Counted from the first letter of the stretch, positions 1-64,000 are shown. The stretch is 64,000 nucleotides of DNA from Blasia pusilla (GCA_050084515.1 CM114271.1:15314001-15378000); one strand, 5' to 3'. Made by a program: numbers and translations. Notes: a model not told the origin generated them from the sequence alone.

Positions 1-13068: not shown

Positions 13069-13536
13069 CAAGATTGCACATGGACAAAGTTCATGTCCGC
13101 AGACTTATGTGTGTCCTAAGGATAGACATGTCCATGCAAGTCCAGGTTTGGGATTCATGTGACCTGTACCAAGATCATAATATAGACTCAGGCCTGACCA
13201 ACCCGCGCCCACTTTAGCGACCCGTCGCCCATTCTTGCCTCCCATTCTGTAGCCCGCACTAATCACGCGGAGGCCCATAGAAGGCGGGCTCTAGTGTGGG
13301 CCATCACCTATCCATGGGCCATGCATGAGCCTACCGTGGTCCATTGCAAATGGGCATGGCGGGCTTGATGCGGTCCTGGCAAGGGATTTTAGTCTGCACA
13401 CCCATTCGATCCCTAGAAGCACCCATTTTGGTATTCTGAGCCCATGCGGGTGACCGAAGTACCAAAGAAACCCGAGAGGTGGACTCGTTGGACATGTCTA
13501 TCCCAAGACAAACAAGTCCATTTCCATGCAAGCTTG
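13069..13536. mobile_element. hAT-type MITE (same family)
   Basis: Ends CAAGATTGCACATGGACAAAG.../...CCATGCAAGCTTG with the family's subterminal GGACATGTCC motifs. The TSD is not conserved. Confidence 0.6.
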
Positions 13537-14136
13537 GTAGTTTTATTCTTGGCCATTCTTATAGCTATGAGACTCTATGATAAAGTATTATGGCATGTTG
13601 GGACTCAGACGCTATTCCCAAGCTTTAAGGTTGCACAAAAATTGACTTGTCTGAACATGTTTATGAGCACACCATCTTGCACGTGTTCTTGCATATTAGT
13701 ACATGTCTCTATCCCAACCCCGCTCATGTCTGGCCCGTGCATTGTCCGCTTCTGGCCCAGGTCCTTCTTGCGTTCACTAGCTTGCATCCTGCGCGCACGC
13801 CCTAGATGGTGGACATGGGAAAGATGTCGGCCCACACCCTATTTGTGTAGGCCCCGTATTTGGCCACATTATATTATTGGAGGAACTAAGTATCTCCTTA
13901 ACCAAGAAAGAGGAAGAGGTCATAGCGAATGAAGATGCTGCAACTAAAATATAGCAAGTATATCTAATGAAACGAAATTATTGAAATTTTTTCTTCTTAA
14001 TGTCCACTTCTTATTGTGCACCTTGAATTTGAACAATCCCATTGTATGAGGAGAAGCCTAGATTGATTGTCTCGACTTACACATCGAAGGAGTTATAATT
14101 ATATAACGTAGATTGTTTATGGAGTATTATAATTAG

Positions 14137-14201
14137 GATAATCTTACCCTATCTTGCATCTAGGTGCCCGACACCCAGATGCAAGATAGGGTAAGATTAT
14201 C
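14137..14201. repeat. Inverted repeat, 25-bp perfect arms
   Basis: GATAATCTTACCCTATCTTGCATCT (14137-14161) and its exact reverse complement (14177-14201). Confidence 0.95.
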
Positions 14202-14434
14202 ATCAAATTTTAGGGGATCACGACTTTAACGCATTCTTGTATGTCGAGTTTTCTCTATTATCAAGTTCTATCAAAGCTCTACTGTGAGTGCATGAATGGA
14301 CTATGCCCTTTTGTATCTTCAAGATTTTTTGATCTATTTTAGTGATTTTATTCACTTTTTTTTCCCATACGATATTAGAGTGATAGGTTTCCCTTCGCTC
14401 TTGCCCTCCTTTGTTGTGTGAAGGGAATTTAGTG

Positions 14435-15270
14435 AGTCCAACTATATGCTTTGGAAGTTAAAAATGAAAACTTTCCTCAGATCATTTGAGACAACTGTAA
14501 GGGTTAATTCGAATCCTCAAGCTATTATGGGTTTTGCATTCTCCTCGTCATCTGGTGATATTATTATTGTTATATTGCTTGCGTGGAAATATAGAAATGT
14601 TGATGCTCTATATGCTATCATCATAAATTTAACTGACTCTTTAATGAATCTTATTCAACATGTGATCACTTTTTTTGAGGCATAGAATATTTTAAAGAAT
14701 AATTATGAAACCAAGAGCGAGACTTGGATTAAGAATCTGGAGAATCATCTTAACTATGAGAAATTCTCATTAGGAGAAAGCGCAGAGCAATGCTTGACTT
14801 GGAACCTTGACTAAGATCACATGATGTCAATAGGAATTTTGAATTCAAGCAAAAATTTGGCGCGTCATTGCATAAGAATTTTGCCTCTGATATGAGACAA
14901 TTTGGTCATAATATTAAATACTCAAGTAAGATCCACGGTACTGATCTTTGAACAATTTTGAGCGAGATTTTGAGCAATGTTGGTAGAAGAGGAAATGTGA
15001 TTAAAAGCTAGAGAGGGAAATAATGCCACATTTACAACCAAAATATAGATAGGAAGGAATAAGGATTTCAATTCAAATGTCAAGAATGCTTTTCCAAACA
15101 AAGCCTTCAAATGATGTTAGTGTAGTTACATTGCTGACCTCATCAAGGATTGTAGAAAGGCCCAATTTTCTCTAGGCTTACAAAAAGGAGATAAAACGAA
15201 ATTAAGTGATGTATTGTACGTACCAGATTTGAAGCGAAATTTGCTTTTAGTTGCAATATTTTGTGACAAA
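14435..15270 (+). mobile_element. Degenerate Ty1/Copia gag-pol fragment
   Basis: NYMLWKLKMKTFL (Copia gag N-terminus), ALYAIIINLTDSL, a decayed zinc knuckle (..IKDCRK) and LSDVLYVPDLKRNLL (Copia protease-region motif); many stops. Confidence 0.7.
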
Positions 15271-15799
15271 GAACCACATAATGCCACAATTTGCATTTTA
15301 CCACATTGGTCAATATGTATTAGCTCTAAAAGAGCCTTTTTTTTTTCTTGACTTTTGCATGCATATGTGGGAATACTTGTCCATCATACAAGCTTCACAA
15401 GTATTCGCCACTCCATAAATTGTTGGTAAGTCAATAAATATGCTAGATTCATGGATTTGAGTCAGTAGGGTAAAGCTCAATTGACCAAATCTTTGATGCT
15501 ACAGCTTATTGGTACCAAGATCTAGAGTTGGATTTGCCATCTTCTTGAATCTTGATATAGTAATTTAACTTGTTATCAATCAAGGTAGCCCTCCAGTGAT
15601 CTTTGACTCTCAATCTTTCATAGAGCGGAGAAAATGCAAAATTATATAGATTCCTCAATATAATGTGTAAGATTAGTAGACTACCCCAAGGGAGTAAATA
15701 TCAAAAAACTCTCTGAATGGTTGGTCTGTCAAAATGGTTGAAGCATTCATACGCAAAAAATATGAGCTATGTGTGGACCAAAATTTTGAGAGTATTGAA

Positions 15800-16100
15800 T
15801 CAAACAAACAAATCATGCTTGCTCAAATGCTTGTGCAAACCCACAATCGATGATCCTAAAAATGACGAAAGTCGATTGTGAGACCAAATAGGAACTTCTC
15901 GGAAATTGGAAATCCCATTCTGGGAAGTGTCCCAAAATATTTTTGAGTATGGAGATCCCCATGTATCCAACCATGGTGATGAAAATAAGTGAGAGTCTCA
16001 AGAAGGACAAAAGAAATTTCAACCCTTCTCATCGTGAAAACCTGATATTGTTTGAAGTGAGGGCTATCAAGCCAAATTCCACTTGTCGTTATCATTCCAT
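15800..16100 (-). pseudogene. Protein kinase catalytic-domain fragment, frameshifted
   Basis: LTYFHHHGWIHGDLH (catalytic loop, 15949-15963), then a frameshift into KNILGHF...FRIIDCGFA (DFG-equivalent). Confidence 0.55.
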
Positions 16101-16200
16101 CCTTTCCAACCTCTTCTAGAGATTTCTACTATTTTAAAGAGGAAAAAACATGGCAGGAGTAATCAAAATAGTTAGAGTTGCAAGTGAATGAATGATACTT

Positions 16201-16821
16201 TGTCACATCTGAGTAGCCGATAGGCCGAGATCTATCGTGGATAGGGCGTAGGAGCCAGCGGACTATCTTGAGTGTAACTTTGTCCCACGGTGTCGGATGA
16301 GGTTGAGGATAGGTCCATTGCGTCAGGAACGTCGTTTCTGACGACTTTCATGTTGAGGTCTTTTACAGCCGGGTGACTTGTTGACCAGGTCACCCGCCCT
16401 TGGTAACTTGTGCGCGCAGGTTACCAAGGGGAGGGCTATTTTTAGGGGAAGAGCCTTTTGGCTCTTCCCAACCCTATATAAGAGAGGAAGGTGGCTTTCC
16501 TAAGCCATCTTTCTCATGTTGGGCCGTGGGAGCACCTCCCTTGTATGTGTGTGAGATAGGACTAGGGTGCTAGTGTCCGGATTCCTTGATAGCACAGGGT
16601 GGACAAGGCTCGATATATCGATGTAGATTGAGGAGTGGAGTTTTAGGCCGGGTGTGCCGTTTTTACTACTCTTTATTTTTACAGTTGTGTGATCTCCATG
16701 TATATGTATGAGTTGATTTTTGTACATGTGTGGATCGACCCGTGTGTGGGGAAGATCGGTGTTGTGTGGTATAGATGTGACCAGCGATGTATGTTGTGTA
16801 GCGATATGTATGCGCACGACA
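16201..16821 (+). mobile_element. Solo LTR (621 bp)
   Basis: TGTCAC...CACGACA termini, flanked by ACTT/ACTT (4-bp TSD); internal TATATAA box; near-identical to 17520-18136. Confidence 0.9.
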
Positions 16822-17519
16822 ACTTTTTTGCACCCTATGCCATGTAATCATCGCCCTCTTCAACTTACTTAACCATGATTGAGGAACCAAGTCTCCATTC
16901 CTATGTCTACTGTCCTTGAACATCTTTGCAAGGTATTAAAATGAATCTCCCGTCCACTCCACAAGTTTCATCCTCAAGAACATGCATTGAAACAAAACCT
17001 CTCAAACTCCCTCCATAATAATATGATGCCTCACATTCACTCGATTCTTAATCACATGTTCAAAGTTATACTTTAACGAAAGACCATATTTAACAAAAGG
17101 ATCCATTTTTTGGGATTAAAACCATCGTTCCCATTCTAGAACTCGATCAACAAATTTTTTTTGTATGATCAAGTTGAGAAATGGAGTTACTCATCTATCC
17201 TCAGAATTGGATTCAATCCATCTCTTACAATTTTCTCCTTCAATCCATTGCAAAAAGCTATCTCCCCAAACTAATGCATCATGGGGAAAGCATTTTCTAA
17301 TGATTTCTCTCCCCATTTTCGAAATATTAGTGAACAACCTTTACTATCTCTAAACACTTTAAAACTTCCTTACAAATTTCCCAAACCCATCTTGGGTTCC
17401 TTGTGTGTACTATCTATCTTAGACTGAAGTTTTGTGGAACTCAAACATCACCCATAAACACATTGCCCATTACCCTTTCTCTTCCAATGCATAATATAGT
17501 CATGGGCACTTGTTGGCTA

Positions 17520-18136
17520 TGTCACATGTGAGTAGCCGATAGGCCGAGATCTATCGTGGATAGGGCGTAGGAGCCAACGGACTATCTTGAGTGTAACTTT
17601 GTCCCACGGTGTCGGATGAGGTTGAGGATAGGTCCATTGCGTCAGGAACGTCGTTTCTGACGACTTTCATGTTGAGGTCTTTTACAGCCGGGTGACTTGT
17701 TGACCAGGTCACCCGCCCTTGGTAACTTGTGTGCCAAGAGTTACCAAGGAGGGCTATTTTAGGAAGAGCCTTTTGGCTCTTCCCAACCCTATATAAGAGA
17801 GGAAGGTGGCTTTCCTAAGCCATCTTTCTCATGTTGGGCCGTGGGAGCACCTCCCTTGTATGTGTGTGAGATAGGACTAGGGTGCTAGTGTCCGGATTCC
17901 TTGATAGCACAGGGTGGACGAGGCTCGATATATCGATGTAGATTGAGGAGTGGAGTTTTAGGCCGGGTGTGCCGTTTTTACTACTCTTTATTTTTACAGT
18001 TGTGTGATCTCCATGTATATGTATGAGTTGATTTTTGTACATGTGTGGATCGACCCGTGTGTGGGGAAGATCGGTGTTGTGTGGTGTAGATGTGACGAGC
18101 GATGTATGTTGTGTAGCGATATGTATGCGCACGACA
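17520..18136 (+). mobile_element. Solo LTR (617 bp), second independent copy
   Basis: TGTCAC...CACGACA termini, flanked by GCTA/GCTA (4-bp TSD). Confidence 0.9.
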
Positions 18137-18152
18137 GCTATTTAGACTAAAG

Positions 18153-18796
18153 AAAGGTTGTAAGAAAATGGACATGCCCAACCAATCCCTCTCCTAAGTT
18201 TTTTTTGGTGCACTAGTGGCATTCATGGGCTCCGGACACGGGAATGGGTGCGAGGATGTGGGCTTGGATTATGGGAGGTGGTTAAGGATCGAATGAGTAT
18301 GTAGGCTGTAAGCCCTTGCTTGGCCTATATGAAGCCCGTGCGCGGCATGCAACGACCTGGGGGATCGTGGCATGCCACGGGCCCCCATGCTAAAACATTC
18401 CCACTTTAATTGAACCCATGTTATGGGGGCCCGTGACAAGGCCCAAATAAGGCCCTCAAGGTAGGCTGGCTATGCGGGCCTTGAGCCCGCCAAGCAGGGG
18501 CCCAGCCTAGCCCTACGGGCCTTGTGGGGACGAGTGTGGGCTTAGGGTTTAGGGTTTAGGGCTTACAGTGAGGCGGTGCTGACCAGGTGCGCTCAGTGTG
18601 CCCTACAAAGCGAGTGGCAAGCATGGGCGGCCAATTCTTGGATTGGGTGCGGGATGGCCATTGGCCGAGCCCGAGTGTACGTTGCGGGTGGGACAGGACC
18701 AAGTGTGGGCCGCAGGTAACCAAGCCCGCATGGATATGTCCGTTCTAGGGATAGACACAAGTCCACTGAGATAAAATTTGTCCATGTGTAACCTTG
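18153..18796. mobile_element. hAT-type MITE (same family)
   Basis: Ends AAAGGTTGTAAG.../...TGTAACCTTG; flanks GACTAAAG / GACTATAT (6/8 match). Confidence 0.6.
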
Positions 18797-20224
18797 GACT
18801 ATATTGCATTCGTTATAGCACTAGTCCAAAGATACAAGTTTTTTTCAGTGGAAACTTAAGTCCTAATTTTTTCTTGAGGAAATATGACCAAGATAAAATC
18901 ATTATCATCCATAAGTGTTCTAGTTCACCATGCATGAAAAATTTGGTGTTATTTGTAATGAGCACTAGTAAGAAGGAGATTTCACTCTCTACTCTATAAT
19001 TGACCCTTATTTTTAATGAAGTGGAAGGTGCATTTTCTTTGAAAACCTTAAGAGCTATTCTCTATTTTCTGCATTTGAACCTATAAAATGGCCCTTAAAA
19101 TTTGGACATTTCATGATTTTTTTCCAATTTCACAGATATTTTATTCAAAAGCATAAAAAATTGAAATTGAAATTTTAATTTTAATTTTGGATGCCAAGTC
19201 TCATTTCTTTAAAAGATAATTCAACATATATCTAGTCAATGCAGTAGGCTTTCATGGATTTTAGAAAAATAGATGATAAATTTGAGTTAAAAAAGAAATA
19301 TCTATCCATACCAATATAATGGAACTTACTATTGATTTGGGAAATATGTATTTCTTTTCATAAATTTTGATGTAGAAGAATTCTTGAAAATTTTGATGAT
19401 TTTTTTTACATATTATCTAAGAATTTATTTTCTACATTTAATGGTTTAGATTTTCCCATAAATTTTCAACTGTTCTTTTAAAATAATTTAAAAGAATGGA
19501 TGTATGGATGTGGAATTTCATTTCCATAAAAATAATTTACCCATTCCTAATATTCCTATTCAGACCCTTGCCTATTTAGAAGAAAATAAATCTTATGAAG
19601 GAATTTAGAAGAAACAAATGTTCGCCAATATTATTTAAATTAACAAAACTCTCAATAAGTCGCAATAACGTGTTTGATAAAAAATACATTTATATTTCAA
19701 AGGCTTTGAGATTATCGATAGTTTTTTAATTATTATTTTTGGATTTTGAATTTTTCACAAACCACGAAAGAGAAATTTATTCATATATTTACGTAAATTT
19801 CTCCATTATTAAAAAAGCTAGTTGATATTTTTATTTTGGATATGAAGTGAATTTCTTTAAAGAAATTCCATAGATTTTCTGTCATCCATATAGGACATCC
19901 CTTATTTTATGAAAAATCAATAATATAAATATGAATTTTACAAAAAGAAACTATCCATCAAATATAGATATGCTATTTATTCATTTAATTAAATATTTAA
20001 ATATGATATGTGCAAGTAGAAAGGCTCTGTAATGATAGCAGACCTCGCTCGAATTTGAATCTTGAACCTTTCATGTTTTGATGGAGGAACAAATGGATGG
20101 ATATAGAATAGAAGAGTGGATGTAGGGCGGACGGATAGGCGGAGGATGGATGTAGGGCATCAAATAGAGGAAGGATGGATGTAGTTTAGTAGATTGGAGT
20201 AAGAGACAAAGGATTCGAGGATAG

Positions 20225-20685
20225 CAAGGTTGCATAGAATGGGCTTGTCCCTACATGAGACAAAAATTTTCAGACGAGTCTGGATATATCTGTGGACATG
20301 CCATCCCATACCCAATCCTACATCCATTATCGCACCGCAGTGTGCGTAGCCGAAAATCCCCGCAGCTTGTACCCTACCCACGCAAAACTCATAAGGGCTA
20401 GAAATTTCTTTTAAAAAGAAATAATATAAATATATCTAATTAAAAAATCCCCTTGCCTTGCTCCTGCCGCATGGGTCAAATGTGAGCAGGGTATGGGTTG
20501 AGGTGTAGGAGCGATGTAAGCCCAGAGGGGTGCAATGCGGGATACTGTGTGGGGATGTGGGGAGGATGAGCCTGGGTGGAAGATGTAGGAATTAGTAGGA
20601 TGCGGGCAGTCATTGCTAGTCAAGTTAACACGGACTTATCTGTCCCTAAGTCCACAAATATGGACTTTTTCCCTATGCAACCCTA
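20225..20685. mobile_element. hAT-type MITE
   Basis: TIRs CAAGGTTGCATAG / CTATGCAACCCTA; flanks GAGGATAG / GAGGACAG (8-bp TSD, 7/8 match). Confidence 0.8.
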
Positions 20686-20837
20686 GAGGACAGATATAGA
20701 ACAAAAAAGCATGAGGAGGATGGATGAAGGGTGGTGGACGAAGAACGAATGGACCAGGGATATAGCGTGGTGGACGCAATACGGATGAATGGCAAGACAA
20801 ACAAAGAGTAGATGACTATGTTTTCGTAACTTGATAT

Positions 20838-21149
20838 TGTAGAAAACTGCTAAAGAAGCATAACTCGTGGGAAACGGCTCTCACACTCTCACACCATATG
20901 GAGAACAAAATTTTGCATTGAGAGAATGAGTGGAGGCTGGTCCCCTTCTCAATTATATAAGGTATGTACAAGGATTCATAACGCTAATCTTAACCATAGT
21001 CTTAGGTTAGACTAACTGTGATTAATTAACCCTAGTTAAGATAATCTCGCTTAACTGACTAACTAAGATTAAGCTTCGTTACTTTGTGTGAGTACCAAGT
21101 GTAGTAGTTTGGCTGTTTGATGAGCTTGATTGTAACTCAGTCTTCAATA
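20838..21149 (-). mobile_element. Isolated Copia LTR (about 310 bp), same family as 36181-36490
   Basis: The reverse complement aligns end to end with the LTR following the Copia polypurine tract (TATTGAAGA...GCAGTTTTC(T/C)ACA). No clear TSD. Confidence 0.85.
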
Positions 21150-24100
21150 GACTCGTCAATTATGAATGATTTGGTAATCATAATTACCAAATCAAATCAA
21201 ATGATTTAGGGCATTTTTCTTTTAAAGTATGTCGAGGGAAGGTCCTTATGGCCTTCAATTTATTTTGATGATTTTGGGCATGTATGATGAGTTTGTCTTG
21301 TGTGTTTGTTTGGATCTTTGATGCACACGAACTTGTTTGTCGTAAGCTTTCTAACGTAATCTATCTCAATCTCAATTCTAATTGTAATGCTCTCAAACAT
21401 AGCAAACATCAAACACTCATTTATATGCCAAATGCAACCTTAGAGAAGTTGAGTGCTCCTTAAGTTCCATTTCCATGATTGGTCATGCTCTCCCCTATAC
21501 TCTCATACTAGTTAGCATGCTCGTGCTTGCCCACAAAAATATTTGTTTCATAATTAAAAAATAGTTTTCATTTCAAAATTTAAATGTAATTTCCAATTTC
21601 TTAAAAATTAAAATAATACTAATTTTTTACTTATAAAATAATCTTAATCCTCAATTAAAACTTAAATAATACCCAAATCTGCTAAATGATTTCACTCCTC
21701 AAAAAAGTTTAAAGAATATCTATTCTTCTTACCTAAATAACATCCACTAACTAAAATTTTAGTCAATTTTGATTAATGAAATCACTTCTCTTTTCCATTC
21801 AAATTCATTTTCCTAACCCAAAATATTAAACATGAATTAACATGATTATTTTAAAAAATATTCATATTTTTCATTTCAAAATTTAGATATAATTTATATT
21901 TTCGGAAATAATATTTCACTCCCCTAAATAATTCCATTCTTCCCTAAATTTTTCTAACGACCTACTAAGGACCTTCCTCATTAAAATTCATTCTCAAATT
22001 TCTAAATTTTCCACTATTTGTTCTAATTATATCCTGCTGTACAGCTACAATCATATAAATTAATAATTAATCAATGAAATCATTTTATTTTACCATTCTA
22101 ATTCATTTCCTCTAATATGAATAAGAGACAAAATTAAAACAAGTGAATATTTTATCCACTATTGGGTCGCCAATTGCCAGGAAAGAGTTGTGCGTTTAAG
22201 ATCGTGAAGGTCTCAAACACATCATCTTGATGTGTTTGCATTAATCATCACAACATCCTGTTAATTTTGTGCATTTGAATGAACGAACCGATACGAGGAT
22301 GCTCGATACACACGAAACTCTCGTTATATTTTCGGGGCTACATCTCCACCACTCACATCAGCATTGATTTCCAAAATGAATGAATGGTTTTTATAAACTC
22401 AGCATTCATTTCTGAAATGAATACTTGTGGGTTTTTTTACTCTGTTTCACAAACCAATCATTAGCAGTTCAGACTCATCACATGGTTTTTCTTCCACATC
22501 TACAGGAGCACTCGAAAGTTTCTCCGCCACCCGTCATAAAGTCGACAAATTTGTGACGCTCCCCCACCGTATCCAGAAGCTGTGGATGCAACGACGAACT
22601 GTGCACTCATGAAGTCATTAGAGCCCGCCCCGGCCGCTTGAGTGAACAGCATCAAGTACTGGTAACTGGAAGGCAGATTCATAGCCGTTCCCCCCACACT
22701 TGAATGAAATGGATCCGATCATCCGAGTTACAATGCACATCGATCGAAGAACGGAAACAGTGTCTCAGTAATTAAGGCTGTTAGAGCTGAGGAAGACACT
22801 GACCGTCAGCTTTGCTCGAAGCTGGAAAGAAAAGCTATAGTTCCTGAAGCCTTCGCATGGACAGCGCGAGGGATTAATAAACCCATTGTTGATAATTGAT
22901 TTTGGGCTTCGGTTATCGAAAGTATTGAACTTCGAGTCAGGACGGTCGATTAAACATCGGGAAAAAAAAAATCCGCAAGAATTTGACATCCTAGTCTAGG
23001 AGTCTCACCTTTAAGAATCGTGCACGCTTCTCTCGCTGAGAATTACCAACAAATCTATCTTGTTAGAGTACGCAGCTGAGCAGCTGAAGGCCATGTACAG
23101 CAATATGTGTAGTAGCAGCTCGATTTCAAGGGGAACTCGCCAATCCGAATTTCTGTCAGTACTCAAGCCTAAAAGTTGCGCGATCTAAGAGTCCTGACAC
23201 AAATATTCAACGCTATCTCAATTTACGAGTCCGAAACGGAACGTGTCTCTAAATTCAGTTTGGAAATGGACGAGTTCGTGGATTCAATTGTTGGGCCTCA
23301 GATTTGTACTAAAATATTTGGTAACTGGGAGGCGAAAAACTCCTCCAGTGTCTACGGATCGGAGAGGAGTTTAGGGCGTAGATTTCTAAAAACTGACTCT
23401 AATTTGACTGGAAAGAATTTTAGGGTGCAGAATTCCTAAAAGCCTGTGCGTGTGAGTACATAATCCGCTGGTAATCGATGCTAGCAGAACGGGCAGGAGA
23501 TCCAGCCCGACTTCAATATGACGCATGGGTTCCTGCAAACTCACCAAGGATTATTAATTGGATGAGAATTGTCACTCGAGTAAATATTTAAATCGTGCAA
23601 CTTTGTTCGATTGAGCGTACTTGCAGTGTTGACCAAGCTATCAAAAGCTAGGCACGTGCACCTCACGAATAGGCAATTATCTGATCAGCAGTTCACCTGA
23701 TCTTTCTCCAAAAGGTGGTGCATAATGTGTGGGAGCGTATTTAAGCAGAGTGAACAACTGTTGACGTTTGAATGTTCAGCACATATATAATATGTCACCA
23801 AATGACAGTTACTGACAAGCTTGTGGAGATCCGAAAAGCCCCAGGGAAACTGCAAGCTCATGGAAGATAACTTATTAATAAGATTAGTATAACGAATTTG
23901 TGACTAAGGTTCCAGGAGGTACTTATTATTCCGTCATTGTGACAGGCCTCGTTATTACACGTGTCTTCCGCTTCTGCATTCTTCTGCATTGACGCCATTT
24001 CCCATTTATGCAAAACGGTGAATAAAATTAATAAAGATCCGTGTGGTCACAGTGTGGTGTGTGATTTAGATGTCTGTAGAGAGATCATCCATGCATGTCG

Positions 24101-27100
24101 CTTTCTTCGGGAAGTAATAATATGACCAATGAATTTTGATGAACAAGTATCTACGTACATCTTTTCAGTTGTGAGCTCCGAATTTGACCTAGATAGCGTG
24201 CTAGAGGAACAAGGGATGTAAGCTTTTTGCACTTTTGGAGGACTCACAACATTTGAAAGTTGCGTAATATCTAGTCTACATAGATCTGCGTAATATATAT
24301 CGATTACAGAATTGGATTCTAACCTCGATCATGCCTCACCTCACATGGATTGCGGAACGTCTTACCCATGGATTGCATTCGGGATTCTTTATCGTGCTAG
24401 TTCTCCACATCATGCCCAGTTCTGCGGTTTAATTTTCAATCTTGGAAGTGATTGAAAACTCAAAGTCTTATCAGTGACATAATTGTCGACAACGTTGACG
24501 TCCACTCCGTTCCGGTCCTGCCGCGTTGCACGATTGACCAGTGCAAACTCTTGCACTCCTCCCGGACATGATGAACGTTGGCCAGTAACAGTGCAAACGG
24601 TTTGAGCAAACCCCCGGACTCCTGTACCGCACATTGTCAAGCCTTGGGTTGAGTCCTGATCAGTTCACACGTCAATCAGAGAAAAAAATTTACTGATGCG
24701 GGCAAGATGCGACGTCTGACTTGAAGAGCGGCCTAGACCGTCGTTGGTGAAATATTTACGACGGATTCCACTATCTTATTTGCTCAAGAGCGACGATGCA
24801 TTCATTGACAAATAATTCTTATGTGCACTCGGATCTAGGATAGAGATACACTAGTACTGAGGTCAAGATGTGGGGTAGGTTGTGTAAAAGAGAACACTTT
24901 CGGCACTATCACGAGCCAAAGTTCTGAAGAGTCTTAAGAGTATGACAATTCTGCGAAAAATGCGCAATGGGTACATTTCTGTTTCCACCTCTAGATTCTA
25001 ACTAACACTCGCCATGGCCTTTTCGGATTAGTATCCACATTCTTCAGAACTGTGCGTTCCGTATCCGAAGAATCTACGCTTCAGGTTAACAGTTCCGAGT
25101 CTCAAGATATATGTGAATTTATCACAATTGAGTGGACCCCGTTGGATTCACAATCCAGCTCGTACAAGTCAGATCTTTACCAAAGCTAATGGCGCAGACC
25201 TGCCAAGAGTCGGCAGGAACACATGGGCCGCATTACCCGATCATTACTGTCAATCAAAAATATTAATTTATTATTTATTTATTGAAGTGCGCATACCTTT
25301 ACTAGGATGGAGACCGCGTTTCCGCTGTCTTGCTGACTTCAAAGCTACTGGGATAGCTGTACCGTTACCCTAACGATCATTTCTTGAGAAGTGTATATTG
25401 TATTTTCAAAAATTTCATTGATTTGACCATTTCCTCACACATTCCAAAAAGCCCACATTGCACAAATAAATTTATTTATTTTTTAAATGACTCATCTGTT
25501 TCATAGTCTTTTAATGTAGGGCGGTAGCGTTGACATGTCTTACACATTGGTACCTGAAAATAGTATGCGGAGACTATGGTAACTCAATGTACGTAGTCTA
25601 CGGACTACGTCAATCACAAAACCTTTTGCCCAACGCCACATGTATCGTGCTACCTTGCTGTCAACTTAATTTGCTCTCCTGCCGCGAAAGCGAATTAGTT
25701 ACAATACAAACCACTCGGTCCACAACATAACGAATAAAAGTTATTAAGTGCCTTTAACTATTTTACCTATGACTATGAAAATATAACCTATAACCCTATG
25801 CCCCATGAATATCGAGCATCCATATTTGCTGCCAAAGCAAGTGTTATCCATCTTTGCGGCAACAGATTACCATTTTCGAGTTCACACCTTAAATTCCTTT
25901 GTGACAAGTCGAGGGGAATGTTGTTCATACGGGACAACTTTGGCCGAATGCTTGTCCTCAACAATTCGTCCAACTTTACCTCTGCTCCCACATTTACGAG
26001 TTCTTACATCATAAATCCCCAACTCCTGCTCAATTAGGTTTCGTACAGTACTGACTGTCATCATGCGAAAATGGAGTCAATTGAGTTTCAAAAGTTCTCA
26101 AGAATCAATACAAAGAACATGTACATTCACTGAGTTCCTTACGCTTGCCATCGAATCTGCCTCCGCAGTTTCCGCACCTTTAATTTCGGACAAACCTCAG
26201 CGTAGAAATCCAAATTTAGTTCTAGTAGAGATACATAAATTTGTTGAATTATTTCTCGAAAATCACGATCTCCTCCAGCAAATTGTCTACAGTCTGCTAA
26301 TTTTCTAACAGCTTATAACGTGTGAGTGTAAGCTAACTACTCACTTACTTGAATGTGAGACCCTCACATGATTCATATAACACTCACAGATTGAATACAT
26401 GTCTTTGATCCCCATCGTAGTGGTCCATTGAACGCCGTTCCTCTTCGTATTCAGCTACGCTCTCATATGATAAATTCTACACTTCCGACCGATCTTTGTC
26501 CCCGTATACTTTCTCCGATATCTCAGCGATTGATATAAGGTTGAGTTTAAGTAACTCATGACGATGTATCATTCGACGTGTAAAGAGTAGATGATTCCGT
26601 CTAGGGGATAACAGATCTGCGCACAACGCCTTGCTATTACTTCAGAGAACGAGTACAACGATTAGCGTAAGTGTCCATAACGACTGCACAGATGGCCTAA
26701 TACCCTCACACACATAGATCATCCATTTGTAGAATCAGAACAATAGATTTCAAACTTTTCTTTTCTGGATCTTGCCACGGATAGATCAATAGATTGACCT
26801 CGCTGACATCCATGGGCACAGCGAAGGATTCCTTTTTCTCTGCAACGAATACTCTCGCTTCTTCTTCTTAACGTCAAGGATGCGCAATGTTTGAGTCCCT
26901 CCTCAAAAGATAGATAGAAGCGTTAACAGAGGTTCGCCTCAGGCTCCACTGCACGGAGGAGATCTAAAGCTGTAAGTAATATGTTAATCAATTCAGTCTT
27001 TAACACACGATTGTCGAAATTTGGAAAAACCAACCGTCTCTTTCAAAACATACACACGTACTTAGCTCACCAGTTTGTCCCGACAGACGATGGCTAGCTT

Positions 27101-28438
27101 CACTACCACATTAACGCAAATGAAGAGAACTGCGCACAGACACAGTATAGTACAGCTTCAAGGTGTTCGTTCTGGATAACCGCATGCGCATGCCATTTCC
27201 TCCTGCTTTGATGCACATTTAGCGCCGATTCGGAAATTCACAACGCCTGTCACACGAATTCAACATTAGTCATAAGCGATCGACATATTAGTCGTACGGG
27301 ATCGAAACTTAGGACACTGGTTCCATCCTCCAAAATCATTGAAGTGAGACGCAGACGTACGATGGAGCAAGTATATTAAGTTTTGGATGAACCACCGCGA
27401 CGGCTGGAGGAGCTCCACGTCCCAAGCCATATTTGATTTCGTAGAACCGTCCATCGAAGAGTAAATCATCTTATCGATTGCATCGTCTGCTGCACTGCGA
27501 AACTAATGCATAGAAATCTTTACATAACTTTGAAAGGTGTAATCATGATTAAGTGGAGAATCTCTGATCGCCAGACTCACAGTTTCTCACAGTGTCATGG
27601 AACAATATCTACCACCCGGCCAAGCTGATTCAGTACCTTCTCTGTAACTCGCATTGAGTGGAGACGGCGGAAACCTTACCAGTTGCCAATCGTGCACAAC
27701 TATACAGTGGGCCAAAGACCTCTGGTGAACAGGACAAGCACCTTCTCAATACATATTCATCGCGTGCTGGGATCTTTCGGTTTCGCTCCCGGAAGTAGCG
27801 CTAGTGGAAGTGGACCGCTCACAGCCACGCATCTACACAGCTTGATCACCTTCCAAGCTCGCCTGAAATGAGGAACCTGTTGATTCTCGGTTCAAATTCA
27901 CGAATTTATCCCGGCAGTCGGGCATTGCGGAGTTGCATCAACTGGCAGGAATGTTTACCACCCATTTCCGGCCGGACAGAAAGATCTGCAAGGAGAAATG
28001 ATCGTGATACGATAGATCATCTCTCGGCCCTCCGAGAGAGTCGGTACCAATCGTCCATATGCATATAAACATTCCCGAGTACACGCACCCGTGGTATGAA
28101 CATACGTCCGACACATGGAGTACTTCTAGGACATCAATCATGTCGGGACATATTTTGAATCAACCAACACTTGCAAAGTCGAGGCGTTGCCCGAATGGAG
28201 CGTCGGTTTCACAGAAGCCTGCCTGAGAACAATATCTCAACCTGCCAAAAGCGGCAAAATTATGGTGAGTAGCTGACTAGCTCGACCTCAGATCACTGTT
28301 GAATTAGACTATTTAACGGACTACCTTGCCCTTCCCTCTTAATTCCAGGATTAAAGATCGTCGCTAGCAGAGGGCCAATTCCCGGCACAAATACGCATGC
28401 CTTACGATACCTGGTCGCTCAGGACTCCGTTCACTAAC

Positions 28439-28539
28439 ACCTTGGCTCTGTTATTCATCAACACCTCGGCAGCTCCTCAGAGTCCCGAAGTATAGGCCGG
28501 CCAGGAGAACGAAGATGTTGATGAACAAGAGAGCAAAGC
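28439..28539 (-). ncRNA. Candidate pre-miRNA hairpin
   Basis: Minus-strand arms GCUUUGCUCUCUUGUUCAUCAACAUCUUCGUUCUCCU and AGGAGCUGCCGAGGUGUUGAUGAAUAACAGAGCCAAGGU pair over about 35 nt with few mismatches. A TATATATA box lies about 700 bp upstream (about 29243). Confidence 0.45.
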
Positions 28540-31500
28540 TGGAGCACAGACGATTGAAGAAATACTGCATACTCGAACTGGTAGCGATCAATTCTTGGGC
28601 GTACCCTAATATCAATTGTGTCCGCGCCGTCAAAAGTTATGCTTCCTGATCGAGGGATCAAGGGCGCTCGACTTTCTGCCTGTAGTGTTGGACGCATGTC
28701 ACGAACTTCCGAATTTATGTTCGATTAGCAGGGAAGCTAATCTTAAAGTGTCCCACATCACCATAGCTGTAGAGGAATCTGAAGTCGGATGGACCCGGTT
28801 TCATAAGTTGATGTTGCGTGTTGCTTTCGAAGCCTCGGTTGACGGATCTGTTCAGAGCTCGAGACTTTGGCGGTGGTCATGCATGACTCCAAAAGGTCAG
28901 TTCATAACTTCAATAACTTCAGGAAGCCGGATCTTCTTGAACGTAGATCATAACGTGGACAGCGGACAAAACGCCAACTACAGGAGATGACGCCCGATGA
29001 TACATCCTCAACAATGTCCTACTGCGTCAAAAGCTATTCAATATATTTATGCACGGACTGTTGGAGAGAAGGCCACAATTTAGGGGACGAGTGCTTCGAC
29101 GGGCCTGGGCCACCTTTTCTTTGAAAAACATGCCTACATTCTCGGACAAAACGATGCACCTGTCACCTGCACGATTCTTCAAGGCTCCTAAATCGGGTAG
29201 CAACGCGAAAAGACTCTTGTTGTCCAACACCGATTGAGTGCTATATATAAGCACACGCTAGAACTCGGGTTAAATACGCGTCCTGTTCAGTGGTCCCTCC
29301 GATCCGAGTCGGCTGTCGCTTGCCAGGGCCACACGCTGGCAGTCAACTCTCGGTTATTCTCTTGAACTCCCGGCCCTACAGTGAGAAAAGAGTAAACCAC
29401 GTACCACATATCTACTGCCATCGATCGACATCACAAAATCGTGTAGCTCTCTCTACAATGCCATATGTCAGTAACTCGAAATCGACGTACAACAAGCGAG
29501 TCTCAACGTCCTCTCGTATCGTCTGTCCGCGAGCAGCAGCATCACGCGCGTAACTCAATGGCCAGCCAGCATCATGGTAATTTTCCTCTCAAAAGCGAAA
29601 AGAAACTACGTACAAAATCGATCTTCGTACCATGCCAATCATCTCCACAAAACTTAGCCCGGGAGAGTAGAAAATCATTACATCATCGCCGCAGGTTCAA
29701 TTCTTCCCCGCGAACTCATCATCATCAGCTGACCCTCGCGCGCAATTTCTTCACAATCGTTTCCAACCATTCTAGAGTTCGGGACAGGTCAGTATATGAC
29801 CAGTAGTCGGTGGACGTCGCTCCGATCGTCATCCGTAGACGCCAAAATACCGCACGCTATGATTCGTGGATCTCTGACACGAAAGTACTGTCAGAAATTC
29901 CCCGCTCAGATCAACGGGCGGTGGAGATTCAATCGACAAGGACCACAATCGGCCCCGCCATGACGTGGATCCATTCGGGAATTTAAAGTTCTCAGGTTTA
30001 CAGTTACCGTGAGCCGTTGGAATTTTACAGGGATCTCATATTCCACGACCTGCCACGTGGTTCTCCAGTGGTAAACTTCACAATTTCACAATCCCTGCTA
30101 GACAAAACAAGCAACTCATGAAATACTTGACCAGCCCCTTTTTGAAAGTTAGCGTTATTCCTTGCCCATTTTAAACGTGTACAATAATCCAAGCCGAATT
30201 TTCAAACGCGAATTATTTTGGAAAAAATGAAAAAATTGAGATGATTGAGATGATTGCGTGTTGCGTAAGCTAAGTCTAAGTCACCATTAAGAAAATAAAA
30301 TTGATTTTAGGTGAAGAAATTGTTTTGAGAAAGGAGAAGAAATCGCCTTACGGAGAACTAAGTGAGGAAAACTATATCTATTTTTTTTTTAAAGTAGCAA
30401 CCGTGCCCGAAGAATTCTAGATTTTTAAAGATCTCACAAAATTCTGTAAAACTCCACAAATGTGTAGTATTATTAGGCTAAAACCCTCGTCCTCGGGTTA
30501 GAAAACCCGAGGTTGGGTTAGTTGATCTTGGTCCTTCTTTGGAATCCTCTTGTTAACTAAATTTATATATTTTAGGATTCCCCCCCCCCCCATGTAGCAC
30601 AATTGGCAACTCCTCCCCGTGCAGAACAGCCGATTGGGTGTTCGGATCCAGCTTGTGGCCTCCGTTTTTCCTAAGACTTAGCGTTCCTCACAGATTATTT
30701 CGAGTATTTTCATTAAATAAACATTGTGCAAGATAAATCTTTTTATTAAAGTATATCTCAATGAAAAATCTAAACTTATAAAAAACTTGATGAAAATAAT
30801 TTCAGATTTTTTTAAAATTTTAATTAAAAAATTATCTAAAAATTTTCAAAAAGAAGTTACCTAGAAATCTAGCATTACTACGTGATAATGCAAAAAAAAT
30901 AGAGCCTTAATTATTTTAAGAATTTATCCCATACCTAAACAGCATATATTTTATATTACATGGCCTTGGGGTAGGGTTGGAAGAATTTTAAAAAAATCCA
31001 TTTACACAAATGGAGTTTAACCTTACAATGCCTAGAATAAATAAAATAAAGCTTAGAGTATACCCTAAAGGTCTTCATATTTAAAATTCCAATTTATTAG
31101 AAAAGTAAACCTTATTGGAAGAACTTTTCTAGCTTTTCATGGGGTCACTTTACTAGTTATTTATCGTTGCCCAATTGCCTTAAAATAGGCATGGTGTAAC
31201 TATTTATCATTTTCCAACGCATAAAATGCTACACACTTCCTATCCGAGGTCCGTCCGGATGGTTTTGCTGAACGTTCAGACGGTAATTTTTCCCAGTCTG
31301 AGTCCCTTTCTAGGGCGACTTCAAGAGAATCCACTAGAATCTTCAGGAAAGAGGCAGAAATATGCGATCTACCAGGCGGCCTGATTCTTTCTGCCCGGCC
31401 AGGTACACGGCGGACCCAAGAGTCCTTCCGCAGTTTGATGATGAATGAGTTACAATTGAAAAAAGAAAAATAACAAAGTCGACAACTTCGTGAAAAGACT

Positions 31501-31888
31501 TGAGGAACATACTATACGCTGCGCACCTACAAGTATCAGGCTATACTAGCCTGTCAATGACAGGGTTGCACCATAAAATCTCTACAGTAAAGGCTGTAAG
31601 GATGAGCTGGTCCTTGGAGACGCTGGAGATGCTGTTATGGCCATTGGCCGTGTGGGCTCGCGCCTTCGAGGAGATCTGTCAGCTCCCAACTTGATAGAAG
31701 ATGACAGAGTTCGGTCTTCTTCACTGGCGGAATAGAATGGAAGAGTCCTGAGTAATTCCTCTGATCGCTGGATCCGGCAGGCCATTATGGTGTGGCCACG
31801 GTGGGGAGGGTAGGACGCGGAATTCCAGGAACGTATGGGATCGAAGACTCGAAGTTCGAACGACCGATGATGAGTGAATGCTTAGTTT

Positions 31889-31917
31889 GCAACGCAACGC
31901 AACGCAACGCAACGCAA
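31889..31917. repeat. (GCAAC)n microsatellite
   Basis: About six consecutive GCAAC units. Confidence 0.9.
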
Positions 31918-34399
31918 CCATTGCAAGATTTTGTCAGCGACCTACGAGCCAATTGGCAGAGGCAATCTCCATGGACTAGACAGGAATGCTAGTGTTTCTC
32001 GCCTGGTTTGTGCCAGAGAGGTAGGTACTAATGATTACTTCCAAGGTTACTCTACTCTACTCTACGTATATTATATGTGTATTCGTATTCAGGTAGCCTT
32101 CCATTTATGCTGTGGACGATCCTGCGGCGAGGTGGAAAAGCGAGAGAGAATTTGAAGAAAGCGTATTAATGAAGTCAGTTATCGGATTGTCTTCTTCTTC
32201 AGCATTCTCGTGATTATTTTTGTGAGTTTTTCCCGTGATGGAGATGATCTCAAATGTTTCTTTTAATGTGGAAGAGAACAGGAACATTGACTAACGAAGG
32301 GATTCCCATGGTCATAGAAATAGCCCCTGAGCCTGTTGAAAGGGGAATATGTGAAATCACCGCCCGCCCTGTCACTGTTACGTATGCATCAAAGTCCATA
32401 GCGGGGTACATTTATCACAATTGACCCGAGTCCAAATAGCATGAATCGATGTTAAAATCCCGGCGCCATGCCTTCCAGATAAATAAGCTTAAATAAAAGA
32501 GGTAGCAACCCGACAGTTGGAAAGGAAAAGAACTTCCACCGTGGCCTCGGAACTGAGTACGAACATTACCTAACTCATCTTTCGTCAAAGTCTTTTTCTT
32601 AAAATCCAATCTGCTTGTCCGAATGGCCGGAATCGGGGGGATAATCATGTAGATGTTGGAGAATTCTAGAGTGTAGAGTGCGTGGAGACCTAAAGAGCAT
32701 ACAAGAAAAAGGTAAAGGTCTTCTGATCCGACAAGCAAGTTAAAACATACTATTGAAAAGATGTAGGGAGCATCTGGATTATTAAGGTTGCAGAAACTCT
32801 TTCCTAAAGAAAAAAAAAGTAGTGCTTCCCGCTTCGGTGGGCGAAGTTTGCATGTGTGGGAAAAGTCCATATTAGTACCTGCCATGGGAAAAGATTTTAA
32901 ATTAAATGTGATACAATTCCAAAATTAGATTGTCCATCGATTCTGGAGGGCATAGTAAAGATGAATAATATGTGGTGCATTATTACCATAATATTAAGTG
33001 ACGTCAGTACTGGTACTACTACCCTGGTAGTAGTACCAGTATTTACTATAAGAAATCCCTCTCAAACAATTCTATACACTAAACAAATTTCACGTACCTT
33101 CCACATATTTTTGAATTATGTGGTCAAAGTAAGTGGATGGATTCAACGGACAAGAAAATCGTGTTTTGATTAATATGACTAGATCGGAGAATACGGTAGA
33201 ATAGATGTTGAGATAAACAAAAGAAGAAATTTTTACTCTACCTATCTCCTCGATTATCCTTTTAATTGCATGGTCATAACTTTCCTATTTGTCTACCTTA
33301 CTATAACACTACCATATTATAATATCAAATATTAAGAAGTATGGAGTGGAAAGGTTTAGACATGCTAGCCAACTTCTCCGTTTTTGTCTATATTTCTAAC
33401 AAGTCTTGACGGGCCAGCCCCATAATACAATAAGAAAGGAATGAGTTGATTAGAGAGTGTAGTTATACAAAGTTTGATATAGATTTTAATTTCATTAGTC
33501 TTCAATATGATGCAAAGGAGAGATGAATACAATAGTGTGAAAAAATGAAATATTACAATACATAAATGTTCATGTTCCTTTGAGAACCAATGTTTAACAA
33601 TCTAATACACTCCAAAGATGAATACATGAAAATATTGAATTACTATCATTTCTCAACAAACAAAATGCTACAATATAGAGATGTTCCATTACAAAACAAC
33701 AAAACAAATGTTGTATCGAATACTAAGGGTTTATACCATAGACCATATACAAATGCCAATAGTTAAATATATATATATATATATATATGAAATCATAAAG
33801 ATCGTGAATACAAAATGATGGCTAACACGACGAAACATAAAGATAGTGAATACATAGTGACGATTAACATATTGAAAGCCTAAGCCGTAGAAGTTATTCA
33901 TCCAGTAATATTTCTCGACGTCATGATGTGAATATGCTAGAGCATTGTGATGCAACTCCATGAAATATTGTGTTCTACACGCACCTAGAAGGGAACCGCA
34001 AAGTATTGGCTTTAAGCTGGGGTCGTAATTAAATACTACCTTCCTGAAAGTTTTCAAATGTAGGTAGAGGAACTATGTTTAGTATAATAGTCAAAAATTA
34101 ATAAATATCCCCAAAAATATTTTCTTTAAAAAAACTTCAATTATAGTATATGTCACCGATTTATAAATTTTTCAACTTTATTGAAACGAGGCTCATTTTT
34201 AAGAATTTCTTTAAACATTAAATGAATTTCAAATAAATGTGATTTTTTTTACCAGCTATTTCTCTTGTCATGTCCATACACATTGTTTTAATCCTCAACA
34301 TAACTAATAAATAATGCTCAAAATCACATTCAAATATATAAACTAGACACACATATTGTCATGTATTAAAACGAGCTTAAGTCATGGTATGCTTCACCT

Positions 34400-36490
34400 C
34401 TAAACTCGTCTGTTGAGGGGGAGAATATGACTGTAAACCAACAGACTTTGCCTTCAAATTCCCCAAGTACTAGTGTAGGTCCTAGATTCGTCAATTGAAT
34501 CTGTAAGTCCATGGACGGGAAGAGTACGTATTCAATCTGTTGACACTAGTCAAAGCTCGAATCAAATGTAAGAGGCATCTACCCCTGAAGAACAACTTCG
34601 TAAATAAAGTAGAGTTACACATCCAGTTCATAAATTCATAAATGAAGGTTTCCTTGCGACACATCATGCATATATGATGACTACCCTTCAAGAAGAGGAG
34701 CCAATGGATTGAAGCTATGGAGGAAGAGCTTGCTGCATTAAGACATCAACAGACATGGGAGCTGGCTGATATACCTTTCGATAAGGAAGCTATTATTTGC
34801 AAATGGGTTAACAAAATCAAGCGCAATCACGATGGTACAATTAACAGATACAAAGCGAGATTGGTGGCTAAGGGATATGCACAAGAATATGGCATCGATT
34901 ATTAGGAAATATTTAGTCCTGTTGCAAAGAGGGTGACTACGAGAACATTGGTTGCACTTTCAGTAAGTAAGAAGTGAAGATTACATCACATGGATGTCAA
35001 GAATGCCTTCTTGAATGGAGATCTATACGAGGAGGTATATATGACTCAACCACCTGGATATGAGCATCTTAAGTTTCCATTTTGCGTATGCAGGTTGAAG
35101 AAAGCTCTATACAGGCTCAAACAAGCTCTAAGAGCTTGGTATGGCAAGATTACATACGTCCTACAAGAGTTGGGTTTTAAGGTATGTGATTCTGACTCCT
35201 CATTATATGTCTTGAGAGAACAGGATCAGACGCTTCTCATTGTGTTGTATGTTGACAATCTCCTGATTACTGGGAGTACTAAAGAAATGGTACAACAAGT
35301 CAAGTTGAAGTTACAAGCAGAATTTGATATGAAGGACTTGGAAGAACTCAAGTACTTCCTTGGTATTGAGTTTATCAAGGTTGGAGAGACCAGGTGGTTA
35401 CAACAACAATAATATGCTCTTCATATGCTTTCCAACTATAGTATAACGGCTTGTAAGCCTATCTCTATAGCCGTTGGATCAGAGTGTGAAGCTAAGAGTG
35501 GATGAAGGAGGGTTGCTTGCAGATGCAGGTGTATGGTTGGAAGTTTGATCTATCTAACTATAACCAGGCGAGATTTGAGCTCTGTTGTTGGCCTAGTGAG
35601 CCAATTTAAGCAAGCACCTCGAAAATCTCTCCTTGATGTTGTGAGGAGGATTATGCGATATGTGAAATTCTCTGTTCAATTTGGGCTTCAATTTGAACCT
35701 TCTCCGAGTTTTCAATTATATGGATTCACATATGTTGATTGGGCAGGAAGCGTGTCTGATCGATACTCCACATCCGGTCATTCATTTATTTTGGAAAGCC
35801 CAGCTATAAGTTAAGCTTCAAAGAAGCAATCTACAATTACTTTATCTTCAACAGAGGCTAAGTACAGAGGAGCAACAAATGCAGCATGTGAGGTAGTGTG
35901 GCTTCATTGATTAGTAATTTAGGAGCTAGTGTAATATATGCATACAATATTAGTAGCATCAAGCTTGCTAGTTCCCTGTGTTTCATGCTCGTACAAAGCA
36001 TATTGAGGTGCACTATCATTTTATCAAAGAAAAAGTGCTTGCCGGAGAAATTGATCTTGTGTATATAGGTACAGATCAGCAAATTGCTGACATCTTTACA
36101 AAGGCATTGTCTAGAGATAAGTTTGAGATGTTTGGAAATAATCTAGGCGTTAGAGATATCGATATGAGCTTGAGGGGGAGTATTGAAGATTGAGTTACAA
36201 TCAAACTCATGAAAGACCTGAACTGCTACATTTGGTACTCACACAAAGTAGGGAAGCTTAATCTTGGTTAGTCAATTAAGCGCAATTATCTTAACTAGGG
36301 TTAGTTAATCACAGTTAGTCTATCTCAAGACTATGGTTAAGGTTAGGGTTAGGATTGCTTGTACATACCCTATATAATTGAGAAGGGGACCAACCTCTAC
36401 TCATTCTCCCATTGCAAATTTTGTTCTCCATGGTGGTGTGAATGTGAGAGCCGTTTCCCACCAATTATGCTTCTTTAGCAGTTTTCCACA
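34400..36490 (+). mobile_element. 5'-truncated, degenerate Ty1/Copia element: RT, RNase H, PPT, 3' LTR
   Basis: [50 protein letters not shown] (YVDD mutated), DWAG, FHARTKHIEVHYHF and QIADIFTKAL. PPT TGAGGGGGAG (36171-36180), then LTR 36181-36490. Confidence 0.95.
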
Positions 36491-39400
36491 CGATCGAGCT
36501 GGGATCGAGGTTTTTTAGTTGCTAAGGCGCGACATCAACACTTGTTGTCAGGTTATCCATTTTGGTCTTTTTCCCTGCACGTGTTAGGGATTTCTGAGTA
36601 TTGTGTAGTTATTTGGGGATATTGGGTTTCTTGTAGATATTGAGAGCATCATTGATGTATGGGTTTAGGAGACATAGACCTGTGTGGGATGTCCAAAGTT
36701 GAGGGTGTGTCCTGTTGATGAGATGATAGGATAGTAGACGATTTGCTGCACCATGCCGCTTGTTGCCGCACAGCACACATCTCAGTGAGAGAGTGTAGAT
36801 TGAGTGTCACATGTTGGATTGAGTGATTGAGTGATTGTGTGAGAGGGGCACAAGGATGATCACGGCGTCTTTTCGGGACTTTGAGAGCCGAGATGGTGGA
36901 CCTGAGAGTAGCTCTAGAGGGTTTATCCGGAATGGTGCGAGGTTTCAAGAGTCTCCACATGAGAGACCATCTCGATCTTCTTCTAGGTCATCTTCAGACA
37001 AGGGGGAGAGTGTAGAGGAGTGTGCTAGTGATCCACCGCACACATTGAGTGGTCCTATCAGTTGGACGTACGAGATGGACGATCGGGGTAGAGAACCACG
37101 TAGGTTTTCGGGTACTATAGGCACTATAGAGTTACATGACTTCATTGCAGAGTTTAGGAGTTGGTGTGACTCACAGCGGGCTATGAACTCCAGAGAGTTC
37201 AACCCATTTACAACATGGAATGGAATGTTCCGGAATTTAGAGGGGGCACCCATGGACGATTACCATGAGTTCTCGTAGAGATATGCCTATGAGATTGAGG
37301 CCTAGAGACTCTACTATGACCCACACTATATGTCATGGATTGAGTCGTTTCAAGATGAGAAGGAGGAGTCAGGAGAGGGTTCCTCCATCAGTGATGTTGT
37401 AGGAGGGATGACCCGCACTGGAGCAGCTGCATCGTCTAGTTGAGTTCGTCCCCCGTTCAACCCCGTGGTTGAGTTCATCGGTGAGTTGAGTGCGAGCTAC
37501 CATGGGATACGGACGGAGAAGTTGCGGAGCATCCACGACTTCTAGAGGCGCTCCAGTGAGAGTTTGTGTGAGGCCTACATCCCCTTGCGCTGGTTGATTA
37601 ACGTCACTCACAGGGTGATAGAGGCTCAGGCTATCCAGTCATGGTACGCGATGTTGGACCGGACGCTGCGGACACGTGTGTGAGAGGGGGTGTTTCTTAT
37701 GAACACCTCCCCTACGTTGAGAGATTTTTTATAGGACCGCCAAGAACATTGAGCGCAACATGGCGTAGACCATAGCCACCATGGGTTCTGGGCGAGAGCA
37801 ATCACAATTTCTTGCACCACTTGTGAAGCAACATGGATTTCGAGATAGGTCTGTGGCACCACGAGCTCAAGGAGGATACGAGGAGGCCCTGGCATAGAGC
37901 CTTTATATGCGGCTCAGCAGCAGCCGCCTATGATTACTTTTTGATCATGTGGTAGAGCCCATCATTAGCGCGATTGCACTCGTCAAGGTCATGGTTGCGT
38001 GCCTCAACATGGAGGAGGAGATGGTGCTGCACCAAGAGGTTATCAGTGTGACTATTGTCAGAGGTATGGTCACACACGCGCCAAGCGTTTCAGCTTGCAC
38101 CTTGAGTTACGTTTGGACCGAGGGCCAAAGAGGGCACCACAGCGAGTTGCCAGTCTGGGTGGGCCTAGGAGGTCGTACACTAGGTGGTCCCGTCGGGGGA
38201 AGAGGAGTTGGACTCGCCTGAGGGGGTGGTGGAGCTCCTTGTAGAGAAGGTAGAGTCCCACCACCTAGACGTGTTGAGGGAGATGCCTGGCGTGAGGCTA
38301 GGATGGCTGCTCAGATACAGCAGCTACAGCAACAGATTGCCCCTATGGCATTGAGTTTACCCGATGCCGGATTCGTGGCATCGACCCTTATGGAGCCACC
38401 AGAGATATGGAGGATCTTGGTTGGATGTGCTAGGTTGCCTAGATGGAGGCCACCGCAGTTGTTACGCGTGGAGCAGCCACAGAGTTGGATCCACAGCAAG
38501 GGGAAGCTAGGAAACAGACCAGGCTTCCTCAATCCTTCACGTTTTCTGAGAAGATGAGGACCCCATCGATGGGTCTTGATTAGAGATCCCGGAGAGTTGG
38601 TGATGTTGTTGGTGTGCAGGCACAAAGGGCGATGGGAGAAGCGAGTGCAACGACTCCTATTGCTGATGCTCAGGAGGAGCATGTGTCGAGCACGTTGTTG
38701 GGGGCGGCCACCGTTGTGTACTACGCTCCTTTATTTTCTGCTTCCGATGTTATGACATTGGGAGGTATGCTCGTCGAGGTTTTTCGGCTGGCCGCTACGC
38801 TATTTGAGCGTGGAGTTGGAGTTCTTCCATCATGTTCTGAGATGATTGTAGAGGAGGTGATGGACCTACCCTTGGAGCTAATGCTTGGGCCGTCCACGTC
38901 AGATTCATGGCAGGCTACGACTGCTAGGATGGCAGAGATGCCTGCTAGACCCACGATAGAGCGTGCCATGGCTTCTCCTGGTGTTGTTTTGCTGGATAAT
39001 TGGTGAGAGGTCTTCCAGTTGGAAAGTCCTGGATTCAGGAGAGCAACCCCTCATGTTGGGGAAAGCAACATTCAGAGGATTGGGCTTAACGAGAGCCGAT
39101 GTGGAGCATTGTCCATTCCGGATACAGACATCCTTGGGTAGAGCAAGTACCACATAGTATATCACCCGACAAGAGGTCGTGGTGAGGATTTGCCGCGGAC
39201 ATCCTACAGATGCACTGATCGACCGCCGACCAGGAGAGATGGCGACCTTAGCAGCATTTTGCAACGCCATCACTTGGCCTAGTGATTTGATTGAGGGACA
39301 TGTCCATGCAGAGGATACTTCCGTTCATGACATTGCTATGGAGAAGAGAGTCCTAGTCGCCGCATCAGTCCATGGAGGAGAGGTGCCGCTTTGGTGCTTG

Positions 39401-42400
39401 ACTAAGGAGCTTCCACGCTTAGCCACTGAGCATGTGTAGACCACGTGAAGCGAGACGTTCGCACCAGAGCGTGACGGGTCAGAGGAACCCGAGGTAGCCA
39501 CGAGTGCTACTATGATCCCTTTGGACACTACCCCGATTGTGTGGTGTATTCGGGATATTCGTGTGTTGGATCTCTTTGGAGGGATCACCACTGGGTTAAT
39601 TGTTGTTTTGCAGGCAAGAGTACGCATGCAGTAGTACCTGTATGTGGAGATTGATGATGTTTCCAGGCGTGCTTCACTTCACCATATGGCGTAGTTACGC
39701 CTCTATTTTCCCAACTTGTTGTCTGCGTCTGCTATCCAGGGTTACTAGAGTTCCCTACCGAGGGACATTTCATTGTTTGGGGCACAGGACTTGGAGCAGG
39801 TAGGGACCATAGACTTGGTCATTTTTGGTTGGCCATGTCAAGGCCAATCAAGTGCTGGACGGGGTAGCGGATTAGTTGACTTGCAGTCCAAGTTATTTTG
39901 GGAGATGATGCGGATCTTGCGATATTTACAAGTGCATACTCTCGTTCTCCAGCATACATTCTGGAGAATGTGCCAATTTCGGGCGATTCAATGTCTCGCG
40001 TGGTGACGAGTGCACATTAGGTGCGCGCATGGATCGGCTCGATAGTGTTGTTGGATGCGGTGAGTGTAGGTTCATGAGCACATCGCCTACGTCTTTGGTG
40101 GACCAACTTGATGCCACATGAGGTTTTATGGAGGGCCTATGCGAGAGTGGAGCGCCCCTCCGATTTGTCGGTGGATTATATTTTGGATCCAAGTCGTCAA
40201 TCACAGGCAATGAGGCACGATGATCGACGACCGTTGATTGTGGTCAACAGGATTGGCATGCCACGGGCAGCCTTTCCGACATTAGTGAGTCTTCCTGCTT
40301 CATATGCATTCAAGGAGGTCGGACCTGGCTTGTTTGGGAGCGAGAGCGAATGATTCCCCACACGAGTGTCGGCAATATCATCACTATCACAGACATCACG
40401 ATGTCATGTCTTGGGTCAGGTGATGGACCTGAACTGCTTGACATGGATTTTCAACTTAGGAGTAGCTGAGTAGCGTCGTTTGCAGACGTGACAGATCACA
40501 GTTGTTGCGTTGGTGAGCCCCATGCCTATCGAGATAGTTTAGGCAGTGGTTGGGGGCGAGATCCGAGGAGATCGACACACCAGGGATGTTCGAGAGAGAC
40601 ATCCTTGGACTTCTTGGGATTTTTTGCATGTACACGAGGAGATAATAGCCACCGCATCGAGCGTGGTTCTGGGTACTGCACGTAGAGGAGATCCAATTTT
40701 GCAGTTGGATGTAGGGGAGTAGCCGAGTGCTACTGTGCGAGACGGGGTTGCACCATAGCAACCACCTACACCCGCGCGGAAGAGTCCTACCATAGTCACG
40801 ATGGAGACTCGGGAGCCAGATATGGCCCCTAAGTTGACAGGAGGAGAGCGGCGCCCGATACACCAGTTCCTTAGGAGTTATAGGAGTTGTTTTGCATTTA
40901 GCAAGCATGATTTGGGTACGCTGAAGGGTCCAGGGATCCGCATTGAGTTGTCGAGTGACACGTGGATCTTCCGGCGACCATATAGGTACAGTGACATGGA
41001 GAGGGCTTTGATTTGTAGAAGGAACCACGACTTGGTTGGAGTAGGACTAGTGGAGATGTTGCATGGAGAGTATGCATCTGCCATTGTCATGCTTGCCAAG
41101 AAGGATGTGCATGGCAGCTGTACGGATAGGCGGATATGTGGAGATTATCGACCTATCAATCGGCAGACAAAGTTTGATAGGTATGCCATGCCCACCCCTG
41201 AGGAGATCTTTGATGCGATTGGGCATGCAAAGGTATTCAATTCATTGGATTTGCAAGCTGGATATCACCAACTGCCTATTAGATTGAAGGATAGGCAGAA
41301 GATGGCATTTTGGGGCATCGATCCTCACCGAAAGGATTGTTTGTACTTGTGGCAATTCTTACCATTTGGGTTAAAGAACGCCCCGACTGAGTTTTAGAGG
41401 GTCATGGATAGGATCTTGGCAGGTATGGATTTTGCTAGGTGTTATATTGATGAAATCGTAGTCTTTAGCGGCACAGTTGAGGAGCATGAGCGACATCTAG
41501 AGGAGGTGTTCCGACGATTGCAATTACATGGGCTGAAGCGACATCCAAGCAAGTGCAAGTTCTTCTACAAGCAGATTGAGTACCTGGGTCATACAATATA
41601 TCCACAGGGCCTTGGTGTGCAGTAGACGAAGATAGAGGCTATTTCACGCATTCCACGCCCTACAGATGTGAGTTGAGTTCGTGCATTCATGGAATTGGCA
41701 AACTTCTATCAGCGGTACGTCAAGGGTTTCAGTTCGATTGCAAAGCCACTAACCTTGCTGACCAAGGTGGATCAGGAATGGAACTGGGTGGATAAGCAAG
41801 AGAGAGCATTTCAGCTGCTCAAGGACAAATTGACATCCGCGCCCATATTGAGGAGACCAATCAAGGGGCATCTTTTCTAGTTGCATACCGATTGGAGCAT
41901 GTTGGGGCTTGGAGCCGTGCTCACCTAGCATGACAATGATGGTAGAAAGTTCGTGATGGCTTGCGCTAGTCGCTCGAACAACATTGCAGAGGCAAATTAT
42001 AGTTTGTATGAGGGTGAGTGTTTGGCTGCGGTGTGGGATGTCACACATTTCAGGTGTTATTTATTCGGCAACCCCTTTACCATCATTACTGATCATCAGC
42101 CACTTAAGTGGTTGATGGAGTCTGACAAGCTTACAAGGAAGCGTGCAAGGTGGGCTCTTTTGTTGCAAAAGTATGACTTCCAGGTGGTGCATAGACCTGG
42201 GACGCTCAACCAAGATGCAGATGGTTTGAGCCATAACCCATGCCCAAATCAGCGAGATGCAACAAGAGCTCGTTGGCATGGTGAGAGTGATGAGGAGTTG
42301 GTGCCAAGATGGCACGCGTCAGCCTATTTGAGCTTGTTGGCTATGGAGAGCCAGATTGCTAAGACTTCGATGGCGAGATCTGATGGAGAGTCCTTAGATC

Positions 42401-44104
42401 GAGAGGCTTGTGAGGAGACGACATGTGGCCGAGACATTCACGACGATGGAGCGGTCTTGGAGTACCCGCGTACTAGCAGCGCCGCGAGCACAGTGGATGG
42501 TAGAGAGCGGGATCGGATCCTACAGCGAGCCAAACGGTTTCGGTGAGAGACGACATATGTGTTGCGAGTTTGGGAGGATGATAGAGTGCGTATAGTGCCT
42601 CATCTTTCGCAAAGAGCACGCTTGGTGCGTCATGCCCACGAGGAGTTGGATCATTTTGGAGTGAAGCGGACGTACACCTTGCTCTAGATACAGTATTGGT
42701 GGCGAGGCATGCAGACTGATGTTCAGCAGTTTGTTGCCAGGTGCATGTTGTGTGATCGAGTCCGAGCATTGTTCAATGCTCCGACTCGAGAGTTACATCC
42801 ACTTTCGATCATGGATTTAGGTTATAGATGGAGTTTGGATTTTGCAGGACCTTTGCCTTTGACGGAGCGCCATAGTCGTTATGTGTTGGTGATGGTCGAG
42901 CACTTCTCGAAGTGGATAGAGTTGGTTGCATTGCCTCACAAAGAAAGTGAGGGAGTAGCATATGCCTTCCTAGATTGAGTGCTGAGTCATTACGGCACAC
43001 TAGCTCATGTGTTGACAGACCAGGGTAGAGAGTTTCACGGAGAGTTTCAGGCCTTGTGTGATTAGCCGCTGATCGACCACCGTACTACTTCGCGAGATCA
43101 TCCTGAGGCCGATGGACTAGCAGAGAGGGTTGTGCAGATGGTAAAGAGAGGATTACGCAAGTATGGCTTGTAGAGAGGTCACCTAGGAGATTGGGACCTT
43201 CAAATACCGTGGTTGGCGATGGGATAAAGATTCAGCAGGCAGACATCCTTAGCGTCTTTCTCACCGTACTTGCTTTATGGCCGAGAGCTAGATTTACCTT
43301 CGGCCATTCGTCAAGATGTTGGTGAGGTGTTGAATCTTAATGACCCTGATGTATGGATGCGAGCATGTTCTCAGAGGGCTCATTTATTTCGGAAAGTGAT
43401 GCCCATGGCGTTTGAGAACTTGGCAACTCTGCAGCATCGGGATACGTTGCGGTATGCGACTATTTAGGGAGGTAGTTATCGACCTACTATCTAGAGGTTT
43501 CATCAGGGAGACTATGTCTACTTGCAGCGGACAGCACCCACGACGTTGGATGTGACTGCAAGGCGCACCATTTTGAGAGTGTATGAGATTTTGTCATCCG
43601 GTGTTCTCTTATTGGAGGGACGCAATGGTATGGTTTGGAAGGACCACGTGCGTAATTTTGCGCCATGTCATCTTACAAACATTGATGGTACACTTGATCC
43701 GAGCTAAGCAGTAGTTCTGGTAGGCTTGCGATGTATCATTGAGAGGGCTTGGGAGAAGGAAGGGGGTATACCTCAAGGAGAGAGAGCTTGAGAGCTGATT
43801 CTCTCTTTGTTGAACCTCTTGGCATGAGGCGGCAGAGCTGCGGTCTTGCTTACCTTGTGAGTGTAACCCAAGCCTCTCATTAGGAGAGTGGATTTGGTTT
43901 AACATTGAGAGAGACATGTGAGAGTGCACACATTTGAGAGCTATGGTGTTGAGAGAGATTGGATCTACTTGATTTAATTGGAGATATTTTGGTACTTCTT
44001 GTCTCGTTTTTTGGGTGCCATGAGTTAGCATGGGATCGTGCGTGTTTGGGTGTATGTTTGGTGATAATGATGTATGTTGTGTAGTGATGTGTATGAGCAC
44101 AAAA
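36491..44104 (+). mobile_element. Degenerate Ty3/Gypsy LTR retrotransposon carrying a C5 DNA methyltransferase domain (gag-PR-DNMT-RT-RNaseH-INT); 5' LTR not seen, 3' LTR partial
   Basis: gag from about 36856 with zinc knuckle CDYCQRYGH; protease LDSG (about 39030); RT RICGDYRPIN, SLDLQAGYHQ, LPFGLKNAP, YIDE; RNase H HTDWS...EGECLA...TDHQPL; integrase HEELDHFG...CMLC, WSLDFAGP, TDQGREF, GLAERVV. The RT-RH-INT order is the Gypsy order. Confidence 0.95.
39557..40470 (+). pseudogene. DNMT3/DRM-like C5 cytosine methyltransferase catalytic domain inside the Gypsy pol region
   Basis: Motifs in canonical order: I IRVLDLFGGITTG (39557), II YLYVEIDD, III LPRDI, IV IDLVIFGWPCQGQSSAG (PC at 39833-39838), VI YILENVP (39964), VIII AHRLRLWWTNL (40081), IX ERERM..FP and X VLGQVMDLN (40411). 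Several stops and frameshifts. Confidence 0.9.
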
Positions 44105-44752
44105 ATATCCACGGACATGCCGCCCGAGTATCCGTAGCCCGTATCCGAGCCCGCACTGGTTTTGTGGCCTGCGGCCAAGCCCTCAAGGCGGGCCTAGAGC
44201 TCGCATGTGCGGGATTTGATCTCGCCCAATGCGGGCCAAAAAATCGGTGCGAGCTCAGCCAGCCTCGGTACTCGCGAAGGGCAAGGTTGCACGCGGACAA
44301 AGTTTGTGTCCGCATACATATCCGTGTAGGCCCGGGTATCCACGGCCCACACCTGACCACGCACTCGAGCCAGTTGCATAGACCCAGTCTGACAAAGCTC
44401 GCACCCCTTGTGGCTTGGCTCTCATTGGGCAGGCCTCAGGCCTGCCCAATGGGGTGCCATCCCACCCTGTGGGACTGCCGCGGGCCCCGTAACGCGTCCA
44501 GGCTCCGTCAACCCGGGTCTACTCGGCGAGCTATAGGGCGGGCTTACGTGCGGGCTCGGGTGTAAGCCAAGCATGTGCGAGGACTTTTCCATTTTCGTGC
44601 AACCTTGGCCACAAGCTTGGCGGGCTCCAATTGCGGGCTCAAGGGTAGGACGGGGGTACCCAAGCCGCACGAACATGTCCGTCCTAGGGAGGGACATAAG
44701 TCCGCAAACATGGACATGTCTGCGGAGACAGATTTGTCTGTTTGCAACCCTG
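44105..44752. mobile_element. hAT-type MITE sequence, apparently nested (inner copy about 44282-44607)
   Basis: CAAGGTTGCAC at 44282, GTGCAACCTTG ending at 44607 and TGCAACCCTG ending at 44752; the family's GGACATGTCC/GGACATAAGTCCG subterminal motifs. Confidence 0.65.
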
Positions 44753-47752
44753 GTGTCACTGCCAAGAAACCATCATAAATTTTTGGGAAATTTATTTTTC
44801 CACACCGAGGGCTTTTCTTCGCGACCAATTTTCCTTTTTCTCATTTTGAGTTCCTTTTATGGTAGTAGCCCTTAGATAGATTGAGAACTTCTCATGTTTA
44901 GGCAATTGCTTCATTTGATTATGAATCAAGAATTCCAATGGTGATATTTGAGAGCCATCAAATTTGTATGGTGGGAAATCCAAAACTTAGAAAGGATATA
45001 TAGAAAATATTTCAATTGAATGAAGAAGGAATCGCGTTCCTTATACAATAGATGGATAACCTCATTGAAGTTTAATAGTACAAAATTTCTAATGGAAGTT
45101 AGGTATTAATTGAAGATTTTGCAATTGACATGCCTTCTCTTTGGTAGAGTTGGGGAAAAAATGTTGAGAAGCTTGTTTGCGAGAAAAGGAGTGTTTACGG
45201 GTTCTTCGTGGGAACCATGCATATTCCCCACATCCATCTCAGGCCCTAAACTCAAATACCATTCACGTCTCACCAACCCATGTTTGACTATTTATCCTCC
45301 AAGATGACTTGGGGGAGTCTAATGGTAGACTCCACTCATTTTGACTTCCCCAAACACAACTTAAATTCTTGTCTTGCATTTTTTGAGTCTCAAGGCTAAC
45401 TCATGTTTTGACTCCCACCATTTGGCGTCTCATGGTTGTTTTGCCAACCTTCGTGTTTCACAACTAGTTTTATGGCATCTTGCCCAACTTGACTACTCTC
45501 GACTTCCTTGCTACTTGTCCTTGATTGGAAACCTAAGGGTGTGTCCCCTATTTTTCCTTGCCATGTTTCCCCATGAGCGACTGCACCTCCTTTCTCTTAA
45601 GGTTGGTCTCGAGATATGGGCTCGTCTTGACTACTATTAGTCCCGCAATAGGTTTCGCCATTCATACTAGTCTTGCAACTAGCTAGGTTTCCACTTTGTT
45701 GGGTACTACCAAGATCTCTCTTCTTTTTATCAACAATCATGACTCACTCCTTATGTGAGCACCATAGACTTAGCTATTTACAATGATATGGGATCTATTC
45801 ACTTATTTATAGCAAAGCATATTATGGTTATGATCCTATGTATCTTGGTTAATAACTATATATAATTTTGGTATCCTTCTTTAAGTCATGTGGATGATGA
45901 AAAAAACAACTTTATAGTTATATGTTTGCATACAGTAAATTGTATAAGTGCGTCACATGGAAATGTATGTACTAGACTACTAGTAGTACTAGGGATTTTG
46001 GGTCCATTACGAGTCCAATTATTTCCAATAATGGATACTTGGCAAGTCCATTATGATTTCCACTTTGCAAATCCATTGTGTACAAGTCTTTTGTGGCTTT
46101 AGATAGCTTTATAAATTGCCATTGGTTTATGAGTTTGAAAAGTCATTTTTCCATTTCGATTGCCATGACTCCCATTAAGCTTACAATAGACTTACAAACA
46201 TGATCGCAAGTTAGACTCGTAAATTACTGCTTCTAAAAATCACACATTATAAGTATGGGGAGTTGTAGTGAAGTTGCACGCAATTGCAACTTGCCAGCCA
46301 GTTGCAAGTTTTTTGAACATATATTTTACAAGTTTTTTGTAAGTCCTATATCTCACAAATAGTCGTAGGTGAGTCTCACAAGTCAAAAATTTGGCCATAC
46401 ATTCCCCTTTCGCCTCCAAAGCACTCTATTTTTGCTTTTCCTCCTAACTTTCCAAAAATCCTCTCCTCGGTTTGTTACTATTTTCTTTCTATAGTAGAGC
46501 TAGGTCTTGGGTAGAAATTTTTCAATGTTGAAGAAACTGTGGATAAGAAAAATTTATAGTAGTTTTTTTTTCCAAATTATTCATTATAAACTATAAGAAG
46601 TAAAGGATAAAAAAAAAGCAGCAAAGCCGTATCTGAGAAAACTTGGAATGATTCAAATCCCCCTTGAAAAATTGAATTATAGACCTAAAAATAACTCCAA
46701 CTTGAGCAAAATAGGAGCCAAAAAAATAGATTACAATTTTTGAAGAACAATACTCTATTAGTCCATTGAAAGTGTCTTGCGATCCAAAATTACTACTTGC
46801 TATTTTACAACAATTTTGTGAAAGTTTTATGAATAAGATTTGAATTAATTTTTTGAATTATTTGTGACCACATAGATTCGTAGATCTGCAAGTCAAATGC
46901 AAGTATCGTGCAAGTGTTTGGCATTTGAATTGCAATTGACTATGCACGTGACAACCTAAGACTTTAAATTTTAATTATTAAATAAATTACATCATTCAAT
47001 CACACAAAAGAATGATGGACTAAATTACACCCATGATCTGAAATTGCATGCACCTTATTTACAAGATATGGTGTTGACATGATAAGAATGAGAATAAGAA
47101 AAAGTAAACCGATTGAAAGGATCTAATTAGAAGCATGCGATGATTGCTATAACTCAAGTTATGGTATGACCAAGGAAAATACCATTGCAAATTTCATGTG
47201 AGTCCCCAAGTTTAATCTTTTTTTTTTTAAAAGGAAAAGGAGGACCACATCTACAGCTTCACAAAGATAGATCTTATCCCATTCGGCAATTTTGAGTCAT
47301 CCTCATATTTATTTTGTAATTTATTACAAAAAAAATTTAAAGCTCAAAAACTGGTATGTGGCTCTCATGGGATGGGAAACTCCATCCCCTAAACCCTCCA
47401 ACCCTCCATCTCCTTAACTCTGCCAAAATAGAGTGTCAGGAGTTCTAAAAATACTGAAAAAATTATTCTAAAATAATTAAAAAATAACTAAAAATAAAAT
47501 AAAATTGATATTTTTGGAATCAAATGTGGTACTGGTTATGTGTACGCTCGTTCCTTCCTAAGAGGTGTTGTGGCACTACTGAAAATTTTTATTTAAAAAA
47601 CAAACTATATTTGAGGCCATAAATAATATTTATATATTATTATTAGAGAGTGCTTTCTTGATATACAATACATATCTACTAGCCACGTTCAAAGAAAATA
47701 TATTTCCCATATTACAGGTAGAAAAAAATTTAAATTTACATGCAATAATTCC

Positions 47753-48434
47753 TTCACTAATATCTTTTCATTTTCAATATAGTTCCATTACCTACACATA
47801 AGTCTTCACTAATATCTTTTCATTTTCAATAAAGTTCAATTATCTACACATAAGTCTTCACTAATCTATATTATTATGGGAGAGTGCCTTCTTGATTTGC
47901 AAACACTTATGTGTTTGACACGTGGCAACTAGGTAGAAAAAAATGTTTCACATGTTACGGGCAGCAAGAAAAAAATTTAAATTTATGTAGAGCATTATTA
48001 ATCTCTTCCCTTCACGGGCTATACACTAGCTCTTCGAACATTTTTTATTTTCCTTGCATCGCACGACACCTCATCTATATTATTATGGGAGAGTGCCTTC
48101 TTCATTTGCAAGCACCTATCTGCTTGACACGTGGCAACTCGACAAGGAGAAAATATTTCACATGTTACGGGAAAAAAAAAATTTAATTTATGTAAAATAT
48201 CATTAATGTCTTCCCTTCATGGACTATACATTTATTCTTCAAACACTCTTTTTATTTCTCGTGCATTACACGAACATTTTATTATTAAAAAAAATTTCAA
48301 TATAATTCCATTATCTACACATAAGTCTTCACTAATATCTTTTTATTTTCAATATAATTTCATTATTTACACATAAGTCTTCACTAATATCTTTTTATTT
48401 TGAATATAGTTCCATTATCTACACATAAGTCTTC
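47753..48434. repeat. 52-bp tandem array interrupted by two head-to-tail mini-Helitron copies (47865-48029, 48074-about 48235)
   Basis: Unit TTCACTAATATCTTTT..TTTTCAATATAGTTCCATTATCTACACATAAGTC starts at 47753, 47805, 48328 and 48380. The Helitron reads A|TCTATATTATTATGGGAGAGTG...CACGGGCTATACACTAG. Confidence 0.8.
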
Positions 48435-50108
48435 GCGGTAGATGTTGTAGAGCTCATGAGCACTCGTCGTGACAAAGCCGATGTCTAGAGGTAGAACCGA
48501 ACGGGCCCTCAAGCAATACTCGGTTACGGCGATCTGCAGACCTCTCACATACGTACACGACTGACTATGAGCGCGTCGCGTAATTGTGTCTTATTGACTG
48601 CCAGTCTTTACGAAAGTTCAATTTCTCCAGATCCGCATTTCGCCGCTTTGTAGACGGCAGCAAGGATGATATGAGTTGCAGCGGTTTCACAGCACACGAA
48701 AGGGAAAAGGCGATCACTATTTAGAAGATCCATGAAGAGACGGGAGGAGGAGGAGGAGGAGGAGATGATGAACTCTCGGTGTGAAGCTAGACAGCGAATA
48801 CCAATAATATACGCGGATCATGTGTAATGACTTCTTACCGTCCCCAGTAACGGGGAATTTCATTGGTTAGTGGATATGGCGGGGACGACCACCAGCAGTG
48901 GGAACCTCTGATGCAATGTTCTTGAATGCGAATATGCGCCTTGGAAAGTAATCTCGGAAATGGCAGACATATGCGAATCTCCTTTCCTCGGACCGTACTA
49001 TTGAGCATTTCGAGTGCTTCTGAATCGTTTCCTGCACTTCCATGAAAATGGCATGAATCCGTCTTCCAGTTCACGGTTCATTTTTCAAGTTCCTGAATGT
49101 CCATACAACGCTAATTATGCCCCTTAATTATGTGCCCTACAGCAGTACCTCTGGTTCTTAACGAAAAGATGACAACGAGGACCGGCTGTTTTCCTAGACT
49201 TGTGTTTTCAGTCGGCGGATCCAAGAGCGTAGGTACAGACTGTCAGAAACATAAAGTTCTCAGCGACAAGGATGAAATAAAAGTATCGCATGCACGACTG
49301 CGCTACATGAAATCTAAAAGCGTCTGGTCGAGAGTTAAGTGTCATCTCCTTGACGTTTCTTCGTTGTCTGAAGGCTGGCTTCCTTAGAATGAATCTATAA
49401 AGAGTTCCGCTGACCAATGGCACCCACGGACATTAATCGCACCGGATCCTTTGATCCAAACAGGCAAGATGTGGAGAGCATAGGCTGAAATTGAACTCAA
49501 AAGCACTCTCTGTATTCCTGAATCGCCGGCGAAGCACTCTCCCTACTTCATTGGCGTGAACCGATGACTTCAGAGATCCAAGTGGTTGACAACAGAAAAG
49601 CAGGTATGTGTGACTCTCAAGGTATGGTATCGTTTCCTTCGCGAGGAAATTATGATCATAAACGGGTTCCCGGTTCGGAGTTTCAACATTATTCCTCCAC
49701 GACCAGTTGATATAAGAGTTTGGAAAACTCAATTTATAGGCCCGGTTCTCCTCCTGGCTCTCCGGAAAGTTCATCTCGATACTACTTGGTCTGGAAGAAA
49801 ACTCAGGAAAATCTTGTAGAATGCCGTGTGTAGGCGAGCTACGAGGACTAAAGGGATACTGGGAATCCTTGGAGAAGTCCGTTCTAAATCAGTGGCTGCA
49901 GCGCTGGACGGGATGATATCCTGGACAATGACTGCCGACCCGAGTGCGTTGGTGTACGCTCCAGGAGTGAGTCAAGTGCTTGGACAATCCGTAAAGGACC
50001 AAAGATAATGTACGAGACGGAATATGTGGAACCAAAATCTGGGCCTCTCACTTGGAATGTTTGATTAGGAGCATGGAGGAAGAAAGCAATAATACGAGTT
50101 CGGAGACT

Positions 50109-53100
50109 TCATCTCTTCTTCTTGTCCCCTCCTGCAGCTTTACTCTTTTTCTTTCCACCAGCTGCCTTCTCTTTCTTTTCATTACCGGCAGCTTTCTTTT
50201 TACCACCTTTTTTCTTCTTACCACCTTTCTTGCCTCCCTGCACCACACCCAAAAAATTGGAGAAGGTCAAGATCAACTTTGCCCCAATCCGTGGGATTCT
50301 AAATAAGGGAAAAGGCGATCAGCCCTGCCTCTTTTGAGACTGGCTTTGGGCGGACAACGGACCGAAATCCCACCAAAAGCTATTTGAAGTTTTGCCAATG
50401 CATCATGGCATTATCTGTTTTGTTGTTGCGGTGCCTATGTGAAAAGAAACCCAATAGAAGATCAGATACCGCACACTCTAAACAATTCAATGGGATAGAC
50501 ATATTTGAAGGGCCTGAGTGACTTGGCACACTGAGGAGACTTGTACACAGCGAAAAACAAATCCTTCGTGAGATCTATTCTATATTAAAATAAAAAGGCA
50601 ATCGCATTTGAGTCTAGTACCTAGAAACAGTCGATGGACCCACTCAAGAGATCAATTTCAGGTCCCAAACACTGAAGATTCGAATAGAAGAACCTGAAGT
50701 TCACCAACTTCTCGACGTGATGCTTGCACTAGAACACTTTTTCTTTTTTATGCTCGTAGTAGCCATCCCCAGATCCATTACTTTCCAGAGCACTACTGAA
50801 GGACAGGAGACCACATAACTCTAGGAATCCCCTCTGCCTCGAGCAAATGTGGGTTCGGTCCCGGTCCATCTTCAGAATAAAGGGAGCAACTTGACACCGA
50901 CCTATAAATCAAAACACATTCTTGCTGCTCTTTGCAAACAGCAAAGAGCAGCACGAACCTGTTTCAAAAATACATCTGTGATTTTAACCCTCCTCAATGA
51001 TGCCTACGCCCTTCAGCACAAGTAGCATTTTCATTGCGGTAACGCAGTCTGGTCAACGGGGTCCTCCGAGAATGACACAGAGTCTAACTTTACATCAAAT
51101 CGTCCACAAGAAACGGCTGCGCACACCAAACTTTTGAGAGATTCCTGGTTTACTAATGAGGAGCCTTTTCAGGCTGTGAGGAGGTTGAACGCTCGCGTGA
51201 ACTATTTGTTGAGCCGACTTCAAGATTTCATTTTCTCCATGTAGAGATTTTTGGAAATTCCTCGAGATACTGTAAGATAAATAACTTGCAATCTTGGAAA
51301 GATCTACTTTAAACCCTGAACTCTACATCCTCTACCTACTCTCCTCCATAATTTCTGTTCCATACTCGCGGGATACGGTAGTTTGTTAATGACAACGCGC
51401 GAGCGATTCACCCGACTCGCAGCCAGAGGGTGGCATGCACTCCATGGCGCAGTCTATTGTGTCTCTGTCTGCCTGTCCATCTGCCTGTCCATCCAGTCAT
51501 GCATGATGCACGGGACCACAAGGATCTAACAACTACTCGGATTCGCACTTTTCTTCGTCACATGCGAGAGACTGTCGATGGCAGATTTGGCGAAGGGGCC
51601 ACCACCAGTTGGATAGCAAAATGCTGCCCACCAGGTCGGTTGCCAGCGCCGAGGCACGTGCTGACAACCATCGACATGCCAAATTGGCCCATCAAAAAAC
51701 TGAGAACAGTTGGACTGGTGGATTGGGGGAAGACCCATGAATCCTGCCATGGGAGTACACTGCTGGGGCTACGCCTTCGGATGCTCAGTAATAAACTGTT
51801 AACTCCACCATCCTACCGGGGCAATTCAGGTATACTGTGCGCAGAGTTCTCGACCCTGAACCTCTTTGGTGCAAATGTATACACTCGCAGTGTCACTCAC
51901 TGAGTTTTTCAACTTTTCCAAATTTAAACGAGACTGGAAGAGAGGAGAAGGGTTAAGTCGTGACTTTTCTTGAGTCACGACATAGATGACAGTGGCAAAG
52001 AATTTGTACCTTTTTCTTTAGCTTGGCAAGATGAGCCTTATGCTTCCGCCAGGCACGCTGAATTTTGCGAGCAGCATGATAGGGGACTTTTCGCTCCAAG
52101 AATTTATTCTGCATAAGATCGTCGCAAAGTAGAATGATTGATGGTGCCCATTTGGATCTGAGCTCTTCACAGGCCACAAAAGTACTCGGGAGAAGTTTCA
52201 ATTCGGTAGATATCACCTACCAGTCTTGAAAACAGGACTAAGAGACTGTACTCATTAAGTAGTGCCTGTCGTAGCCTTGCGACCATAGACCCCGCGCCCT
52301 GGAGAAAACAGGACTAAGAGAGAAGTATAGCAACGATGACTTGAAGAGGATAAGTAAACAGCTGAACGAGTGCACTCACACATCTTCTCTCCCACGCAAT
52401 CCTCTCCTCCTCTGCCTTGACAAACGCCTGCGCGTCCAGTTTTTCGAATTCGGGGATTAATAAAGTATAGGGTGTAAATGACAGGACACACAAAGTGAGC
52501 CAACTGATAATCGGTTCATCAGAATAAAGAGTTTCTTGGCTGTACATCAAACCTAGCTTAAATCTACCTCTGTGCAGAGAAATGGTCGATTCTACAGAAT
52601 ATCACAGGAATATGTACCAGACGTGCTTTCTCGTCAAAATAACCCTGATACAGACTGATTCTAGCCTTCATGTCTCTGTGGTCTTCCTGCAAAACCAAGG
52701 AAGACTTCTTTCCCATTAAGATTAATAATTCAACATGTTCTTTTTCAAAAAGAATTCCTCGATTGAGGCTCTTGGATACTACTAATCAAGTTGAACAATA
52801 AATAGTGCCTACTCCTGTCTGAATTTAGTGAGAGAAATCTCTCACTAAATTCATATTGAAGGATTCCTCTTGATCTCTGGAAAGTGAGCAGCGAGGATTG
52901 GGGGTAGAGCGGTATCTCGCTCGAGAACTTTCAGAACAGTGTATTTCACTATTTCAGTCCGTAAAGAACCCTGGCTACGATGAGCAGTTTCTAGTTCTAG
53001 TGTTCTACGAGACTCGCAGAAAGTATTGACCATCACGCTTCTCACGGAGACCTATCATCAAGCCGCATGAATGCCTATGAATAAGACCGTAGTAGTCACG

Positions 53101-56100
53101 CGTAGTGCACTGAGATCCGAGACTTCCACAAATCTCAGAGGAAATTACGAGGAAGCAGATCTCTTGGTGAAATTCCCCAAGTGACTACGAGAAAAACTGG
53201 CAGTAGTCGATTTTTTACTTACAGATAGCAGATCAAGCTCAGCCTTCCGAGAGAGAATGCCCTGATCGTATTCGTCAAGCAAAGCTTGCACCTCTTCCAC
53301 ACTTTGGCCTTTCTTCCCCCTGAGAGATAATTCTCTATCCAGATTGTCATTCTGGGGGAGCGAATCGACTTCAGACAACCTGTTAGTCTCCACCTTTGAG
53401 ATCTAATCCTGTCACAACGACAACTGAAGGACAAGGAAAGAATGGTCAAAACTCTGCACGATCAGGGTCCAGAATTATCAACTTTCTGAATGACAAGTAC
53501 CTGCATCTTTACGAGCGTGGTACTCATACTCAAATTTTGCTCGGACAGCTTTGATTCCTGCACATTACCATCTCAACAAGGTCACCAGCTGGAGCTAAGT
53601 AAATTGCTCAGTTTGGAAATTGATACTGCAGCTCTCAGTTGAATGGCAGGGGAATCCTATGGTTAAAAGTATTCTTCTCTCTGCACAGTTCACTTAGTTG
53701 TAAGGTCGATGGTTTGGTGAAAAGGTTCCTGCTGAAACCTGGGTGCTCCGCGTTAAGAGTTTATCACAGAATCTATCACGACTCATTTTTTGGCGAAATG
53801 CGAGTAGAAGAGGACGGGAAAACCTATTATGAGTACAAAAGGGGCGATTCAAAGAGCCGATGAACTCCGAGGCCATACCACCGAGGGAGGAGAAAGGTGG
53901 GAACCCCCTAAAACCTAACTTCACCAACAGCGGAAGAAATGAGAGGAGACACTCATCGAGCACACTCTCCCTCCCAATTCTTGTGCACTCATCTGTCATG
54001 CTCACCTTCCAACCAAGTCGCAGGGTCTAGGTCAAAAGGCTCCGACATGCAAATGTCGTATCAACAGCTTCGTCGGAAATGTTAGCAAAGATACCTTAGA
54101 CACTGACAAAGATCCACATAATATACAGCACTTTGCAACCACCATCATCACTGCTGCAGGTATGATAATTAAGGACACCATTAGGAACAGAGACTTTGTC
54201 TGAGACATAGACTCTTCATTCCCAAATGGTACAGAAAGGAAGCTTGTCCTGACAGAGAAAGGGAAATGTTTCAACTGACCTCAGCACTGAAGGACTTGTA
54301 CTCTTGTTCCGCAAGAGCATCACAATCAGCCTTGAGTTGCTTCTCCAACGCTAACCTCTGCGCATTCGAGTTATCTTTATCCTCTGCAACCATAAGCTTT
54401 ATGGGTAGGTTAACAAGGAATTGTTACAATGAGCTCTCGATGATGGGCTGTCTTGCTTTATGGTAATATTTCTGAGTCAAAAAAGAAATGTCCTAGGGAT
54501 CTTGAAGGCGTTTACTGATCGTAGATGTTCAGTTCTGACGTATGATTCGTATTACAGTTGAGATTGTGTCACTTGTAGAGGTGCTATATCCCACTGCCCT
54601 TAATATTCCTAATCTGAATCAACAGTCACAGGTGTGAGAAGTTTCGAGATCCTTGGAAAGAAACAACAGTAAAGTCCATCTTTGCAAAACAACCTAGTGT
54701 TCAAGGACTAAGGATTCTGACACAGATCAGAATGTGGACGGTACGTTGAATCTTCCTCTCTGCTTCTTGATACTCAGTGTACTGTTCAGCACGCAATTTG
54801 CGGTCTGACTCCAACTGTTGCTCCAGTGCTTCATGCTCCTTCATTGCCTGTATATGTCCTTCAGAGTAAGTGGATCTCACATTGACTTCAGATATGAAAT
54901 ATTAACTCAGCTAGAACGTCTCCTTTACAAGAGATAAGGACCATTGGTATATGGACTCTCAGGGCACCATCTGCAGAGGATCTGACGAACACGAATCTTG
55001 GTTGGACTGCAAAGTTGACCAAACCACAAGAAACGAAGCAACCATAAAGAGTTACAGAAAGGTATGTCGTACAGCTCCCACACGGCACCTTCCCTGTACT
55101 GACTTTCACGAATGAGTTAACAATCCTGAATTTCAGTGGAGAAAAAGATAGAACAAAACCTCAAGCAAATTACTGGCTTTTCAATACCCGCGAGAATGTA
55201 GCGCTATCTTGCACAAGCAATCAGCAATGTCAAAAAAGTTATTGTGACAACCTTCTCTTCACGATGGTAAAGTTCTTTGCGATAATCTTCAATTGATTCC
55301 TCCTCCTCCACTGAGGTACCCAACCTCTTCAACACCAAGACTCTGAACTGCAACAAGAAATCAGAAATGGCGAACACTGAGATAGAATTGCATCAAGACT
55401 CTCCAGCTTGATCTACAATAACTTATGCCAAAAAAGTAGCTTCTTCTAGTCCTTTGTCTCTTGTTGGAAACAAATCCTATGATAAAATTTCGACAGACGA
55501 AGTAACATAGGAGAGAAACTTGAGAGACGTAAGAGCTAATTACAACTGACGAGATCCTGGATGGTATCGCATATCTATAGGAAACGTTGATTCCGACTTG
55601 GTAGGTATCGTATAAATGTTGGGTCTATTCCTTACTCGTCATGTGTCTGCATATTGTTGTAGATCACATGGGAAGCAAGACTGCATTTCTTATTTTTTAA
55701 GAGTGGGTTTGTAATCGCCGATATGCATGTACAAGACAAGTTCTGCGTTGCTGTTTCTCACTGGTGTATCCACTCATTTCAAGCCATACAGCATGTGCAG
55801 GTCTTTCAGAAGCCAAAAACATTAGGCTTGCAAGTGAGTGACGGTCCAGCACATTCAACTCACCCCAGTCCTTAACTCTTCAAATACAGTAGGGGCGGGA
55901 TTAACCTACTTAGGGCCCAGAGCTACAAACAACTGAATCCTTTGCCACTGAGAGTAGAGAATATTGAACTCACCTGAGTCTCTAATACGTTAAGACAGTT
56001 AAAGTGGGATTAAACTACGTAGCTTACCTGGAGAGTATCTGGATGAACTTCTATGTATCCAACCTACAGGTACTATAAACCATATTGGAACATTGTCGAC

Positions 56101-58357
56101 TCATTATATTTCAGTTTAAAGAGATCCAATTTGGCGCGCACACCATCTGTCAACTATACCCATTCCAGAGACAATGATCAGTTCTCCATTAAAATTATAC
56201 CTTCTGAAATGCCTTGAAAAATGATCTTCCTGAACCAGATTGCTTCACCCCCACGCCCATGAGTATATCCGCAGTCTCCTTGAACCTCTGAAAGAACCCA
56301 AAAATGAGATAGATGAGCATTGACAGGTGGTTTGTTACACACAACATTATGCACATGATAAGAAGCTGACATGTCAAGTGACCTGAGCTGTGATACATAA
56401 GAACAGTACCTGCTCATGCCTCTCTGGCAGTTTTTACGAGTTCCAGGACTAGATACAGGTGAGGACTCCACAACAGCAATCAAGACACCGAGAAGACACC
56501 ACATACACTGAAAAGACGACCCAGAAGCCACGCAGACCAGCTCAATTGTTCCTCAGCTTCCGATAAAGCCTCGGGCTCTCCAGTTAAGACTGCATGCTCC
56601 CAGTTGAAAAGGAGCTCTACATGATCTCTTAAAGCATCCCAAACTTCCTGCAAAAGAACGATATATTGGTGAGAGATGGTCATTTAAATGAGTGTTGCCC
56701 CTCGCACAACACTAACGCTGACAAACTGATGAAGCATTCAACTGCAACACTGACGGCCAGATGGAGAATTCAACCCTCCTCTTTCCCCCCAAAACCTGAC
56801 TCGCAGCTCGTCGAGATCTTGTAAGTTCTCTGGATACGAAAACTTCGTATCGATGGTCCCTTCGCTATCAGGACCTACAGTTATCATACTTCTATTACAT
56901 GCATCCTTGTAGATATTGATAGTACCCCTAAACCTTTATCTGGTAGTCTTCCTTTTGGAAATAATATCACATCAGATGCTATTATTCAGAGCTCTCTAGC
57001 AACTATCGGTTTATATGAACCTGGATGTCACGGAGATTGTGGGAGAATACATGTAACTAGGCATAAAGTTACATTCCTGCACCCCTTGGCAACTCCAGGC
57101 AGTGAAAGTAGAGGTAATGCAGGTCTGAGGTCTTGTCAATAGAACTATACAACACTTATATTTGTACCAGGTGGAATGTTCATCAAGAGGTATGGGAAAA
57201 AGTAACCATTTGGCTGGGCACAAAGGGATGAGGGTGAGAGACAGTACTGGACTTTCATAAATGTTGAAAGATTAATTGAACAGGTTCCTGACCTTCCTGC
57301 ACCTAGGTCCAGGAAGCTTCGGTAGCTCTGGCCATATTCAGATGGTGCTCCTCCGAATTTGTGCTGGAAAACGGAATGTTTTCAAGAACAAACAGTGAAA
57401 ACAGACTATATAGGCCTTGCACTTCCAGAAACCTTGACGATGAAAAGCACTATCTTTTCAATTTCTGCTTCCATTTGGAAATTAAAAGGGACTTCCCTGG
57501 GCTCATCCAGGGCTCTGGTCTGAGTGTGAGGGTTTTCATGGCTACTGTGAATCAGATTGGCGTAGCCATGTTCCTTCATCGGGGTGTGCTCTCTAGAGCG
57601 GACTACTTCGAACAGCTGACTTCATGGCAAATTGTTCTTCTTTCTGGCTGGCTCTGGTTTGCATTGTTACTTTCAATTTCGCACTTTGCTGTCCTACGGT
57701 CCTCGTGGGTTCTGGTGGTAAGTGGCCTTCATCCATTCATTTTTACAAATTCATGCAATTAGGGTCATGTATGCCTTAAAGGTTTGGGTTGACGTACAGG
57801 GTTCACTTTCTCTTTAAATTGTTTTGATGCTTCCAATTTAGCAGGATCTGAGATCCTCTTCTCAAGCAAGCTTAGGGCGTCATCGGTCACCAAACTCAAG
57901 CCCCTGCATGATCAATTGCGTACGGGTGAGCTGCCGAGTATAGCTTACCTAGCAGGACTAACATTTAGGATCTATCTTCCAGAGGTCCTGATTGGTTGTC
58001 ATACTGAAATCTTGTAGATCAATAAGGGAAGAAAATTCACCACAACATCTGCAATGCCTCGTCGATCAGCATCAGCAGTGCACTACAATATATGACGGGA
58101 GGATCTCTGCGGACAATATCTTCGAAATCGTCGGGAAGTTTTGGCTCCATCTCAACATTCTGCTCCTCCACCACCTCCTCAACGAAATCCTCAGCGGTCC
58201 TTTCATATTGCCCATACTTCGGGAAAAAGAACGGCAAAGGGAAGACCCTGGCGCTCTTAGTGCCATCTTTGTTACTCCTCCTCCTGCCCTGATCGTTGGT
58301 ACTGATCTTCCTTTCCTGATCTCTGGTACTAATCTTCCTTACCGGGTCCTTACTCAT
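50109..58357 (-). CDS. DRC10: Multi-exon gene, dynein regulatory complex subunit 10 (IQCD)-like coiled-coil IQ protein
   Basis: Frame-consistent GT-AG exons: 58357-58041 (..LLMLIDEALQMLW), 57903-about 57798, internal coiled-coil exons (EHEALEQQLESDRK; LEKQLKADCDALAEQEY; DNLDRELSLRGKK..EEVQALLDEYD; EEERIAWERR), IQ exon 52108-52010 (HAARKIQRAWRKHK) and a Lys/Gly-rich last exon 50237-50109. Distinction from DRC9/IQCG is from memory of the family, and some internal boundaries are uncertain. Confidence 0.7.
57300..57610 (+). mobile_element. 3' fragment of a non-LTR retrotransposon ORF2, antisense inside an intron
   Basis: VLENG..SR..SENRLYRPC...DDEKHYLF.F..HLEIKRDF resembles a decayed C-terminal CCHC zinc finger of LINE ORF2. 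Confidence 0.5.
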
Positions 58358-58599
58358 CGCTCTTCCCTCTTGTCGGTATCTCGAAACAAATCGAAGTTCC
58401 GTTTGGCCCACTTATTTCGAATCCTTGAAACTCCGAGCCCCTTCTGTCCTGTGTGTGACTCTCAAGCATAACCTACTTTCAGTACGCTCTGGTGCCATCT
58501 GCTACCACAACGAATGCGTCAACTGTTCCAGAAGAGAAAAGTCCATTCTTTTTGGTTCCCAACAGAAAGAAAAACCCTTGCTTCTGTCCTCCATTACCA

Positions 58600-59300
58600 G
58601 TCCACACAGTTCATATACTGCAGTTGAAAGAGGCATTAGCTGGCCCCTTTTAACTAGTTAATAATTGGGACCTCACTAATTAGGCCCAATTAAAGTGGAC
58701 ACAGGTCGCGTTTCGCCGCCCGAAAGCGGTATTAGCCTGCCTCTGTCAACATCGTTTAATCGACTCTGAAGTCGACCCGAGCAGGAGTAATTGTGCCGCG
58801 GGAGGCACAGGATCTTCCAGGTGGTGAGTGCTTCAGCATCCTGTGATAGTGAATCTGAAAGCGAAAACCTTCCTTGCTGAAGTGCAAGAAACCGCTGCAA
58901 ACGATGCTGCGGTGTAGACTGCGATCGGGTATCCTGGAGAATATGAGAGATCCAGCTTACGAAACGGATGCATGACCCTGAGTGCAGTGGAATGCTTTGG
59001 TAGGTTTCTACCTTCCCCGTCTCTCTATGAGTCAAACAATTCGCTGAGAGTTGTCAATCGCATTGGTCTTGCATTCCAGATCCTGGCTCTCTTTAAACTT
59101 GAGGATTGCTAACTTTTATAAGCCCAATCCAGCTTTACCATTGGGCTCAACTTAGATAGCTAGTATAGTGCTTTGAGCCGCCCCAATGAGGTCCCTTCCA
59201 GAATCGACCCGTCCGTACCGTCCGTCGGCAGGGAAAGTCAGAAATGGGTTCACATACGTTGATTTTTTTTTAAATTCCAAAATTCATTCCCCAAACTAAA
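58600..59300. promoter_or_regulatory. Probable shared divergent promoter region
   Basis: About 1.25 kb between two outward-facing start codons, with site-II-like GCCCA/TGGGC motifs (about 58683, 59121, 59142). Confidence 0.4.
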
Positions 59301-59604
59301 CATCAAGTAACCATACATTTGTTACCCCATATACTTTTAGTATTGGAGCATAAATGTAATTCGCAGTATTATATATCAAGTCAGCGGTTAGCCTCCCAAT
59401 GCTGATATGTCCACAAAATGTGAGGTAGAAATCGTGAAATTGGAATCGAAGATTGACACGGAACGTTAATCTTCGATCTTCAGTATGTACGTCTTGACTA
59501 GCTAATAGTCATCGATCGAGATATCAGCATTCAGCTGCCCTACACATAATTAGCTTTGTGCTAAGTCCGTGATTTCTTACGTATGATGGTTGCTTGTTCC
59601 AGGG

Positions 59605-62600
59605 ATGGCCTCAATTTTCACGAAATATGCCGTCTTGGGCGTGGTCGGACTTCTACTGCAAATCATGGGTCTCCTACTCTTTGTATTGGGATTCTTCCCT
59701 GTCAAGCCTGCCTTAGACGGTGTGAGGTATGTTGTGTCATTCGCACGCATTTGAATTCTAGGCATAGCGAAACTTTCTTTTGTGCACATGAGAATGACTA
59801 TCTGACATCTCTCATGCTTTGAATGGCTTATACGCTTACGAGATGAAACCCCGAATCAGGATAACAGTTTGAGTCAATGAATGAGTTTGTGCACTGTCCA
59901 CGGGGATCCCAAGGATATAGGAAATGAACACTCTCGAGGCTTGAGGTGTATACACATCAAATCATAGCAAAGCAGTACCTGGAAATATATAGGAAGAACA
60001 GTGTTAGTTAGAACGTCAGTTTCTCTTATTATAGAGAAGAGGAGACCTTGCTGACATCGAAGAAGGTTGGAAATCAGTGGTTTACATAGTCAAGTACCCG
60101 GCTGCGAGATAGAAAACTTCGACAAACCTAACGGACAACTTCTAAATGCCAAACACAATATAAATGAGGTATGCCTGGTTGACTCGTGTGGTTTAATTTC
60201 TTCATGCAGATATTAGATTTCAACTACATCTGTATAGTATCTGCTTTTCTTGAAGTTGAAGTTTAGCATCGTTCATTGGTGATTTCACAGATTTAAGGCT
60301 GCTTCTTGACCAACTGTCAGGGTGCATCATGTCTAACAGGAAGATCTCGGGCTTCCCTCGCTATATGATCGCTTGGTATTCATGGTGCGTCGCTAATGAG
60401 TTCAGTTTGGCCTGTGTCTAAGAACTGTTGAAGTGGTTTCTTTTCAATACAACTGGAATACTCAATTTTGTGTTTCAGACACCTATGTCTGTAAAGTGTG
60501 GAGGTTTGCGGAGTCATGAGTTAAAAATCGTTGTGTCAATTTGTGTTGGATTTCTGTACTATTCTGATAGAAATTTCATAATTTCCTTATGATGTAAAAG
60601 AAATAATCAGGACATTCATCTTGCACCACTTGGCCCAAACAGGTTGTGGATGGTTTACCGGCCGAATTTGTACTTGGCAGAGATGAAGAGCCTCCAACAC
60701 AAGAGTTCATGGCGGCTATGTCTTATACTCAGAACCTTCTGGCCTCTGGCGTAGCTTTGGGATATCATGCAAAGGCAGCCCCACCAACTGTGACCATGCC
60801 TCGCCTGAAGGTCTATGGACCAAACACGACTCATCATATCTTTAGAGCTACTTATGGTCTGGCACTGGATGACCGACTGATACTCTCGCATGTGTGCTAC
60901 CATATCTTGAAGCTACTCATGTGTGGTACTGGACGACCTACAGGCTATGACTTCTGGAGCTATTGCTGGATTTCTTGACGTGGCGTACAACTTCAATACG
61001 CAGGCTTTACTAGAAGACAATTTGATTGGTAACGGTTTCGAGATGTAGGCTTCAGTTCGCAGACGTTCAAGTTTCTACACTGGGTCGAAATATCTTCTGA
61101 TTCTCGTCTGGTGAATACAACTCATAGCATGTGTGAGGAAAGGGCATACATGTTTATGCAAGAGCTAATCATGAAAATCATTGGGACTACACTTTTCCAA
61201 TCGTAGCAGGAACCTTACCATGTCATTTTTCCTGGATGAACGGCTAGGCCAGCTGGGACGAGCAGGGTGGAGGATGGTAATGCTTGGAGATGAAACCTGG
61301 CTACGGTTATTTCCAAACCAGTTTGAAAGACATGATGGAGTCAGCAGTTTTTATGTAAGGACTGTATTCAGCCCTTACCTCCACATCAGTAGTGCAAATG
61401 TCTTTTGGACTTTTTAAAAAGAGGTATCCAAGCTTTCCAGTGATGCCTACAATCCCTATGGTTTGAACCTGTCTTCAATGTCCGCATTTGGAGATACTCC
61501 AGAAAGCTATGCACTTACTTTTGCTTGTTCAAAATAGGACAGGTGAAGGACACAATAGAAGTTGACAATAATGTGACGCGTCATCTGGATTCGGAACTTA
61601 AGAAGGACGACTGGAATCTCTTGGTAAAAAGCTCGACCTAACCACCACAGTTCAGAACTTGTCGTAACCATATGGATGCCTTCTTAAGCTCTAGCCGGCA
61701 TAGGGACGTGATGAACCGTCTCCGTCTACAAGCTCCGAGCTGTCGCTGTATGAAGTGATTTCTGAGCTTCTCTTTCTATTATTGACTAAAAATTTGCCTG
61801 GCACTTTTTCTTGGCTATCTGCTTCCTAATCATTTCTCACGGGAACCTCAGGCTGTTAAATAGTGTCTCTTGTGTGTATCAGGTTCTCCACTATCTGGGT
61901 TTGGATCATGTTGGACATCTTGGTGGTCGTAGCAGGTGAAAACATGTTTGTCGCATTTTTCTTCTTGCCACCAGATTACTTTTCTGTTGATATTTTGCAC
62001 CCCTTTTTGTAACTTTCTGTGAATGTCTTCAAACAGGGTGGCAGTGAATAATCGTTCTCTTGTGACCTAAGTGAGTCTAGTATCCATAAAGAGTGCTATG
62101 CCATACTGCCACCTGACATGAAAGCTAGAAACTTATAAATTGTGAATAGTTGAGGTGATTTTATGTCGATGGGGACCCAAAAGGGCCTTGGGAGATCTTC
62201 TCAGAACCATGTATATGATCAGCCATCCTAACCGACTTCATCGGTTGATCTAAAATCTTAGGGAAATCAGTTTGGCCTGTAGAACTTTGACTAAAACCCC
62301 ACCCCTCGCATGTGTCCCAAGTCCACTTATGGCACCAAAGCTCAAGGAGATGGATACGGTGATCACGAGGATACACCAAACACTGCTTAGCGAGTCTCCC
62401 TCAGCTTCTCGGACTCTTTTGGTCAGTGGAAATGCATTCGCCGCCTGCGTCTTTATCATCATTTAGCTTGTCAAGCTTTGCTCGAGGAAGTCCTCAGTTC
62501 TGGATCTTGGAATTATTCACCTTGCTATGTCAGTTACTTGCTTGACCTACTCATAAGAAGAGATCCACTCAAATAATTTAATGCTCTATCTGTATGACAA

Positions 62601-64000
62601 GGTGTTGGTCAGTGATCATGGCATGACTGATGGTGGTAATCATGGAGGGGCTACTCATCAGGAGACTGATGCCCTTGCTCTTTTCATAACGGCCTCTGGC
62701 TCTAAACATAAGTTCAACCTGCCAGCTGAGACGGATTCAGATTGGAATAAAAGGGGTTCAGCATATCAGGTATCCGCTTTAGTTCGAATTACCGCATATG
62801 GATTTGGCTGCATAGACGCTTTGTAGATAATCGCCTGGATAGCCTTGAGTTGTAAGTAACGCACAGATTGAGGGCCTGACTGAGTTTACAGGTCGTGAAA
62901 CATCCAGATTCTGAGCATCCTTCATTCAACTCCTTAGAATCGGTTCGGACTTGGTTATAGCTTCTCTCGTAATAGGCTTCCCGCTCCTTAGGCGTATTCA
63001 TCTTACGCAGTGAGTGCTTGACTAATTCATTACTTTCTTAGCTGGTCACTGTTTTAAAGATCCACATTGCATTTAACCCTGTTGGTGTAGTGAGCTGATG
63101 AAACTGTCTTCGGGTGTCAGGTGGATCTAGTGCCAACAATGGCTCTGCTCCTAGGAGTCCCAATTCCGAGAAACAGTGTCGGAGCTTTGCTTCAACCGCT
63201 TTTCTCCACTCTAACACGTTAGTCTCTTAACTGTTGACTCTCTTAAACATTCCACGTCATTTGCGTCTCTCCATTCAACATCAGCAAGAACGGTCTCATC
63301 CCATCGCCAGGATACTGATGCTTATCAGCGATATCATGAATAAACAAAAGTTCCTGACGCAAGTCTCTCTTTCTTCCCTTAAGTTGTTCTCTATTTCTTG
63401 CAAACCTGTAGATGTTAAGGCAGTCCAGGTGTTGGACCTCGAAGATGGCATACTGCATTTCCACTCATTAGGACTATAACCCTCACGCATTATTGGTGTC
63501 TTGCAGCTGAGCTACAGCTGAGGGCCATGGAACTAAATTCATGGCAACTCTTCAGGCTTCTGCATGTGCGATCTCCTCACTCAACTTGTATGGCCGAAGT
63601 CTGTAAAATGCAAGAGCCAGGAAAGCGCCACCATTTTCCGTCCACATCCAAGACTGGTGACAAAGTGGAAATACTTTGCACCTTATTCAGTGTGGCAGTG
63701 GATATGCACAATGAATGGTCTCGCAGACAAGGGGAAACCCCAAGGTTTCTTCTCAAAAACAATTCTGGGCTTCAACCTTTGCTAGCGTGGACAGCAGCTG
63801 CATTTGTTGATCATGATTTCTGCACAATACGGAAGACTAGGGTTTCCGTTGAAGGGAAGTGGTGATTGCTTATTATGTGTGGTGTGATAAGATATTGTTG
63901 GTGTGACAAGAAATTGTTCCCAATCACAGTAGAACCTTGCTGCATTCTTGTCGCAAACTTCCAGTAGGCTTCCAACTTCTGCTCTTTCTACTGTAAAAAG
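59605..64000 (+). CDS. PIGG: Multi-exon GPI ethanolamine phosphate transferase 2 (PIG-G/GPI7-like), 5' part; continues beyond the window
   Basis: N-terminal TM plus GFFPVKP, then LYDRLVFM/VVDGL, APPTVTMPRLK/AMTSG, GDETWLRLFP, EVDNNVTRHL, LHYLGLDHVGH, KLKEMD, VSDHGMTDGGNHGG and VDLVPTMALLLGVPIP on GT-AG-bounded exons. Confidence 0.9.

Follow-up and report, generated by a model that had tools for sequence, protein, structure and literature searches.

A decayed Gypsy-type retrotransposon of Blasia pusilla with a DNMT3-like methyltransferase domain in pol, and its relatives in bryophytes

Layout and decay of the element

The window, i.e., the whole stretch of 64,000 nucleotides of Blasia pusilla that was analyzed (CM114271.1:15314001-15378000), contains a retrotransposon copy whose parts are listed in Table 1. 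A Pfam scan of the window placed RVT_1, RT_RNaseH, Integrase_H2C2, and rve consecutively on one strand, and by tblastn RT-RH-INT proteins of 1000 aa align colinearly to it with 59-65% identity. The Gypsy-type assignment made in an earlier note on this DNA is borne out by this pol domain order and by the colinearity with relatives. The RT is up to 79% identical to protein P0159 of Calypogeia fissa, and the nearest relatives of the RNase H are liverwort sequences. Elsewhere in the window ten large ORFs gave zero Pfam families, and tRNA and Rfam scans of the window returned 0 and 0 matches.

Table 1. Coordinates of the element and of the methyltransferase motifs, counted from the first letter of the window.
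Feature	Position	Strand	Evidence or remark
5' leader	36620..37089	+	family homology starts ~36605-36640; no recognisable 5' LTR
gag-like region, frame 1	37090..38685	+	tblastn with Marchantia P0216
Protease-like region, L-D-S-G at 39029-39040	38686..39214	+	tblastn with P0183, P0184, P0216
Linker, poorly conserved, from protease-like region to DNMT	39215..39520	+	within frame-2 HSPs to relatives (tblastn)
DNMT3-like C5 cytosine methyltransferase domain	39521..40470	+	PF00145, motifs, PDB matches
Motif I, LDLFGGITTG	39566..39595	+	frame 2
Motif II, YLYVEID	39635..39655	+	frame 2
Motif IV, GWPCQGQS	39827..39850	+	frame 2
Motif V, LFWEMMRIL	39893..39919	+	frame 2
Motif VI, ILENV	39958..39972	+	frame 1
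Motif VIII, RLRLWWTN	40084..40107	+	frame 1
Motif X, LGQVMDLNCLTWI	40411..40449	+	frame 1
Reverse transcriptase (RVT_1)	40759..41625	+	PF00078 E 3.9e-7 and 2.3e-13, two ORF pieces
RNase H (RT_RNaseH / RT_RNaseH_2)	41677..42546	+	PF17917 E 6.4e-24, PF17919 E 3.9e-10
Integrase: H2C2 zinc domain, rve core, C-terminal part	42688..43740	+	PF17921 E 2.9e-6, PF00665 E 1.1e-4 (below its cut-off)
3' tail, family's highest read depth, ends ...CA at 44100	43741..44100	+	read depth, sequence

The 5' half of the element was traced with proteins of Marchantia, of which P0216 aligns by tblastn through its residues 9-656 to 37090-39117 (35% identity, E 3e-84). The gag-like region holds a decayed zinc knuckle, C-X2-C-X4-H-X4-R, at 38047-38088, where the consensus of the relatives has CCHC; Retrotrans_gag is found in three of ten relatives, and Pfam gag families gave no match in the window. 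Pfam protease families likewise gave no match in the window itself and weak ones in the relatives (Asp_protease_2 in 1/10, E 0.0012; gag-asp_proteas in 2/10, E 0.094), and the identification of this region as a protease is weakly supported.

The limits of the element can be seen in the depth of WGS reads of the source organism, mapped to the window at at least 80% alike. At the left end single-position depth rises from 405 at 36604 through 1067 at 36639 to 1471 at 36670, and at the right end it drops from approximately 3390 in the bin 43808-44174 to approximately 9 in the next bin; past 44100, 1670 reads continue into unlike sequence. The limits first proposed, 36491-44104, therefore hold at the right end, which the depth drop puts at approximately 44100, and not at the left, which lies rather at 36605-36640. 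Searches by three routes found no LTR pair around the element, a result which applies to the window copy only, and the best local alignment between the two element ends scored 41 (30 +/- 5, maximum 51, in 200 shuffles). The 3' tail could be part of a 3' LTR, for which no partner was found.

The copy is dead, as the earlier note had it: there are 48 in-frame stops along the whole reading path and two frame changes. One of these, near 39026-39030, takes the path out of frame 1 into frame 2, and many WGS reads of other copies have extra letters at 39030. The CpG observed/expected ratio does not differ between the element (0.69) and the whole window (0.71), and CpG depletion thus does not set the element apart. 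It was also observed, as a suggestive point only, that CWG is lower in the element (0.83) than in its flanks (0.96 and 1.22).

The methyltransferase domain

The methyltransferase (DNMT) domain has no intron and lies on the same strand as pol, with RT, RNase H, and integrase downstream, which agrees with its first description. Its placement between protease and RT can be kept as far as the RT is concerned, which it precedes; on the upstream side the neighboring region is only protease-like, and weakly so. The C5-MTase motifs I, II, IV, V, VI, VIII, and X occur in order, named according to the C5-MTase motif scheme, whereas III and IX, which had also been claimed, were not separately pinned down. 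The motif order is non-rearranged, unlike that of plant DRM, in that motif I comes before IV, VI, VIII, and X. Translation runs in frame 2 up to approximately 39937 and in frame 1 from 39940, and this one frame change is accompanied by six in-frame stops (39632, 39692, 39746, 40018, 40075, and 40351). A shift to the third frame near 40330-40400 ("ERERM...") was considered and ruled out, as the relatives align in frame 1 throughout 39940-40671.

Three Pfam families had been suggested as a check on the original reading. PF00145 (above its cut-off) and RVT_1 were recovered, whereas rve stayed below its cut-off. The PF00145 match (E 2.8e-9 to 4e-9, 36.7-37.3 bits, cut-off 22) spans motifs IV-V only, and the C-terminal half of the domain has no match in Pfam or PDB. 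When the N-terminal half was compared by phmmer with 1.84 billion representatives, 1146 matches with E<=1e-3 were obtained, 195 of them with E<=1e-10; a word-based protein search with the 85-aa DNMT ORF, at longer lengths, returned 69 candidates, none with E<=1e-3. By tblastn, Marchantia P0216 covers the window DNMT with E 4e-112, and identity to bryophyte proteins is 47-67%. Scores of this order go well beyond chance.

That the enzyme is DNMT3-like, as the earlier note proposed, is supported by three comparisons. The N-terminal half has 33 PDB matches, 29 to DNMT3A/B/C and four to DRM2; a profile of ten relatives also matches DNMT3A/B/C in 29 of 33 cases (best E 1.3e-12); and the nearest three Atlas structure clusters are all DNMT3A (TM 0.74 by query).

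A high-copy family with relatives in bryophytes

WGS depth in the DNMT bins was 1653, 1814, and 1931, compared to 1530-1680 in gag, 2720-3720 from RT to integrase, and 1.4-27 in the flank, and the DNMT was not skipped by any of the best 15 of 106 read joints. The depth from RT to integrase, 1.5-2 times that of the DNMT, implies that part of the wider family may lack the DNMT or may carry one less than 80% alike. In all three RNA runs depth over the DNMT bins was 31-60 for first mates on the minus strand versus 0.7-4.1 on the plus strand, which indicates sense RNA, assuming the usual stranded-library convention. Most of the RNA reads are less than 90% alike to the window copy, so that the transcripts come from other copies. 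The family is thus high-copy and still transcribed.

Database matches place relatives of the family in land plants. The DNMT-bearing named relatives among 32 matches include 20 proteins of Marchantia polymorpha, two of Calypogeia fissa, and two of Sphagnum, and the suspicion in the earlier note that such a lineage, persisting or re-entered, is present in land plants is supported by these proteins with the same DNMT. Marchantia P0183 and P0184 have the order protease-like, DNMT, RT, and RNase H, and P0216 is colinear with the window from gag to DNMT (37090-40623); it should be noted that the Marchantia proteins are gene models and could be spliced predictions. In the family gag is followed by a protease-like region, the DNMT, RT, RNase H, and integrase, to which a C-terminal PHD finger is added in relatives. 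For RT, RNase H, integrase, and DNMT alike every one of the nearest named relatives is from a bryophyte, identity to proteins of Calypogeia and Riccia reaching 79-83%, and the more distant ones come from algae (Closterium, Mesostigma, and Scenedesmus). In a quick tree of 79 rows, built from search matches and without named host DNMT3, DRM, MET1, CMT, DNMT2, or DNMT5 references, the window groups with Marchantia, Calypogeia, and Sphagnum in a clade of 18 rows (SH-aLRT 97). The family belongs to a clade that occurs in bryophytes, with remoter relatives in streptophyte and green algae.

These data bear on two rival explanations. The first is that only the window copy holds a piece of a host DNMT3 gene, acquired in a single capture or nested there by chance. 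This copy is indeed rearranged, with frame changes at both edges of the N-terminal half and without LTRs, but the depth of the DNMT (1650-1930) equals the gag level and far exceeds that of the flank, no intron is present, and the Marchantia proteins show the same order and share the DNMT with those of Calypogeia and Sphagnum. The DNMT is not a one-off insertion, the alternative named in the earlier note, and we find single capture scarcely credible. The second, that the contig derives from an alga or from contamination rather than from a land plant, might be prompted by the algal affinity of the more distant relatives. It is nevertheless very improbable given that the nearest relatives are bryophytes throughout, that the family ranks with the most abundant sequences of a whole-genome run of the same species, and that the flank is covered as well.

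Among the relatives the DNMT is the best conserved region, with an identity of 0.92 within Marchantia and 0.70 in other pairs, compared to 0.45 in gag, 0.61 in the protease-like region, and, between genera, 0.49 in the linker. In all ten relatives compared, motif I has F-G-G, motif IV P-C-Q, and motif VI E-N-V without exception, and R-x-R...W-T-N is nearly invariant. These alignments indicate that the DNMT is under constraint in the relatives.

To our knowledge, enzyme activity has been shown for no Gypsy-borne DNMT, and conservation might also reflect a non-catalytic module, kept for binding DNA or recruiting partners in the manner of DNMT3L. DNMT3L has lost its catalytic motifs, and the same would be expected of a dead enzyme; the catalytic P-C-Q and E-N-V and the SAM-binding F-G-G of the relatives are on the contrary invariant. 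While the low Pfam scores of even the intact relatives' DNMT (approximately 35 bits) and the negative outcome of the only published assay of a Gypsy-borne DNMT3 (PMC5890265) could be read in favor of such a module, we regard it as unlikely.

Possible roles and comparison with known systems

A PHD finger (PF00628) was found in 12 of 43 RNase H relatives. In P0167 it was confirmed at residues 983-1027, and the tblastn alignment of this protein to the window ends at residue 985 of 1033, corresponding to position 43740. Neither a PHD finger nor a chromodomain is present in the window copy, and as the alignment stops where the PHD finger of the relatives begins, this copy has lost it. Given its 48 stops and two frame changes, and lacking both an LTR pair and a PHD finger, the window copy alone is uninformative on function.

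It is almost certain that a DNMT3-like domain, constrained and family-wide, is part of pol in a land-plant Gypsy lineage. Taken as a whole, the stretch from approximately 36620 to 44100 on the plus strand is in all probability an ancient and no longer active member of a high-copy Ty3/Gypsy-type family with such an integral domain. The mechanism considered most likely, self-methylation as conceived by de Mendoza et al. (2018), is put forward tentatively and with rather less than even confidence. In this scheme the DNMT would be translated as part of Pol and would travel together with RT and integrase; it might methylate the new DNA of the element itself, or the fresh insertion, and the PHD finger on the integrase may read histone tails and so influence target choice.

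DNMT3-type enzymes are DNA de novo methyltransferases, and the DNMT adjoins the RT in the polyprotein, which locates it at the site of cDNA synthesis. Both points argue against the main competing view, namely that the family-wide DNMT does something other than methylate the element's own cDNA: it could, under the guidance of the PHD-integrase, act on host chromatin around the site of insertion and so create a heterochromatic safe haven, it could act on RNA, or it could interfere with silencing by the host. The combination of a DNMT with a histone-reading PHD finger on the integrase of relatives fits this view, and the published account, which lists several possible roles, could not demonstrate that the Gypsy type is active (de Mendoza et al., 2018; PMC5890265). 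We consider it possible, though somewhat less so than self-methylation.

The fullest version of our preferred reading, self-methylation, describes a bryophyte Gypsy lineage that is undescribed, abundant, and still transcribed, whose enzyme is active on its own cDNA or insertions, and which descends from a streptophyte-algal Gypsy-DNMT3 element; in this complete form it must be called doubtful. Were the enzyme active and the descent algal, de novo methylation by transposons would have come through the water-to-land transition, and an active Gypsy DNMT may contribute to the methylomes of bryophytes, with Marchantia polymorpha as a genetic model host. The presence of such elements in Marchantia polymorpha, Calypogeia, and Sphagnum by itself carries the question of why a transposon should import its own silencing enzyme to land plants for which transformation, knock-outs, and methylome maps are available. 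Counts of bryophyte "DNMT genes" include transposon copies, given that 20 of the 32 matches are Marchantia gene models.

Gypsy-DNMT elements of liverworts and mosses seem not to have been described before. No report of a land-plant retrotransposon DNMT was found in the literature searched; the supplements of PMC5890265 (Supplementary Data 1, Figs 13-14) and PMC12344493 (Fig. S3) might already list copies. Retrotransposon-borne DNMTs were described from dinoflagellates and one charophyte alga, and the idea of "self-methylation" was put forward in that account (de Mendoza et al., 2018; PMC5890265). The closest known system is KnitGypsy-Dnmt3 of Klebsormidium nitens, likened here by its published description, in which an intronless, non-rearranged Dnmt3-type domain lies inside the Gypsy Pol of a streptophyte, and, as in our family, key catalytic residues are kept and there are signs of constraint (PMC5890265). 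A yeast assay of the KnitGypsy-Dnmt3 domain showed no de novo methylation, a result called inconclusive by the authors (PMC5890265). The host of KnitGypsy-Dnmt3 is a charophyte, whereas those of the window family are bryophytes; "fewer copies" are reported for K. nitens (PMC5890265), as opposed to hundreds to approximately a thousand-fold over the flank in the window family; and a PHD finger follows the integrase in relatives of the window element. The named matches did not include a K. nitens protein.

A related DNMT in Gypsy pol, with approximately 35-42% identity to pieces of the window, is found in the Scenedesmus "pol" KAF8056149.1 and many unnamed metagenome proteins. In these Scenedesmus-type elements the DNMT is placed between RNase H and integrase, instead of before the RT as in the window element, and their DNMTs form a separate 32-row clade (SH-aLRT 98). 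SymbioDIRS-Dnmt3 and SymbioLINE-Dnmt of Symbiodinium are likewise retrotransposon-borne DNMTs, and the former, which is Dnmt3-like, methylated CG de novo in yeast (PMC5890265). They differ in being tyrosine-recombinase DIRS and LINE elements of a dinoflagellate host, independently acquired according to the authors (PMC5890265). The EpiLTRs of Cymbomonas and Euglena resemble our family as LTR elements that pair a DNMT with a chromatin-reader domain, and are described as combining the adenine methyltransferase DAM with a chromodomain and a DNMT that is sister to DNMT4 (bioRxiv 10.64898/2026.05.21.726589). The window family has instead a DNMT3-like enzyme, a PHD finger in relatives, and no DAM. 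In chromoviruses, which are Gypsy elements, the integrase is followed by a chromodomain, and the relatives of the window element are similar to them in that the C-terminus of the integrase is fused to a histone reader, this reader being, however, a PHD finger (PF00628) and not a chromodomain.

The decayed copy and its methyltransferase domain

A single retroelement spans about 36620-44100 on the + strand. Its coding path, which was traced through the alignment of relatives' proteins to the window, makes two frame changes and crosses 48 stop codons (32 TAG, 14 TGA and 2 TAA), six of them within the DNA methyltransferase (DNMT) domain. No LTR pair was found at its ends by direct-repeat searches, and when the ends were aligned to each other the top score lay within the range of shuffled sequences. 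The copy is dead, as the earlier note had held; the stops, the frame changes and the missing LTR pair all bear this out. Pfam recognises RVT_1 (E 3.9e-7 and 2.3e-13), RT_RNaseH (E 6.4e-24) and Integrase_H2C2 (E 2.9e-6) in the window, together with rve at E 1.1e-4, below the Pfam cut-off. The zinc knuckle reads C-X2-C-X4-H-X4-R, and the relatives' alignment stops at 43740, exactly at the start of their PHD finger (residues 983-1027 of P0167, a relative's RT-RNase H-integrase protein; PF00628, E 2.1e-9). Positions 43709 and 43763 are points at which reads from other copies diverge from the window.

Coding path and methyltransferase motifs of the window copy
Feature	Position	Strand and frame	Basis
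gag-like and protease-like parts	37090 to about 39030	+, frame 1	relatives' alignment
protease-like end, linker, methyltransferase N-half	about 39026 to 39937	+, frame 2	relatives' alignment
methyltransferase C-half, RT, RNase H, integrase	39940 to 43740	+, frame 1	relatives' alignment
LDLFGGITTG	39566	+	window translation
YLYVEID	39635	+	window translation
GWPCQGQS	39827	+	window translation
LFWEMMRIL	39893	+	window translation
ILENV	39958	+	window translation
RLRLWWTN	40084	+	window translation
LGQVMDLNCLTWI	40411	+	window translation

The earlier note had seen methyltransferase motifs in order in the pol path and called the domain DNMT3-like, and both readings hold. The translated motifs follow the canonical order and the PF00145 search that it had proposed returned a match above the cut-off (E 2.8e-9; 37.3 bits against 22), which together confirm the DNMT. 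F-G-G, P-C-Q and E-N-V, which we take to be motifs I, IV and VI, are invariant in an alignment of ten relatives, and R-x-R...W-W-T-N is nearly so. When the 146-residue N-half, the piece before the internal frame change, was run with X at its three stops in phmmer against 1.84 billion representatives, 1146 proteins matched at E<=1e-3 and 195 at E<=1e-10; the Marchantia polymorpha protein P0216 aligns to the window DNMT at E 4e-112. A chance origin of the likeness is excluded. As to kind, the N-half matched 33 distinct PDB sequences (29 DNMT3A/B/C and 4 DRM2) and the C-half matched none. A profile built from ten proteins of the bryophyte clade matched 29 DNMT3A/B/C sequences in PDB (best E 1.3e-12) and, far more weakly, two "DNA methyltransferase" chains, M.HaeIII and a tRNA methyltransferase. 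The predicted Atlas model of the Calypogeia fissa protein P0221 has three DNMT3A clusters as its nearest structural neighbours (TM 0.74 by query). Unlike in DRM, the motif order is not rearranged.

At places where other copies' reads differ from the window, 341 A>G and 309 T>C stand against 187 C>T and 162 G>A, the window being more often A/T; with the stops rich in TAG and TGA, this would fit decay through deamination of methylated cytosines. CpG observed/expected is 0.69 in the element, no different from 0.71 in the whole window. Between 36000 and 44000 the coding strand has a strong G-over-C skew (+0.17 to +0.23, with neighbours about 0), and the CpA excess (1.44) is larger than that of TpG (1.16).

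Directly upstream lies a Ty1/Copia pol fragment (34978-36193, +; RVT_2, E 6.9e-43), whose family has a read depth of about 520-585; 36101-36467, at about 1080, could be its 3' LTR. Elsewhere, direct repeat blocks at 16198-16746 and 17517-18061 (218 nt at 98% and 300 nt at 100% identity, 1315-1319 bases apart) may stem from recent tandem duplication or belong, as LTRs, to a very small element. Two arrays with a unit of about 52 bases (47700-47911 and 48275-48486) are separated by roughly 470 bases, and another repeat pair, of 86 nt, sits in the gap. Pfam returned nothing for the window's longest open frame (301-1245, +; 314 aa), which lies in sequence of 50% GC.

Abundance and transcription of the family

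Reads from one whole-genome run and three RNA runs, which bear the same species label as the runs containing this stretch, were mapped to the window at a likeness threshold of 80%, with about 1% of the DNA run used and both mate directions summed for DNA depth. This depth was 1.4-27 in the right flank, 1530-1680 in gag, 1990-2290 in the protease-like region, 1653, 1814 and 1931 in the three DNMT bins and 2720-3720 from RT to the 3' end. The DNMT thus matches gag in abundance and exceeds the flank by hundreds to about a thousand times, which rules out a one-off capture, one of the refuting cases set by the earlier note: the domain is family-wide. The higher depth over RT and integrase could be due to stronger conservation or to cousins that lack the DNMT. 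None of the 15 best-supported of 106 joints in the DNA reads skips the DNMT. At its internal frame change (39937), 437 of 851 reads show a one-base length difference from the window, so the break is absent from many other copies; the window copy is also far from the bulk of its family, since 130226 of 162188 mapped DNA reads are <90% alike to it.

Coverage of the element in each of the three RNA runs is strongly biased to one strand. RNA depth with the first mate on the minus strand was 31-60 in the DNMT bins (0.7-4.1 on plus) and about 100-225 from RT to integrase (1-16 on plus), which under the usual stranded-library convention indicates sense RNA. Since the majority of RNA reads fall below 90% likeness to the window copy, the transcripts derive from other copies. 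A joint that leaves out 1079 bases of RT-RNase H (40926-42006), whose two sides are separated by eight other letters and whose ends are non-canonical (GG..TT), occurs only in the three RNA runs (6, 13 and 2 reads); transcripts of an internally deleted subfamily are a more likely source than splicing.

Relatives and the methyltransferase tree

A search with the RNase H ORF returned 43 proteins at E<=1e-10. The named matches are from liverworts (four Calypogeia fissa, one Riccia sorocarpa and four Marchantia polymorpha), apart from three distant Dictyostelium proteins. PF00145 is present in 3 of the 43 by precomputed Pfam and a DNMT in 7 by blastp with the window pieces, and 12 of the 43 have a PHD finger (PF00628) downstream of the integrase (e.g., P0163, P0167, P0171, P0176 and P0181), which the window copy is without. 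Two Marchantia proteins, P0183 (MARPO_0091s0058) and P0184 (Mp_2g26090), repeat the window order of protease-like part, DNMT, RT and RNase H, and are 52-59% identical to the window pieces in the DNMT and 56-70% in RT. With the DNMT of P0184 as query 32 proteins matched: 20 from Marchantia polymorpha, 2 from Calypogeia fissa, 2 from Sphagnum (S. troendelagicum and S. fallax) and 8 unnamed. The land-plant lineage of DNMT-bearing Gypsy elements that the earlier note had suggested is thereby borne out. Within these proteins conservation is highest in the DNMT, with an identity of 0.92 within Marchantia and 0.70 in other pairs; in those other pairs gag reaches 0.45, the protease-like part 0.61 and the linker 0.49.

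The phmmer matches show two layouts. The DNMT stands before RT, as in the window, in liverworts, Closterium strains and metagenome ORFs, one of which (P0149) holds DNMT, RT, RNase H and integrase within 2188 aa; in Scenedesmus "pol" proteins (3225 and 4177 aa) and many metagenome ORFs (e.g., P0047, P0061, P0088 and P0102) it comes after RNase H and ahead of integrase. Related DNMTs are also present in Mesostigma. Among 87 proteins covering at least 80% of the DNMT profile, RT follows the DNMT in 18, the protease-like part alone precedes it in 13, RT precedes it in 20, integrase comes directly after it in 6, and 30 have none of these neighbours. A tree of 79 rows (IQ-TREE "quick", SH-aLRT support only) was built from these after removal of five partial sequences, three duplicates and one sequence with an over-long envelope, with the protein P0015 trimmed and the window added with X at its break. 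In this tree a clade of 18 rows (support 97) unites the window with 12 Marchantia rows, Calypogeia, Sphagnum and three unnamed rows; throughout the clade the DNMT follows the protease-like part or is followed by RT. Separate clades are formed by the rows with RT ahead of the DNMT (32 rows, support 98) and by the Closterium rows. Since the tree holds neither named host DNMT3, DRM, MET1 or CMT nor a Klebsormidium nitens row, it is silent on the source of capture and on kinship with KnitGypsy-Dnmt3, the Gypsy-borne domain of that charophyte.

Possible function and known systems

The domain lies in the pol path, is family-wide, stands in a region transcribed in sense and is conserved together with its catalytic residues; a non-catalytic role appears improbable. 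We tentatively consider self-methylation the likeliest of the possible roles. The DNMT would be translated as part of Gag-Pol, be either cut free by the protease or left fused ahead of RT, be packaged into the particle alongside RT and integrase, and methylate double-stranded cDNA or the fresh insertion, while the PHD finger of the integrase may bind histone tails and so steer integration. Action on host chromatin or RNA instead seems somewhat less likely. The self-methylation idea is that of de Mendoza et al. (2018; PMC5890265), in whose yeast assays, as described in the sections covered, DIRS-borne Dnmt3 domains methylated CG de novo and the Klebsormidium Gypsy domain did not, a result that those authors called inconclusive.

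A transposon DNMT is not mentioned in the parts covered of the plant LTR classification of Neumann et al. (PMC6317226; term search), the Marchantia methylome paper (PMC5784723), a Marchantia review (PMC9516144) or the moss DNMT3 paper (PMC6453930). Our literature search, with supplements and subscription papers outside its scope, found no report of a retrotransposon DNMT in a bryophyte or any land plant, and an earlier mention is possible. A 2026 preprint, in the part covered, names "streptophytes (Gypsy-DNMT3)" among known cases (10.64898/2026.05.21.726589). Chromoviruses carry a chromodomain after the integrase, whereas relatives of the window element have a PHD finger (PF00628) at the same place. 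The window element is a Gypsy element with a DNMT3-like domain in land plants, and the closest known system, from the portions covered of PMC5890265, is KnitGypsy-Dnmt3; its family has a high copy number and is transcribed, and relatives combine the domain with a PHD finger.
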